DNA of 64,000 nt from a virus. The DNA is taken from IMG/VR virus record IMGVR_UViG_3300026189_001009, positions 32,001 through 96,000 of that record. One strand, 5' to 3'. The position numbers and the translations under genes were made by a program. The notes beneath the pieces are model-generated. The model saw only the letters and a program-made list of their open reading frames with translations. It was not told the origin of the DNA and made no database searches. Shown piece by piece: positions 1-64,000 of this stretch (positions are counted from its first letter, which is position 1; each line of letters starts with the position of its first letter).

Positions 1-2
1 AT

Positions 3-1367
3 GAACACGTCTGTCAAATAAAAAGCATAAAGCCAACGAACTGTATTCATATCGGAGTGTTAGACAAATCACATCCTGAATATGAATATTATCTAACCGA
101 CAGAGTTCATAGCAAAGTTGGTATGCGTAATGCAGTTAAAGATTTTTACAAAAGAAATCCAGATCCTGTTTTTTGTAAAGCACCATTTACTAGCATATAT
201 TATAAAGGTGGACAAAATTCAGTAGGATTTTGTTGTGCTCAAGAAGAGACAGTTGAACTAAACAAAGAAAAGTCAGATAATTTGCGTGAATGGTGGAACA
301 GTGATTACTCAAAAAACTTTAGACAACAGTTTATAGATGGCAAGTGGCCATATGAATGTAGAATATGTGAGTGGCAAGAAAATAATGATATAGATAGTGA
401 TAGGTCTGGTTTCGATCATATAGATATTGAATATATAGACAACGTAACTGGCAACGATCTAAACAAACCTATATACATAGATTACAGACCAGATAACTTA
501 TGTAATCTAATGTGTACTATGTGTTCGCCTAGTAACAGTAATCTTATTGAAAAAATTTACAAAGCCAACCCTGAAGTATTTGGAGAACAACAAGACTACA
601 GCTTTCAACAAGAAACACAAGACAAGATTCTTAAAGACAACATGATTGATAGCGATACAGCATTATTAAAAGTGCTAGGTGGGGAACCAACTATCAATAA
701 AAAAGTTCATCAAGTATTTGACTACTGTATACAAAATGATTATGCAAAAAACATAGATTTAAAAATGACAACCAATTTTACTAACTTGAACAATACATAT
801 CAAGCAATAGAAAATTTTAAATCTATAAAAATTCAAGCCAGTTGCGATGGTACTGGTCCTACATATGAGTACATTAGAAAACCAGCTCGTTGGAAAAAAA
901 TTAAAGAGAATATATTAGAATTTTCTGAAAGATATAAAGATGACAAGAGATTTAGATTTGGAATGAACTGTGTGTTCCAGCCAGTTAATGCATTTACAGT
1001 CAAAGACTGGTTACCGGAACTGTTGACTTTGTATTATGATCAAATGAAAGTGCCAATGGGTAATATGAGCATATTAGCAATTACAGGTCCGGATGGAATG
1101 ACATTTGAATCAATACCACCAAAGTTTAGAGAAATAATTATTGCTGACTTACAAGATGTGCAACAACAATTTAAAAATCATTCGAATGAACTTTTAAAAA
1201 AGAATATCACAAGCATGATTTCGTATGTCAATGATTTTCATAGCTACAAGCCTAGAAAGTTAGAAAGATTTAAAATAAAAACCAAAACATTTGATATTGC
1301 AAAGAAAACGGACATCACAACTTTGCATCCATTGTTTACCGAACTACTTAATTACAATGAAAAATAA
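3..1367 (+). CDS. Radical SAM protein with Cys-rich twitch/SPASM-like domain, 5'-truncated by the window; possibly fused to an upstream PLP-fold domain
   Basis: CNLMCTMC and GGEP motifs, plus FCKAPF..CC..CRIC. The frame is open from position 3, so the GTG at 57 need not be the start. Confidence 0.88.
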   Translation, partial: EHVCQIKSIKPTNCIHIGVLDKSHPEYEYYLTDRVHSKVGMRNAVKDFYKRNPDPVFCKAPFTSIYYKGGQNSVGFCCAQEETVELNKEKSDNLREWWNSDYSKNFRQQFIDGKWPYECRICEWQENNDIDSDRSGFDHIDIEYIDNVTGNDLNKPIYIDYRPDNLCNLMCTMCSPSNSNLIEKIYKANPEVFGEQQDYSFQQETQDKILKDNMIDSDTALLKVLGGEPTINKKVHQVFDYCIQNDYAKNIDLKMTTNFTNLNNTYQAIENFKSIKIQASCDGTGPTYEYIRKPARWKKIKENILEFSERYKDDKRFRFGMNCVFQPVNAFTVKDWLPELLTLYYDQMKVPMGNMSILAITGPDGMTFESIPPKFREIIIADLQDVQQQFKNHSNELLKKNITSMISYVNDFHSYKPRKLERFKIKTKTFDIAKKTDITTLHPLFTELLNYNEK

Positions 1368-2643
1368 TTTTTGCATATTACCGTTTATTCATTTAAGCAC
1401 TAGAACAAATGGTGCAATGCAATTGTGCTGTCATGCAAATAGTGGCAGTGGACCTGACTACAGAAAGATTGGATGTAATAGAAAAGACACAGGAGAATTA
1501 GTTTATGTTGATCAAGACAAACCATCAGAATACTGGAATACTGAATACTATAAAAATATTCGTAAAAAGTTTTTGGAAGGCAAAGCCCCTAAAGAGTGTA
1601 GGGCTTGTTATAAAGAAGAAGCGTCAGGCTACAGATCAAAAAGACAATGGGAAAATGAAGAGTGGGCAGAAAAGCTATCATTCGATGAAGTACTTGCAGG
1701 AGTAGAATCAGATGGCACGGCACCTTTTGATATCAAGTATGTAGATATGAAACTTGGTAACAAATGTGATCTAGCCTGTTTGATGTGCAATCCAGGTGAC
1801 AGCAGTTTATGGATACCAGATTACAAAAAGCTAATGGAGTCTGATATTAGCGATGAAAGTAAGAAAGTACTAGAATGGAACAAAACAGATGGAAAACTTA
1901 ATTGGTATAAATCAGATAGTGTATTTTGGGAAGATATTAAAAGTAGATTGGATACTATAAAGAACTTTTATATAATAGGAGGAGAACCAACTATCAATAA
2001 AGAGTTCAAATCATTCTTGGAAATGTGCGTCAAATCCGGCTATAGCGACCATATAAACCTCCGTTTTAATACGAACGGGCTAACGGTGTCAGATGAACTT
2101 GCAGGGCTATACAGCCGCTTTAAAACGTGTTTAATCCACCTTTCTTTAGACGGGATAGCAGAGCATTATAACTTGATTCGTTATCCAAGTAATTGGGAAG
2201 ATATGAAAGAGAAATTAAATCATTGGGATAAAGTTTCAGCTAATATTAAAGTTACAATTGATGCAACTGTAAGTGTGCTAAATGTCATGCACATTGACGA
2301 ATTGATAAGATGGAAAGTAATGCAACGATATGACAAAATCAACTGCTATCCAACTAACAATGGATTAATTGGTATGCACTTTTTACATAGCCCTAATTTT
2401 TTAAATATAACAGTATTACCTAAAGAACTTAAAAAAGAAGTTGAACAAAAAATAAGACATTTAAAAAATTGGATTGATGTAATTGGCGGCGAAGGTTATG
2501 CTAAACTTGATGCCTTGGTTAATTTTATGAACAGTAAAGACAACAGTGATCTTTGGCCACAAACTGTAAAGTATTTAGACAACATGGACAAGATAAGAAA
2601 TACTAATTGGAGATCGGTATTAACAGAATATGAAAACTATTAA
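1357..2643 (+). CDS. Radical SAM protein with N-terminal twitch-like domain
   Basis: FCILPF..CC..CRAC, CDLACLMC, GGEP. The ATG at 1357 overlaps the previous gene end and is preferred to 1291. Confidence 0.92.
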   Translation: MKNNFCILPFIHLSTRTNGAMQLCCHANSGSGPDYRKIGCNRKDTGELVYVDQDKPSEYWNTEYYKNIRKKFLEGKAPKECRACYKEEASGYRSKRQWENEEWAEKLSFDEVLAGVESDGTAPFDIKYVDMKLGNKCDLACLMCNPGDSSLWIPDYKKLMESDISDESKKVLEWNKTDGKLNWYKSDSVFWEDIKSRLDTIKNFYIIGGEPTINKEFKSFLEMCVKSGYSDHINLRFNTNGLTVSDELAGLYSRFKTCLIHLSLDGIAEHYNLIRYPSNWEDMKEKLNHWDKVSANIKVTIDATVSVLNVMHIDELIRWKVMQRYDKINCYPTNNGLIGMHFLHSPNFLNITVLPKELKKEVEQKIRHLKNWIDVIGGEGYAKLDALVNFMNSKDNSDLWPQTVKYLDNMDKIRNTNWRSVLTEYENY

Positions 2644-4129
2644 GGAAAGACACAAATACAAACCAGAAGATTTATACTATCAAAATCTTTCTGAAAAGAA
2701 TGATTCATGGTGTCCACTACCTTGGGCTCAAGTGGCTGTTCATAATTCAGGAGAATACAGAAGTTGTATACAAGCAAGAACTTGTAAAAAAACAAAAGGT
2801 ATTTTGAAAGATGATAATGACAATGTTATGAGAGCAGATACGCATTCAATTGATGATGTAAGAAATGCTCCTTTACTAAAAGATGTTAGGAAGTCTATGC
2901 TTGACGGTGAACGTCATAGTATGTGTGTTCGTTGTAACGATGAAGATGATGCTAAGATGGCCTCGAGAAGAAGAAATGCTATTAGAGAATACTATAACAA
3001 ATATAACTATGATTATTGGAAAGCTGAATCAAGCACAATGCCTGATGGTACTTTAGTTATAGATAAAGCACCTGTCTTAGAATGGGATATTAGATTAGGA
3101 AACCTTTGCAATATAAAATGTAGAATGTGCCATCCTAGTGAAAGTACACAGTGGTACAATGAATGGTTTGACACAATGTTTCAAGGATTTAAAACTGATT
3201 TTACAAGAGTAGAACTGTTCAAAGACAAAAACAAAGTTAAACTAAAAAATGACATATACCAATGGAATGACATACCTTATTTCTTTGATCAATTTGACGG
3301 TTCAGCTTCGGGTACAAAAAAAATATACTTTTCCGGAGGAGAGCCAACACTAGTAGAAAATATGTATACTATGTTACAAAAATTAATTGATGCCGGCATA
3401 TCAAAAGATATGGAACTAGAGTATAACATCAATCTAACCAACATACCCAGAAAAGCAATTGAGCTATGGCACGAATTCAAAAGTGTACAAATTGGTGGAA
3501 GTATTGATGGCATTGGTGAAACTAACGATTTTATTAGATATCCTGCAAAATGGAAAAAGATTCAAGAGAATATAGAATGGCTTGATGTTAATACCAAACC
3601 GAATATTAATATGTTTAATACATTTACATGGCAAATATTAAATGCAACTCAAGTATTTGATCTAGTTAAGTGGCAAATAGAAAACAATTTTGTTAAGTTT
3701 AATAGAACTGTTAACAGTGTTTTCTTTAGTATGCATTTTTTACACTCTCCATCATACTTAAATGTTAAAGCATTACCAAAAGAATTAAAAGAACACGTAC
3801 AACAAGAGTTTGAAAAGTTTGATAACGAATGGTTTAAACCTTGGATAGCAAAAGCTGGCAAGAATTATAGGTTGAAAAATCAATCATATCAGTTTAGTAT
3901 TGATGAATGGAACAAAGGACAGTTATGGGATGATGATCCACATGAATACTATTTAAAATTTAAAGACAAAATGGAATCTATGTTAAAGTTTATGTGGAGT
4001 GAAGATTTATCACATGATTTTAACACATTTATTGAGATAACAACTAAACAAAACGAGTATAGAAAACAAACAGCAATGTTTGAACGATTATATCCGGAAA
4101 TAAGTACATATATAAGAAGGAACAAATAA
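2630..4129 (+). CDS. Radical SAM protein with N-terminal twitch-like domain
   Basis: WCPLPW, CVRC, CNIKCRMC, GGEP, RYPAKW. Confidence 0.92.
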   Translation: MKTIKERHKYKPEDLYYQNLSEKNDSWCPLPWAQVAVHNSGEYRSCIQARTCKKTKGILKDDNDNVMRADTHSIDDVRNAPLLKDVRKSMLDGERHSMCVRCNDEDDAKMASRRRNAIREYYNKYNYDYWKAESSTMPDGTLVIDKAPVLEWDIRLGNLCNIKCRMCHPSESTQWYNEWFDTMFQGFKTDFTRVELFKDKNKVKLKNDIYQWNDIPYFFDQFDGSASGTKKIYFSGGEPTLVENMYTMLQKLIDAGISKDMELEYNINLTNIPRKAIELWHEFKSVQIGGSIDGIGETNDFIRYPAKWKKIQENIEWLDVNTKPNINMFNTFTWQILNATQVFDLVKWQIENNFVKFNRTVNSVFFSMHFLHSPSYLNVKALPKELKEHVQQEFEKFDNEWFKPWIAKAGKNYRLKNQSYQFSIDEWNKGQLWDDDPHEYYLKFKDKMESMLKFMWSEDLSHDFNTFIEITTKQNEYRKQTAMFERLYPEISTYIRRNK

Positions 4130-4130
4130 T

Positions 4131-5876
4131 ATGCAACCAAATGATTTATACGATTGGGTACCAGATAAAGGCGATAGAGCACCAAATCATAAAGATATAC
4201 AGCTTTGGAGAGACGAAAAAGGTCGCACTATGTTTGAGTATGGCAGAGTTGATAGACTAGAACTAGAATTTAACAACACTTGCTTTTTATATTGTGGAGG
4301 ATGTGGTAGAACATTCAATCCAAAGATTGAAGCGGCAGGAAAACGAATTATTTCGTTAGAAGATATTAAAAGATTCTTTCCACCGGAGTTTTGTAAACAG
4401 CTAAGATGGTTTTTAAGTTGTGGTAACTACGGAGAACCAGCCGCACACCCAGAAGCATTAGAAATTCTTAGATGGTTTAGAGACAACGGAACTAAAAATG
4501 TTTCATTTAGTTCAAATGGTAGTTCTAGAGATCCTGCATTTTGGAAAGAAGCCGCTGAAATTATTAATGGACCGGGCGGATCTAGAGATAATATTCAAAA
4601 CTACTATGGCGGTAGAGTTACTTTTAGTATTGATGGCTTAGAAGACACTAATCATTTATATCGTATTGGTGCAAAATGGGATAAGTTAATGGCAAATACA
4701 GAAGCATTTATCAATGCTGGCGGTAGAGCAAGATGGCAGTTTATTACATTCAATCATAACTCACATCAATTGCAAAAAGCTAAAGACATGGCTAAAGAAC
4801 TTGGGTTCAGTGAGTTTATTGAGAAGATGAGTTTTAGATTTATACCAGTACGTTTAGGTAAACGTCATGCAGAGCAATTGGCCGACGAGGCGGAAATGGC
4901 AATGATCAAAGAAAAAGAAGCCAGAGTAAGAGCTGAAAAAAATGATCTGCTTGATCCTAGTTCTGGTAGAGTTAAACACAAACAAGAAGAATTAGAAACT
5001 GAACACAAAATGGTTAAAAAAATGGGTGGCGTAACTGAACACGTAATCAACATTGATGAAGAAAGAAAGAACAGACATCCTGACAGAGAAATGTTAGCGG
5101 CACAAAGAGCTAAAGGTACCAAAGGTGTAAAAGGTGTTGACCATTTTTCACAAAAGCATAAAATTGTTTGTCAAAATAGAACAGAACCAAGAATTTATGT
5201 TAGCTTTGATGGTAAGGTTTGGCCTTGCAACTGGTTAGGTGGTATAGAATACTATGAAAGAGATAAAAATCCTTACAAGCAACACTGGCCAATACCTAGT
5301 ATGGTACACCATGGTCCTGAAAACGGTGTGCCTATGGACTTCAATAGTTTGTATGCACAAGATCCAAATGATCCAAGTCCAGTTAAAACAATATTAGAAA
5401 GTCCATGGTACAGTCATTTACTTGAAGAAGACTGGCAAAGATCAGATGATCCTAACGGATCTTTACAACCAGCCAAGTGCAAACAGATGTGTCATACAGA
5501 ATTAGGTACAGGTATATTTGAAAAGATGCGTAGAAACGAACAAAATTTAAAGACTGGCGAGTATAGTGATGTAGCTAAAACACATGGACTGACACCACCA
5601 CAAGGTGGATCAGGATTTGGTCCAGGCTCAGCTATGGAAGTTGATGAAAGCAAAATGTTTAAAGTTGAGGACATTGTTGCAAATGAAAATTATGATACAA
5701 ACGAAGAAGGTAAAATTATTGATGAAGATGATGTTAGATTTTACAAATATTATAAAGAAGTAGCGCCTGGAAAGTTTGTTACAACTAGGGTTGATGATGA
5801 AAGAGGCTATAAAAATTTTGAGAAACATACTCTAGAGAATCACGAGCACAGGCATGATCACGACAAAGATGACTAA
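4131..5876 (+). CDS. Radical SAM protein with C-terminal SPASM/twitch-like domain and His-rich tail
   Basis: CFLYCGGC, GNYGEP, FSIDG, DGKVWPC, CKQMC. Confidence 0.9.
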   Translation: MQPNDLYDWVPDKGDRAPNHKDIQLWRDEKGRTMFEYGRVDRLELEFNNTCFLYCGGCGRTFNPKIEAAGKRIISLEDIKRFFPPEFCKQLRWFLSCGNYGEPAAHPEALEILRWFRDNGTKNVSFSSNGSSRDPAFWKEAAEIINGPGGSRDNIQNYYGGRVTFSIDGLEDTNHLYRIGAKWDKLMANTEAFINAGGRARWQFITFNHNSHQLQKAKDMAKELGFSEFIEKMSFRFIPVRLGKRHAEQLADEAEMAMIKEKEARVRAEKNDLLDPSSGRVKHKQEELETEHKMVKKMGGVTEHVINIDEERKNRHPDREMLAAQRAKGTKGVKGVDHFSQKHKIVCQNRTEPRIYVSFDGKVWPCNWLGGIEYYERDKNPYKQHWPIPSMVHHGPENGVPMDFNSLYAQDPNDPSPVKTILESPWYSHLLEEDWQRSDDPNGSLQPAKCKQMCHTELGTGIFEKMRRNEQNLKTGEYSDVAKTHGLTPPQGGSGFGPGSAMEVDESKMFKVEDIVANENYDTNEEGKIIDEDDVRFYKYYKEVAPGKFVTTRVDDERGYKNFEKHTLENHEHRHDHDKDD

Positions 5877-6964
5877 TGAAGAAAGACAGAATCATATATC
5901 CAAAGTGCATGGACAAGACAAAACCCAAGGCAACGTATATTACACATGATGGTTATGTAAGGCCTTGTTGTTTTTTACATAGGCACAATGCCGTTGAAGG
6001 CGATGAAAGATGGCTTAATGATGATAAGCACAACTTACATTCCGGAAAGTCTATGAAAGAAATATTTGAAACAGAAGAATATATAGATTTTTTTGAAAGA
6101 TTGCGAACTGGTAAAAATATTCCAGAAAGATGTATTGATGTATGTAAGAATTCTAAAAGAAGCTTTAATGTTGTAGGTGGTTCAAACGATACACGTAAAG
6201 AAAGAAAAATTGAAGGACTAGAACAGTATCAAGCATTTCATGATACAAGTGACCACTATGAAGATGAATATAGTGTAAAACATAAAATACAAATCGATGC
6301 TACTCATAGGTGTAGTTTATCGTGTTCAAAATGCAACAGATTTATTAAAGACTTTAAAGATCACTATACTGGTAAGAAACATAAATTGGGTCATCATGTT
6401 CTTTTAAAAGATGAAGTTTCAGTTGAACACTTTACAATGATTATAAAAGAAGTAAGAGCAGTTGCTGACCGTATAGGAAAGCATATACCTGATGTAGATT
6501 TTTGTGGTACTTGGAGTGACGCCATTTATCACCCAGACTTTATTGAGCTTGTCGAGGTAGCAAAGAAACATGACTTCGCAGTTTCGATTGCAACGAACGG
6601 TTCTCGGAAAAAAGACAGTTGGTGGGACAAACTATATTCATTGCTTGATCCTAAGTATGACAGTGTTGTATTTGGAATGGATGGCCTTAAAGACACAGCA
6701 CACATATATCGTAAAAATATTAAATTCGATGATGTTGTATATGCAATGGGCAAAGGTGGCGAACTTGGATTTAGTAAAAACAAATGGCAGTTTATAGTTT
6801 TTAACTTCAATGAGCATCAAGTCAATGAAGCGATACAATTATCAAAACAGCTTGGAATAAAATTTGAAACAATTAAGTCAGCGAGATGGTCAGGACCTGA
6901 CGATCCTTTAATGCCGTCGAAAGCATGGTTACCACAAAGTGTAATAGAGGAATATAATTTGTAA
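5876..6964 (+). CDS. Radical SAM protein with the SPASM/twitch-like domain placed N-terminally
   Basis: DGYVRPCC..CIDVC precedes CSLSCSKC; FGMDG; WQFIVF. Confidence 0.88.
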   Translation: MKKDRIIYPKCMDKTKPKATYITHDGYVRPCCFLHRHNAVEGDERWLNDDKHNLHSGKSMKEIFETEEYIDFFERLRTGKNIPERCIDVCKNSKRSFNVVGGSNDTRKERKIEGLEQYQAFHDTSDHYEDEYSVKHKIQIDATHRCSLSCSKCNRFIKDFKDHYTGKKHKLGHHVLLKDEVSVEHFTMIIKEVRAVADRIGKHIPDVDFCGTWSDAIYHPDFIELVEVAKKHDFAVSIATNGSRKKDSWWDKLYSLLDPKYDSVVFGMDGLKDTAHIYRKNIKFDDVVYAMGKGGELGFSKNKWQFIVFNFNEHQVNEAIQLSKQLGIKFETIKSARWSGPDDPLMPSKAWLPQSVIEEYNL

Positions 6965-8052
6965 TGTTTAAAACACAAGACATCGATGAAATTATGATTG
7001 AGATTACAAGTAATTGTAATGCTATGTGTTTGGACTGTGGCAGAAACCTTGACGGAGTAAAATTAAATCCAAATTTAAAATTTGGCCATGCAGGTAATAT
7101 GAAACTAGAAGCATTTAAAAAAGTATTTGATCCAGCAGTTTTGCCTAAACTTGGCAAAATACATTTTGATGGAAACTTTGGTGATAGCATGATACACCCT
7201 CAAAGCATGGAGTTCATCAAACACATGGCAGAAAACTTTCCTGGAATAGAATTAGAAATTAATACCAATGGTGGTTATCATAGTACTGATTGGTGGAAAG
7301 AACTCGGCGAAGTAACATCTAAAGCATTTAATGAAGAAACTGAAATTAAGTTTGGTATTGATGGTATTGATAATGAAACACATGACAAGTATAGAAGAAA
7401 TGTTAAGTTTGATAAGATTATAGAAAATGCCAAAGCATTTATTGACGCAGGCGGAAAAGCATCATGGAAATTTTTGGAATTCGATCATAATCATCATCAA
7501 CGTGATGAGGCAGAAAAACTTGCTAAAAAATTAGGCTTTAATAAATTTCGTGTTAAAAAAACGAGATGGAGAGAAAAAGCCATAAGAAAAGCAACTGGCG
7601 AAGAACAATTTATATTTGGTAATGCTAGTAAAAAACATAGCAAAGAAAAATATGGTGGTATTCCAGATACACAACAAGCATACGTAGATAAAGTCAAAGA
7701 GCAGTTAAAACAGTTTAAAGATTTTACAAATGAATGTAAAATAGAATGTCCATGGTTACAAAGACTAAGATTGCAAATTGAATATGATGGTAGGGTATGG
7801 CAATGCTGTCATTTAAGTGGTAGATATGGTAGTGGTACAGGTTTTGCTAACGAGCAGTATCAGTATTATATTGATAAGCATGGAACTGAATGGAACAATA
7901 TTAATAACAACGATCTTGAAACTATACTAAATCATCCATATTGGGATGACCTACATAATAGTTTTGACAACAAAACAACAGATAAAAACAATCCAAGAAT
8001 AGTTAGATGTGCTGAAAAGTGCGGTCAAGGATTAGAAGAGTTAACAAATTAA
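6964..8052 (+). CDS. Radical SAM protein with C-terminal SPASM/twitch-like domain
   Basis: CNAMCLDC, GNFGD, FGIDG, DGRVWQCC, CAEKC. Confidence 0.92.
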   Translation: MFKTQDIDEIMIEITSNCNAMCLDCGRNLDGVKLNPNLKFGHAGNMKLEAFKKVFDPAVLPKLGKIHFDGNFGDSMIHPQSMEFIKHMAENFPGIELEINTNGGYHSTDWWKELGEVTSKAFNEETEIKFGIDGIDNETHDKYRRNVKFDKIIENAKAFIDAGGKASWKFLEFDHNHHQRDEAEKLAKKLGFNKFRVKKTRWREKAIRKATGEEQFIFGNASKKHSKEKYGGIPDTQQAYVDKVKEQLKQFKDFTNECKIECPWLQRLRLQIEYDGRVWQCCHLSGRYGSGTGFANEQYQYYIDKHGTEWNNINNNDLETILNHPYWDDLHNSFDNKTTDKNNPRIVRCAEKCGQGLEELTN

Positions 8053-8053
8053 T

Positions 8054-9364
8054 ATGTCAGATACATTTTGCCCAATACCTTGGATATTTCAAGCAGTAAG
8101 AAACAATGGTGACGTTCGTATATGCTGTCAAGCAAACGTAACTAAGAACCAAGGTGTAGTCAGACACCCAGATGGAACTTCTTACAATGCTGGTAAAGAT
8201 AACATGGCAGATGCCAGAACAGCAGATTTTATGAATGTTGTACGTAAGAATATGTTAGAAGGTCGTTGGAGTGAAGAATGTGGTAGATGTAAAAGTGAAG
8301 AAGACTCAGGGCTAACAAGTAGAAGACAATATGAACAGCACTGGAACTTTAAACTAGAAGATGCAATTAAAGTTACTAACACTGATGGATCGATTAACAC
8401 TAATGACGTACCTTTGGTATATTACGATTTACGTTTTGGTAATCTTTGTAACTTAAAATGTAGAATGTGTGGTCCAACTGACAGTCACAGTTGGTATGAA
8501 GATTGGTTGCAACTGTATGGTGGTGATGGATTTAAAGACACACACGGTTACGTTAAATTACAAAAAAATAAAAAAGGTAGATTAAGCACTACTGATTACG
8601 ACTGGCATACCAGTGAAAAGTTTTGGGATCATATTGAATCAAATATTCCTAGCATGGAACACGTTTATATGGCAGGCGGCGAACCACTTATGATTGAAAG
8701 ACATTATGACTTTTTACAAAAGTGTGTTGATATGGGTCAAGCAGAAAAGATGAGTATCGAATATAATACTAACATGACAACTTTACAACCTAGGGTAATA
8801 GAATTATGGAAACATTTTAAATCAGTTATAATAGGTGCAAGTGTTGATGGTTATGGTCCTGTTGTAGAATATCAAAGATACCCAGCGAAGTGGTCGATGA
8901 TTAATAAAAATTTACAACAGATCGATGAGCTAGGACCAAATATTAGAGCTTGGTTGGCTTGTACAGTTACTACTTTAAATGTATTTCATATACCAGAATT
9001 CATGAAATGGAAACTACAAGAAAGCAACTTTAAAAAAATAAACTCAAGTAAAAAGAATCCTATTCTAACAATACACGTTGCACACTCACCAGCAACAGCC
9101 TGTATACAATCAATGCCTTTGGAAATGAAACAATTAGTTAAAGAAAAATATGATGACTTTAAAGATTGGTTAATCAACGAAGACTTGCCTGAACACGTAG
9201 TACAATCAGGTCTAAAAATAATCAATGATATAGTTACTTTTATGATGAAAGAGGATCGTTCAGAAAAGTGGGATTGGTTTTGTGAGTACACTAGACAGAT
9301 AGATAAGTTAAGAAATCAAAATATATTAGATGTAGTTCCAGAATATAAAAAATATTTTGATTGA
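8054..9364 (+). CDS. Radical SAM protein with N-terminal twitch-like domain
   Basis: FCPIPW, CC, CGRC, CNLKCRMC, GGEP. Confidence 0.92.
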   Translation: MSDTFCPIPWIFQAVRNNGDVRICCQANVTKNQGVVRHPDGTSYNAGKDNMADARTADFMNVVRKNMLEGRWSEECGRCKSEEDSGLTSRRQYEQHWNFKLEDAIKVTNTDGSINTNDVPLVYYDLRFGNLCNLKCRMCGPTDSHSWYEDWLQLYGGDGFKDTHGYVKLQKNKKGRLSTTDYDWHTSEKFWDHIESNIPSMEHVYMAGGEPLMIERHYDFLQKCVDMGQAEKMSIEYNTNMTTLQPRVIELWKHFKSVIIGASVDGYGPVVEYQRYPAKWSMINKNLQQIDELGPNIRAWLACTVTTLNVFHIPEFMKWKLQESNFKKINSSKKNPILTIHVAHSPATACIQSMPLEMKQLVKEKYDDFKDWLINEDLPEHVVQSGLKIINDIVTFMMKEDRSEKWDWFCEYTRQIDKLRNQNILDVVPEYKKYFD

Positions 9365-9388
9365 TTTATTTAAAAAAGTGTGTATAAT
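9361..9388 (+). promoter_or_regulatory. Sigma70-like promoter for tRNA-Glu and downstream genes
   Basis: TTGATT-16nt-TATAAT just upstream of the tRNA. Confidence 0.6.
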
Positions 9389-9397
9389 AAAAACTGT

Positions 9398-9472
9398 GGT
9401 CCCTTCGTCTATCGGTTAGGACAGCGGTTTTTCATACCGCAAAGAGGAGTTCGATTCTCCTAGGGACTACCA
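9398..9472 (+). tRNA. tRNA-Glu(TTC)
   Basis: Acceptor GGTCCCT/AGGGACT, anticodon arm GCGGT-TTTTCAT-ACCGC, TTCGA loop, encoded CCA. Confidence 0.95.
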
Positions 9473-9502
9473 AATTTGAAACAGAACTCAGGAGGAAAAT
9501 GA

Positions 9503-10078
9503 GTGTACAACAAAATTGCAGTATTAGTGGCTTTGCCAGAAGAACTAAAAGGGATAGCAAATACTTTCTATACAAATGTAGGCAAAGTAAATGCAACAAT
9601 GAAAACCTTACAAGTAATAAACGAATTTAACCCAGATATGATAATTAACTATGGAACAGCAGGCACAGTAAACAACAAGCATAGTGGACTAGTTGAAGTT
9701 GATGTGATCGTACAACGTGATATGATAACAGAACCACAAGCACCGAGAGGTGTTACTCCATTTGAAAAAGACAATACTGCCGGACCTATAATGTTAAACA
9801 CAGGAACAAATATTACACTTGGAACGGGAGATAGCTTTGTACAAGAACATGATCCATGGTTTGAATATGCTAATATTGACATAGTTGATATGGAAGCATA
9901 TGGAATAGCTAAGGTTTGTCAATTGAACAACACGCCTTTCAAATGTTTCAAATATGTTACAGACTTTGCAGATAAGAATGCAATGGAAAATTGGACAGAA
10001 AATGTTAGTAACGGCCAACAAGCATTTACTGAAAAGTTTAATCAGTATGATGCTCAAATGGAATTATTTGAGTTATAA
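9503..10078 (+). CDS. mtnN: 5'-methylthioadenosine/S-adenosylhomocysteine nucleosidase (PNP/UDP family)
   Basis: GKVNA, NYGTAG, TGDSF, VDMEAY, YVTDFAD; GGAGG RBS before the GTG. Confidence 0.85.
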   Translation: MYNKIAVLVALPEELKGIANTFYTNVGKVNATMKTLQVINEFNPDMIINYGTAGTVNNKHSGLVEVDVIVQRDMITEPQAPRGVTPFEKDNTAGPIMLNTGTNITLGTGDSFVQEHDPWFEYANIDIVDMEAYGIAKVCQLNNTPFKCFKYVTDFADKNAMENWTENVSNGQQAFTEKFNQYDAQMELFEL

Positions 10079-10090
10079 CGAAAGAGAGAT

Positions 10091-10852
10091 ATGGCTATAA
10101 ACAAAGAAACAGTAACAGAAGTCAAGCACTGGTGTGATAAAACTTTTAGTTTTAAAACTACTAGAGATCCTGGCTTTAGATTTAACAATGGTGAATTCGC
10201 AATGATGGGATTAGAACATGAAGGTAAAAAAATACTTAGAGCTTACAGTGTTGCATCAGCTAACCATGAAGAACATTTAGAATGGCTATCAATTAAAGTC
10301 GAAAATGGTGAACTAACATCTAAATTACAAAATTTAAAAGTTGGTGATACAGTATTAGTGAATAGTAAAACAACTGGCACTTTAGTTATTGATTATCTAT
10401 TACCGGGACGTAATTTATATCTAATAGCAACAGGAACAGGACTTGCTCCTTACATGAGTATTATCAAAGATCCTGCAACTTATGATAGATTTGAAAAAGT
10501 AATACTAACGCATACTGTACAACATCCTGAAGAACTTGCATACCATGAAGAGCTTAACTGGTTCAATGAAGAATGGAAAGAAGTAACACAAGGAAAATTT
10601 AGATACTTCAATACATTAACACAACAAGATTGGCCCCGTACAGGTAGAATCACTGAATGGATAAAAAATGGTAGATTGTTTTCAGATACAGCAGGACAGA
10701 GCTTAGATGTAGAAAATGATAGATTTATGGTATGTGGTTCGATGGGACTTAATACAGATTTAATGGAACATTTTAAATCATTAGGAATGAAAGAAGGTAG
10801 CACTTCAACACCGGGTTTTTTTGTAGTAGAAAAAGCCTTTGTAGAAAAATAG
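10091..10852 (+). CDS. fpr: Ferredoxin/flavodoxin-NADP+ reductase
   Basis: RAYSVAS, ATGTGLAP, MVCGS, VEKAFV. Confidence 0.93.
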   Translation: MAINKETVTEVKHWCDKTFSFKTTRDPGFRFNNGEFAMMGLEHEGKKILRAYSVASANHEEHLEWLSIKVENGELTSKLQNLKVGDTVLVNSKTTGTLVIDYLLPGRNLYLIATGTGLAPYMSIIKDPATYDRFEKVILTHTVQHPEELAYHEELNWFNEEWKEVTQGKFRYFNTLTQQDWPRTGRITEWIKNGRLFSDTAGQSLDVENDRFMVCGSMGLNTDLMEHFKSLGMKEGSTSTPGFFVVEKAFVEK

Positions 10853-10860
10853 GAAAAAAC

Positions 10861-11412
10861 ATGAAAATTTTATTGACTGATATTGACGGAGTACTACTCG
10901 ACTGGTCCGGACACTTTAACAAATATTTAAAAACTTATCATCCGGAGTTAGGATTAATGAATCCAACAGAGTTTAATCAACATTCAGATATTGCAAAAGT
11001 AATGCAAAACTTTAATCGATCTGCCTGGCTTGGTTATCTAAAACCTCATAAAGATGCGGCAGAATTATTACCGGAATTTAAAAAAGCAGGGTATGACATT
11101 ATTTGTTGTACTGCTATGGGGCATGATCCTTATTCATATTCTTTAAGAAAACAAAATTTAGAAAATGTATTCCCAGGATTAATCAGTAGAATGGATGTTA
11201 CTGGTTTTGGAGAATCAAAAGCTGAGTGGTTATCTCAATACAAAGGAAGTGGAGCAATTTGGGTAGAAGATAAATGGGCCAATGCTAAAGCAGGAGCCGA
11301 TACGGGGTTAAATACATATTTAATGAGGCATGAATATAATGCCAGCCAGGATTACACTGGTGTAAAGAAAGTTGATAATTGGGTACAAATATATAATGAG
11401 AATGCTATTTGA
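10861..11412 (+). CDS. HAD-superfamily phosphatase/nucleotidase
   Basis: TDIDGVL motif I, WVEDK motif IV. Confidence 0.8.
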   Translation: MKILLTDIDGVLLDWSGHFNKYLKTYHPELGLMNPTEFNQHSDIAKVMQNFNRSAWLGYLKPHKDAAELLPEFKKAGYDIICCTAMGHDPYSYSLRKQNLENVFPGLISRMDVTGFGESKAEWLSQYKGSGAIWVEDKWANAKAGADTGLNTYLMRHEYNASQDYTGVKKVDNWVQIYNENAI

Positions 11413-12301
11413 AAGACAGTTTAAACGATTAAAGCATAACCTTGACATACGATTCTATAAAGGATACTGTGCATATTGTAAAGAACACAAAAAAGGACCA
11501 GTCGATGTTACTGATCGTCATGCAATGATTGTGCCTTTCTTTTCTTCAAATGAGTTGTCAGACTTAACAAGAAAAGATATAGTCAAGTGGATTAGTAGGC
11601 ATAAATTTACTCGTATTGATGCTACTGTAAACAATATAGTGGTATCATGTTTATTTTACAAAGATACATCTACAAATACATATCATATGATTGATCCTAT
11701 TAGAGCAAAAGTAGATGGTTTACGATATTCATTGTATCGTTATTTTCAAGCAACATTAATTTTATTTTTAGCCTCAAAATTAAAAACTAAAGAAAAGAAA
11801 AAAGAGTTTGTAGAATCAATATCTAAAGATTTATCTTCTAATTTCATAGAAACATATTTTGATAAAGATTATCAACTAATTGATGATTGGGATGAGATAT
11901 TAGAAAATGCTGAAAACGGTATTTTGCATAAATGGTTGAGAGAAGAATATAAACTAAATGCACAAGGAAAGTATCAATATAAAAATAAAGTAGTAGACTC
12001 AGAAGCATCAGATAAATCATGGAAATTATTTAAAGATGGACTAATGCCACCGGCTCTAGAAAATCTTAAATTGACAATATCAGATGAAGTGGATTTGCAT
12101 GAAATTTGTAACACAGATCTTTCAACTATAGATTTAAACACTGTAGGTCCTCTTGTGATGGAAAAATTTGAACAATGGTACAATGGACAAGCAAAAGATA
12201 CTGTGATGTGTAATCTATGCTACAATAAAAAAGAAGTAAGAAAATGGGCTAGAAATAGTTTTCTTTTTGCTACTAAAAAAGGTAAAACTCCTAAAAAATA
12301 A
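11396..12301 (+). CDS. Hypothetical protein with two widely separated CxxC pairs
   Basis: CAYC near the N-terminus and CNLC near the C-terminus; start uncertain (11396 or 11402). Confidence 0.6.
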   Translation: MRMLFERQFKRLKHNLDIRFYKGYCAYCKEHKKGPVDVTDRHAMIVPFFSSNELSDLTRKDIVKWISRHKFTRIDATVNNIVVSCLFYKDTSTNTYHMIDPIRAKVDGLRYSLYRYFQATLILFLASKLKTKEKKKEFVESISKDLSSNFIETYFDKDYQLIDDWDEILENAENGILHKWLREEYKLNAQGKYQYKNKVVDSEASDKSWKLFKDGLMPPALENLKLTISDEVDLHEICNTDLSTIDLNTVGPLVMEKFEQWYNGQAKDTVMCNLCYNKKEVRKWARNSFLFATKKGKTPKK

Positions 12302-12314
12302 TCAAAAAACCGAC

Positions 12315-12342
12315 TTGACAAGATTGCTTTTTGTGTTAATAT
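12315..12342 (+). promoter_or_regulatory. Sigma70-like promoter, probably leaderless
   Basis: TTGACA-16nt-TAATAT, then 6 nt to ATG 12349. Confidence 0.65.
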
Positions 12343-12348
12343 TATAAT

Positions 12349-13017
12349 ATGAGCAAAAGCAAAATACATGAATGGAATTTACTTGATGCTATTACTATTG
12401 CCATTGATGTCTTTAAGGCACAAGGGTATTTAAAATGGGCGGAAGATAATAAAATATCCAATAAAGAAGAAGTTAAAAAGAAGTTAGAATTACTATCTGA
12501 CTCTAAATATTGGTTGCCAGATTACTCATCTGACATTGAGTACATATTTGAATTAAAAAAAGAACTAGTTTTTAAAAAATTAAGTGGCACAATTACTGAT
12601 TATGAAGTCAATGTACTAGGAATACTAGAAAAAGCAACAGTTGATGTTAGACATATTGGGCTAGTATCTAGTTTACCGCTTATGGCACAAAATATTCAGA
12701 AGAAAGAAAAGAGAAAACAAAGATTTGAACACTATCAAGAACACAGTAAGTTTCTTGGTATGATAGGTTCTATGTGGAAAGGAACTGCAACAGTATTAGA
12801 GAAGACTGTAAAAACAAGCAAATGGGGTCAGTTCTGGATAGTAGTATTTGACAACGAAGGTAAAAATATTGTTAAATGGTTAACCAACAAAGAACCACAA
12901 TGCGATATTGATGATCAAATAACTTTATCTGGAGTGGTAAAGCAACACACTCAAACTGATTGGTATGGTAGCGAAACAATATTAAAAAACTGTAGGATAT
13001 CTAAATGCACAAAATAA
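12349..13017 (+). CDS. Hypothetical protein with possible C-terminal OB fold
   Basis: Long ORF; beta-rich C-terminus (ITLSGVVKQH...ETILKNCR). Confidence 0.6.
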   Translation: MSKSKIHEWNLLDAITIAIDVFKAQGYLKWAEDNKISNKEEVKKKLELLSDSKYWLPDYSSDIEYIFELKKELVFKKLSGTITDYEVNVLGILEKATVDVRHIGLVSSLPLMAQNIQKKEKRKQRFEHYQEHSKFLGMIGSMWKGTATVLEKTVKTSKWGQFWIVVFDNEGKNIVKWLTNKEPQCDIDDQITLSGVVKQHTQTDWYGSETILKNCRISKCTK

Positions 13018-14285
13018 TTCAAGAACTAGAAGCAGACAACAGTCGTTTAAAGAAGGAAGCAATCATTAGAAGAGAATCAGATGCTGACAATATTAGATTC
13101 TTTAACGGTGTTGGAATGGCATTAGATGGATTTAGAACATTTGGTATACAGAAAGTTCCTGTATCTAAAGCAGATGGGCCTGGTATCACACAAACAGAGT
13201 TTGATGATATCGTTAGACGTTTAGAAGATAGAACACTCACAGGTAATGAAATGCGAGATGTCATACAAGACTTATGCGATAGATCCAAAATGGAAGAATG
13301 GAATGATTGGTATAGAAGAATATTAATTAAAGATTTAAGATGTGGTGTTACACATAAAACTATTAACAAGCATTCTACAATGAAGGTTCCTGTATTTGAA
13401 TGTATGTTAGCAGATGACAGCAAAAAACATGAAAAGAAAATGACAGGTGAAGTTATTGTAGAGCCTAAACTAGATGGTGTTAGAGTAGTAGTCATTTGTG
13501 ATATAGATAAAGACGAAGTTAAGTTGTTTAGTAGAAATGGTAAAGAGTTATCAAACTTTCCAGAAATTAACAAACAGTTTGATGATATGATGGATCAAAT
13601 GGCAGGCAGTATGGTATTTGATGGTGAAGTAATGAGTGATGACTTTCAAACTCTTATGAGAGAAATACATAGGAAAGCAGGAGCAAAAACACAAGATGCT
13701 ATTTTAAATCTTTTTGATTGTATGCCTTTAGAAGATTTTAAAGAAGGCCAATGCCATCAACCAATCTTAAACAGAAAGCAAATGCTAGAAGGTTTTAAGT
13801 ATGGTCCTAACATACGTCTAGTAGAATATGTTAAAATGAATTTAAGTGATGATGAAGGACAAAAGGAGTTTGCAGACTATAATAAAATTTGTATTGATAA
13901 AGGTTACGAAGGAATAATGGTGAAACCTGTCAAAGGTGTTTATGAATGTAAAAGAAGTTCGTTATGGTTAAAAGTAAAACCATTTATTGAAGTTTCTCTA
14001 ACTGTGAAAGCAGTTGAAGAAGGCACAGGTCGTAATGTGGGTAAACTTGGTGCTCTCATAGTTGAAGGTACTGATGACGGCAAACTTATCAAAACCAATG
14101 TTGGATCAGGATTAACTGATAGCAACAGAGAAGAGTTTTGGAAATTTAAAGATAAACTAATTGGTCAAGTGGTAGAAGTAAGAGCTGATGCTATTACACA
14201 AAATCAAGACACTAAAGATGAATGGAGTTTAAGGTTTCCAAGGTTTCTTCGATTTAGAGGATTTAATCCAGGAGAAAAAATGTAA
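13005..14285 (+). CDS. lig: ATP-dependent DNA ligase
   Basis: EPKLDGVR, DGE, EGIMVK, WLKVK, SLRFPRF. Confidence 0.95.
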   Translation: MHKIIQELEADNSRLKKEAIIRRESDADNIRFFNGVGMALDGFRTFGIQKVPVSKADGPGITQTEFDDIVRRLEDRTLTGNEMRDVIQDLCDRSKMEEWNDWYRRILIKDLRCGVTHKTINKHSTMKVPVFECMLADDSKKHEKKMTGEVIVEPKLDGVRVVVICDIDKDEVKLFSRNGKELSNFPEINKQFDDMMDQMAGSMVFDGEVMSDDFQTLMREIHRKAGAKTQDAILNLFDCMPLEDFKEGQCHQPILNRKQMLEGFKYGPNIRLVEYVKMNLSDDEGQKEFADYNKICIDKGYEGIMVKPVKGVYECKRSSLWLKVKPFIEVSLTVKAVEEGTGRNVGKLGALIVEGTDDGKLIKTNVGSGLTDSNREEFWKFKDKLIGQVVEVRADAITQNQDTKDEWSLRFPRFLRFRGFNPGEKM

Positions 14286-14546
14286 ATGGGTAAGCACTTA
14301 AAAACTTCAATGGACGAAAAAATAATAGATTATCTTTCAATTGAACTTCATAGACTTGATCCAGATAATAAAATTTTAAACAAGTTCAAGCAAATGAAAA
14401 ACCATGAAGGTCAAACTATTGCTAAAACAATTAGTGAATTTAAAAAAACTAAAAAGTTTCCAGAACACTATAATACTGATTCTGGCGTTGTTAAATTTAA
14501 TGATTTTATAAAGGAGAACAAATATAATGAAGGACTGGATGATTAG
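14286..14546 (+). CDS. Hypothetical protein
   Basis: Abuts the ligase stop codon. Confidence 0.6.
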   Translation: MGKHLKTSMDEKIIDYLSIELHRLDPDNKILNKFKQMKNHEGQTIAKTISEFKKTKKFPEHYNTDSGVVKFNDFIKENKYNEGLDD

Positions 14547-14901
14547 AACGGCGACCATTCTTTTTGATGATTCAAAGAATGACCTTCGAGCATTACCAAA
14601 AACAGTTAGATTACAACTTTTAACAGTATTAAGTTTTGTTTGGTCTACTGCCTTTACACTTTATATTTGGGGAATACTGAGACCAGATATCTGGACAGGA
14701 TTAGTATTAGGACACATGGCAATTATATTTGCATCTTATTACACATTTAAACAATTCCATAATATTAAAGAACGAAAATATGATTTCGGTGGCTATCATT
14801 CATATGGTCGTGGAAGAGATTACGTTATTCTTAGAGATAAGAAAGGAAACCCTTTTAAATTTAAACTACCAAAATCAGACCCAGGAGGAGAACATGAGTA
14901 A
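14527..14901 (+). CDS. Small membrane protein (2 TM)
   Basis: AGGAG RBS; two hydrophobic segments. Confidence 0.65.
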   Translation: MKDWMIRTATILFDDSKNDLRALPKTVRLQLLTVLSFVWSTAFTLYIWGILRPDIWTGLVLGHMAIIFASYYTFKQFHNIKERKYDFGGYHSYGRGRDYVILRDKKGNPFKFKLPKSDPGGEHE

Positions 14902-15022
14902 ATGGATTGATCCAAAAAATCCCCATACTGTAGGTAAGAGTTTTCTAAATTTAGGAAACCATGTTTTACTTGCAGGTTTTGTAGGAGCAATCATATTTGT
15001 GGTTGTAGCAAGTTACGGTTAA
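14894..15022 (+). CDS. Small membrane protein
   Basis: GGAGGAG RBS before ATG 14894; hydrophobic C-terminus. Confidence 0.55.
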   Translation: MSKWIDPKNPHTVGKSFLNLGNHVLLAGFVGAIIFVVVASYG

Positions 15023-15048
15023 AACAATAACAACATCATAGGAGAAAG

Positions 15049-15240
15049 ATGAATAAAAAGAAAGCAAGATGGGATATATTTCCTGAAGAATTATTTCAAG
15101 GGCTAAGAACAATACTGCTCATAACATTTGGAGGAATCGCACTATTTTTTGGAGGTTGGAAATTTCCCTATCCAACTGCAATAGTAGTAATGGTCGTTAG
15201 TGTTGGATTTCTAATATGGGCAAGAAAGTGGTTTGAATGA
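15049..15240 (+). CDS. Small membrane protein
   Basis: AGGAG RBS; two hydrophobic segments. Confidence 0.6.
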   Translation: MNKKKARWDIFPEELFQGLRTILLITFGGIALFFGGWKFPYPTAIVVMVVSVGFLIWARKWFE

Positions 15241-15353
15241 TTAAGAAAATGAAAACATTCGCTAAAGAAATTTTAAAAGAGCCGTGGATAATCACAAGCT
15301 GGATAATAATGATAGGTGGCTTGGTTGCTTATGTATGGGGGTCAACACAATGA
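15237..15353 (+). CDS. 38-aa membrane peptide (not in ORF track)
   Basis: MIKKMKTFAKEILKEPWIITSWIIMIGGLVAYVWGSTQ, with ATGA overlaps at both ends. Confidence 0.55.
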   Translation: MIKKMKTFAKEILKEPWIITSWIIMIGGLVAYVWGSTQ

Positions 15354-15592
15354 ATAATTTGTTTAAAACAATTCTAATTTATGAATTACTTGCATTCGCA
15401 ATATGGAATATAATGGTAAGAACACAATCAGATTATGAAATGTGGTTATTTGAAAATATACATACAACCATTTATACTATTTTAGCATCTTTATTATTAA
15501 TAGCAACAATTGTTTATGTTGCAAAGAAAGTTGGACATAGAATAAAACAGCCAGAAATTTTAGTAAAAGATCCAAGGAGGCCTAATGCATAG
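15350..15592 (+). CDS. Small membrane protein
   Basis: ATGA-coupled start at 15350; two hydrophobic segments. Confidence 0.55.
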   Translation: MNNLFKTILIYELLAFAIWNIMVRTQSDYEMWLFENIHTTIYTILASLLLIATIVYVAKKVGHRIKQPEILVKDPRRPNA

Positions 15593-15797
15593 ATACCAAA
15601 TTTGGTACATACCAAGAATACAAGATGAGTTGGCAATAGCTCATTTTGAAGTTGAAGATAAAGCCCATGATGCCATGAATTATCTTAAACACAACAGACC
15701 AAAAGCATATCCACATCATTATATTTGGGACAGTAAAACCAAAAAGAAAATAGAAGTAAAAGAACACTGGGACGAATTTGGATGGTGGGGGAGTTGA
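15585..15797 (+). CDS. Hypothetical protein
   Basis: AGGAGG RBS. Confidence 0.6.
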   Translation: MHRYQIWYIPRIQDELAIAHFEVEDKAHDAMNYLKHNRPKAYPHHYIWDSKTKKKIEVKEHWDEFGWWGS

Positions 15798-15822
15798 CAG
15801 ATTACGAAAAGTATAATATAAT
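15794..15822 (+). promoter_or_regulatory. Consensus sigma70 promoter
   Basis: TTGACA-17nt-TATAAT. Confidence 0.8.
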
Positions 15823-15853
15823 AAAAGAAAAAATAAAATAACCAAGGAGGGTT

Positions 15854-16054
15854 ATGACAAGTGTTGACGATTATGATCACGACAAAACATACGAAAATGA
15901 ACAAAGCATGGTAACTATTCCATTAAAGGAATATGATAAGTTAAGAGAAAAACAAAAATATATTACTGACAAAGATATGATTGCAGTAGTAGATAAAATT
16001 GAAGAACTTGTTAGAGCATTAAGAAAACACATTGTTAGATCGGATTTTGACTAA
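15854..16054 (+). CDS. Hypothetical protein
   Basis: AGGAGG RBS downstream of the consensus promoter. Confidence 0.65.
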   Translation: MTSVDDYDHDKTYENEQSMVTIPLKEYDKLREKQKYITDKDMIAVVDKIEELVRALRKHIVRSDFD

Positions 16055-16197
16055 TGAACAAACAACATTGGGATAAGGTAGAAGAAGACAACAAAGATAT
16101 AATGAAAAGAATGCACCCAGCTACACTAATACCAGGATACTTAATTGGTTTGATGGTAATTGTTGGCTGTCTTTTTAAAGGATACATGGGGTGGTAA
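16054..16197 (+). CDS. 47-aa membrane peptide (not in ORF track)
   Basis: TAATG coupling; fills the gap exactly; hydrophobic C-terminal half. Confidence 0.55.
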   Translation: MNKQHWDKVEEDNKDIMKRMHPATLIPGYLIGLMVIVGCLFKGYMGW

Positions 16198-16509
16198 ATG
16201 TATAGACCTTTGCCAGATGGGTTAACTATCAAAGAATCTAAAGTACAAGGCTTGGGCTTGTTTGCTACACAAGATTTTGACGCTGATGTAGTGTTAGGTA
16301 TTGTACATATACTAGATAAAAACTTTCCACACGGTGCTATTAGAACTGCCTTAGGAGCATTTTATAATCACCACGAAGATCCTAATTGTAAAAACATAAA
16401 AGGATTTTGGCATCAGAAACCAGTTTGTTATCTTGTAACAATTAGACCAATCAAAGCTGGAGAAGAATTAACTGCGAAATATACATTGTACAATGACTTT
16501 AACGATTAA
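16198..16509 (+). CDS. Minimal SET-domain protein (putative lysine methyltransferase)
   Basis: GLGLFA, YNH..PNC, IKAGEELT.KY. Confidence 0.85.
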   Translation: MYRPLPDGLTIKESKVQGLGLFATQDFDADVVLGIVHILDKNFPHGAIRTALGAFYNHHEDPNCKNIKGFWHQKPVCYLVTIRPIKAGEELTAKYTLYNDFND

Positions 16510-16999
16510 TACAACAGTAAAAGAAGTTTTGAAAGGAAAGCCCAAAGGCACCTTTGTTTATAAAATAATGTATGATGAAAACATTCCTTTTTATGTAGGC
16601 ATGAGCCTAAAAGGAATACAAGCTAGGTTCAAAACACATATGGCAAAATTTTATGGAGAAAAGAAATATCCTGGAAGACCAAATTGCCAAGAGATCATTT
16701 GTGAACACAAAGATTTAAATTTTAAATGTGTTGGAAGACAAACACACGGATATAGAACTATTCGTGAAATATTTAAAAAGAACAAAATAAAATTTGATTT
16801 GTATAATGCAAATGTAAAGTTACAAAGATATTATGAGGAGCCGTTGTCAGAATATGGTACTGAGTTAAGTATAGGAAAAAAATGGCCTTTGACAAATAAG
16901 TTTGTAATCGAACAAGCAGAAAGCCAATTAATAGAAAAAGAAATACCATTAGCAAATGATGAAACAATTCATTTAGCTGAAGAAAGACTAAGGAGATAA
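16493..16999 (+). CDS. GIY-YIG family endonuclease
   Basis: FVYKI..FYVG..RF..H, then E..LI..PLAN. Confidence 0.7.
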   Translation: MTLTINTTVKEVLKGKPKGTFVYKIMYDENIPFYVGMSLKGIQARFKTHMAKFYGEKKYPGRPNCQEIICEHKDLNFKCVGRQTHGYRTIREIFKKNKIKFDLYNANVKLQRYYEEPLSEYGTELSIGKKWPLTNKFVIEQAESQLIEKEIPLANDETIHLAEERLRR

Positions 17000-17000
17000 A

Positions 17001-18488
17001 ATGAAAATAGACTTTACATCTAATATAAACGAACTAACATCAAGTTGTGAAATTCACTTTTTGTATAAAAGTGGCGATGACTTTCATCTTACAGAATCTG
17101 CAAAGCAAGTAGATGAAAAAACAAACGGATTAATTACTAAAACCATTACTAAAAATAATTATAAAGGTAAGTTCGGTACAGGTTTTTTTATTACAACAGA
17201 TACTTTACAAAGTGACGAAGCATTAATTGTTAGTATAGATGATAAAGATAAATTTAATCAACTTAAAGCAAAAAAAGTAGGCTCAGCAATTTACACTATG
17301 TTACAAGACAGAGGCACAACAGGTAATGTTGTAGTTCATGCTGATGACACTATTGAAAAAAATATGGCTTCTCAAATTGGTTTCGGTTTGTTGTTAAAGC
17401 AATATAGCTTCAACAAATATTTTACTGGTAAAAAAATACCTAAAGTAAATGATTTTGACGTCTATATCAAAGATGACAATGGTCAGTTATTAACCTTTCA
17501 GGCATTATCAAACATGGCTGACAGTATTGCATTTACAAAGGACTTAATATCTGAACCATCAAACATATTATATCCAGAGTCTTATGCTGATAGAATTAAA
17601 GAGCTAGAAAAAATAGGACTAAAGGTTACAGTTTATGGAGAAAGAGAATTAGAAAAACTTGGATTAACTGCTTTGCTATCTGTAGGACAAGGTAGTGCTA
17701 GAGAATCTAAAATGGTTGTAATGGAATGGAACGGTGCACAAGATAATACTCAGCCACTTGCACTAGTCGGTAAAGGTGTCACATTTGATACAGGAGGTTA
17801 TTCAATCAAACCTTCTAAAGGAATGGGCGACATGAAATATGACATGGGTGGATCAGCAGTTGTTGTTGGCACTATGATGTCATTAGCATTAAGAAAAACA
17901 CCAAAGAACGTAGTTGGCGTTGTTGGGTTAGTAGAAAATATGGTATCTAGTACAGCATACAAGCCAGGTGATGTAATTAATTCATTAAGTGGACAAACAA
18001 TTGAAATTGATAACACAGATGCTGAAGGCAGAGTTGTATTAGCAGACTGTTTATATTATACGCAAAGAGAATTTAAACCATCTGCAATGGTTAACTTGGC
18101 AACATTAACAGGAGCAATATCAGTAGCACTAGGAGATCAAATTGCTGGATTGTTTTCCAACAACGACAAGTTAAGCAATGAACTTTTAAAAGCAGGTGAA
18201 ACAACAGGAGAAGATCTTTGGAGATTACCTTGTGATCCAATTGGTGAGAGATATGACACCTATGTAGATTCTTCAGTTGCAGATATGCACAATGTAGGTA
18301 AAGGTTATGAAGCAAGTTCAACAACAGCGGCACAATTTTTACAAAGATTCGTAAATGATACACCATGGGCACACTTAGATATTGCAGGTGTTACATGGAA
18401 TGACAAAGGTTCAATGACAGCATCCGGTGGTGCAACAGGCTGGGGTGTTGAGTTATTAAACAAATGGATAGACAACAAAATTGAATAG
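17001..18488 (+). CDS. pepA: M17 leucyl aminopeptidase
   Basis: GKGVTFDTGG, MKYDMGG, NTDAEGR, ATLTGA, HLDIAG. Confidence 0.95.
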   Translation: MKIDFTSNINELTSSCEIHFLYKSGDDFHLTESAKQVDEKTNGLITKTITKNNYKGKFGTGFFITTDTLQSDEALIVSIDDKDKFNQLKAKKVGSAIYTMLQDRGTTGNVVVHADDTIEKNMASQIGFGLLLKQYSFNKYFTGKKIPKVNDFDVYIKDDNGQLLTFQALSNMADSIAFTKDLISEPSNILYPESYADRIKELEKIGLKVTVYGERELEKLGLTALLSVGQGSARESKMVVMEWNGAQDNTQPLALVGKGVTFDTGGYSIKPSKGMGDMKYDMGGSAVVVGTMMSLALRKTPKNVVGVVGLVENMVSSTAYKPGDVINSLSGQTIEIDNTDAEGRVVLADCLYYTQREFKPSAMVNLATLTGAISVALGDQIAGLFSNNDKLSNELLKAGETTGEDLWRLPCDPIGERYDTYVDSSVADMHNVGKGYEASSTTAAQFLQRFVNDTPWAHLDIAGVTWNDKGSMTASGGATGWGVELLNKWIDNKIE

Positions 18489-18807
18489 AAATATGGTAAA
18501 TGAATATAAAGAAAAACTAGACGATAAGATTAAAGCACTTAACTCTAGTCGTGTCTACAAAAAGATTACACCCAAAGGTGATTTATCTTGGTATGTAAAA
18601 TGGATATCGAGTTTCTTTATTCTCACAGCAGTAGCGGCCAGAAGTGTTGGCACTATACCACTAGCAGATCTTTGGTTAAGTTTATTTGGTACACTAGGTT
18701 GGTTATGGGTAGGATTACTATGGCATGATAGAGCTCTTACTATGTTAAACGGATCATTAGCAACTATACTGTTAGCAGGATTATTTAATTATTACTTTGG
18801 TGTTTAA
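18481..18807 (+). CDS. Small membrane protein (3 TM)
   Basis: Hydrophobic segments; WHDRAL motif; start may be ATG 18493. Confidence 0.65.
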   Translation: MNRNMVNEYKEKLDDKIKALNSSRVYKKITPKGDLSWYVKWISSFFILTAVAARSVGTIPLADLWLSLFGTLGWLWVGLLWHDRALTMLNGSLATILLAGLFNYYFGV

Positions 18808-18808
18808 T

Positions 18809-19138
18809 ATGACAGATATAGTAGACTTTGAAAAATTTAGAAACAAGAAACTAAAAACAGATAAAAAGAATATTAGAAAAGTTCATCAACTTATACTAGA
18901 AGACTTAATACGATCAATGATAGACAATGGCATTGAAATTAATGAAAGAGTAGAAAAAAGTTTGGTACCAATGATTAAAATTATAGAAAGTATTTTATAT
19001 GAGCAAAACGGTTTATCACATCCACACAGCCAAGACGTTGATAAGTTTATTGAAATGGCGTTTGCAAGAGGTCCTAACGAAGATTATTCAGAAGAGAATA
19101 ATGTTGTTAAGCCAATAAACGATAACGACAATGACTAA
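18809..19138 (+). CDS. Hypothetical protein
   Basis: ATG immediately after the previous stop. Confidence 0.6.
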   Translation: MTDIVDFEKFRNKKLKTDKKNIRKVHQLILEDLIRSMIDNGIEINERVEKSLVPMIKIIESILYEQNGLSHPHSQDVDKFIEMAFARGPNEDYSEENNVVKPINDNDND

Positions 19139-19361
19139 AACTTATATACACGTCAATCAACATAAAATTAGGAGTAATAAGAAAAATGGGACTAATGAAC
19201 CTGTTATCACTGTTAAACGTGGAAGTAGGAATGACTATTGTCATGCCGTTAAAATATTGGGTGATAGTGTTGTGCGTTATGGCGGCAATGGTAAGCCTAT
19301 CCTTAGTTGCGGTGCTAGAGTTGTTATAGAAACCGAAGCGGAGGTTCAAATTGTTGAGTAA
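19131..19361 (+). CDS. Hypothetical protein
   Basis: IHVNQHKIR...LSCGARVVIET; coupled to neighbours. Confidence 0.65.
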   Translation: MTKTYIHVNQHKIRSNKKNGTNEPVITVKRGSRNDYCHAVKILGDSVVRYGGNGKPILSCGARVVIETEAEVQIVE

Positions 19362-19918
19362 TGTTTGAAATTCCAATAATCAAAAAAACTATAGAATTTG
19401 ATAAGAATCGTATTGTAAATTCTATTAGAGATCACGTCCCGGGTTTGAAAATGCCTAATCCATGGTCAAAGCAATCTGATGTAATAACATCAATTGCCGC
19501 CGGGGCTGATGACGCCTGGCAAGATCAAGAACTTTTTCAATCAATGTATCCTGTAATCAAAGAATATATTCAAGAAACAATTGGACAAAACGTAAAAACT
19601 AATTGTCATATGTGGTATAATGTTTATAATACAGGATTTCATCAAGAACAACACAATCATAATGCTATTGGAACACTGGCATCTGGAATAGTGTATATAC
19701 AACTGCCAGAAAAATCAACAGGCACAACTTTCATAAATCCTTTAAAATCACTTTTCAATGCCTGCGAGTATAAACAAGAACTAACAATGATGACACCAAA
19801 GGTAAAAGAAGGTGATTGCATTATTTTTCCTCCATGGTTAGAACACAGAGTTGACAAACAGTATGAAATAGGTGGAACTCGCATAACTGTGGCGTTCAAC
19901 ATCAGCAATAATCCGTAG
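19361..19918 (+). CDS. 2OG-Fe(II) oxygenase-like protein
   Basis: HNH, SGIVY, IFPPWLEHRV, RITVAFN. Confidence 0.85.
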   Translation: MFEIPIIKKTIEFDKNRIVNSIRDHVPGLKMPNPWSKQSDVITSIAAGADDAWQDQELFQSMYPVIKEYIQETIGQNVKTNCHMWYNVYNTGFHQEQHNHNAIGTLASGIVYIQLPEKSTGTTFINPLKSLFNACEYKQELTMMTPKVKEGDCIIFPPWLEHRVDKQYEIGGTRITVAFNISNNP

Positions 19919-19960
19919 GTTTAGTAACAATTAAGTAGGTATATTATAAATAAGTGTGTA

Positions 19961-20200
19961 ATGGAACACACTTGTATAGTAATAGACATCAAACACTTAA
20001 TTGAGCAAAACAAAATCAAACGTTATATACGTCAGCAAATACTCGATTTAGGTGTAGATCATCACATAGCAGAAGACTGCACTGTAAATTTTGTTGCTGG
20101 AAAGCCTAACTATACAGGATATCTAGTAGATATTGAAAGTGGTACCTTAATTAAATTAGACCCTGAATACTCTGTTGTAAAAGCTCTGGTTAATCTCTAA
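19961..20200 (+). CDS. Hypothetical protein
   Basis: Preceded by TATAAATA. Confidence 0.55.
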   Translation: MEHTCIVIDIKHLIEQNKIKRYIRQQILDLGVDHHIAEDCTVNFVAGKPNYTGYLVDIESGTLIKLDPEYSVVKALVNL

Positions 20201-20203
20201 AGA

Positions 20204-20211
20204 TATAAATA
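20204..20211 (+). promoter_or_regulatory. T4-type late promoter
   Basis: TATAAATA upstream of a structural-type gene. Confidence 0.65.
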
Positions 20212-20281
20212 GTTTTAATAGAATGTACACTCAAGACTATGATTTATCATAGACTGTAGTAATACAGCACTTGGAGAAAAG

Positions 20282-21319
20282 ATGGCAGTAACTTATAACA
20301 TCAAGGGGACTACGAACTCCTCTTTTAAAGTTGGAAAACAGGGTACCGGCACGGTATATGCTGGTTCGGTAGAAGCTAACGACTTACAAGCTACAGGAAA
20401 TTTAACTGTTACAGGTAATTTACTTGTAAGTGGTACAACTACAACAGTATCATCTACTACAATTGATGTAAAAAATTCTTTTAGATTTGAAGGTGCAACT
20501 ACTGACGCACATGAAACAATACTGACAGTTGAAGATCCAACAGCAGATAGAACAGTTACTATACCAGATGCTACAACAACATTGGTAGGTACAGATACTA
20601 CACAAACACTCACAAACAAAACAATAACTGACGCCGCAAGTATATCTATTGCAAATACATCAACAGATGATAGTTTGTTATTAACAACTACAGAAGATTC
20701 AAGTACAGCAGGACCAGTTCTTACACTAAAAAGAAATAGTGCAAGTCCAGATGATGCTGACTACTTAGGACAAATTAAATTCAAAGGTGAGAATGATGCT
20801 GACCAAGAAACAGTATATTCAAAAATCACAGGTAAAATATTAGATGCCACAGACGGATCAGAAGATGGTCTATTAGAATTTGCATTTATTAAAGCTGGCT
20901 CACAAAACATATCTGGTAGGTTTAGAAGTGATCAGTTCCAATTATTAAATGGTACAAGTTTATATGTTGGTGCAGGTGGAGATCTTAAGTTTGAAGGTTC
21001 CACTTCAAATGCATATGAAACAACAATAGCAATTACTGACCCAACAGCAGATAGAACAATTACACTACCTGATGACACTGGAATAATTGTAACAAAAGAT
21101 AGTGCAACTGGTATGATGAACTTACCTGTTGGTACAACAGCACAAAGACCTGGAAGTCCTGTTACAGGCTCGATGAGATTTAATTCAACAACAAAAAGGT
21201 TCGAAGGGTACAATGGAATTCAATGGGTAGCAATGTCACCATATCCAGATGATATCACTACACCACGTGATGGTGATCCAGTACAGCTTGAGCCAGGTGA
21301 TTTAGGATCACTTACATAA
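20282..21319 (+). CDS. Virion structural, tail-fibre-like protein with an internal duplication
   Basis: Thr/Gly-rich; repeated FEG...ET....DPTADRT.T.PD module; LPVGTTAQRP..GSMRFN...FEGYNG.W. Confidence 0.75.
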   Translation: MAVTYNIKGTTNSSFKVGKQGTGTVYAGSVEANDLQATGNLTVTGNLLVSGTTTTVSSTTIDVKNSFRFEGATTDAHETILTVEDPTADRTVTIPDATTTLVGTDTTQTLTNKTITDAASISIANTSTDDSLLLTTTEDSSTAGPVLTLKRNSASPDDADYLGQIKFKGENDADQETVYSKITGKILDATDGSEDGLLEFAFIKAGSQNISGRFRSDQFQLLNGTSLYVGAGGDLKFEGSTSNAYETTIAITDPTADRTITLPDDTGIIVTKDSATGMMNLPVGTTAQRPGSPVTGSMRFNSTTKRFEGYNGIQWVAMSPYPDDITTPRDGDPVQLEPGDLGSLT

Positions 21320-21338
21320 AATTAGGAGAAATTAAATT

Positions 21339-21602
21339 ATGTGGAATAAAATAAAATATGACATACCTGAAATGTTAGACAACTGGAGATTAATTCCAAG
21401 ATTGTTAATTTTCATGTATGCAATAGTATTTTACCAAACAATGAATTGGTTTATGCTATTAGAAAACCCAAACAATGCACAGGCAGGTTTTGTTTCTGTG
21501 ATAGTTGGTGCGGGTGCGGCCTGGTTTGGTTTATACGTAAACTCAGGTTCAGGTAAAAAAGTAAGAATCGAAACAACAGGTTCAGGAAGTAAAACTAGCT
21601 AA
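21339..21602 (+). CDS. Small 2-TM membrane protein
   Basis: WRLIPR plus two hydrophobic helices; AGGAG RBS. Confidence 0.65.
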   Translation: MWNKIKYDIPEMLDNWRLIPRLLIFMYAIVFYQTMNWFMLLENPNNAQAGFVSVIVGAGAAWFGLYVNSGSGKKVRIETTGSGSKTS

Positions 21603-22033
21603 TGACCCCAGACCTTAATACACTGTCAATGGATTTATCAAATATGCTATTGCCATGGATAGGAGTATTGATATCTCTTGTGGTAGCTATTTGGTTCAAA
21701 GACTTTGCTACAGGATTAGCAAAAGGATTGAAGTTTAAATTTGATCCTGCTTTTAATGAAGGTGATGAAGTTTTGCTGGATGGTGAACTAGCAATGATTG
21801 TCAAAATTGGTGCTAGACAAACTGTATTTGGTGTATATTCTGAAAGAGGATACACTTGGAGATATGTTCCAAATGAGAGAATACCTTACTTGAAATTAGA
21901 AAAAGTTATTAAGAAAGATCTTCATGTTGACACAGAAGAAGAAAAAGCTGAAAAAATGAAGACATTGATCGACAAGGCACAAGACAAGCAGATAGCAAAA
22001 AACAAAGAAGCAATTGACAAGCTACAGAAGTAA
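21602..22033 (+). CDS. MscS beta-domain-like membrane protein
   Basis: TM helix then FNEGDEV..DG...IVKIG...T....VPN. Confidence 0.55.
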   Translation: MTPDLNTLSMDLSNMLLPWIGVLISLVVAIWFKDFATGLAKGLKFKFDPAFNEGDEVLLDGELAMIVKIGARQTVFGVYSERGYTWRYVPNERIPYLKLEKVIKKDLHVDTEEEKAEKMKTLIDKAQDKQIAKNKEAIDKLQK

Positions 22034-22047
22034 CGATAAATATTTGT

Positions 22048-22407
22048 ATGAATAATATTACTCTTAAATTTGAATCATCACTTGATGAAAGTTTGCTAGA
22101 AAATCTTTTTGAAGTAATGGCCGCTGTTTTGCCACACGATGTTTACACTGAAAATAAGATTGTAAATGGCGATGGCGTTGTTACTGATTACAATATAGTA
22201 TATCATGAAACTATGGGATACCATTGTTATGAAATGCCTTGTACAAGACCATTAACAATTGAAGAAGGCAAAGCATTATATTATGTGGTTGACAATGCTA
22301 TTGATGGCAATTACTATTTAGAAATGACAGCAAATGCAAAAGAGTTACAAAATAGATATAAGTTTAATAGTTTTGAAGGGACAATACAGGAGGGAGAAAT
22401 CCAGTAG
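22048..22407 (+). CDS. Hypothetical protein
   Basis: TAAATA-5nt-ATG. Confidence 0.6.
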   Translation: MNNITLKFESSLDESLLENLFEVMAAVLPHDVYTENKIVNGDGVVTDYNIVYHETMGYHCYEMPCTRPLTIEEGKALYYVVDNAIDGNYYLEMTANAKELQNRYKFNSFEGTIQEGEIQ

Positions 22408-23132
22408 TGTTCAAACCAAAGACGGTGCTTGAAAAAAGCGATGACTTTATTGCTCATCATACCAAATTAGAAAAAATAATACAAACAATATTTAATTGGC
22501 AAGATCCACCTTGTGTAGATTATGGAAGAGATCCATATGCAGGAGGTTCGTTATATTATCATCAGTGGAATATTTTATTTAGAATATTACAACCAAAGAA
22601 AATTTTAATATCTGGTGGTTACAGTAATATGGATCTTTTTACTGCTTGTTATGGACTCAACCTAAACTGTGAAGTTAAGATGTATGATCCTTTAGCCCAA
22701 ACAGATAGATGGGCAGGAAATAGTTTAGAGTGGACAAGAAATCAACATGAGAAGCTGAAAGAAATATGTGAGTTTACAGATAGCTATGAACATATTCATG
22801 ATGTTATTCCACAAGGTGGAATATCTGGATACACACCTGATTTAATTTGGCTAGGTTGGGATATTGAAGAGTTTTTAGGAACAAACTACGAAGCTATTAA
22901 TATGATAGCACTACATTCTGGAAAACCAAGAGAAATGTTCAAGAGTCTTTATCAAATAGATAAAGTTTGTAATATGCAAGTTTTCACAGATAGATGGAGT
23001 TTCCATTCCAACAACGACTATGATTATTCTATAATGTCTACTAGGACATTCAGATTTAGAAATTACCTAATTGAAAACGCCAAAGAAAAAGACGTAATCT
23101 GGGCAAGACAAGATATATACCATTCCGAATAG
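22407..23132 (+). CDS. Hypothetical protein (possible degenerate Rossmann/methyltransferase fold)
   Basis: GGAG RBS; LQPKKILISGG segment. Confidence 0.55.
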   Translation: MFKPKTVLEKSDDFIAHHTKLEKIIQTIFNWQDPPCVDYGRDPYAGGSLYYHQWNILFRILQPKKILISGGYSNMDLFTACYGLNLNCEVKMYDPLAQTDRWAGNSLEWTRNQHEKLKEICEFTDSYEHIHDVIPQGGISGYTPDLIWLGWDIEEFLGTNYEAINMIALHSGKPREMFKSLYQIDKVCNMQVFTDRWSFHSNNDYDYSIMSTRTFRFRNYLIENAKEKDVIWARQDIYHSE

Positions 23133-23138
23133 TAAGAC

Positions 23139-23166
23139 TTGACAATTTTTATCAATGTGTTATACT
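23139..23166 (+). promoter_or_regulatory. Sigma70-like promoter, probably leaderless
   Basis: TTGACA-16nt-TATACT, then 6 nt to ATG 23173. Confidence 0.7.
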
Positions 23167-23172
23167 ACTAGT

Positions 23173-23721
23173 ATGAATCAACATATCATGATAGATTTGG
23201 AAACCCTAGCCACTACAATTGACGCCAATGTCTTGACAATTGGTGCATTGAAGTTTGATCCAAGACAAGACTACACTGATTGGAAATGGGGAGACTTTCC
23301 TATTGATCAAGTATTTTATCGTAGGATTAATCCTGAAACTGGCACAGCAATTGGATTAAAAAATGATGATGAAACAATTGGTTGGTGGGCAAAGCAAAGC
23401 GATGAAGTAAAAGCTGAAGCATTTTCCGACGAACATAGATATTCAATTGATGAAGTATTTAGAGATTTTTACAAATTTTGTCTTACTGGAAAGTATTTTT
23501 GGGCTCAAGGTGTTGCATTTGATACTGTGATATGTGAGCAAGTATTTAAAAAACTAAACCGCGGTGCTCCATGGATGTTCTATAACCTGAGAGATACAAG
23601 AACATTATTTGATCTTGTAGATCCGCAAATGCCTAAAGCATTACATCACCATGCATTATTTGATTGCTGGAGGCAAACTATTGGAGTACAAAATGTCTAC
23701 AGAAAATTACAAATCAGTTAA
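23173..23721 (+). CDS. DEDDh 3'-5' exonuclease (DexA/RNase AS-like)
   Basis: MIDLETL, FD, RDTRT, HHALFDC. Confidence 0.88.
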   Translation: MNQHIMIDLETLATTIDANVLTIGALKFDPRQDYTDWKWGDFPIDQVFYRRINPETGTAIGLKNDDETIGWWAKQSDEVKAEAFSDEHRYSIDEVFRDFYKFCLTGKYFWAQGVAFDTVICEQVFKKLNRGAPWMFYNLRDTRTLFDLVDPQMPKALHHHALFDCWRQTIGVQNVYRKLQIS

Positions 23722-24769
23722 ACGTATAGGTTTTTGTTGCAAATGGATTAACGACATATCTGAATCTCAAGGTATGAAGATTAATGCTAAAGACAGAGAT
23801 CTAAATGGAAGGTCAACTACTATGCGTTGGCTACGAGAACATAAAGAAGAAGCTGAACAAAGACAATGGGACATTATGAATCATAATGCCACAGCCGCTC
23901 GTAAGATGATTGAACGTGTTGGAACATTACCACTTGAACGAAGAATGGTTAGGTTAGGTAGTGAAATGCTACAAGGTTATACTGAAAAAGATTGGATTGA
24001 TTGGTGGCAACAAAAAGAAGTACAAGATCATTTAGAAAAAATATTTGCACCTGTTGGCGAAGCTTCTAGAAAGCATAATGTAAAAATTAGTTTTCATCCT
24101 GGACAATTTTGTGTACTTGCTAGTGCTACACCTGACATAGTTGAAAGAAGTATACTAGAATTTGAATACCATGCAGATATGGCTCGTTGGATGGGCTTTG
24201 GTAAAAGTTTCCAAGATGGTTGCAAACTTAATGTACATATATCTGGTAAACAAGGCCCAGATGGTATTAAAAAAGCATTGCCTAGACTATCACAAGAAGC
24301 GAGAAATCTTATTACTATTGAAAATGATGAAATGGGGCATGGCTTAGAAAAAAGTTTAGAACTAGAAAAAGACTTGGCTCTAGTATTAGATATACATCAT
24401 CATTGGATACGTGATGAAGAATATATTGAACCTAATGATGATAGAGTTAAAAGAGTAATAGATTCATGGCGTGGACAAAGACCCACTTTGCATTATTCTT
24501 ATTCTAGAGATGAAGCTCTTGCACCTGCACAATTAGGAGATAAGATGCATACAGAAATGCACAATATTAAAGACTTGATAGCTAAAGGTTGCAAGAAACA
24601 AAAGCTGAGAGCACATTCAGATTTATATCCAAACGATAAAGTAAATGATTGGGCGTTGAGCTTCAATGAAAATTTTGATATACAAACAGAATCCAAAGCA
24701 AAAAATTTAAGTGCTGAACAATTATATAATAAATATCTTAGTAATAAAAAAGTAAAAGAAACAGCATGA
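23693..24769 (+). CDS. uvsE: UV-damage endonuclease
   Basis: RIGFCC, SFHPGQF, NVH, IENDE, LDIHHH, HYS, AHSD, ESKAK; GGAG RBS before 23693. Confidence 0.92.
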   Translation: MSTENYKSVKRIGFCCKWINDISESQGMKINAKDRDLNGRSTTMRWLREHKEEAEQRQWDIMNHNATAARKMIERVGTLPLERRMVRLGSEMLQGYTEKDWIDWWQQKEVQDHLEKIFAPVGEASRKHNVKISFHPGQFCVLASATPDIVERSILEFEYHADMARWMGFGKSFQDGCKLNVHISGKQGPDGIKKALPRLSQEARNLITIENDEMGHGLEKSLELEKDLALVLDIHHHWIRDEEYIEPNDDRVKRVIDSWRGQRPTLHYSYSRDEALAPAQLGDKMHTEMHNIKDLIAKGCKKQKLRAHSDLYPNDKVNDWALSFNENFDIQTESKAKNLSAEQLYNKYLSNKKVKETA

Positions 24770-25443
24770 CAGATCAAATTATAAACGATTACATTTTAGA
24801 AGTACCAGAATTAAAAGAGCTTTGTAGCCAAGAAAAACTTCTTAACTTATGGGATAACTTAAAAACTTTTCCATTTGAAAAAGATAGTATTGGTAAAGGA
24901 GCTTGGGATTCAGATTGGGATGGACAAGAATTTATTAGAGTAGAACCAACAATGTTTGATACATTAACTTCTGATAACAAGCAGAACATGGAAAAGTTAT
25001 TTGGCACAATTAATAATGATGTTATGTTTGATAAGCCAGACGGATGGATGGTAATCAAGTATAAACATAAATGGATGAGACCTCATTTGGATCATGAAAG
25101 AAATGCAGTATTAATAATGCCAATAGTACCAGAAGAATATCCAATAACTTACGTAGAAAATAAAGATACTGGTATTAAACAAGCAGACACTGAACAATTA
25201 GAAGATCAACTTGATGGAGGTAAGTGGGGAAATATTTTATATGAACACACTTATACTATGCCTACAATTATTAATGGTAAGATACCTCACACAGTTTTTG
25301 ATTACAAGCAATTAGAAAGAAGATTTTTTCAAATATCATTGTTCTTTAATAGCAGTGATTGGAGCATCAAAGAAGACAAAGGTCCAAACTTTTGGAATGA
25401 ATTAGTTGATTGCTATAAGAAAGGTAACTTGATTAATGTCTAA
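24766..25443 (+). CDS. Putative 2OG-Fe(II)/cupin oxygenase-like protein
   Basis: PHLD..RNAV..P and IING.IPH.V...RRFFQIS; paralog of the next gene. Confidence 0.6.
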   Translation: MTDQIINDYILEVPELKELCSQEKLLNLWDNLKTFPFEKDSIGKGAWDSDWDGQEFIRVEPTMFDTLTSDNKQNMEKLFGTINNDVMFDKPDGWMVIKYKHKWMRPHLDHERNAVLIMPIVPEEYPITYVENKDTGIKQADTEQLEDQLDGGKWGNILYEHTYTMPTIINGKIPHTVFDYKQLERRFFQISLFFNSSDWSIKEDKGPNFWNELVDCYKKGNLINV

Positions 25444-26527
25444 TACTAAAGAAGAACATATCAGATATAGACACATCAAAACAAAAGAATATAAAGCTGA
25501 TGATCTAATACTTGATATGCCAGACTTTCACAAAGAATTTCCATTTGATGATTGTCTTAAAATGTTTGATGATGTTTATGCAAACATAGATTTTTCAGTA
25601 TCGTATGATTCAACAGAATATTTGTGTTTAGATTCACATCACGATAATCCTTTACTAACACCTGAAAGCAGAGACCTTATAAGAAGGTTAAAAAATTATA
25701 TAAATTATAATCTATGCTATGGAAAGCCAGAAGTATATGTTCAGTTTTTACCGAAGACGTCATATATGAGAGCACACTTAGACAACGGCAGAAATGCAGT
25801 TGTAAATGTTCCTTTAGTTCCTTTGAACTATGATATAATCTATCATGAGATAATACCAAATACAATGGTCAATCTTCCTACGCCGGAACAAGTAGAAAAC
25901 GAATATCATAATTTAGATCTAGGAGAAGTGTATCATGAACACACTTATACCGGACCATGTATTATTAACGGAAGAGTCCCTCATAAGGTTTGTGACTATG
26001 GGTTAGACAGAAAGCTACTACAAATCAGTCTTCCATTTAAAACAGATACATTTGATCCAGGTTCACAAGAAGGAGAATTTTGGCCACAGTTAAAAGAAGC
26101 ACATGAATCAAAAAAATTATACGATAATGCTTTAAATCATCAAGTTGCTTTTGAAAAAGAAATTGTTATAGATCCAAACTTTAAAGGTGAAACATATGAC
26201 GCTGATTATTTTTACAAACACGTTTGGCAAAGAAAACTTGATGGTGAAGAACCATGGTTTGAAGATTATGCAACAATAGTATTCAAGAGTACTACAACTG
26301 CACTCGAACCTTCTTATACTATATTTGAATTTTTTCCAAAGACAGAACAACTGTCTCCAGGACAAAAGATTTATAGAAAACTATCTTTATGTTTAGAAAA
26401 AGCTGTTAGGTACATTGAAAATAATACAGGACCGGACACTGAGGTTCATTTAAAAACAATAATTAATAATTCTGGAAGAAAAGATTATTACCCACACATA
26501 CTATTAGAGATTAGAAATGACGACTAA
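25436..26527 (+). CDS. Putative 2OG-Fe(II)/cupin oxygenase-like protein with extra C-terminal domain
   Basis: AHLD.GRNAV..P and IINGRVPHKV...RKLLQIS. Confidence 0.6.
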   Translation: MSNTKEEHIRYRHIKTKEYKADDLILDMPDFHKEFPFDDCLKMFDDVYANIDFSVSYDSTEYLCLDSHHDNPLLTPESRDLIRRLKNYINYNLCYGKPEVYVQFLPKTSYMRAHLDNGRNAVVNVPLVPLNYDIIYHEIIPNTMVNLPTPEQVENEYHNLDLGEVYHEHTYTGPCIINGRVPHKVCDYGLDRKLLQISLPFKTDTFDPGSQEGEFWPQLKEAHESKKLYDNALNHQVAFEKEIVIDPNFKGETYDADYFYKHVWQRKLDGEEPWFEDYATIVFKSTTTALEPSYTIFEFFPKTEQLSPGQKIYRKLSLCLEKAVRYIENNTGPDTEVHLKTIINNSGRKDYYPHILLEIRNDD

Positions 26528-27326
26528 TACTAAATTGATTAATGGTATAGAACATACGGAAGTCAGTGAAGGAAATTGGTTACCTACAGAAGGATTAGCA
26601 AGACGTGTTAGAAGAATTGATGATAATGGTAATCCGATAACAATACTACCTGACACATATGATCCACCAGTTGATAGAAAAGAAAAATGGATTGATGCTA
26701 AAAATCATACTAGAACTTATATCAATTCTGAGAAAGCAATTAATGTTACAAGCAGATCTCAAAGAAACTTTACCGACGAAGTTCCTGCAGAAAAAGATAT
26801 AGAAAACTTAATTGAACTAGCAACAAATTCGCCAAGCAGACAAAGAGCATATGATTTAATTGTATCAAAAGATAAAGATTTTGGAAGAACATTATGGGAC
26901 AATATTAATGATGCTGAAGATATTGAACCAGGTGAAGATGAACATCGTCATAGTTTTTCTGGTGCTAGGGCACCTTTGGTATTTGTTTGGACATATAAGA
27001 ATAGCAAACAATTTACACCTTCAGCAATATTTGAATTAGGATTATCTTTAGGAATTACTGCCCATACAGCCACAATGATGGGATATAACGTTGGTATGTG
27101 TTATAGAGCAAGTATAAATCACAAAACAATACTGGGTGAATTAAAGAATAAACACAATATTGATACACAAATAGTGGGTGCAGTGCTTGGAATTGGCAAA
27201 GCTATACCAGGAAAAATGTGGAATAATGACATTTATATACACGAGTTATACCCAGAGTTTAATGAAAACTATCATTACGGTCAGTATCCTATAAGAGAGA
27301 GCCAAGTTATCAGACTTGGTTTTTAA
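26517..27326 (+). CDS. Nitroreductase-family protein
   Basis: RSQRNF, ATNSPSRQ, APLVFV, LGIG. Confidence 0.75.
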   Translation: MTTNTKLINGIEHTEVSEGNWLPTEGLARRVRRIDDNGNPITILPDTYDPPVDRKEKWIDAKNHTRTYINSEKAINVTSRSQRNFTDEVPAEKDIENLIELATNSPSRQRAYDLIVSKDKDFGRTLWDNINDAEDIEPGEDEHRHSFSGARAPLVFVWTYKNSKQFTPSAIFELGLSLGITAHTATMMGYNVGMCYRASINHKTILGELKNKHNIDTQIVGAVLGIGKAIPGKMWNNDIYIHELYPEFNENYHYGQYPIRESQVIRLGF

Positions 27327-27370
27327 TATACTAATAAATACTTGTTACAACAAACCCTTAAGGAGTAGTT

Positions 27371-27508
27371 ATGGCTGGTATGATAAAAAAAGAGGCACGT
27401 GAAGTCCATAAGAAGGGCACTTCTATTGGTAACGGACGAACTAAAAAAGCTAGTATGAATAAGCATAAAAAACGTAGTTACAAGAAGTATAACGGACAAG
27501 GTAGATAA
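27371..27508 (+). CDS. 45-aa highly basic protein (not in ORF track)
   Basis: TAAATA at 27335 and AGGAG RBS; MAGMIKKEAREVHKKGTSIGNGRTKKASMNKHKKRSYKKYNGQGR. Confidence 0.7.
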   Translation: MAGMIKKEAREVHKKGTSIGNGRTKKASMNKHKKRSYKKYNGQGR

Positions 27509-29668
27509 ATGAAAGCAACAGATTTAAATACGGCCGTTTTTGCCTTTGGTAGACTCAATCCTCCAACAATTGGACACGGCAGACTGGTTGAAATGCTTAA
27601 AAGTCAACCAGGAAAGCCCTATCTATTCATAACACATACTCAAAATCCTAAGAAAGATCCTCTATCATACACACAGAAGGTCAAATATGCAAAAGCAAGT
27701 TTTAATGGTATAAACATAGGTGATCCCAACGTAAAGACCCTTATACAGGCGTTACAGAAGCTGGAATCACTAGGTTTTGCACATATTATCATGGTTGCAG
27801 GCTCGGATAGACAAGCTCAATTTGAGGAGTTTTTACCCAAATATAACGGCAAAGATTACAAATTTGACACTATAAAAGTGGTAAGTTCCGGTGAAAGAGA
27901 CCCAGATTCAGAGGGTGTTGAAGGTATGTCAGCCAGCAAAATGAGAACTCATGCACAGAACAATGACTTTGATAGCTTCAAAGACGGTGTATTAGATCCT
28001 AGCATTGCAAAAGATATGTTTAATGATGTAAGAGCAGGCATGGGGCTAACAGAATATGGTGGTATGGGGTTTGCAACAGTTACTCCAAAGAGACATACAA
28101 TTACACGTAAGGTTAAACCAGAAGATAAAGTAGATACTAGATCAATGCAACAAAAAATTGCAGACAGAAGAAAAGAATTACAGAAAAAATATAGCAGTGA
28201 ACCACGTGACTGGAAAAGTATGAAATGGGTCGAAGGTGTAAAAAAAGAAATAGATGAAGCAATATCAGACTTACCTCTTGTATATGTTGATATGGACGGT
28301 GTAATTGCTGACTTCTTTTCAGCATTAGCAAAATTTAGAGGTGTAGATCATTGGAAAGACGGTGGTGATGATAGTGTACAAGATTCAATTAAAGCAATTG
28401 CAGGTACAAATTTCTTTTCAACACTACCAGTATTTCCAACAGCAAAGCAATTAATTACAATTGTGACAGCATTTACAGGTGGAGCATGGAATATTAATAG
28501 CTCTCCTTTAAGAAACGATCATGAGAATTCTAAAAAACATAAACTTGATTGGTTAAAAGATAATGGCTTTTCTCCTAACGAAATTATTATTACAGGAAGA
28601 AAAGAAAGTTATGCAAACAGAACAGGTAAACCTAATATACTAATCGATGACAAACCAAGCAACATCGAAAGATGGACAGCTAAAAATGGTATTGGTATTA
28701 GATACCAAGCTAACAAAGATTCGTTATCAAAAGTTAGTAATGCATTTAATATAATCAAACAATATATGCAAAGCAATGATGCATGGACACCTGAATTGAT
28801 ACAAAAAGTTAATACAGCAATAGCTACTGGTAAAATAAATGAAGGTGAACTAATACCGTTTCCTGAAAACTCGTTAGTAATAGATGTAGATAGTAAAAGT
28901 GACTTTTATGAACTAACAAAAGACATATCAGATCTGAGTCAAGCAGATGCAAACAAATATGGCACTAAAGGTAAAGCTGATGTAGTTATTACTTTTCAAA
29001 GTCCAGAAGTCAAAGACATGGTAGCAAAACGTATTAAAAAATACACAGGTATGAAATCAAAAGACGCGACAACAAATAATCTTTATCACTATAATAGTAG
29101 CAAAAAGAAAAAGAAAAAAGTTAATGAGCATGGTGGCAGAGTAGTAAAAGGAATCAATACAACACCAGACGTAGGTGTTGATGCAATTAAAAAACAATCA
29201 GGTAAACTAGGATTTAAAGTCAGTAATGATGGTGTACCACCAAAACTTAGAGAAGACGAAAAGTTTAAAAACCAAGATGGCCAGATGAGTTTCATTGGTT
29301 CTAATCCAGGAACAAAAAAATGGAACAAAGCAAAGAAAACATCAGAACCAGGAACAGATGATTGGTTTAAAACTTGGAGAACATTATCTTATCTAACCAA
29401 AGGTAGAAAAAATCATTATATGTTACCTATCAAAGAAAAACTAGAAGTACTATTAAAGGAATATTATAAAATGAAAATAAACGAAGTGGAACAAAAGTTA
29501 AAACCGATAACTGAAGCTGAGTTTGATCAGTTAGCTGAAAAACAAGATGCTTGTTATCATAAAGTAAAATCAAGATATAAAGTTTGGCCTAGTGCGTATG
29601 CCTCTGGTGCCTTAGTAAAATGCAGAAAAGTCGGTGCAAAGAATTGGGGTAATAAGAGTAAAAAGTAA
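27509..29668 (+). CDS. Multidomain protein: HxGH-type nucleotidyltransferase, HAD 5'-nucleotidase and short basic modules
   Basis: FGRLNPPTIGH, AGSDR, MSASKMR; YVDMDGV, LIDD; KQDACYHKVK...ALVKCRK. Confidence 0.82.
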   Translation: MKATDLNTAVFAFGRLNPPTIGHGRLVEMLKSQPGKPYLFITHTQNPKKDPLSYTQKVKYAKASFNGINIGDPNVKTLIQALQKLESLGFAHIIMVAGSDRQAQFEEFLPKYNGKDYKFDTIKVVSSGERDPDSEGVEGMSASKMRTHAQNNDFDSFKDGVLDPSIAKDMFNDVRAGMGLTEYGGMGFATVTPKRHTITRKVKPEDKVDTRSMQQKIADRRKELQKKYSSEPRDWKSMKWVEGVKKEIDEAISDLPLVYVDMDGVIADFFSALAKFRGVDHWKDGGDDSVQDSIKAIAGTNFFSTLPVFPTAKQLITIVTAFTGGAWNINSSPLRNDHENSKKHKLDWLKDNGFSPNEIIITGRKESYANRTGKPNILIDDKPSNIERWTAKNGIGIRYQANKDSLSKVSNAFNIIKQYMQSNDAWTPELIQKVNTAIATGKINEGELIPFPENSLVIDVDSKSDFYELTKDISDLSQADANKYGTKGKADVVITFQSPEVKDMVAKRIKKYTGMKSKDATTNNLYHYNSSKKKKKKVNEHGGRVVKGINTTPDVGVDAIKKQSGKLGFKVSNDGVPPKLREDEKFKNQDGQMSFIGSNPGTKKWNKAKKTSEPGTDDWFKTWRTLSYLTKGRKNHYMLPIKEKLEVLLKEYYKMKINEVEQKLKPITEAEFDQLAEKQDACYHKVKSRYKVWPSAYASGALVKCRKVGAKNWGNKSKK

Positions 29669-30285
29669 TGAAAGTAAACGAAGTAATTGGTCCTGACGCA
29701 GAAGATTTATATTGGAGAAGTCCAAAATCTGATGACTTATGGGCGTTAGACAAATTAATACTTTCAAAAAAGTTAGGCTACACTTGTGGTCCTGCAGGAA
29801 TTGATGTGCCAAAGCCAGATTATTATATTGTAAGACCTTGTGTAAATGTTTATGGATTAGGACTAGGTGCAAAGAAAATGTATATTAAAGAAACCACAAC
29901 ACATATTAAGCCTGGCTATTTTTGGTGCGAATGGTTTGAAGGTAGACACCTAACAGTGGATTACGAAAAAGGAAAACAAATTAGATGTGTAGAAGGATTC
30001 AAACCCGAAGACACATTGATTAAATGGGACGCTTGGAAAGTTACTGAAGATGAAATGCCGATGCCTGATTTAATTAAAAAAGAATTTGGTGACAAACCAA
30101 AAGTTAATATTGAATTTATTGGTAATAAAGTTATTGAAATGCATTTTAGACACAATGTAGACTTTGAAGGCGATAGAAAAGAATACTTGCCAGTGTGGAA
30201 AGGTCAAAGTACTGAAGCACCAGAAGGATACAAATACATAGATCATCCAGATGTACATGGAAGAATTGGAGCATTTGTTAAATGA
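29668..30285 (+). CDS. Hypothetical protein, ATP-grasp-like
   Basis: YIVRP..N..GLG, WCEWFEG.H.TVD, NIEFIG..IEMH.R. Confidence 0.55.
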   Translation: MKVNEVIGPDAEDLYWRSPKSDDLWALDKLILSKKLGYTCGPAGIDVPKPDYYIVRPCVNVYGLGLGAKKMYIKETTTHIKPGYFWCEWFEGRHLTVDYEKGKQIRCVEGFKPEDTLIKWDAWKVTEDEMPMPDLIKKEFGDKPKVNIEFIGNKVIEMHFRHNVDFEGDRKEYLPVWKGQSTEAPEGYKYIDHPDVHGRIGAFVK

Positions 30286-30584
30286 GAATCAACGAAGTTA
30301 TAAACGAAGACCTAAGAGCCTGGTTTGGCAAAGGCAAAAAAGGTGGAGCCGGTGGCGGCGGTTGGGATCGTTACAATACTAAAGGAGAACGTATTGGTAA
30401 ATGCGGTGATTCAAAACCTGGAGAAGGTAAACCTAAATGCTTATCAAAATCAAGAGCGGCAAGTTTAAGAGCTAAAGGCGGCAAGAAAGCAATAGCTCAA
30501 GCAGTAAACAGAAAACGTAGAAAAGATTCAAACCCTGATAGAAAAGGAAAAGCTAAAAACGTTAGCAATAAGTATAAGAAATGA
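30282..30584 (+). CDS. Basic Gly/Lys-rich phage protein
   Basis: MRINEVINE leader; EDLRAWF...KPKC. Confidence 0.7.
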   Translation: MRINEVINEDLRAWFGKGKKGGAGGGGWDRYNTKGERIGKCGDSKPGEGKPKCLSKSRAASLRAKGGKKAIAQAVNRKRRKDSNPDRKGKAKNVSNKYKK

Positions 30585-31186
30585 AATTAAAAATCTTTAA
30601 CGCAAGTCTGTCACCTACAAAAGAATCCAATACTCAAGCACTAGTGGATTTAGTGACTCAAACTATGAGTGGGCTTGGAGTTACTATTGATGTAGTATAC
30701 TTAAAAGATTTAAAATTTGAACATACAATTAAAAATGTAAAAGATGATCTTACACCACACTTAATTGATATTGTAAAAAATTGCGACATGGTTGCAATAG
30801 CAACACCAATTTGGTGGGGAACACAAAGTTCTTTAGCACAAGGCTTGATCGAAAGATTTGACCCAATTGACACTTGGGGGCAAGATAATGATTATTATGC
30901 TTTATATAATAAAGTGTTTGGATCAATTGTATCTGGTGGCGGAGATGGCTTCCAGCACATTCATGGTAACTTGTTTAACATGGCTACCAATATGGGATTT
31001 ACAGTACCACCTACTTGTAATTTAGAAATTGCAACACAAGGTAGAGAAGAAATAATGAAAGACCAAGATGCAAAAAAATGGGTTAACATATGGTGCAGAA
31101 ATATGGTAACATGGGCAACTATTCTAAAAAAAGCTAACCCGAGCAAATACGTTCAAGAGAATACAGATAGACCAAAGTATATTTAA
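30581..31186 (+). CDS. Flavodoxin-like NAD(P)H-dependent FMN reductase family protein
   Basis: NASL....SNT, ATPIWWG, IERFD, SGGGDG. Confidence 0.85.
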   Translation: MKLKIFNASLSPTKESNTQALVDLVTQTMSGLGVTIDVVYLKDLKFEHTIKNVKDDLTPHLIDIVKNCDMVAIATPIWWGTQSSLAQGLIERFDPIDTWGQDNDYYALYNKVFGSIVSGGGDGFQHIHGNLFNMATNMGFTVPPTCNLEIATQGREEIMKDQDAKKWVNIWCRNMVTWATILKKANPSKYVQENTDRPKYI

Positions 31187-31187
31187 A

Positions 31188-31844
31188 ATGAGATATGCAG
31201 AACTAACAGAAGAGTGGAGCAAAAAATATAAAAGCTCAATTAATTGTAATAACCCAAAAGGGTTTTCACAAAAAGCTCACTGTGCCGGCAAGAAAAAAAA
31301 TGAATCAGTAGAAGGAACAATTACAGATCAAGATTTACAACAACTTGAAACTTATGCTGATAGGTTGTTTGCTTCACTAGGCATTGATGTAGAATTTTCA
31401 AAACATTTTAAAGACAGAGTAAATGATCCGAGAAATACAAAGCCAATCACAATGGCAGAGCTAACAAGATTATTCAAACAAATATATAAACAACACGGCA
31501 AACCAATTGCACAATTAGGTCCGGACGCAGAAGCAGTGATGAAAGATATGCGAACAGATGTAAACATTCCTTTCGCTCTGCAATGGGATGGTAAAGAATT
31601 AGATCTTGTTGCAAAAACAATTATGCGTAAACCAAATTTCTCAACACCTAACCAGGAGTTTGCAGTAGAAAACTTTGCTGATGGTAAAGTTAAAGGTAAG
31701 TCACGTCCTGGTAGAGTAAAACGTGCAGGTGCAAGTTGTAAAGGATCAGTAACAAGTTTAAGAGCAAAAGCAAAAAAGGCATCAGGTGAGAAAGCAAAAA
31801 TGTATCACTGGTGTGCTAATATGAAGGGTGGCAAGAAGAAATAA
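31188..31844 (+). CDS. Modular phage protein with basic Cys/His terminal modules
   Basis: MRYAELTEE leader; INCNNPKGFSQKAHC; HWCANMK. Confidence 0.7.
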   Translation: MRYAELTEEWSKKYKSSINCNNPKGFSQKAHCAGKKKNESVEGTITDQDLQQLETYADRLFASLGIDVEFSKHFKDRVNDPRNTKPITMAELTRLFKQIYKQHGKPIAQLGPDAEAVMKDMRTDVNIPFALQWDGKELDLVAKTIMRKPNFSTPNQEFAVENFADGKVKGKSRPGRVKRAGASCKGSVTSLRAKAKKASGEKAKMYHWCANMKGGKKK

Positions 31845-31852
31845 ATAATATT

Positions 31853-32242
31853 ATGAAATTAGATGACTTATTAGCACAATCAAACAAATCAATTGAAATC
31901 ACATTAGAAGATGATCAAGACTTCCATGAAGAGTTTGGTTATTTAGGATATCCAGAAGAAGAAATATGGGAAGCTGAATATCAAGGTAGAAAAGTTCCAT
32001 TAAACAAACCAATGCGTGGTGATGTTAAGAAATTTAAAGTTTATGTAAAAGATCCTAAAACAGGAAATGTTAAAAAAGTAAACTTTGGCCATGGCGGTAC
32101 TAGTGCTAAAAAGGCTGGACAGAAAACAATGAGAATTAAGGTTTCAAATCCAGAACGTAGAAGAAATTTTCGAGCAAGACACAATTGTAAAAACCCAGGA
32201 CCTAAAACAAAAGCAAGGTACTGGAGTTGTAAGGCCTGGTAA
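31853..32242 (+). CDS. Phage protein with acidic leader and basic C-terminal domain
   Basis: EAEYQGRKV...FRARHNC...ARYWSC; TAAATA-5nt-ATG. Confidence 0.72.
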   Translation: MKLDDLLAQSNKSIEITLEDDQDFHEEFGYLGYPEEEIWEAEYQGRKVPLNKPMRGDVKKFKVYVKDPKTGNVKKVNFGHGGTSAKKAGQKTMRIKVSNPERRRNFRARHNCKNPGPKTKARYWSCKAW

Positions 32243-32455
32243 ATGATTAGGTTTATTAAATGGCTGTTTCAACCATCTGAGTATGAGTTAACAATTGAAC
32301 ACTTAGGTACTGTTAAAAAGTACCATATCAAAAAGATTTATAGCCTATCAACAAATAGTGCTTCATTTAAAACAATGGATGATGAGAAGCACACATTAAA
32401 AAGCTCAGGTAAGATGAGCTGGGAGCTAAGGAAAATTAAACATGAAAGAAATTAA
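32243..32455 (+). CDS. Hypothetical protein
   Basis: Abuts the previous stop. Confidence 0.55.
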   Translation: MIRFIKWLFQPSEYELTIEHLGTVKKYHIKKIYSLSTNSASFKTMDDEKHTLKSSGKMSWELRKIKHERN

Positions 32456-32642
32456 TTTATACGAAAAAGCAGATAAAGTAATTACTCTTAAGTCTGATCA
32501 AGTTATTCAAGCATTAGCAAATTATCTAGCTGATAATAATATGATTGATCAATTTGAAACAGATGGAACAATGGTTTACAAAATGAACAATGATGCAAGT
32601 ATCACAATTGAATTAGATTTTGATACGCCAACTGTTCAGTAA
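32442..32642 (+). CDS. Hypothetical protein
   Basis: AAGGA RBS; overlaps the previous gene. Confidence 0.55.
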   Translation: MKEINLYEKADKVITLKSDQVIQALANYLADNNMIDQFETDGTMVYKMNNDASITIELDFDTPTVQ

Positions 32643-32654
32643 TAAATAATTTTT

Positions 32655-33140
32655 ATGCGTTACAGTCAACTAACAGAATCTATGTCATTTAATGCAGGTC
32701 ATTTAGAAAAAAGACCTGACGGCAATGTTTGGACAGGAGATGTTGACTCAGGTGATAGATATCATCCAGATGTATACAAAGCAGACTATCCATATGATGC
32801 AGATCCTAAACCAAACCCAAATTATAAGCCTGAATTAGATTTAACACTATCAAATGCAAATATGCGTGATGTGTTTGCTGAATTAGGCTATCCAACAGAT
32901 TTAGAAGAACAATCACCTTTTCCAATAGATGAATTTATAGCAAAAACCACACAATGGTTACAAAAGCACATAGATAAGCGATCAAAGGAAGAACCTACTA
33001 CAGTTGATAAAAATCCAAATGGTCCTACTATGATAAGAGGTGGTAAGCCAGAAGGTTATTATAATCAAGCTATAATGCAAATGAATTCTATTGCTAGAAC
33101 AGGTAAGCAAAATGGAGCGACCCATGTATGGGCTTCTTAG
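32655..33140 (+). CDS. Hypothetical late protein
   Basis: TAAATA-6nt-ATG; MRYSQLTES leader. Confidence 0.7.
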   Translation: MRYSQLTESMSFNAGHLEKRPDGNVWTGDVDSGDRYHPDVYKADYPYDADPKPNPNYKPELDLTLSNANMRDVFAELGYPTDLEEQSPFPIDEFIAKTTQWLQKHIDKRSKEEPTTVDKNPNGPTMIRGGKPEGYYNQAIMQMNSIARTGKQNGATHVWAS

Positions 33141-33152
33141 GTAAATATTGTT

Positions 33153-34718
33153 ATGAAACTTACTAAAATATTTGAATCAAAGAAACCAGAACCTAATAAA
33201 CAGAATCCTGTAGCAAAAGCTATGGTTCAAGATCCACAATTCAAATCAAAAGTAGTAGCTGATAAAAAGAAAAAGTCAAAAGCTGGTTATGTAAAACATA
33301 AAGGCAAGATTGAAGAAGTATCAAGTATGGGCATGAACAAATATGGCCTTGCCGCGAAAAATGTAGGCGGTAAATTTTATTCTTATAAAGACGGAAAAGA
33401 AACTGGTGTGTTTGATTCTATGGAAGAATTAAAAAAACATCAATTAGAATTAATACAAGACGAACCAGTTGATGAAGCATTCAACTCAGAATATGATGAA
33501 GTTAAAGCAATACTAGACAAACATGGTATTAAAAACTCAGATGATATCGAATATGGTTCAGATGTTTATGATGAGTTATATGATTACTTTGCAACCTCAG
33601 GTGAAATGCCATATGGTGTACAAAAGGCTAGAACTGGTATGCCAGATGAATGGATTGCAGATAGACTTGATGATTTAGGTTTAGTAGAATCAAAACAAAA
33701 ACCTTATGTGTCAATGTACAGAGAAGTAGATCCATTAACACAAAAAAATAAAATGGTTTATGATGTTTTAGATAACCAAGGTAAGTCAGTACACAAGACA
33801 CATGACGAAGCTGAAGCAATGAAATGGTTTAAAGACAACTATGATAGATTAAAAATGGAAGCATCAGGTTATGAAGGACAAGCAGAACCAACACATCACA
33901 TTTTTAAAAATGCTGACATACAAAAAATTGCTGACATTATCAAACAAAAAGATTTAAAAGCATACCCTGAAAAAACAGACGATGGTGTTAAAGTTCACAC
34001 ATATAATACTGATAGAAAATCAGTTGCACAAGAATTAGAACTAACAGATTCAGTTGATCCTCTAAGAAGCGATCAAGGTGCTAAAGAAGAATTAGCTAAA
34101 GAAATTTATAATAACAGTGAAGAATATCAAACCGAGTATGAAGACTGGGAAGCATTTATGAACTCAGATGATTTTGAAGAAGAGAACATGAGATTAAGAA
34201 GTAAATTTGAACAGCAACCAGAACCAGAATTAACAGCTGATGATCATGAAGATGATGATGTTCCAGCTTTTCTAAAAAAATATCACGACAAAGAAAAAGA
34301 ATTAAACCATATGCGTAAACTCGCAGGTATGTCAACAGCATCAACTAATGAAGACTATGCTAGAATGACACAAGATTTAATTATTAAGTTAGTAAAACAA
34401 GGTAAGTCAAATGATGAAATTCAACAAGCAACAGGTGAAGCTGGTGTTAGGATTGATGCAATCAGAAAAAGCGTTGAACAAGAACAACCTAAAGAAGCAA
34501 CTAACGATCTTGCAAAAAGTTTAAATCCATTAAAAGGTGCAGTAGGCTCCAAGCAATCAACACAGATGACTGCTAAAGGATTCGACACAATAGCAAAAGG
34601 TGAAAGACCAACACCGCAACAAACAAAAGCTATGGAACCTTTTATGAGTAAAATAGCAAAAGCTATCACAGACCCATCTACTCAAGCACAGATGAGAAAC
34701 GTAATTAAGAAGGTCTAG
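33153..34718 (+). CDS. Acidic modular late protein, putative internal head protein
   Basis: TAAATA-5nt-ATG; MKLTKIFES leader; internal MRKLAGM motif. Confidence 0.7.
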   Translation: MKLTKIFESKKPEPNKQNPVAKAMVQDPQFKSKVVADKKKKSKAGYVKHKGKIEEVSSMGMNKYGLAAKNVGGKFYSYKDGKETGVFDSMEELKKHQLELIQDEPVDEAFNSEYDEVKAILDKHGIKNSDDIEYGSDVYDELYDYFATSGEMPYGVQKARTGMPDEWIADRLDDLGLVESKQKPYVSMYREVDPLTQKNKMVYDVLDNQGKSVHKTHDEAEAMKWFKDNYDRLKMEASGYEGQAEPTHHIFKNADIQKIADIIKQKDLKAYPEKTDDGVKVHTYNTDRKSVAQELELTDSVDPLRSDQGAKEELAKEIYNNSEEYQTEYEDWEAFMNSDDFEEENMRLRSKFEQQPEPELTADDHEDDDVPAFLKKYHDKEKELNHMRKLAGMSTASTNEDYARMTQDLIIKLVKQGKSNDEIQQATGEAGVRIDAIRKSVEQEQPKEATNDLAKSLNPLKGAVGSKQSTQMTAKGFDTIAKGERPTPQQTKAMEPFMSKIAKAITDPSTQAQMRNVIKKV

Positions 34719-34720
34719 AC

Positions 34721-35371
34721 ATGGACCTGGAACGTTTAAAATATCTAGCAGGTATAACAGGTAATACAGCAAATACTATTCCTATGAAAAGTATTGAGCA
34801 AGAGATACACGAACGTAGACGTGAAGCAATGAAAAATGTAATGCGAGAAGAACCAGCTGAAAAAGTTACACTTGAAGCCTTGCCTTACAGTTTAGATGCA
34901 CTAGAACCAGTATTATCAAAAGAAAATGTTGACTATCACTATAATACATTATCAAATGGTTATGTGACGAGATACAACAACAAAGAAGGTGATCCTAAAT
35001 TTAATTACGGTGGTGCTAAATTGCACAATCTTTTTTGGCAACAGCTTAAACCTGCCAATGAAACTTCAGAATTAGATGGTCCAATTGCACAAACTATAGA
35101 AGCAAACTTTGGAAACATTGAAGGTTTAAAAGATGCACTAGTAGAACAAGCAAAAACAATACAAGGATCAGGTTGGGTTTATATGACAGCAACAGGTACA
35201 ATAAAGACTACACCTAATCAAACATGGCAACCTGATGTAGTAATGCCAATTGATATGTGGGAACACAGCTTCACAGACTATATACCAGACCCTGATGCTA
35301 AAACTAAATACATAAAAGGCGTTGTTGATTTAATTAATTGGGATGCCATTAATAGAAGGATTGAAGTATGA
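34721..35371 (+). CDS. sod: Fe/Mn superoxide dismutase with N-terminal extension
   Basis: LPYSLDALEP, YH, LHNLFW, GSGW, DMWEHS (H, H, D, H ligands present). Confidence 0.9.
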   Translation: MDLERLKYLAGITGNTANTIPMKSIEQEIHERRREAMKNVMREEPAEKVTLEALPYSLDALEPVLSKENVDYHYNTLSNGYVTRYNNKEGDPKFNYGGAKLHNLFWQQLKPANETSELDGPIAQTIEANFGNIEGLKDALVEQAKTIQGSGWVYMTATGTIKTTPNQTWQPDVVMPIDMWEHSFTDYIPDPDAKTKYIKGVVDLINWDAINRRIEV

Positions 35372-35682
35372 GACTAGCTGAAATATTTGAAAACGACAGA
35401 CGTGACTTTATGAAACGTATGGGTAAAACAGCAGTTGCAGGAGCTGGAGCATTGGCGCTGGGCTCAATACCAACTAATGCTTGGCCAAATGAATTACCAA
35501 GTGACTTTAATTTTATGGATCAGTTTTTAAGCGATAAAGTATTGAATGATCCAAAATACAAAGAGTTTAAAGATGTAGGTAAGCAATTACTAGATATGAT
35601 GAAAGATATTGAAAACAAAAAGAAAGAAAAAGAATTACAAAAAACAATTGATCAAAATAAAGACAAGGCTATAGAAGTATAA
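35368..35682 (+). CDS. Small protein with twin-arginine-like motif
   Basis: MRLAEIFE-NDRRDFMK followed by a hydrophobic stretch. Confidence 0.65.
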   Translation: MRLAEIFENDRRDFMKRMGKTAVAGAGALALGSIPTNAWPNELPSDFNFMDQFLSDKVLNDPKYKEFKDVGKQLLDMMKDIENKKKEKELQKTIDQNKDKAIEV

Positions 35683-35945
35683 TGTTAATAGCAGAAATAT
35701 ATAATGTACCAGTTAAAGAATCAGCATCAGCAGGTGCCACTTCGTCAGCAATGATGGCATCAATTGCTATGCCAATGTTCACAGGAAGAAAAGGAACAGC
35801 TCATCATGTAGCGGCTAGAAGAGCAATAGATCCTATGGGACATATATTCAAAGGTAAAAAGCTAAAGCAAAAGCCATATAAAATGGGATATAGCCCAGAC
35901 ACCTTAGCATACAGAACAAAAGTTAAAGATATATACCCATCATAG
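35682..35945 (+). CDS. Hypothetical protein
   Basis: MLIAEI...ESASAGATSS. Confidence 0.6.
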   Translation: MLIAEIYNVPVKESASAGATSSAMMASIAMPMFTGRKGTAHHVAARRAIDPMGHIFKGKKLKQKPYKMGYSPDTLAYRTKVKDIYPS

Positions 35946-35959
35946 CACTAGGAGTTGTA

Positions 35960-36595
35960 GTGACACTAAACATTAAATCAAATAAAGTTATCGCAAGAGG
36001 TTGGATAACGTCCAACGAAATGGACCATGTCCTTGCCTGGATGACAAAAGAAACTGGATCAATATTTGAATCTGGATCGGCTAATGGAAGATTGTTTAGC
36101 TATCTTCATCATTTCAAACCTCACTGGAAATACACAGCACTAGATAATTGGGATGGAAAAACACATCTGCTTCATGATTATGAAAAAGAATACGGTGATA
36201 CAGATAATATATCAACTTATATCACTCATGATATGTTTAAAAAAAACTGTCCATTTGCAACAGATATAAAACAGGATTTTTGGGAATTTGACACAGATGA
36301 AAAGTTTGATGTGGTCAGTATAGGTGCAGTTGGTAGCAGTTGGTCATATGAGGAATGGGAGTACATACTTGAAAAATCTTTAGATATGACAAAACCGGGC
36401 GGTATAACCATAGGACGTAACTATTCTTCTGGTAAGCCATATGCACAAAATATTAGAGATATTGTTGCTAAAAAATACGTAATTCGATCAGAATATGTAG
36501 ATGCTATACTAGAAAAGTATGATATGCATAGAAAATATCAAGCCATACCCAATGATTATGTAGTAGGATCTAGCTTCGCATTCTCTAAAAAATAA
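35960..36595 (+). CDS. Class I SAM-dependent methyltransferase-like protein
   Basis: IFESGSANG, ALDNW, FDVVSI, KPGGI. Confidence 0.7.
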   Translation: MTLNIKSNKVIARGWITSNEMDHVLAWMTKETGSIFESGSANGRLFSYLHHFKPHWKYTALDNWDGKTHLLHDYEKEYGDTDNISTYITHDMFKKNCPFATDIKQDFWEFDTDEKFDVVSIGAVGSSWSYEEWEYILEKSLDMTKPGGITIGRNYSSGKPYAQNIRDIVAKKYVIRSEYVDAILEKYDMHRKYQAIPNDYVVGSSFAFSKK

Positions 36596-36610
36596 ACTAT
36601 AAATACAATT

Positions 36611-36796
36611 ATGTTAATGCAAGATATTATTACAGAAAGACCACTCACAACAGCAGAGTACAAAGAAAGAGAATCTTTGAAGAAAAAGTACGATAAGACA
36701 GATATGAAACAGAATTTCAAGAAGCAGTACGGAGCAGAGGAAGGCGAGCGAGCATATTTTGCCACTATAACAAAACAAGCCAAGGAGAAAGCATAA
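36611..36796 (+). CDS. Small late protein
   Basis: TATAAATA-5nt-ATG; MLMQDIITE leader; YFATITKQA. Confidence 0.65.
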   Translation: MLMQDIITERPLTTAEYKERESLKKKYDKTDMKQNFKKQYGAEEGERAYFATITKQAKEKA

Positions 36797-37119
36797 TGGA
36801 CGATTTAAGAAAATGGAAAAAACTGGCTGAAAATATTAATTTAGACAATGCTTATAATCACATCAGCGATGAAGGTGAGCATGATCACGAAGCTTCAATG
36901 GCACGTGGACAGTTATACCATATTGCCAAAGATGCTATTAAGTTGATTGAAATGATCAAAAAAGGTGACAACCTAGAAGGTTGGGTAGCTTCAAAGATTA
37001 CTAAAGCTAAAGAAAATATTTCAGTAGTGTCTGACTACATGGAATCACAAATGACCGTGAACGCAGAATCAGAAGTTAATAATCACGAGCAACCACAAGA
37101 CCACAACGAATCTAAGTAA
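36796..37119 (+). CDS. Hypothetical phage protein
   Basis: DHEASMARGQL...LEGWVASKITKA. Confidence 0.7.
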   Translation: MDDLRKWKKLAENINLDNAYNHISDEGEHDHEASMARGQLYHIAKDAIKLIEMIKKGDNLEGWVASKITKAKENISVVSDYMESQMTVNAESEVNNHEQPQDHNESK

Positions 37120-37125
37120 TTGGTA

Positions 37126-37154
37126 TTGACTGTTTTCTCAAAGGATTATATAAT
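37126..37154 (+). promoter_or_regulatory. Sigma70-like promoter, probably leaderless
   Basis: TTGACT-17nt-TATAAT, then 6 nt to ATG 37161. Confidence 0.75.
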
Positions 37155-37160
37155 ATATCT

Positions 37161-38144
37161 ATGAGAGTAACTAATGAAAATCTTGACTGTGCTATAGTTT
37201 CATTCTATATACACAATGTTTGTAATTACAGTTGCAGTTATTGTGCTTCTCATCATTATGATGGCTCACATCGATGGCCCACAACTTGGAAACCTTATAC
37301 AGATTTTTTAACTGAAGTTAGGAAACGAAACAAATATGTCTTTATTGAAATATTTGGCGGTGAACCAACACTATGGCCACAGTTTCAAGACTTCATAGAT
37401 ACTGTCAGTGACGACAATACCTTTATTGAAATATCAACAAATGCTTCACGTACTTTAAAGTATTGGGAAAAATTTAAGAGTAATAGATGTTTTATGATGT
37501 TGAGTTGGCATCATGAGTTTGCTGACGATGATCATTTTTTTGAAGTAGCTAATATATTACAACACAAGGCTTCAGTTCACGTACCATTAATGGTAGTGCC
37601 TGAAAATTTTGAAAGAGCGAAAAGACTTTATGAACGATTTGAAAAAAGTAATTTTAAAATTGATTGCCAACCGAAGTTTACTAGGTTAAGTATTGGTGGC
37701 AGTGAATACTTTCCTTACACAACAGAACAAAGGGAATGGATAAACTCTGTAGGATTCTATAGAAGAAAGCCATGGAGTATTGATTGGAAGTTTCCACATC
37801 ATCTTTTGTATGACAATAAATTAGTTTATTGGTCAGATATAGCTAAACACGACCTACACAAATTTAAAGGGTGGACGTGTAATGCAGGAGTCAATCGTTT
37901 CTTTGTTGAACCAGATGGTAACATACAACGATGCAGTAAAAATGTTGGAGGTTCTCTTGGAAACATTTTTAAAGAATACAAACTGCCAGAAAATCCAATT
38001 GTATGTACTGTAGGATCTTGTCCTTGTAAGGTAGATGCTATTGTAGAAAAATGGCAAGACGATATTAAAATTGATAAGAATATTAAGAACTTTTTTAATA
38101 ACACCTATGATACTATTGATGAATATAAATTCTTGACAAAGTAA
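37161..38144 (+). CDS. Radical SAM protein with C-terminal SPASM/twitch-like domain
   Basis: CNYSCSYC, GGEP, CNAG..DG...C..C....CPC. Confidence 0.92.
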   Translation: MRVTNENLDCAIVSFYIHNVCNYSCSYCASHHYDGSHRWPTTWKPYTDFLTEVRKRNKYVFIEIFGGEPTLWPQFQDFIDTVSDDNTFIEISTNASRTLKYWEKFKSNRCFMMLSWHHEFADDDHFFEVANILQHKASVHVPLMVVPENFERAKRLYERFEKSNFKIDCQPKFTRLSIGGSEYFPYTTEQREWINSVGFYRRKPWSIDWKFPHHLLYDNKLVYWSDIAKHDLHKFKGWTCNAGVNRFFVEPDGNIQRCSKNVGGSLGNIFKEYKLPENPIVCTVGSCPCKVDAIVEKWQDDIKIDKNIKNFFNNTYDTIDEYKFLTK

Positions 38145-38161
38145 TGTCAATTTAGTATTAT
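38133..38161 (+). promoter_or_regulatory. Sigma70-like promoter for the tRNA pair
   Basis: TTGACA-17nt-TATTAT. Confidence 0.7.
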
Positions 38162-38183
38162 AATAAGTACTATAAGGAATTAG

Positions 38184-38259
38184 GCTGGTGTAGCTCAGTT
38201 GGTAGAGCAACTGATTTGTAATCAGTAGGTCCGCGGTTCGAGTCCGTGCTCCAGCACCA
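38184..38259 (+). tRNA. tRNA-Thr(TGT)
   Basis: Cloverleaf; ACTGA-TTTGTAA-TCAGT; CCA end; one U-U mismatch in the acceptor stem. Confidence 0.95.
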
Positions 38260-38262
38260 CAT

Positions 38263-38338
38263 TCCTCGGTAGCTCAGTTGGTAGAGCAGTTGACTGTTAA
38301 TCAATTGGTCGCAGGTTCGAGTCCTGCCCGAGGAGCCA
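38263..38338 (+). tRNA. tRNA-Asn(GTT)
   Basis: TCCTCGG/CCGAGGA acceptor, CTGTTAA loop, CCA end. Confidence 0.96.
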
Positions 38339-38360
38339 CGTAATAAAGAAAAAGAAAAAT

Positions 38361-38810
38361 ATGAGTAACACTTTAAATATATTATATGCGAGTATGTGGG
38401 GCAATGCAGAAGACCTTGCGTATGAGCTAAAAGAAATTGCCGAAAATAAGCAATACAAAGTAAACATCAATGAACTCGACGATATATCTATGGAGCAACT
38501 AAAAGATATGAAACGAGTAGCTATTATTACATCAACAACAGGCCATGGTGATATGCCAAAGAACGGTGAAGAATTTTGGGAATCATTATCCACAAGTAAA
38601 GAATTAGACCTTTCAAATGTTCAATACAGTGTATTAGCATTAGGTGACTCCAGTCATGAACTGTTTTGTAATGCAGGTAGACAAGTTGACGAACAAATGG
38701 TAAGACTTGGTGCTAGAAGAATACTTGACAGAACTGAATGTGATGGAGATACAACAGGCTTTGATGAATGGTCAAGTAAATTATTACAATCAAATACATT
38801 TCAAGATTAA
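38361..38810 (+). CDS. Flavodoxin
   Basis: YASMWGNAE, TSTTGHGDMP, LALGDS..FC. Confidence 0.92.
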   Translation: MSNTLNILYASMWGNAEDLAYELKEIAENKQYKVNINELDDISMEQLKDMKRVAIITSTTGHGDMPKNGEEFWESLSTSKELDLSNVQYSVLALGDSSHELFCNAGRQVDEQMVRLGARRILDRTECDGDTTGFDEWSSKLLQSNTFQD

Positions 38811-38840
38811 TACAAATCACGTCTGTTAAATAATAACAGT

Positions 38841-39590
38841 ATGACAGTAAACACTTTCAGCATATTTGGAGTGCAAAGATCCGGCACTAATTTTTGTGAG
38901 ACACTCATTAATAATAATTTTGAAGATATATCAGATTTTAAGTATGTCTGGAAACATACTCCTGATGTTCACGAAGTGCAAAAAGTGTATGATAGATTAG
39001 ATATGAAAAATCATCTTCATATGGTAGTTGTAAAAAATCCGTATAAATGGGTAGAGAGTATAAAAAGAAATCCAGTTGATATAGCTGTTACAATCAAAGG
39101 AATGAAAGAAGTAAGTTCTTTGTCCAAAGCTGAAATTTTAAACTGTGATACTGAATTTCAATGGAGTGAGAAAAATTTACTAAGACCCAAGGAATGGTTT
39201 GTAAAAGATTTATCAATTCCACAGTTAATACATCTTTACAATAACTTTTACAGGAATTGGTTAGCAATGAAAAGCAAAATGAAATACTGGGGAATAGTGA
39301 GATATGAAGCATTGTTAAGCATAGAAAATTCAAGTAGCTTTTTAGGTAATATGTCTCATGCGTTTAAGTTAACGCCTAAGTTAGAAGATGATTGGAAGTA
39401 TCCATTGAAAGTACATATGAGCCCATCATGGGAAAATGTTAGAGCAGAAAAAACAAAAGACTACATTGATCAGCATATAATTAAGACACTGACAGATGAT
39501 CAGATACAAATTATACATGACAATTTAGATATCAAACTTATAGAAAAGTTAGGATATCAAACAATAAAGCCAAAAAGTATACTAAATTAG
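38841..39590 (+). CDS. Sulfotransferase-like P-loop protein
   Basis: GVQRSGTNF, WKH, KNPYKWVES, VRYE. Confidence 0.72.
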   Translation: MTVNTFSIFGVQRSGTNFCETLINNNFEDISDFKYVWKHTPDVHEVQKVYDRLDMKNHLHMVVVKNPYKWVESIKRNPVDIAVTIKGMKEVSSLSKAEILNCDTEFQWSEKNLLRPKEWFVKDLSIPQLIHLYNNFYRNWLAMKSKMKYWGIVRYEALLSIENSSSFLGNMSHAFKLTPKLEDDWKYPLKVHMSPSWENVRAEKTKDYIDQHIIKTLTDDQIQIIHDNLDIKLIEKLGYQTIKPKSILN

Positions 39591-39594
39591 CCAC

Positions 39595-39623
39595 TTGACA
39601 GATCCTGTTTGTTAGTATACTAT
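39595..39623 (+). promoter_or_regulatory. Sigma70-like promoter, probably leaderless
   Basis: TTGACA-17nt-TACTAT, then 6 nt to ATG 39630. Confidence 0.65.
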
Positions 39624-39629
39624 ATTACT

Positions 39630-39863
39630 ATGAGTGAATTTACACAAGGTATTTGGAATGCCATCAAAGATAAAATGGACGAAAGTCTATTACTGGCCAT
39701 TATATTTTTTATAGGACACATTATAATTGCAATGATAGTAGTAAGTGCTATCACAGGTGCAAGTATCTGGGAAGCCGGTGTAGTTGCGATTGTAGAACCT
39801 GCTATAAACTCTTTATGGTTTTACGTATTGCATAAGATATGGCGTAAAGTTAAAGACTCATAA
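39630..39863 (+). CDS. Small membrane protein (DUF2061-like)
   Basis: Hydrophobic; VEPAIN..WFYVLHKIW. Confidence 0.65.
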   Translation: MSEFTQGIWNAIKDKMDESLLLAIIFFIGHIIIAMIVVSAITGASIWEAGVVAIVEPAINSLWFYVLHKIWRKVKDS

Positions 39864-40320
39864 GGTACATCACAAAGCCTATGAGAATGGATACTCCTAC
39901 GGCCAAGCACAATATTACAGTAAAACATTCAATTATATTTCTTTTTATTTCTTTTATTCTATAAACTTCTCTATCTCGCTGAGCTTTTATTTTTCTACGC
40001 ATTTCTATCATTTCACTCCACGTATTTGGTCCATATCGAAAATTAAGTAATACTCTTAAATCTTTTTCCATTTCTTGTATCTTTTTTTCATGCATAAGCA
40101 AAGATAGTGCTTCTTCTTCTATACTTCCTCCAGCAAATACTTTTTTAAAGAGTGGCGGCTTACTATTGTATTCTCTTGCTTTCCTGATATCAGAAACAGC
40201 AGAATACCATTTACCGAGTTGACCTGTAACATTTTCTAAGTCCTGTCCTACAGAAACTGCTCGTTGTATAGTTTTAAATGTTGCTGTTGCCACACCTATG
40301 GCTGTGATTGGATCTAACAA
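39850..40320 (-). CDS. Hypothetical protein with C-terminal TM helix; the only convincing minus-strand gene
   Basis: GAGGA RBS and TAAATA (40355-40360) on the minus strand; no competing plus-strand ORF. Confidence 0.75.
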   Translation of the reverse strand: MLDPITAIGVATATFKTIQRAVSVGQDLENVTGQLGKWYSAVSDIRKAREYNSKPPLFKKVFAGGSIEEEALSLLMHEKKIQEMEKDLRVLLNFRYGPNTWSEMIEMRRKIKAQRDREVYRIKEIKRNIIECFTVILCLAVGVSILIGFVMYLMSL

Positions 40321-40362
40321 ATTCTCTGTCCTCTGATGAAATATAATATACTACTATTTAAA

Positions 40363-40391
40363 TTGACAACGTGTCAGTAAAAATGTATTAT
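40363..40391 (+). promoter_or_regulatory. Sigma70-like promoter for tRNA-Ala
   Basis: TTGACA-17nt-TATTAT. Confidence 0.7.
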
Positions 40392-40418
40392 ATTAAATAT
40401 AAAGACTTTTTCTCATGT

Positions 40419-40494
40419 GGGGGATTAGCTCAGCCGGGAGAGCGCCTGATTTGCATTCAGGAGGTCAGCGGTTCGATCCCGCTATCCTCCACCA
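40419..40494 (+). tRNA. tRNA-Ala(TGC)
   Basis: G3-U70 pair, CCTGA-TTTGCAT-TCAGG, CCA end. Confidence 0.96.
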
Positions 40495-40509
40495 CAAATA
40501 AATATCAAT

Positions 40510-41469
40510 ATGTTTAAAGGAAAATACAATCAAAGTCTGAGTCATCGTATGATGATAGGTGATACGTACAGAACATTGTCCTATCATAGAGCAATCAACC
40601 AACAGGTTAAACCCAACGACATAGTAGTTGACTTTGGTACAGGCAGTGGTATACTAGCACTAATGGCTCTTAGAGCAGGTGCTAAATTTGTTTACTGTGT
40701 TGAAAGAAAACAAGAAGCAAGAAAACTTGCTGAAATAATTTTAACAAAAAACGGATATACCAACTTTAAGATATTTGTCAATCAATATGAGTTGATGGAA
40801 AATGTTAAAAGTGTAGATGTAGTTATCAGCGAATCAGTCGGTGACCATCTGATTGAAAATATGAGCATGAGAATATTTTTAGACTTATGCAATCACTACA
40901 AACCAAGAACAACAATACCTGTACAACTCAGTTTGCACATCTACCCAGAAATAGCCACAAGAGCTAACGCAGGGCTGGAAGCTGTTGAAGACACTGTAGA
41001 TATTGATTTAAGTCCTATCAAAGATGCAGTACTAACAAATCCTTTGTTAGACACAGCTTACTTTGAAGGCAACAAAAATATAGACGACTATTGGCAAATA
41101 GAAAAATTCAATGAGCAACCAGATGCTGGACAAACAATAATTGATTACACAGTGTTTCCATTGAGTTTCAAAACTAATAAATTTACCGATGATGGGTATG
41201 TTAAATTTGAAACACAAGTAAATACAAAAGGTTTATCGGAGTATGGAGTGTTACTATACTGGATAGCTAAACTAACAGATGACATAGCAATTACTAATCA
41301 TCCTAGTAGACAAGCTAACATGAATCATAGTTACTATCAAAGGATAATAAACATACATAATCCTGATAAAGAAAAGATTAACACTATACAAATAATATTG
41401 GATACAGATTTTGATGATGAAGTAAATGAGGATTTACCATGCCAGAATTTAAAAATAAAAGTAAAATAA
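40510..41469 (+). CDS. Protein arginine methyltransferase-like (PRMT-like) enzyme
   Basis: D..R...Y..AI, VVDFGTGSGIL, AGAKFVYCVE, double-E-like loop ISESVG...IE. Confidence 0.75.
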   Translation: MFKGKYNQSLSHRMMIGDTYRTLSYHRAINQQVKPNDIVVDFGTGSGILALMALRAGAKFVYCVERKQEARKLAEIILTKNGYTNFKIFVNQYELMENVKSVDVVISESVGDHLIENMSMRIFLDLCNHYKPRTTIPVQLSLHIYPEIATRANAGLEAVEDTVDIDLSPIKDAVLTNPLLDTAYFEGNKNIDDYWQIEKFNEQPDAGQTIIDYTVFPLSFKTNKFTDDGYVKFETQVNTKGLSEYGVLLYWIAKLTDDIAITNHPSRQANMNHSYYQRIINIHNPDKEKINTIQIILDTDFDDEVNEDLPCQNLKIKVK

Positions 41470-42428
41470 ACGCCTACTCAGAAAACATAATACCAACCAC
41501 CGCTGTTGACGATTTTCTTGATAAAAACACAGTTGATAGAATACTAACTTACTACAATGACATAGACAACGTATTGTCTGAAATTATGCGTACTCCAGTT
41601 AGAATATCTGAATTGGACTTTTATCCACCATCAGATGAATTAGACTTGCAGTTCATGAGATACGATAATGTGTATGATGAATTCAAGCCCCAGAGTTGGG
41701 AATACAAAGAAGCAATGAGTAAAGTAGACAAAACCGTAATGGAAGAATTACCAGAAATAATAATGTCAGGATTAGAAAAATTAGGATTTAAGCATTTAAA
41801 ATTTAGACAGATGGCTTTGCATAACCTAGACAGTTTTCTACCTGTACACTGTGATGGCAACAACATCAAAGACAGAAACAAAGGAAGACCAATTCCTACA
41901 CAACGATCTGACTGGATGCCTCAAAAAATATTAGACAATCCACAAAAATCTGTTTGTGCTTTCCAAGGCATGATCACGTTGCACACCGATGACGTTTATG
42001 GCACAGCAGTTTTTGATCAGTGGTTTCCATGGAGTGTTTATTATATGCCTAACTTTACAACAGCTACAACACCTAGGCCTAAAAAAAATAGAATGGCTTT
42101 CCTACAGGGCGACAGCACAGAAAGATTTGACGAACACATTAGAAATCATACTGGACAGAAGTTTCCTGAAGAACAGTTTAAGCAAATGCAAGATCTAATC
42201 AAACGCATGAAAGTAACTGAAGCAGAAGGTCATATGCCGTTGTTAGAACAGCTCAAGATAGAAGGGTTTGAAGGACTGAGCTTAGAAACAATTGCAGACT
42301 TCGGCGATCCTGGAAAATTAAACCTGTGGGACAATAAAAAATTTCATATGACAATGCCATGGATTCCTAGATATGAAACCAGCAGAAAGCTCATACAGTT
42401 CGAAACAGCATATAAATGGTACGAATAA
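41439..42428 (+). CDS. Putative 2OG-Fe(II) oxygenase-like protein
   Basis: PVHCD...WDNKKFH...RKLIQF. Confidence 0.5.
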   Translation: MPEFKNKSKINAYSENIIPTTAVDDFLDKNTVDRILTYYNDIDNVLSEIMRTPVRISELDFYPPSDELDLQFMRYDNVYDEFKPQSWEYKEAMSKVDKTVMEELPEIIMSGLEKLGFKHLKFRQMALHNLDSFLPVHCDGNNIKDRNKGRPIPTQRSDWMPQKILDNPQKSVCAFQGMITLHTDDVYGTAVFDQWFPWSVYYMPNFTTATTPRPKKNRMAFLQGDSTERFDEHIRNHTGQKFPEEQFKQMQDLIKRMKVTEAEGHMPLLEQLKIEGFEGLSLETIADFGDPGKLNLWDNKKFHMTMPWIPRYETSRKLIQFETAYKWYE

Positions 42429-42522
42429 GCTCGTCCTAGTTGCAGTTAAGACTTATTATTAATAAATGCAGTTTTAATTTCATTAACCAATGTTTTAAAT
42501 AAACATAAGGACAAGCCAACAT

Positions 42523-43428
42523 ATGATGAATATAAAAACTAATATTACAAAACACTTCTCGCAATTTGGTGTGGTGTTCTTCTGTTTGTTTATGTTTGCG
42601 ACTATGGCACTTACTACTAGTATCTACGCAGATGTAACAAACTCAGGAGCAACTACAAATACACAGACAAACCAATCAGGATCAAATACTACTATTTCAG
42701 GTGGTTATGCATCTGAGAGTACAACTACATACCAGTCAGGATCGTCAAGCAACACGACAGCAACCACAACATCAACTACAAATAATAATTCAACAATACC
42801 AGTCCCCTCCGCAGGTGCTCCTTCAATGAGTGCTTATTCACAAGATGTTTGTGCAGTTGGTAGATCAGGTGGACTACAATTACCAGGCGTAGGTCTATCA
42901 GGTGGTAGTACAGCAAGAGATATGAACTGTGAAAGAATGAAACTGTCAAAACTTTTAAACGATTATGGTATGAAGGTAGCCGCAGTTGCAATTCTTTGTC
43001 AAGATCAACGTGTGTTTGAGGCCATGGAACAGGCCGGAACACCTTGTCCTTTCGAAGGTAAAATTGGTAAAGACGCTAAAGCACAATGGAGCAAGTATGA
43101 CATTGAAAGACCAGACTACGACAAGTATGTTGAAAAAATGGAAGAGCGTTTAGAGATTGATGAGCGTATTATGAAAGAAGAAGGCATACTTGAAGAAAAT
43201 GAAACTTTGAAAACTAACATCAAAGACGTTGCCAAAGAAAATAAAAACCTTGAAAAAGAAATTAAAAAGCTACAAGAAATGCAAATTGAACTGTTAAAGA
43301 AAACAGAAGAAGAAATTAGCAAAGTAGAAACTGTAACAACTGAACCAGTTGTTATCGAAGAGTTACCACCTTTACATCATGAAAAGGACGGTCTGGAGGT
43401 AACTGATGGAAAAAAGTCCCAGGAATAA
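42523..43428 (+). CDS. Exported Cys-containing coiled-coil protein; a -1 frameshift would extend it to 43490
   Basis: Signal peptide, S/T-rich linker, QDVC..NCERMKL..LCQD..GTPCP, coiled coil. Confidence 0.8.
   Translation: MMNIKTNITKHFSQFGVVFFCLFMFATMALTTSIYADVTNSGATTNTQTNQSGSNTTISGGYASESTTTYQSGSSSNTTATTTSTTNNNSTIPVPSAGAPSMSAYSQDVCAVGRSGGLQLPGVGLSGGSTARDMNCERMKLSKLLNDYGMKVAAVAILCQDQRVFEAMEQAGTPCPFEGKIGKDAKAQWSKYDIERPDYDKYVEKMEERLEIDERIMKEEGILEENETLKTNIKDVAKENKNLEKEIKKLQEMQIELLKKTEEEISKVETVTTEPVVIEELPPLHHEKDGLEVTDGKKSQE
43395..43416 (+). other. Candidate programmed -1 ribosomal frameshift signal
   Basis: GGAGG (43395-99), 10-nt spacer, then in-phase A_AAA_AAG (43410-16). Confidence 0.65.
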
Positions 43429-43493
43429 TAAAATACACTAGACCCCTCCTTATGATTGCGGGTCTTCTCTTATTTGGAATAGGAATGTAATTT

Positions 43494-45503
43494 ATGTTAT
43501 CTAAACATATAGTTCGTTCGTTCTTATTTGCATTGGCATTAACAGCCACAACAGCATTTATACAAAACACAGACGTTTATGCAAATCCTACATCAGTAAC
43601 AACCTGTACAGAGAACGCACTTGGCGATCAAACTTGTACAACAGTAACTACCACAACCACGACTACCAACACCCCAGGAACAACTACAGGAAACGTTTTA
43701 TCTAATTCAACATTTGGAACAGGCACAGATCCTAATGAAACAACCACTACGACTGGTTGGAGCGGTGATGGGCATTTACATACTCACCAAATGTTTGGCC
43801 AAAACATGGGTAATCCACAAAGTGGACAAGACATCACAGGTGGTGTTTATGCTTTTGAAGGTGACCCGTCAGATAACGTTTATCAAGATACAGATTTAGT
43901 AGGTGACGGACATTTAACAAAGTCACAAATAAATGAGGGATTTACTTCCACTCAATCAGCAGACATATGGTTTTGGAATAGTCTTAAAAATACTTTAACA
44001 ATAAAACAGACTATCACGGACAGTGATGGCAACGTAACAACTCAAACAAGAGTTATTGTGGACCACGATCCAACTAGAAGCATGAACGGTGGTTCATGGA
44101 GCAACGAAACAAATGTGTACACACACTCATCAAACACAGCCGATGATATCACAATCAGAGCTGAAATGTATAATGAAACAGATGGGACTAGGTATGATCA
44201 CAGTCACTATGGACCAGATGTTGATAACTTTGAGTTATCTATTACCACAGCAGGCGGCACTAGCACTAGTTCAAGTTCAACATCATCAACAGTGGTGACT
44301 CTTTGTGCAGATAGAAATCCGCCAACGTGTACAACAGCTAGTGATGATATTGATGAAGCCACACAACCAATCACAGGTGATGACGGACAATCAATTGATC
44401 AGTCAATCGAAACCATAATTGAAAATGAAGTTATTGATGTTGATGTAAATCCTGTAGTTGAACAAGAAATTTATGTTGTACAAACAGTAATAGAAGTTGA
44501 AGATGATTTTGGTGTAACTGAAGAGCTTACCATACAAGAATTTGTTCAAGACACATTCACAGATATGTTAGAAGAAAATGGATTAGAAGAAGAATTTCAA
44601 GATGCATTAGGTGAAGAAGGTATCACAGAAGAAGAATTTTTTGAAGAACTTGCAAACGAGATGGAAAACGAATTTGCAGAAAGTGGTATGGAAAGTTTCA
44701 CTGATACAAATACAGATGCTTTACCGCCAATAGAAGAAGATACAGCAGTAGAAGAACCAACAGAAAATACAGAAGTTGAAACAGAAACAGTAGTAGAAGA
44801 AACACCTACAGAATCAGAAACAGTAAATACCAGTGATGAAGCAGTAGAGTCAGAAACAGAAACAACTGAAACAAATACTGAACCAGAAAGTACAGAAAGT
44901 GAAACAGATACATCTAGTGAAACATCAGAAGCTGGTAACGAAGAGACAACTACCGAAACCCAAAGCCAAGAGGGTGACACCGAGTCTGAGGAAACAACAT
45001 CAGAGAGCTCTACTGAACAAGAAGAGTCCAGTGGTAATGTGGAGGAGTCAGTGGAGGACGGTGAATCGAACACCGGCGATGAAGAAGCAGGAAATACAGA
45101 CGCGAGTGTTGACGGAGAAGTAGATTCAGAAGTTGGTGAAATTACTAAAAAAGTTGAAAAGATTATTAAAAAATTAACAGCAAAATTAAAAAATCTTGAT
45201 CAAAAATTAAAAGTCATATCAATGGTAACTCAACAAGCAATGATAAATGATCAACCAGATATGTCAGAATATACACAAACACAGTTTTATGACACAAGAA
45301 CAATACCAGATAATCCAGACTGGTATGCAGAAGATACTATATTAAATGCTTATAGTAGATCCATTTACCAAGATAAAACATTAGTAGCTTACCAAAGGAA
45401 TGATCCTATGTTTAAGTATAATGAAGCGGTAAATAAAGTAAACAACACAATCAGCCGATTAGAGGCTGAACTTGAGGTATTAAAAAATGAAAATAATAGA
45501 TAA
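43494..45503 (+). CDS. Large exported protein with a very acidic E/T/S low-complexity region
   Basis: Signal peptide ending VYA, beta-rich domain, acidic tract, C-terminal coiled coil. Confidence 0.8.
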   Translation: MLSKHIVRSFLFALALTATTAFIQNTDVYANPTSVTTCTENALGDQTCTTVTTTTTTTNTPGTTTGNVLSNSTFGTGTDPNETTTTTGWSGDGHLHTHQMFGQNMGNPQSGQDITGGVYAFEGDPSDNVYQDTDLVGDGHLTKSQINEGFTSTQSADIWFWNSLKNTLTIKQTITDSDGNVTTQTRVIVDHDPTRSMNGGSWSNETNVYTHSSNTADDITIRAEMYNETDGTRYDHSHYGPDVDNFELSITTAGGTSTSSSSTSSTVVTLCADRNPPTCTTASDDIDEATQPITGDDGQSIDQSIETIIENEVIDVDVNPVVEQEIYVVQTVIEVEDDFGVTEELTIQEFVQDTFTDMLEENGLEEEFQDALGEEGITEEEFFEELANEMENEFAESGMESFTDTNTDALPPIEEDTAVEEPTENTEVETETVVEETPTESETVNTSDEAVESETETTETNTEPESTESETDTSSETSEAGNEETTTETQSQEGDTESEETTSESSTEQEESSGNVEESVEDGESNTGDEEAGNTDASVDGEVDSEVGEITKKVEKIIKKLTAKLKNLDQKLKVISMVTQQAMINDQPDMSEYTQTQFYDTRTIPDNPDWYAEDTILNAYSRSIYQDKTLVAYQRNDPMFKYNEAVNKVNNTISRLEAELEVLKNENNR

Positions 45504-45882
45504 ACTTACAACTTATGCATCTTTAATTGGCGTGATAGGCGCTATTGGTGGAGGCTTCTATGCTTGGGGTGAGTTCAACACAAGATTATCAGCAATTGAA
45601 AACAAAGACTTTGTTGTTAATGAAACAGTTGATCTTACTGGTGTAAACGATAAAATCGCAAATATCAGAGTAGAAGTAATTGATAGAATCAAAATAATTG
45701 AAGATAAAATGAGTTCAGAATCAGATCAAGGTATAAATGAACTTTGGGCAGACGTAGAAGAACTATGGGCAGAAATGGCTGAAGCACAAAAAGATATCGC
45801 GATCGTAGAAAAAGAAAACGAACTACAAGACTCTAAAATTGAAGCAATAAGATTAAAAGCTACTAATCCACTTGCAAACTAA
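45487..45882 (+). CDS. Membrane-anchored coiled-coil protein
   Basis: N-terminal TM (IGVIGAIGGGFYAWG); ends NPLAN. Confidence 0.75.
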   Translation: MKIIDKLTTYASLIGVIGAIGGGFYAWGEFNTRLSAIENKDFVVNETVDLTGVNDKIANIRVEVIDRIKIIEDKMSSESDQGINELWADVEELWAEMAEAQKDIAIVEKENELQDSKIEAIRLKATNPLAN

Positions 45883-45890
45883 TTTGTTGC

Positions 45891-45919
45891 TTGACTAATA
45901 TTACTATATGTTATAGTAT
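45891..45919 (+). promoter_or_regulatory. Sigma70-like promoter for tRNA-Gly
   Basis: TTGACT-17nt-TAGTAT. Confidence 0.6.
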
Positions 45920-45929
45920 TAGATATTAG

Positions 45930-46004
45930 GCGGGTGTAGCTCAGTGGTAGAGCGTCTCGTTGCCAACGAGAAGGTCATGGGTTCGAACCCCATTACCCGC
46001 TCCA
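45930..46004 (+). tRNA. tRNA-Gly(GCC)
   Basis: GCGGGTG/TACCCGC acceptor, TCTCG-TTGCCAA-CGAGA, U73 plus CCA. Confidence 0.96.
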
Positions 46005-46022
46005 ATAATAAGAAAGAATAAA

Positions 46023-46775
46023 ATGGATATAACAAAAAAAATAGAGCAGTTCAGAAAAATGACAGCTGGTGAAGTTTACAGTGAACCAGATAGTAGTATG
46101 CATCAACAATTAATTGATCAAATTATTCCTACAATCTTTAACAGAGTAGATGGCCCTCAGCCAGGCGAAAAATTAGTTGACATTGGATGTGGTCCTGGAC
46201 TCGTATTAGATAAACTTGTTGAACTAGGATTAAACAAAGAAGACCTAGTTGGAGTTACAATGGGTGAAGATGATTTACATAGAACTAAAGAAAAAGGTTA
46301 CGAGTGTTACAACTATGATATGTCTTTTACTGAATTTGAAGATAACTCTTTTGATTACGGTGTCGTGCGACATTGTTTAGAACACTCTACATGGCCATAT
46401 CTAACTTTAATGGAGTTCAATAGAATTATGAAATTAGGCGGTAGAATGTATATTGAAATGCCTGCTCCAGGCGGTGATAGAAAATTAGAGCATTGGCAAA
46501 ACCATTATAGTATTATGAACCAAACACAATGGGGAAGTTTAATGCTTAGATCTGGTTTTGCATATCAGAGCAATACATTTCCACTTGAAATGACCCAAGG
46601 TGAAGGAGAGAATGCAAAGCAAATGAAAGAACCTTTGCACTGGTACGTGATGACTAAACTTGCAGATAGGCAAGATTTTGCTCCTGCTGATTCTTCAAAA
46701 ATGGAAGATTTAACCAAATTAGCTCGAAAACATGACTTGGAATTCCAAGAGAAGTTGAAGGTTGACAAATCATAG
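46023..46775 (+). CDS. Class I SAM-dependent methyltransferase
   Basis: VDIGCGPG, FEDNSFD, RHCLEH; start corrected to lie downstream of the tRNA. Confidence 0.88.
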   Translation: MDITKKIEQFRKMTAGEVYSEPDSSMHQQLIDQIIPTIFNRVDGPQPGEKLVDIGCGPGLVLDKLVELGLNKEDLVGVTMGEDDLHRTKEKGYECYNYDMSFTEFEDNSFDYGVVRHCLEHSTWPYLTLMEFNRIMKLGGRMYIEMPAPGGDRKLEHWQNHYSIMNQTQWGSLMLRSGFAYQSNTFPLEMTQGEGENAKQMKEPLHWYVMTKLADRQDFAPADSSKMEDLTKLARKHDLEFQEKLKVDKS

Positions 46776-46789
46776 TTTTATGCTAATAT
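46762..46789 (+). promoter_or_regulatory. Sigma70-like promoter, probably leaderless
   Basis: TTGACA-16nt-TAATAT with TGn extension, then 6 nt to ATG 46796. Confidence 0.65.
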
Positions 46790-46795
46790 AAGATT

Positions 46796-47233
46796 ATGAC
46801 GATGCATCTTGAACGTGGATTAACCACACTGAACACCAAACGAAAAAAGACTAAAAGAAAATCTGATGCTTTCTACGTAGATGGATGGCGTGAGCAAAAT
46901 AAGTTCTGTAAAAAACACAAACTACCGACAATGGAACTTTCAGAGTATATTGATTATGTACATGGCAAATGGAAACCAAAGAGTAAGCCACAACCTGCAC
47001 CAATGTTAATGTCTACCGATACTAAAGTTATACAAGAAGCTACAACAAGACAAACTACATTGCCCGAACCAAAATTAAGTAATAGAATTACTAGAGGAGG
47101 CACACGTAATTGGAAAGAACAACAAGAAAGACTTGAAGTCAGTAAGCAGTATTCGATTGTACCAGCATACAACAAAGGTCCGTATATGGTAGTAGCAAAA
47201 GAAGATCTAAAAACAGCAGGTAAAAAAGTATAA
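46796..47233 (+). CDS. Hypothetical phage protein
   Basis: MTMHL...PAYNKGPY. Confidence 0.7.
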   Translation: MTMHLERGLTTLNTKRKKTKRKSDAFYVDGWREQNKFCKKHKLPTMELSEYIDYVHGKWKPKSKPQPAPMLMSTDTKVIQEATTRQTTLPEPKLSNRITRGGTRNWKEQQERLEVSKQYSIVPAYNKGPYMVVAKEDLKTAGKKV

Positions 47234-47300
47234 TGTTTTTATTCATTTTTTGGTCTATTGTTATTGCAATATCTTTTTTATTAGGAGTTTACGTTTGGTA

Positions 47301-47489
47301 ATGGAAGAAGAAGTTTTTTATAAAATGGAAATTACAAAACAAGATATGTCTTGTGTGATATATCATAGAGATGATACGTATAAAAAGTTTAAAGAATTTG
47401 TAGATGCATTATATAAGTTTGCAAAAGTAGATGCAGTTGAATTAGAGTTAATAACAAAGGAAGAATATTATAAACATGAATTTGTCTAA
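47301..47489 (+). CDS. Hypothetical protein
   Basis: ATG follows the stop of a 22-aa hydrophobic ORF starting at 47233. Confidence 0.5.
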   Translation: MEEEVFYKMEITKQDMSCVIYHRDDTYKKFKEFVDALYKFAKVDAVELELITKEEYYKHEFV

Positions 47490-56760: not shown

Positions 56761-57614
56761 GTTTCGTAGCAAAAGAATATAGTGATAAAGAATTAGTGGC
56801 AACTAGAATACCACCTATGGTAGATGAAGATTTATATAACTTTATGAAAAGTTGTACACATGAACATACAGCAGAAATGCCAAACTTGTTAGATGACTTT
56901 AAAACTAAGATAGATGAATATGTCTTTAGCAATAATGTAAACAAACTGTCAGGCAATGAGCAGTTTAAACATCGTAATATTTGTATTGGTTGCACACAAT
57001 ACATTGATGATCTATACCAAACGTATGGATCTGATAACATAATGACTTTGGAAAATGATTACAAATACCATTGGAGATTGAATAATGACATAAAATTTTA
57101 CAACATAGATAACTTGGAAAAAGGAAAACAACTTTTGATCTCTATGCCTTTTCCATATACTGGTGATATACATCATAGTATGGACGAACTGTTAGATAGA
57201 TGCCATGAGTTAGATATACCTGTGCATATTGATTCAGCTTGGATTACAGCAAGTAGAAACATTGAATTTAATTACAGCCATCCTGCTATAAAAAGTTTTG
57301 CAGTAAGTTTAAGTAAAGGTTTAGCATTAGGATCACACAGAATTGGAATGCGTTGGTCTAGAGATGAAATGCCTGGCCCAATAACCATCATGAATGATTT
57401 TCATATGAACTGTAAAAGTTTAGTATGGATCGGTTTGAAATATATGGAAAAGTTTTCTCCAGGTTTCCTTTGGAACAAGTACGAAAAGCATTATAGTAAA
57501 ATAATAAAGGATTTTGATTTACAACCAACAAAAACAATACATCTTGCACACAAAGATGGACAACCAACTGGAATCAGATCTCTTTTATTATTTCTCGAAT
57601 ATAAACAAAAATAG
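56757..57614 (+). CDS. Compact PLP-dependent (fold type I-like) enzyme
   Basis: VHIDSAW, SLSKG (candidate Schiff-base Lys), RIG; ATGA-coupled start. Confidence 0.7.
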   Translation: MSFVAKEYSDKELVATRIPPMVDEDLYNFMKSCTHEHTAEMPNLLDDFKTKIDEYVFSNNVNKLSGNEQFKHRNICIGCTQYIDDLYQTYGSDNIMTLENDYKYHWRLNNDIKFYNIDNLEKGKQLLISMPFPYTGDIHHSMDELLDRCHELDIPVHIDSAWITASRNIEFNYSHPAIKSFAVSLSKGLALGSHRIGMRWSRDEMPGPITIMNDFHMNCKSLVWIGLKYMEKFSPGFLWNKYEKHYSKIIKDFDLQPTKTIHLAHKDGQPTGIRSLLLFLEYKQK

Positions 57615-57615
57615 T

Positions 57616-57644
57616 TTGACAAAACTATAAAAATAAAGTATTAT
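57616..57644 (+). promoter_or_regulatory. Sigma70-like promoter, probably leaderless
   Basis: TTGACA-17nt-TATTAT, then 6 nt to ATG 57651. Confidence 0.7.
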
Positions 57645-57650
57645 TAAAAT

Positions 57651-58838
57651 ATGAGAAAATTATTTTATATGGGCCTCGAGCCTTATGAAGGTCGCTACAC
57701 TTTACAACTACAAGATTGGTCAGAACGAGTTTTTAAGAAACGTAATATTGATTATACTATTGTACCAGGTACTACAATAGATAATACAAAATCAATTAGT
57801 GTTGGTCAGGTATTAGATGCACATGGCAGAAGTTATTTTGGTATGAGTCAGATGATGAATCTAGTACAGATGATGCGTAATGGAGAAGTAACATCTGATG
57901 ATGCAATCTTCTTTGAAGATATGTTTCAACCTGGTATGGAATCGTTACCATACATTTTAAATCAAGTAGATGAAAAGCATAGACCACAGATATATCTAAG
58001 ATGTTTAGCACAGGCTATTGACCCAGATGATTTTGTACACGTATGGGGTATGAGCAAATGGATGAGTTTGTATGAACAGTTATGTAACGAAATACCAAAT
58101 GTAAACATATTAGCAACAAATGAAGAAATGGTTGCACACATGAGAATAGCAAATTGGAAAGCACCAATATATAATATTTCAGGTTTAAGTTTTGGTAAAG
58201 AAGAAGTATTAGAAAGAGTAAACAATAAACTAACACCATGGAGTGAAAGAGACGATAGAATAATATTTGCGGCTAGATGGGATCAAGAGAAACAGCCTGG
58301 CTTCTTTATGGATATTATTGAAGAAGTAAAAGCAACTGACTGGGGTAAGGACTATGAGTTTGCATTATGTATAGGAGGACCTCTAAGATCAAATGCACAA
58401 AAATATGTTGATAGAGCTTTAGAGTTAGAACAAAAAGGTTTATTTAAAATTTATAAAGACTTACAGAAAAATGATTATTATAATTTACTGAACAAGTCTA
58501 AACTATTATTTAATTGTGCTTTACAAGACTGGGTATCAAACACAGTAAGTGAAGGCGATACATTAGGCTGTAACGTTTTATATCCAGCATACAGAAGTTT
58601 TCCAGAAACATTTGCTAATGATCCGGATAGGATGTATGTACCGTGGAGTAAACAAGATGCAATTAATAAAATGAAACAACTAATAGATCAACCACACAGT
58701 AATCAAGGTAAGATATCTGATTGGACTAACGGAACAATTGATAGAATGATTGATATTATGTCTAAAGATTATAGAGCAAATAAATGGTTAAGATCAGGAA
58801 GGGACTATAGAGATTATGCCTCAGAGTCAAAGTACTAA
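57651..58838 (+). CDS. GT-B fold glycosyltransferase
   Basis: IFAARWDQEKQP, YYNLL..SK, E..TLGC..LYP...FPE. Confidence 0.75.
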   Translation: MRKLFYMGLEPYEGRYTLQLQDWSERVFKKRNIDYTIVPGTTIDNTKSISVGQVLDAHGRSYFGMSQMMNLVQMMRNGEVTSDDAIFFEDMFQPGMESLPYILNQVDEKHRPQIYLRCLAQAIDPDDFVHVWGMSKWMSLYEQLCNEIPNVNILATNEEMVAHMRIANWKAPIYNISGLSFGKEEVLERVNNKLTPWSERDDRIIFAARWDQEKQPGFFMDIIEEVKATDWGKDYEFALCIGGPLRSNAQKYVDRALELEQKGLFKIYKDLQKNDYYNLLNKSKLLFNCALQDWVSNTVSEGDTLGCNVLYPAYRSFPETFANDPDRMYVPWSKQDAINKMKQLIDQPHSNQGKISDWTNGTIDRMIDIMSKDYRANKWLRSGRDYRDYASESKY

Positions 58839-59850
58839 GATATTAGTAACAGGTGCAACAGGTTATGTTGGATCACACGTTCTAAAGTATCTTAATGAAA
58901 AAGGTTATCAGACTATCGGTATTGATAGAAACGTTAGTGCAAGAGATTATATAACTAGACAACTACCAGATACAAAATTTTATGAAACAGGTCATGGCAA
59001 AGAATCTGATATACTAGATTCAATATTTCAAGAGCATAAGCCTCATGCAGTTTTACATTTATCAGCAAGTAGTTTAGTTGGTCCTAGTGTTACAGATCCA
59101 CATAGATATTATGATAATAATGTTGGTGGAACAATTAGTTTGCTTGGACTATGCGTGAAGTATGATGTTAAAAAGTTTGTGTTTACATCTACTAGTTCTG
59201 TATATGGCAATGGACATGAGCCACCAATCAATGAAGATGTACAAAAACAACCATTAACAAGTTATGGTGGAAGTAAATTAATGATAGAATATATCTTAAC
59301 TGATTACTATAAAGCATATGGTTTGAATAGTGTAACATTAAGATTATTCAATGTTTGTGGTGCAGATCCAGAACATACATTAGGTGAAGTTAAAAATGCT
59401 CCTACGCATTTGATTCCAAGTGTAATGGATACAGCATTAGGCAGAAGAGATATATTTAAAATATTTGGTACAAAATATAATACAAGAGATGGCACAGCTA
59501 TAAGAGATTATACTCATGTATGGGATGTTGCAAAAGCATTTGAAATGAGTATTGGATTTATGAATGATAATGAAGGCGATCATGTTTTTAATATTGGTGC
59601 ATCAGGAGGACATAGTGTTCAAGAAGTAGTAACAGCAATGGAAAAAGTATTAGATAAGAAAGTTCCAGTTGAGCATCATGCACCTAGAGAAGGTGATCCG
59701 GAATGTGTTATTGCAGATGTTTCCAAAGCTAAAGAACAGCTAGGTTGGGAACCTGAAAAATCAGATATTGACACTATATGCAAAGATACTGTACAATGGT
59801 TTGATACAGACATTTATAAAGCAATTGATATCAAAAAGGTAATACAGTAA
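58816..59850 (+). CDS. galE: NDP-sugar 4-epimerase (GalE-like)
   Basis: TGATGYVG, YGGSK, LRLFN, DGTAIRDY.HV, REGDP. Confidence 0.88.
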   Translation: MPQSQSTKILVTGATGYVGSHVLKYLNEKGYQTIGIDRNVSARDYITRQLPDTKFYETGHGKESDILDSIFQEHKPHAVLHLSASSLVGPSVTDPHRYYDNNVGGTISLLGLCVKYDVKKFVFTSTSSVYGNGHEPPINEDVQKQPLTSYGGSKLMIEYILTDYYKAYGLNSVTLRLFNVCGADPEHTLGEVKNAPTHLIPSVMDTALGRRDIFKIFGTKYNTRDGTAIRDYTHVWDVAKAFEMSIGFMNDNEGDHVFNIGASGGHSVQEVVTAMEKVLDKKVPVEHHAPREGDPECVIADVSKAKEQLGWEPEKSDIDTICKDTVQWFDTDIYKAIDIKKVIQ

Positions 59851-59909
59851 GTGTTAAGATTATTTAAAATTATAAAGGCAACCCTCTGCCTTAACATCGG
59901 GAGAAACAA

Positions 59910-60587
59910 ATGAGTGTAAGTGAAGAAATTAAAAAAAGATTACAAGAAGCAGGCAAAAGATTTCATAGCAATGATAATATATCTGAATATATTAAAGAAG
60001 GCGAACTAGATAAACTTCAAACTGAGGTACAAGAAAAGTTTTATGAAGTATTACAAACTTTAGTAATTGATACTGAAGGAGATCATAACACACAAGACAC
60101 AGCAAGAAGAGTTGCTAAGATGTGGGTCAAAGAAACGTTTGGCGGTAGATATAAGCCAGCACCAAAGATTACGAGTTTTCCAAACATGGGATACAAAAGT
60201 ATGTACACATCTGGTCCAATTAGTATTAGATCAACTTGTGCTCACCACTTTCAGAACATTGTAGGTAAAGCATGGGTTGGTATCATTCCTAATGGTGAAG
60301 TAATTGGACTATCAAAGTTTAATAGAATTATACATCATATTGTGGAAAGACCACAGATACAAGAAGAGATGACAACACAGATTGCAGAAGCATTAGAAGA
60401 ATATGCACACACTAAAAATATCGCGGTAGTCGTAAAAGCAGAACATCATTGTATGACTCATAGAGGTGTGCGTGAACATGAATCAGATATGACGACAGCG
60501 ATAATGTTAGGACACTTTAAAGAAGATCCAGCAACAAGAGATGAGTTTTACAAGATATGTTTATCAATGAAAGGACACAGAAACTAA
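59910..60587 (+). CDS. folE: GTP cyclohydrolase I
   Basis: STCAHH, IGLSKF.R, RPQIQEE, HHCM..RGV. Confidence 0.95.
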   Translation: MSVSEEIKKRLQEAGKRFHSNDNISEYIKEGELDKLQTEVQEKFYEVLQTLVIDTEGDHNTQDTARRVAKMWVKETFGGRYKPAPKITSFPNMGYKSMYTSGPISIRSTCAHHFQNIVGKAWVGIIPNGEVIGLSKFNRIIHHIVERPQIQEEMTTQIAEALEEYAHTKNIAVVVKAEHHCMTHRGVREHESDMTTAIMLGHFKEDPATRDEFYKICLSMKGHRN

Positions 60588-60588
60588 T

Positions 60589-61170
60589 ATGAATGAAGAT
60601 TGGATTATACCAAAAGTCACATTTAGAACAAGAGAAGGTGACGAAGAAACAGAAGATGGTGGTTGTGCTATTGGTGGACATTGGGTAACAAAAACAACAG
60701 ATGACTATTTTAAAGGAAAAAGAGTAGTACTGTTTAGTTTACCGGGTGCATTCACTCCTACTTGCTCATCACAACAACTACCAGGATTTGAAGACAACTT
60801 TGAAAAAATTAAAGCAATGGGAATAGATGATATCTATTGCTGTTCAGTAAATGACTCTTATGTAATGAATGCATGGGCTAAACACATGGGTATTAAACAC
60901 GTTAAGATGATACCTGATGGTTCAGGTAACTTTACAAGATTTATGGGAATGCTAATTGGAAAGAACCATTTAGGATTTGGTATGCGTAGTTGGAGATATA
61001 TGTGTGTCATCAATAATGGAGTTGTTGAAGCATGGTGGGAAGAACCAGGTATTAACAATGACGGAGAAGATGATGATCCATATGAGGAATCAACACCGGA
61101 GAATATGATTCAGTATCTAGAGGCACATCATGATGTGAAACCTTTAGTACTCACAGACGAAGTAGTATAA
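60589..61170 (+). CDS. Peroxiredoxin (Prx5-like)
   Basis: LPGAFTPTCS, SVND.YVM.AW, RSWRY. Confidence 0.93.
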   Translation: MNEDWIIPKVTFRTREGDEETEDGGCAIGGHWVTKTTDDYFKGKRVVLFSLPGAFTPTCSSQQLPGFEDNFEKIKAMGIDDIYCCSVNDSYVMNAWAKHMGIKHVKMIPDGSGNFTRFMGMLIGKNHLGFGMRSWRYMCVINNGVVEAWWEEPGINNDGEDDDPYEESTPENMIQYLEAHHDVKPLVLTDEVV

Positions 61171-61183
61171 ACAAGAGGGAAAA

Positions 61184-62299
61184 ATGAGAATCAAACCTGA
61201 CGTTAAGTTGGACTATAAAGATGTTCTACTCGAACCAAAAAGATCTAAGCTAACAACTCGTAAAGAAGTTGTTATGGAAAGAGAATTTACTTTCCTTAAT
61301 TCTGGGAAAACTTTTAAAGGCACTCCTATTATGGCAAGTAATATGGATGGTGTTGGTACATTTGAAATGGCCAAAGTATTACAAAATCACAGAATGCTTA
61401 CTATTATGAGAAAGCATTATACATTAGAAGATTGGGATAATGCTGTAGGCGACGGATTAAGATTAAAGTATGTTTCAATCTGTACTGGAACTGGAAGAAT
61501 TTGGTCTGAAGATGCACAAGATTATAGTGTAATGAGAGAAGTATTGACAAAGTATCCTGACATTCCTTTTATTACAATTGATGTTGCTAATGGTTATCAT
61601 CAAAACTTTGTTGAGTTTGTAGCAAAAGTCAGAGATGAATTTCCAGATAAGACTATCATTGCAGGTAACGTTATCACGCCTGAAATGACTGAAGAACTAA
61701 TTATGCGTGGAGCAGACATTGTCAAATGTGGTATTGGTCCTGGATCGGTATGTACAACACGTTTAATGACTGGTGTAGGTGTACCACAGCTATCAGGAAT
61801 TATTGAATGTGCCGATGCCGCTCATGGTGTAGGTGGACAAGTAGTTGCAGATGGTGGTTGCGTATATCCAGGAGACGTAGCAAAAGGTTTTTCAGCAGGT
61901 GCAGACTTTATTATGCTTGGAGGTATGTTAGCTGGACATGACGAAGGTGGTGGAAATGTTATTACTAAACATACTGCCAATGGTGATGCACATCAACTAG
62001 CTGACGGAACTTATGTTCCATACTTTGAGAAAAAACAGTTTATACAGTTCTACGGAATGAGTTCAGATGCCGCAATGGCTAAACATGGTAGTAGAAAAGA
62101 TGGGTATAGAGGTGCTGAAGGTAAGTTAGTTTCTATTCCTTATAAAGGTCCTGTTGAAGATACAGTAACAGAGATCCTTGGAGGTATACGATCAGCTTGT
62201 ACATACATAGGTGCAAGAAGAATTAAAGATATGCCTAAGTGTACAACCTTTGTACAAGTTAATAATCAAGTCAATGAGGTGTTTAATAGATATGAGTAA
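61184..62299 (+). CDS. guaC: GMP reductase
   Basis: ASNMDGVGTF, DVANGY, GIGPGSVCTTR, FYGMSS, YRGAEGK. Confidence 0.93.
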   Translation: MRIKPDVKLDYKDVLLEPKRSKLTTRKEVVMEREFTFLNSGKTFKGTPIMASNMDGVGTFEMAKVLQNHRMLTIMRKHYTLEDWDNAVGDGLRLKYVSICTGTGRIWSEDAQDYSVMREVLTKYPDIPFITIDVANGYHQNFVEFVAKVRDEFPDKTIIAGNVITPEMTEELIMRGADIVKCGIGPGSVCTTRLMTGVGVPQLSGIIECADAAHGVGGQVVADGGCVYPGDVAKGFSAGADFIMLGGMLAGHDEGGGNVITKHTANGDAHQLADGTYVPYFEKKQFIQFYGMSSDAAMAKHGSRKDGYRGAEGKLVSIPYKGPVEDTVTEILGGIRSACTYIGARRIKDMPKCTTFVQVNNQVNEVFNRYE

Positions 62300-62801
62300 T
62301 ATAGAAAAGAAGTTTATTAACCATGCTACTGTGGCCGCGTATTTGGGAATCATTGTTGAGAAAATGAACAAAGATGCTTTTAAGCCCGACCTAGTAGTTG
62401 GGTTAAGCAGAGGTGGTTTACCACCAGGAGTTATGTTAAGTCATTTCTTAAACAAGCCGTTTGTACCTTTTCAAACTAGTTTAAGAGATCATCCAATGTG
62501 GAGTCTTAACACAGATCAACTTTCAAGTGTAGAAAAAGTTGTTGTTGTAGATGACATCTGTGATACCGGAGATACATTTAAAAAAATTAAACAAGAGCTA
62601 TCAGAAAAGTTTCCAAGCCTTGATGTAAGGTTTGCTTGTTTGCATTATAACAAACCAAGCGGTTTTGATATTGATTGGTATGGGTCTCAAATAGATAAAG
62701 TCAATCAAGATGTATGGGTAGTGTATCCATGGGAAGATTGGTTTGATAGAGATGCAGTTGAAAATACTGTAGTTAATGACATCATAGGAAGAATAAAATG
62801 A
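62292..62801 (+). CDS. Type I phosphoribosyltransferase (xanthine/guanine PRT-like)
   Basis: GLSRGGL, VVVVDDICDTGDT, WVVYPWE. Confidence 0.88.
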   Translation: MSNIEKKFINHATVAAYLGIIVEKMNKDAFKPDLVVGLSRGGLPPGVMLSHFLNKPFVPFQTSLRDHPMWSLNTDQLSSVEKVVVVDDICDTGDTFKKIKQELSEKFPSLDVRFACLHYNKPSGFDIDWYGSQIDKVNQDVWVVYPWEDWFDRDAVENTVVNDIIGRIK

Positions 62802-63250
62802 GTAGTGAAAAATGGCCTTGGGAAGTATACAGCGATGAAACAAAACATCATAACAAGTATCCAAAAGAATATAAAGACGCAGTTTGGTGGTTAAATTCAA
62901 AACCTATTAAAGATGAACCACAGTATTCTGTGTTTATGGACAAGTATCCAGCAGTCGAAGGACATAGATTATACATTCCAAAAACAAATGATGCACCCGG
63001 TATGATTGGATTATGTTTCCAAGAAGCATATAGAGATGGAATGGAAATGATTAAAGAAGGAAAAATTGAAGGATTCAATATGGGAATGAACATAAATGAG
63101 GTAGCAGGACAGTCAATATTTTGGCCCCATGTACATTTTCTTCCAAGACACAAGAATGATATTAAAGGAAGAAATGCTGGAATGAGAATGGCAGTTCATA
63201 CAATTGATCCATATAATCCAGATAATCAAATTGACAAAAAATCTAAATAG
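62798..63250 (+). CDS. HIT-family nucleotide hydrolase
   Basis: DKYP..EGH, AGQS..WPHVHFLPR. Confidence 0.88.
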   Translation: MSSEKWPWEVYSDETKHHNKYPKEYKDAVWWLNSKPIKDEPQYSVFMDKYPAVEGHRLYIPKTNDAPGMIGLCFQEAYRDGMEMIKEGKIEGFNMGMNINEVAGQSIFWPHVHFLPRHKNDIKGRNAGMRMAVHTIDPYNPDNQIDKKSK

Positions 63251-63258
63251 TGTATAGT
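63231..63258 (+). promoter_or_regulatory. Sigma70-like promoter, probably leaderless
   Basis: TTGACA-16nt-TATAGT, then 7 nt to ATG 63266. Confidence 0.6.
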
Positions 63259-63265
63259 ATATATT

Positions 63266-64000
63266 ATGGAAGAGAAGAAGTATTATTATTCGGAGATATT
63301 TCATAGTATTCAAGGAGAAGGACACTATACAGGTGTTCCGACAGCTTGGATAAGATTCTTCTTATGTAATTTACAATGTAATGGATTTGGACAAATAGAT
63401 CCAACAACACCAGAAACATATGAATTACCATTTGAAGACTTTGATATATCAACTATAAAAAGAGTAGAAGACTTGCCTGTATGGGAAAAAGGTTGTGATA
63501 GTTCTTATACTTGGGCAAAAAAGTTTAAAGGTTTAATGGGGCATGAGACTCCATCAACATTAGCAAACAAAATTGTAGACATAATGAAAAATGAAAGTAA
63601 TCCTGAAGGATTATTTCTACATCCTATTACAAAACAAAGACAACACTTATGTATAACAGGTGGTGAACCATTAATGGCAACAGGACAATTTGCAACTGTA
63701 GGAATATATGAAGAACTTGAAAGACAAGGTAATTTGCCAGAGTCAATGACATTTGAAACTAACGGTACACAAAAAATTAGACAACCATTTATTGATTGGG
63801 TAAACAGAATAGATACAGAAATATTCTTTAGTGTAAGTCCTAAATTGTTTACAGTTTCAGGAGAGACTCCGGAAAAAGCTATTAAACCTGAGGTAGTAGC
63901 AGAATATAGAAAACTTTCTAGTAAAGGACAGTTGAAGTTTGTGGTAGGTCCAAAAGATAGAGAGTGGGATGAAATGGAATCCGTAATCAAACAGTTTAAA
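63266..64000 (+). CDS. queE: 7-carboxy-7-deazaguanine synthase-like radical SAM protein; runs off the window and is absent from the ORF track
   Basis: Hand translation: SEIFHSIQGEG..TG.P..IRF..CNLQC...GCDS, ITGGEP, FETNGT, SVSPK, LKFVV. Confidence 0.88.
   Translation, partial: MEEKKYYYSEIFHSIQGEGHYTGVPTAWIRFFLCNLQCNGFGQIDPTTPETYELPFEDFDISTIKRVEDLPVWEKGCDSSYTWAKKFKGLMGHETPSTLANKIVDIMKNESNPEGLFLHPITKQRQHLCITGGEPLMATGQFATVGIYEELERQGNLPESMTFETNGTQKIRQPFIDWVNRIDTEIFFSVSPKLFTVSGETPEKAIKPEVVAEYRKLSSKGQLKFVVGPKDREWDEMESVIKQFK

Follow-up and report, generated by a model that had tools for sequence, protein, structure and literature searches.

Does the gene at positions 42523–43428 of this viral DNA yield a single exported protein that ends at its own stop codon, or do some ribosomes slip back by one base just before that stop and continue into a hydrophobic tail that would hold the protein in the membrane? 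The window, i.e. the whole stretch of DNA that was analyzed, comprises 64,000 nucleotides (positions 32,001 to 96,000 of IMG/VR record IMGVR_UViG_3300026189_001009) and belongs to an uncultured pelagimyophage; such ocean phages infect SAR11 bacteria, the most abundant marine bacteria. The original prediction, made from the letters of the window, was that a –1 shift at A_AAA_AAG extends an exported protein by a hydrophobic tail, and the comparison of homologs described here supports it. We estimate a probability of about 0.8 that the gene, referred to as gene A, encodes an exported protein with a programmed –1 ribosomal frameshift at its 3′ end, giving rise to a soluble and a likely membrane-held form. 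All features lie on the plus strand of the window and are numbered accordingly.

The 3′ end of gene A

The 0-frame ORF of gene A codes for 301 amino acids and reads GGA (from 43408) AAA AAG TCC CAG GAA TAA, exactly as predicted, so that the short product ends in ...DGKKSQE at the stop codon 43426–43428. The heptamer A_AAA_AAG, the proposed –1 shift site, occupies 43410–43416 in the X_XXY_YYZ phase. From there the –1 frame (43416–43490) reads VPGIIKYTRPLLMIAGLLLFGIGM and closes with TAA at 43488–43490, followed by the next ATG at 43494, again in agreement with the prediction. The best 15-residue segment of this extension has a Kyte-Doolittle mean of 2.24. Because a TGA at 43404–43406 closes the –1 frame just upstream of the heptamer, the 0 and –1 frames overlap by only 19 nt, and the heptamer lies inside the overlap.

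An in-phase A_AAA_AAG by itself is not rare, with 10 copies in the 20,838 codons of window ORFs of at least 100 amino acids and 17 copies in 35,553 codons over the whole record. Among the in-phase heptamers of the window, the gene A copy is the only one with a –1 extension beyond the 0-frame stop, and this extension is hydrophobic. Genome-wide, 60 of 290 Lys-Lys codon pairs are AAA-AAG (0.207), whereas the pair in gene A is encoded in this way in all eight tail-bearing lineages, which indicates that the heptamer is under selection at the nucleotide level.

Runs of a single base often suffer indel errors, and the frame arrangement could in principle stem from a false indel introduced in sequencing or assembly, or from a recent mutation that inactivated the gene and left a pseudogene. 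Contigs from three independent DNA runs of three studies, X3 (43199–43466), X4 (43336–43813) and X6 (43167–43710), span 43410–43416 with zero gaps and show no indel, and a C>T variant at 43469, found in X3 and X6, leaves the amino acid encoded in the tail frame unchanged. The same arrangement recurs in 14 loci from independent assemblies and a cultured phage, and an in-frame version is absent from 115 homologous protein clusters and 246 loci. An artifact or a pseudogene can thus be set aside with near certainty. The only RNA contig that aligned, X15, covers 42919–43237 and ends short of the slip site.

Gene A encodes a putative exported protein in a conserved three-gene unit

In the gene A protein, a predicted signal peptide and a Thr/Ser-rich linker are combined with a conserved domain that contains four cysteines and with a long helix. 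The predicted Sec signal peptide (residues 1–36; 42523–42630), read by eye, has a hydrophobic core followed by IYA|D, with the putative cleavage between A36 and D37, likewise placed by eye. Both residues are nearly invariant among 41 homologs, and the product is called exported on the strength of this hydrophobic leader with its nearly invariant A|D junction, together with four cysteines (C110, C136, C159 and C175) that are invariant in the same alignment. An AlphaFold2 model based on the 41-sequence alignment suggests helices at residues 134–219 and 233–271, at a mean pLDDT of only 53.7. The profile of PHROG 20531, a family of unknown function, matches residues 39–182 with an E-value of 4.1e-15, and we assign gene A to this family; a weak coiled-coil match to an 'endolysin' family of PHROGs (E 0.005) was disregarded. 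Searches of Pfam, NCBIfam and PDB sequences gave no match, and ESM Atlas returned viral 'hypothetical protein' clusters only.

We considered whether the product could be a unimolecular spanin. Such proteins are defined by an N-terminal lipoprotein signal with a lipobox cysteine and a C-terminal transmembrane domain, and belong to the lysis cassette. This assignment was rejected: gene A has no lipobox, its leader ends in A|D, and the alignment contains no conserved cysteine at the junction. Pfam, NCBIfam and PHROGs searches identified no endolysin or holin near gene A.

Gene A is followed by gene C (43494–45503), which codes for an exported protein of 669 amino acids with an acidic region, and gene D (45487–45882), which codes for 131 amino acids with an N-terminal hydrophobic segment and a coiled coil. 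A, C and D form a conserved unit of three genes, found in the same order in the cultured Pelagibacter phage Mosig. The other neighbors are a PrmA-like methyltransferase, unknown proteins, tRNA genes and a second methyltransferase-like ORF. There are no tail genes beside gene A, and it is not flanked by the genes for the major tail protein and the tape measure, which bears out the suggestion that the site stands outside the usual tail-chaperone context.

The heptamer and the tail are conserved together

An in-phase heptamer followed by a –1 tail was found in 14 loci, namely the window, phage Mosig (L001) and 12 of 78 metagenome loci, a count that comprises the evaluable loci and leaves 270 further metagenome relatives outside it. 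Heptamer and tail co-occur and are conserved: all 14 tail-bearing loci have the identical heptamer in phase. Over the last 16 codons the loci reduce to 12 distinct DNA sequences, again with the heptamer invariant in every one. These 16 codons, 43440–43487 in the window, form the conserved hydrophobic module and align without gaps on the stop codon as (K/R)xLxxxxGLxLFGxxx*. Across the loci the tail is 21–28 amino acids long, with a constant span of 16 codons from K/R to the stop in the 12 sequences. The homolog comparison called for by the original prediction thus finds the heptamer kept in phase and the hydrophobic tail conserved as protein.

The tail evolves as coding sequence that is reachable only via the shift. 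In the tail frame, nucleotide differences are distributed over the three codon positions as 450/154/599. Of the codons that differ, a share of 0.30 is synonymous in this frame versus 0.12 and 0.01 in the other two, and 52 usable pairs give a median NG86 dN/dS of 0.285. Across the tail loci, the stretch shared by the 0 and –1 frames measures 10–52 nt and always includes the heptamer, and there is no –1 frame start codon before mid-tail, the tail-frame starts being absent or non-conserved TTG/GTG codons at varying places. It is the narrow overlap together with the lack of a usable start codon that leaves the shift as the only way into the tail.

A tail-like peptide occurs in 15 of 246 loci scanned (the 14 and the window's own copy, L243), always with the heptamer upstream; none of the 246 carries a tail in frame with gene A or a tail lacking the heptamer. 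An in-frame tail is likewise absent from all 115 homologous protein clusters, 57 of which end at the protein level in KK plus one to three residues, i.e. at the 0-frame stop. The device is absent from 66 of the 78 evaluable metagenome loci and from all 80 viral_contigs loci, and a second viral_contigs search with query P0080 recovered the contigs already known and likewise gave no tail-bearing locus. A genome_contigs search retrieved only two loci, a podophage-type copy and a truncated copy, and no further tail-bearing DNA. Since most relatives do not carry the device, the gene A protein works without the tail in many phages. On the gene tree of A the trait needs seven changes, of which well-supported branches force only two.

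Other slippery-type heptamers arise by chance in this family: L087, L088 and L090 have A_AAT_TTC with a –1 extension of 30 amino acids that is not hydrophobic.

An alternative reading: the tail region as a possible leader of gene C

The tail stop sits –4 to +3 nt from the start of gene C in 14 of 14 loci (the value of –4, in L094, counts a TTG start, and an ATG at –1 is likelier); in the window the ATG of gene C begins 3 nt after it. The 0-frame stop lies 52–65 nt from the gene C start in tail loci, and in tail-less relatives it adjoins gene C itself, at 1–3 nt. The conserved region could be read in a different manner, as a stretch that is not translated together with gene A: the 65-nt spacer would then be a non-coding leader or ribosome-binding site of gene C, or would contain an independent mini-ORF. 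In favor of a leader, the tail contains an element, TTTGGA(A/G)T, that does not vary even at synonymous positions and is placed 12–15 nt before the gene C start, an SD-like distance, implying that part of the tail conservation may serve as the gene C ribosome-binding site. As to a mini-ORF, an ATG of the window at 43452, in phase with the tail, would open an ORF of 12 amino acids; this ORF is not conserved among the tail loci, and we rejected it as an independent gene. Several observations argue against both versions. Substitutions are distributed over codon positions as fits the tail frame, with a dN/dS of 0.29, the K/R-to-stop distance is constant, the tail frame offers no conserved start, its phase relative to gene C differs between loci, and the tail is never found without the heptamer. 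Taken together, this makes a purely untranslated or separately translated tail highly improbable.

Two further candidates from this region were rejected. The tail is not an old N-terminal part of gene C, as a stop separates the two in every case and their relative frame varies from locus to locus. A +1-frame ORF of 39 amino acids in Mosig (L001 2031..2150), which resembles an alternative frame of HTVC202P, is most simply a by-product; it and its HTVC202P counterpart overlap the signal-peptide codons of gene C in both phages.

Stimulatory elements are not conserved

The original prediction had termed the site dnaX-type. This holds for the heptamer and for the GGAGG of the window (43395–43399), an SD-like motif and possible stimulator separated from the heptamer by 10 nt as predicted, but does not extend to the stimulators as a conserved set. 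The SD-like motif varies in position among the 12 distinct sequences, with a spacing of about 10–11 nt in five, about 16 nt in four, an adjacent placement in one and no motif in two. The ORF of 11 amino acids at 43406, which GGAGG might serve to start, is indeed present but is not conserved, its ATG being restricted to the window and L084 among the 12 sequences.

The predicted hairpin, with arms AGACCC (43440–43445) and GGGTCT (43460–43465), is also present, but is not supported as a stimulator. It starts 23 nt past the heptamer, and its stability is not significant (z = –0.96, a stability matched by 38 of 200 shuffles, and z = –1.16). In Mosig a 6-bp hairpin lies 6 nt downstream of the heptamer, with z values from –2.3 to –2.6. 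In single-sequence folds, z is about –3 for L092 and L103 and –2 to –2.6 for L101 and Mosig, and the other eight sequences are insignificant. RNAalifold found zero conserved pairs in the alignment of the tail loci, on which ground a conserved stimulatory RNA structure was rejected, and a stem-loop or pseudoknot 5–9 nt after the site is not conserved. Downstream structure is not obligatory for A_AAA_AAG sites.

Ribosomal versus transcriptional slippage

The same long protein would result if RNA polymerase added one A in the A-run and the edited mRNA were read normally. The site is a run of 6–8 A, and one extra A yields exactly the same product; the run is seven long in five loci and eight long in three, so that polymerase slippage could contribute in these 8 of 14 loci. 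The lack of a conserved ribosomal stimulator would also fit this route, for which Ebola virus, with its soluble and transmembrane glycoproteins, provides a precedent (Atkins 2016, PMC5009743). On the other hand, the run has only six A in the remaining 6 of 14 loci, the window included. Efficient slippage by bacterial RNA polymerase has a threshold of about 8–9 or more, for which six A are short. Phase and the terminal G are irrelevant to a polymerase, yet neither varies in any of the 14 loci, and AAA-AAG otherwise makes up only 21% of Lys-Lys pairs.

The tRNA supply of the likely host points in the same direction. Among 29 typed tRNAs of a Pelagibacteraceae single-cell genome in which a relative of gene A occurs, tRNA-Lys(UUU) is the sole tRNA-Lys; this set comes from one possibly incomplete genome which is not the proven host. 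The phage record itself contains no tRNA-Lys. Tsuchihashi and Brown reportedly observed in 1992 that E. coli tRNA-Lys(UUU) reads AAG weakly, making A_AAA_AAG shift-prone. A likely host whose sole tRNA-Lys is tRNA-Lys(UUU) fits the ribosomal mechanism. We consider transcriptional slippage as the main route improbable, and infer that the shift is ribosomal, its efficiency being likewise a matter of inference.

Proposed mechanism

According to the ribosomal model, most ribosomes would read GGA AAA AAG and stop three codons on, releasing a soluble periplasmic form. A fraction would slip back by one base on A_AAA_AAG and read 24 more codons, ending in the module of fixed length, i.e. K or R, 15 mostly hydrophobic residues and the stop. 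The long form would most likely be held in the inner membrane by its C-terminal segment, with the bulk of the protein in the periplasm. According to the original prediction, the two forms would be made in a fixed ratio. As a putative membrane anchor, the tail would be atypical of stop-transfer segments as judged from its sequence: the 15 residues after K/R are near the low end for a membrane span, and basic residues are not on the cytoplasmic side, the only charge being the preceding K/R and the tail stopping directly after the hydrophobic stretch.

Frameshifted ribosomes would terminate at the start codon of gene C, which may couple translation of C to the long form. A more far-reaching proposal assigns two jobs to the shift, which would anchor soluble A and, by metering translation of gene C to anchored A, given that no other ribosomes would end on the gene C start codon, set the stoichiometry of an envelope complex of long A, C and D. 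We regard this as speculative and rather doubtful.

Discussion

The gene A site combines features of several known systems. With E. coli dnaX (tau/gamma) it shares the identical in-phase A_AAA_AAG and, in the window, an SD-like motif, GGAGG, at a distance of 10 nt; a further parallel is the single tRNA-Lys(UUU) of the likely host. The dnaX shift, which relies on a stem-loop downstream, yields a truncated protein, whereas the gene A shift yields an extended one, and neither a downstream structure nor the position of the SD-like motif is conserved at the gene A site. Transposases of the IS1 and IS3 families also use heptamers of the A_AAA_AAG type within a narrow frame overlap to make a longer fusion after the shift, and some IS clusters with such a motif have no established stimulator, according to PMC4066793. 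Gene A differs in that it is not a mobile-element gene and adds a hydrophobic tail of 21–28 residues rather than a catalytic domain.

Among phage genes, the tail assembly chaperones of the lambda G/GT type likewise make a short and a C-terminally extended protein by a conserved –1 frameshift, which Xu, Hendrix and Duda are said to have described in 2004. Gene A lies elsewhere in the genome and encodes an exported protein, to which the shift would add a hydrophobic tail. Phage periplasmic proteins that occur in membrane-held and soluble states are known as well, namely the T4 RI antiholin and SAR endolysins; their switch is the release of an N-terminal signal-anchor from the membrane and involves no recoding, and Pfam, NCBIfam and PDB searches detected no homology of gene A to them. 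The closest functional analogue is the editing of Ebola GP, where slippage on an A-run decides between the soluble sGP and the transmembrane GP, i.e. between a soluble and a membrane-anchored version of a secreted viral protein (PMC5009743). There the process is transcriptional, the virus is eukaryotic and the proteins are unrelated, whereas for gene A a ribosomal mechanism is favored.

Known programmed frameshifts of phages are concentrated in tail-chaperone and capsid genes. Searches of the literature on pelagiphages, pelagimyophages and phage frameshifting gave no report of this site in the passages covered; PMC8163748 and PMC7029224 were searched as well with no mention of it, and in PMC7029224 the terms frameshift, slippery, signal peptide, transmembrane and lysis are absent. 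The finding thus places a classical A_AAA_AAG in a new setting, as an optional hydrophobic C-terminus on an exported protein of SAR11 phages. For annotation, it means that gene callers truncate the gene A protein, as in the 57 of 115 database clusters that end at the 0-frame stop.

For the biology of these phages, the gene A site offers a natural test of frameshifting in a streamlined host with a minimal tRNA set, and the presence and loss of the device among close relatives are a natural experiment on the purpose of the anchored form. With phage Mosig and its host both in culture, the prediction is directly testable. If the more far-reaching proposal of a shift that both anchors A and meters gene C is true, it would be the first recoding-based switch between a soluble and an anchored protein described in a phage or bacterium; some of the ocean's most abundant viruses would then possess a prokaryotic counterpart to the editing of Ebola GP.

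Slippery site at the 3' end of gene A

The window belongs to a virus record of 123,631 bases. Its G+C content is 32-36%, almost every gene lies in + orientation, and five tRNA genes (Glu, Thr, Asn, Ala and Gly) are scattered across it, at 9398-9472, 38184-38338, 40419-40494 and 45930-46004. Gene A (42523-43428, + strand, 301 aa) has its best matches among named phages in Pelagibacter phages, the closest being the myophage Mosig EXVC030M (61% identity over the conserved part), and the window is therefore treated as an uncultured pelagimyophage. Further upstream, the 319-aa product of an ORF at 40510-41469 is similar to SAM methyltransferase families, PrmA among them, with a best E of 6.9e-11.

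Gene A ends GGA AAA AAG TCC CAG GAA TAA on the + strand, with the heptamer A_AAA_AAG at 43410-43416 in X_XXY_YYZ phase and the Shine-Dalgarno (SD)-like GGAGG at 43395-99, ending 10 nt upstream. From 43416 the -1 frame reads VPGIIKYTRPLLMIAGLLLFGIGM up to a stop at 43488-90, and gene C (669 aa, + strand) starts at 43494. The ORF end, heptamer phase, GGAGG, -1 frame, next ATG and hairpin arms were all correctly described in the original prediction, which proposed a dnaX-type -1 frameshift adding a membrane anchor to an exported protein. The hairpin that it placed at 43440-65 folds no better than shuffled sequence (z -0.96 and -1.16).

Taken as a single sequence, the window's site exceeds chance only in part. 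The phage genome is rich in A and Lys, and in-phase A_AAA_AAG occurs often in it, with 10 copies per 20,838 ORF codons in the window and 17 per 35,553 codons in the record. Among the window's 10 copies, that of gene A is the sole one whose -1 extension passes the 0-frame stop, and this extension is strongly hydrophobic. A TGA 3 nt upstream of the heptamer closes the -1 frame, which limits the overlap of the two frames in the window to 19 nt.

The frame arrangement at the A-run is not an assembly error: contigs from three independent metagenome runs (three studies) span the run gap-free, and the sole indel listed in the kilobase compared lies away from it, at 43248. Two of the three runs, as well as locus L084, show a C>T change at 43469 that leaves Leu unaltered in the tail frame (CTC to CTT).

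Conservation of the heptamer and the tail

Relatives of protein A were surveyed in viral contigs (best 80 of 159) and in metagenomes (best 80 of 350, of which 78 were evaluable and two run off their contigs). The combination of heptamer and tail occurs in none of the 80 viral-contig relatives; about five long myophage-type forms among them end ...NSAGK, ...LRIPL or ...NMGR, with the gene C ATG 2-3 nt downstream, while in podophage forms of about 240 aa the gene C signal peptide overlaps the 3' end of gene A in a different frame. Phage Mosig carries GA A_AAA_AAG in phase, and its -1 frame reads VHTGGEHRREINKLWITIPLMLFFGVAF, with the stop 3 nt upstream of gene C. An in-phase heptamer 9-15 nt upstream of the 0-frame stop, followed by a -1 tail, was found in 12 of the 78 evaluable metagenome loci, with the tails VPGLIRSILLVTGLILFGVAF, VQGLDGLLKPLLLVTGLLLFGVAL, ELTILKPLIFLGGLLLFGMVI, GLTILKPLLILGGLLLFGMVI, ELNLIKPLVVIVSLVLFGVAL, GLNLSKALVVITGLLLFGVAL and near-copies. 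Together with the window and Mosig, this amounts to 14 tail-bearing loci, or 12 distinct DNA sequences.

The last 16 codons of the tail align gap-free from the stop as (K/R)xLxxxxGLxLFGxxx-stop. Pairwise nucleotide differences number 450, 154 and 599 at tail-frame codon positions 1, 2 and 3, the synonymous share of differing codons is 0.30 in the tail frame versus 0.12 and 0.01 in the alternative frames, and the median dN/dS is 0.285, a pattern that marks the tail as coding sequence. Across the 14 loci, the overlap between the 0 and -1 frames measures 10-52 nt and includes the heptamer every time; four of these loci have a -1 frame that begins right at the heptamer. Upstream of mid-tail, the -1 frame of the tail-bearing loci contains no ATG, GTG or TTG. 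By this arrangement, only a shift at the heptamer gives access to the tail.

All 14 loci keep A_AAA_AAG unchanged and in phase despite differing flanks: the preceding codon is GGA, GAA or AAA, the residues that follow are SQE, SKD, N, D or YIPVENTGGR, and the A-run is 6, 7 or 8 long. Genome-wide, AAA-AAG makes up only 21% of Lys-Lys codon pairs, so that its invariance would have p of about 3e-6 if 8 lineages were independent, a value that is indicative only, as ancestry is shared. These comparisons point to selection on the heptamer itself. Loci L087, L088 and L090 carry an in-phase A_AAT_TTC 21 nt upstream of the gene A stop, with a 30-aa non-hydrophobic -1 extension crossing the start of gene C. 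We take this to be a chance occurrence, and it illustrates that a heptamer by itself proves little.

A three-frame scan of 246 loci found a tail-like peptide only in the 14 loci and the window's own copy, with the heptamer upstream every time and never in frame with gene A. An in-frame tail was likewise found in 0 of 115 homologous protein clusters (from a collection of 5.8 billion proteins); at the protein level, 57 of these terminate with KK and 1-3 further residues, the ending that gene calls halted at the 0-frame stop would give. The core of the original prediction, a -1 shift at A_AAA_AAG adding a hydrophobic tail, holds in 14 loci with conserved heptamer and coding tail. The recoding signal is real and conserved, and we put the probability of a programmed shift at this site at about 0.8.

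Distribution and loss

A tree built from 77 distinct A proteins places the 13 tail-bearing rows in several lineages at the base of the myophage clade. Mosig branches as sister to all others, a placement made uncertain by its long branch. Parsimony requires 7 changes of the tail trait, of which well-supported branches force only 2, and the distribution is consistent with repeated loss of an old device. The tail-less L095 and L116 appear to represent a lineage that lost the tail, as they share ...EGFEEKK with the tail-bearing L092 and read on in frame to ...TSKFNSAGK; the heptamer is retained in L095, where the -1 frame stops after 1 codon. In large tail-less clades (e.g. L107, L110, L124 and L133), protein A ends in frame with ...GRVKLTIPVNQR or ...GRVQLRIPL. 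These endings are short, alternate hydrophobic and polar residues, and lie at the position of the window's frameshift site; they may be a different C-terminal module serving the same purpose.

Ribosomal frameshifting or polymerase slippage

The heptamer is identical to that of dnaX and IS elements, but the strict dnaX analogy fails on the accessory signals. An SD-like motif ends 10-11 nt upstream of the heptamer in only 5 of 12 distinct sequences (window, L084, L092, L103 and Mosig); in 4 others the distance is about 16 nt, 1 has the motif adjacent to the heptamer, and 2 lack it. Downstream folds are significant in some sequences only, such as Mosig (6-bp hairpin, canonical 6-nt spacer, z -2.3 to -2.6), and the alignment fold of the 12 distinct sequences yielded no consensus base pair. 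The dnaX-like accessories of the site thus appear weak.

RNA-polymerase slippage at the A-run would yield the same long protein, and is a less probable source of it that carries most weight at the loci with eight A. Ribosomal -1 frameshifting is favoured, because the phase and terminal G are invariant in 14/14 loci though irrelevant to polymerase slippage, because the A-run has only six A in 6/14 loci, and because tRNA-Lys(UUU) is the lone Lys tRNA among 29 typed in G001, a Pelagibacteraceae single-cell genome with a gene A relative, while the phage brings none (no tRNA-Lys among the eight tRNA genes of the whole record). In E. coli, a single tRNA-Lys(UUU) reportedly makes A_AAA_AAG shift-prone. 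In the G001 set, Lys, Glu and Gln each have one anticodon, which begins with U. The relative in this SAR11-family cell is of podophage type (L244, on a 20.6-kb contig), so G001 is possibly an infected cell. Given a programmed shift at the heptamer, we consider a ribosomal mechanism probable.

Junction with gene C

The 0-frame stop of relatives without the tail is 1-3 nt from the gene C start. In the 14 tail-bearing loci the 0-frame stop lies 52-65 nt upstream, and it is the tail stop that abuts or overlaps the start (TAATG, TGATG, ATGA or GTGA overlaps, or 0-3 nt gaps). A stop abutting or overlapping the next start is the usual layout of translationally coupled genes, which implies that ribosomes reach the tail frame. 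Within the tail, TTTGGA(A/G)T(N)G (codons Phe-Gly-x; window 43476-43487, columns 101-110 of alignment A2) is invariant in 12/12 distinct sequences, synonymous positions included, and sits 12-15 nt upstream of gene C, probably doubling as its ribosome-binding site.

Other arrangements occur at this junction. In podophage-type relatives (L010-L083), which have neither spacer nor tail, the downstream exported protein has its signal peptide encoded in another frame across the last ~40 nt of gene A (e.g. L011, MAAVILFSSAANSQ...). Podophage Baldr (L002, 1290-1478) has a separate annotated 62-aa protein after gene A, with an ATGA overlap and an N-terminal hydrophobic segment, which could be a stand-alone counterpart of the tail. 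A 39-aa +1-frame ORF in Mosig, which ends ...NPYDFSNKSK (L001, 2031-2150), is similar to what HTVC202P encodes in an alternative frame (L003 from 1905; ...NPYNFS...). Both overlap gene C signal-peptide codons, and conservation in the other frame probably accounts for the ORF.

Two predicted products of gene A

Pfam, NCBIfam and PDB searches with protein A gave no match; it belongs to PHROG 20531, of unknown function, and the A-C-D gene order is the same in Mosig. All 41 aligned homologs have an N-terminal hydrophobic leader ending at a nearly invariant A|D junction, followed by a Thr/Ser-rich stretch and a conserved domain with four invariant cysteines, to which myophage forms add a long helix. 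These features fit a Sec-exported, disulfide-bonded periplasmic protein.

A short and a C-terminally extended form likewise arise from one gene in the phage tail-chaperone frameshift, although the genomic context differs. The outcome most similar to the one predicted here is that of Ebola virus GP editing, where an A-run decides between a soluble and a membrane-held exported viral protein; that editing is transcriptional (PMC5009743). Searches of open-access main text turned up no pelagiphage paper that mentions the gene A site. An anchoring role for the tail is weakened by the shortness of the segment, the lack of a basic residue after it and the many tail-less relatives. The 0-frame product would be soluble. 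The frameshifted product would gain K or R and then a stretch of 15 residues, constant in length and mostly hydrophobic, which would most simply be read as a C-terminal inner-membrane anchor.
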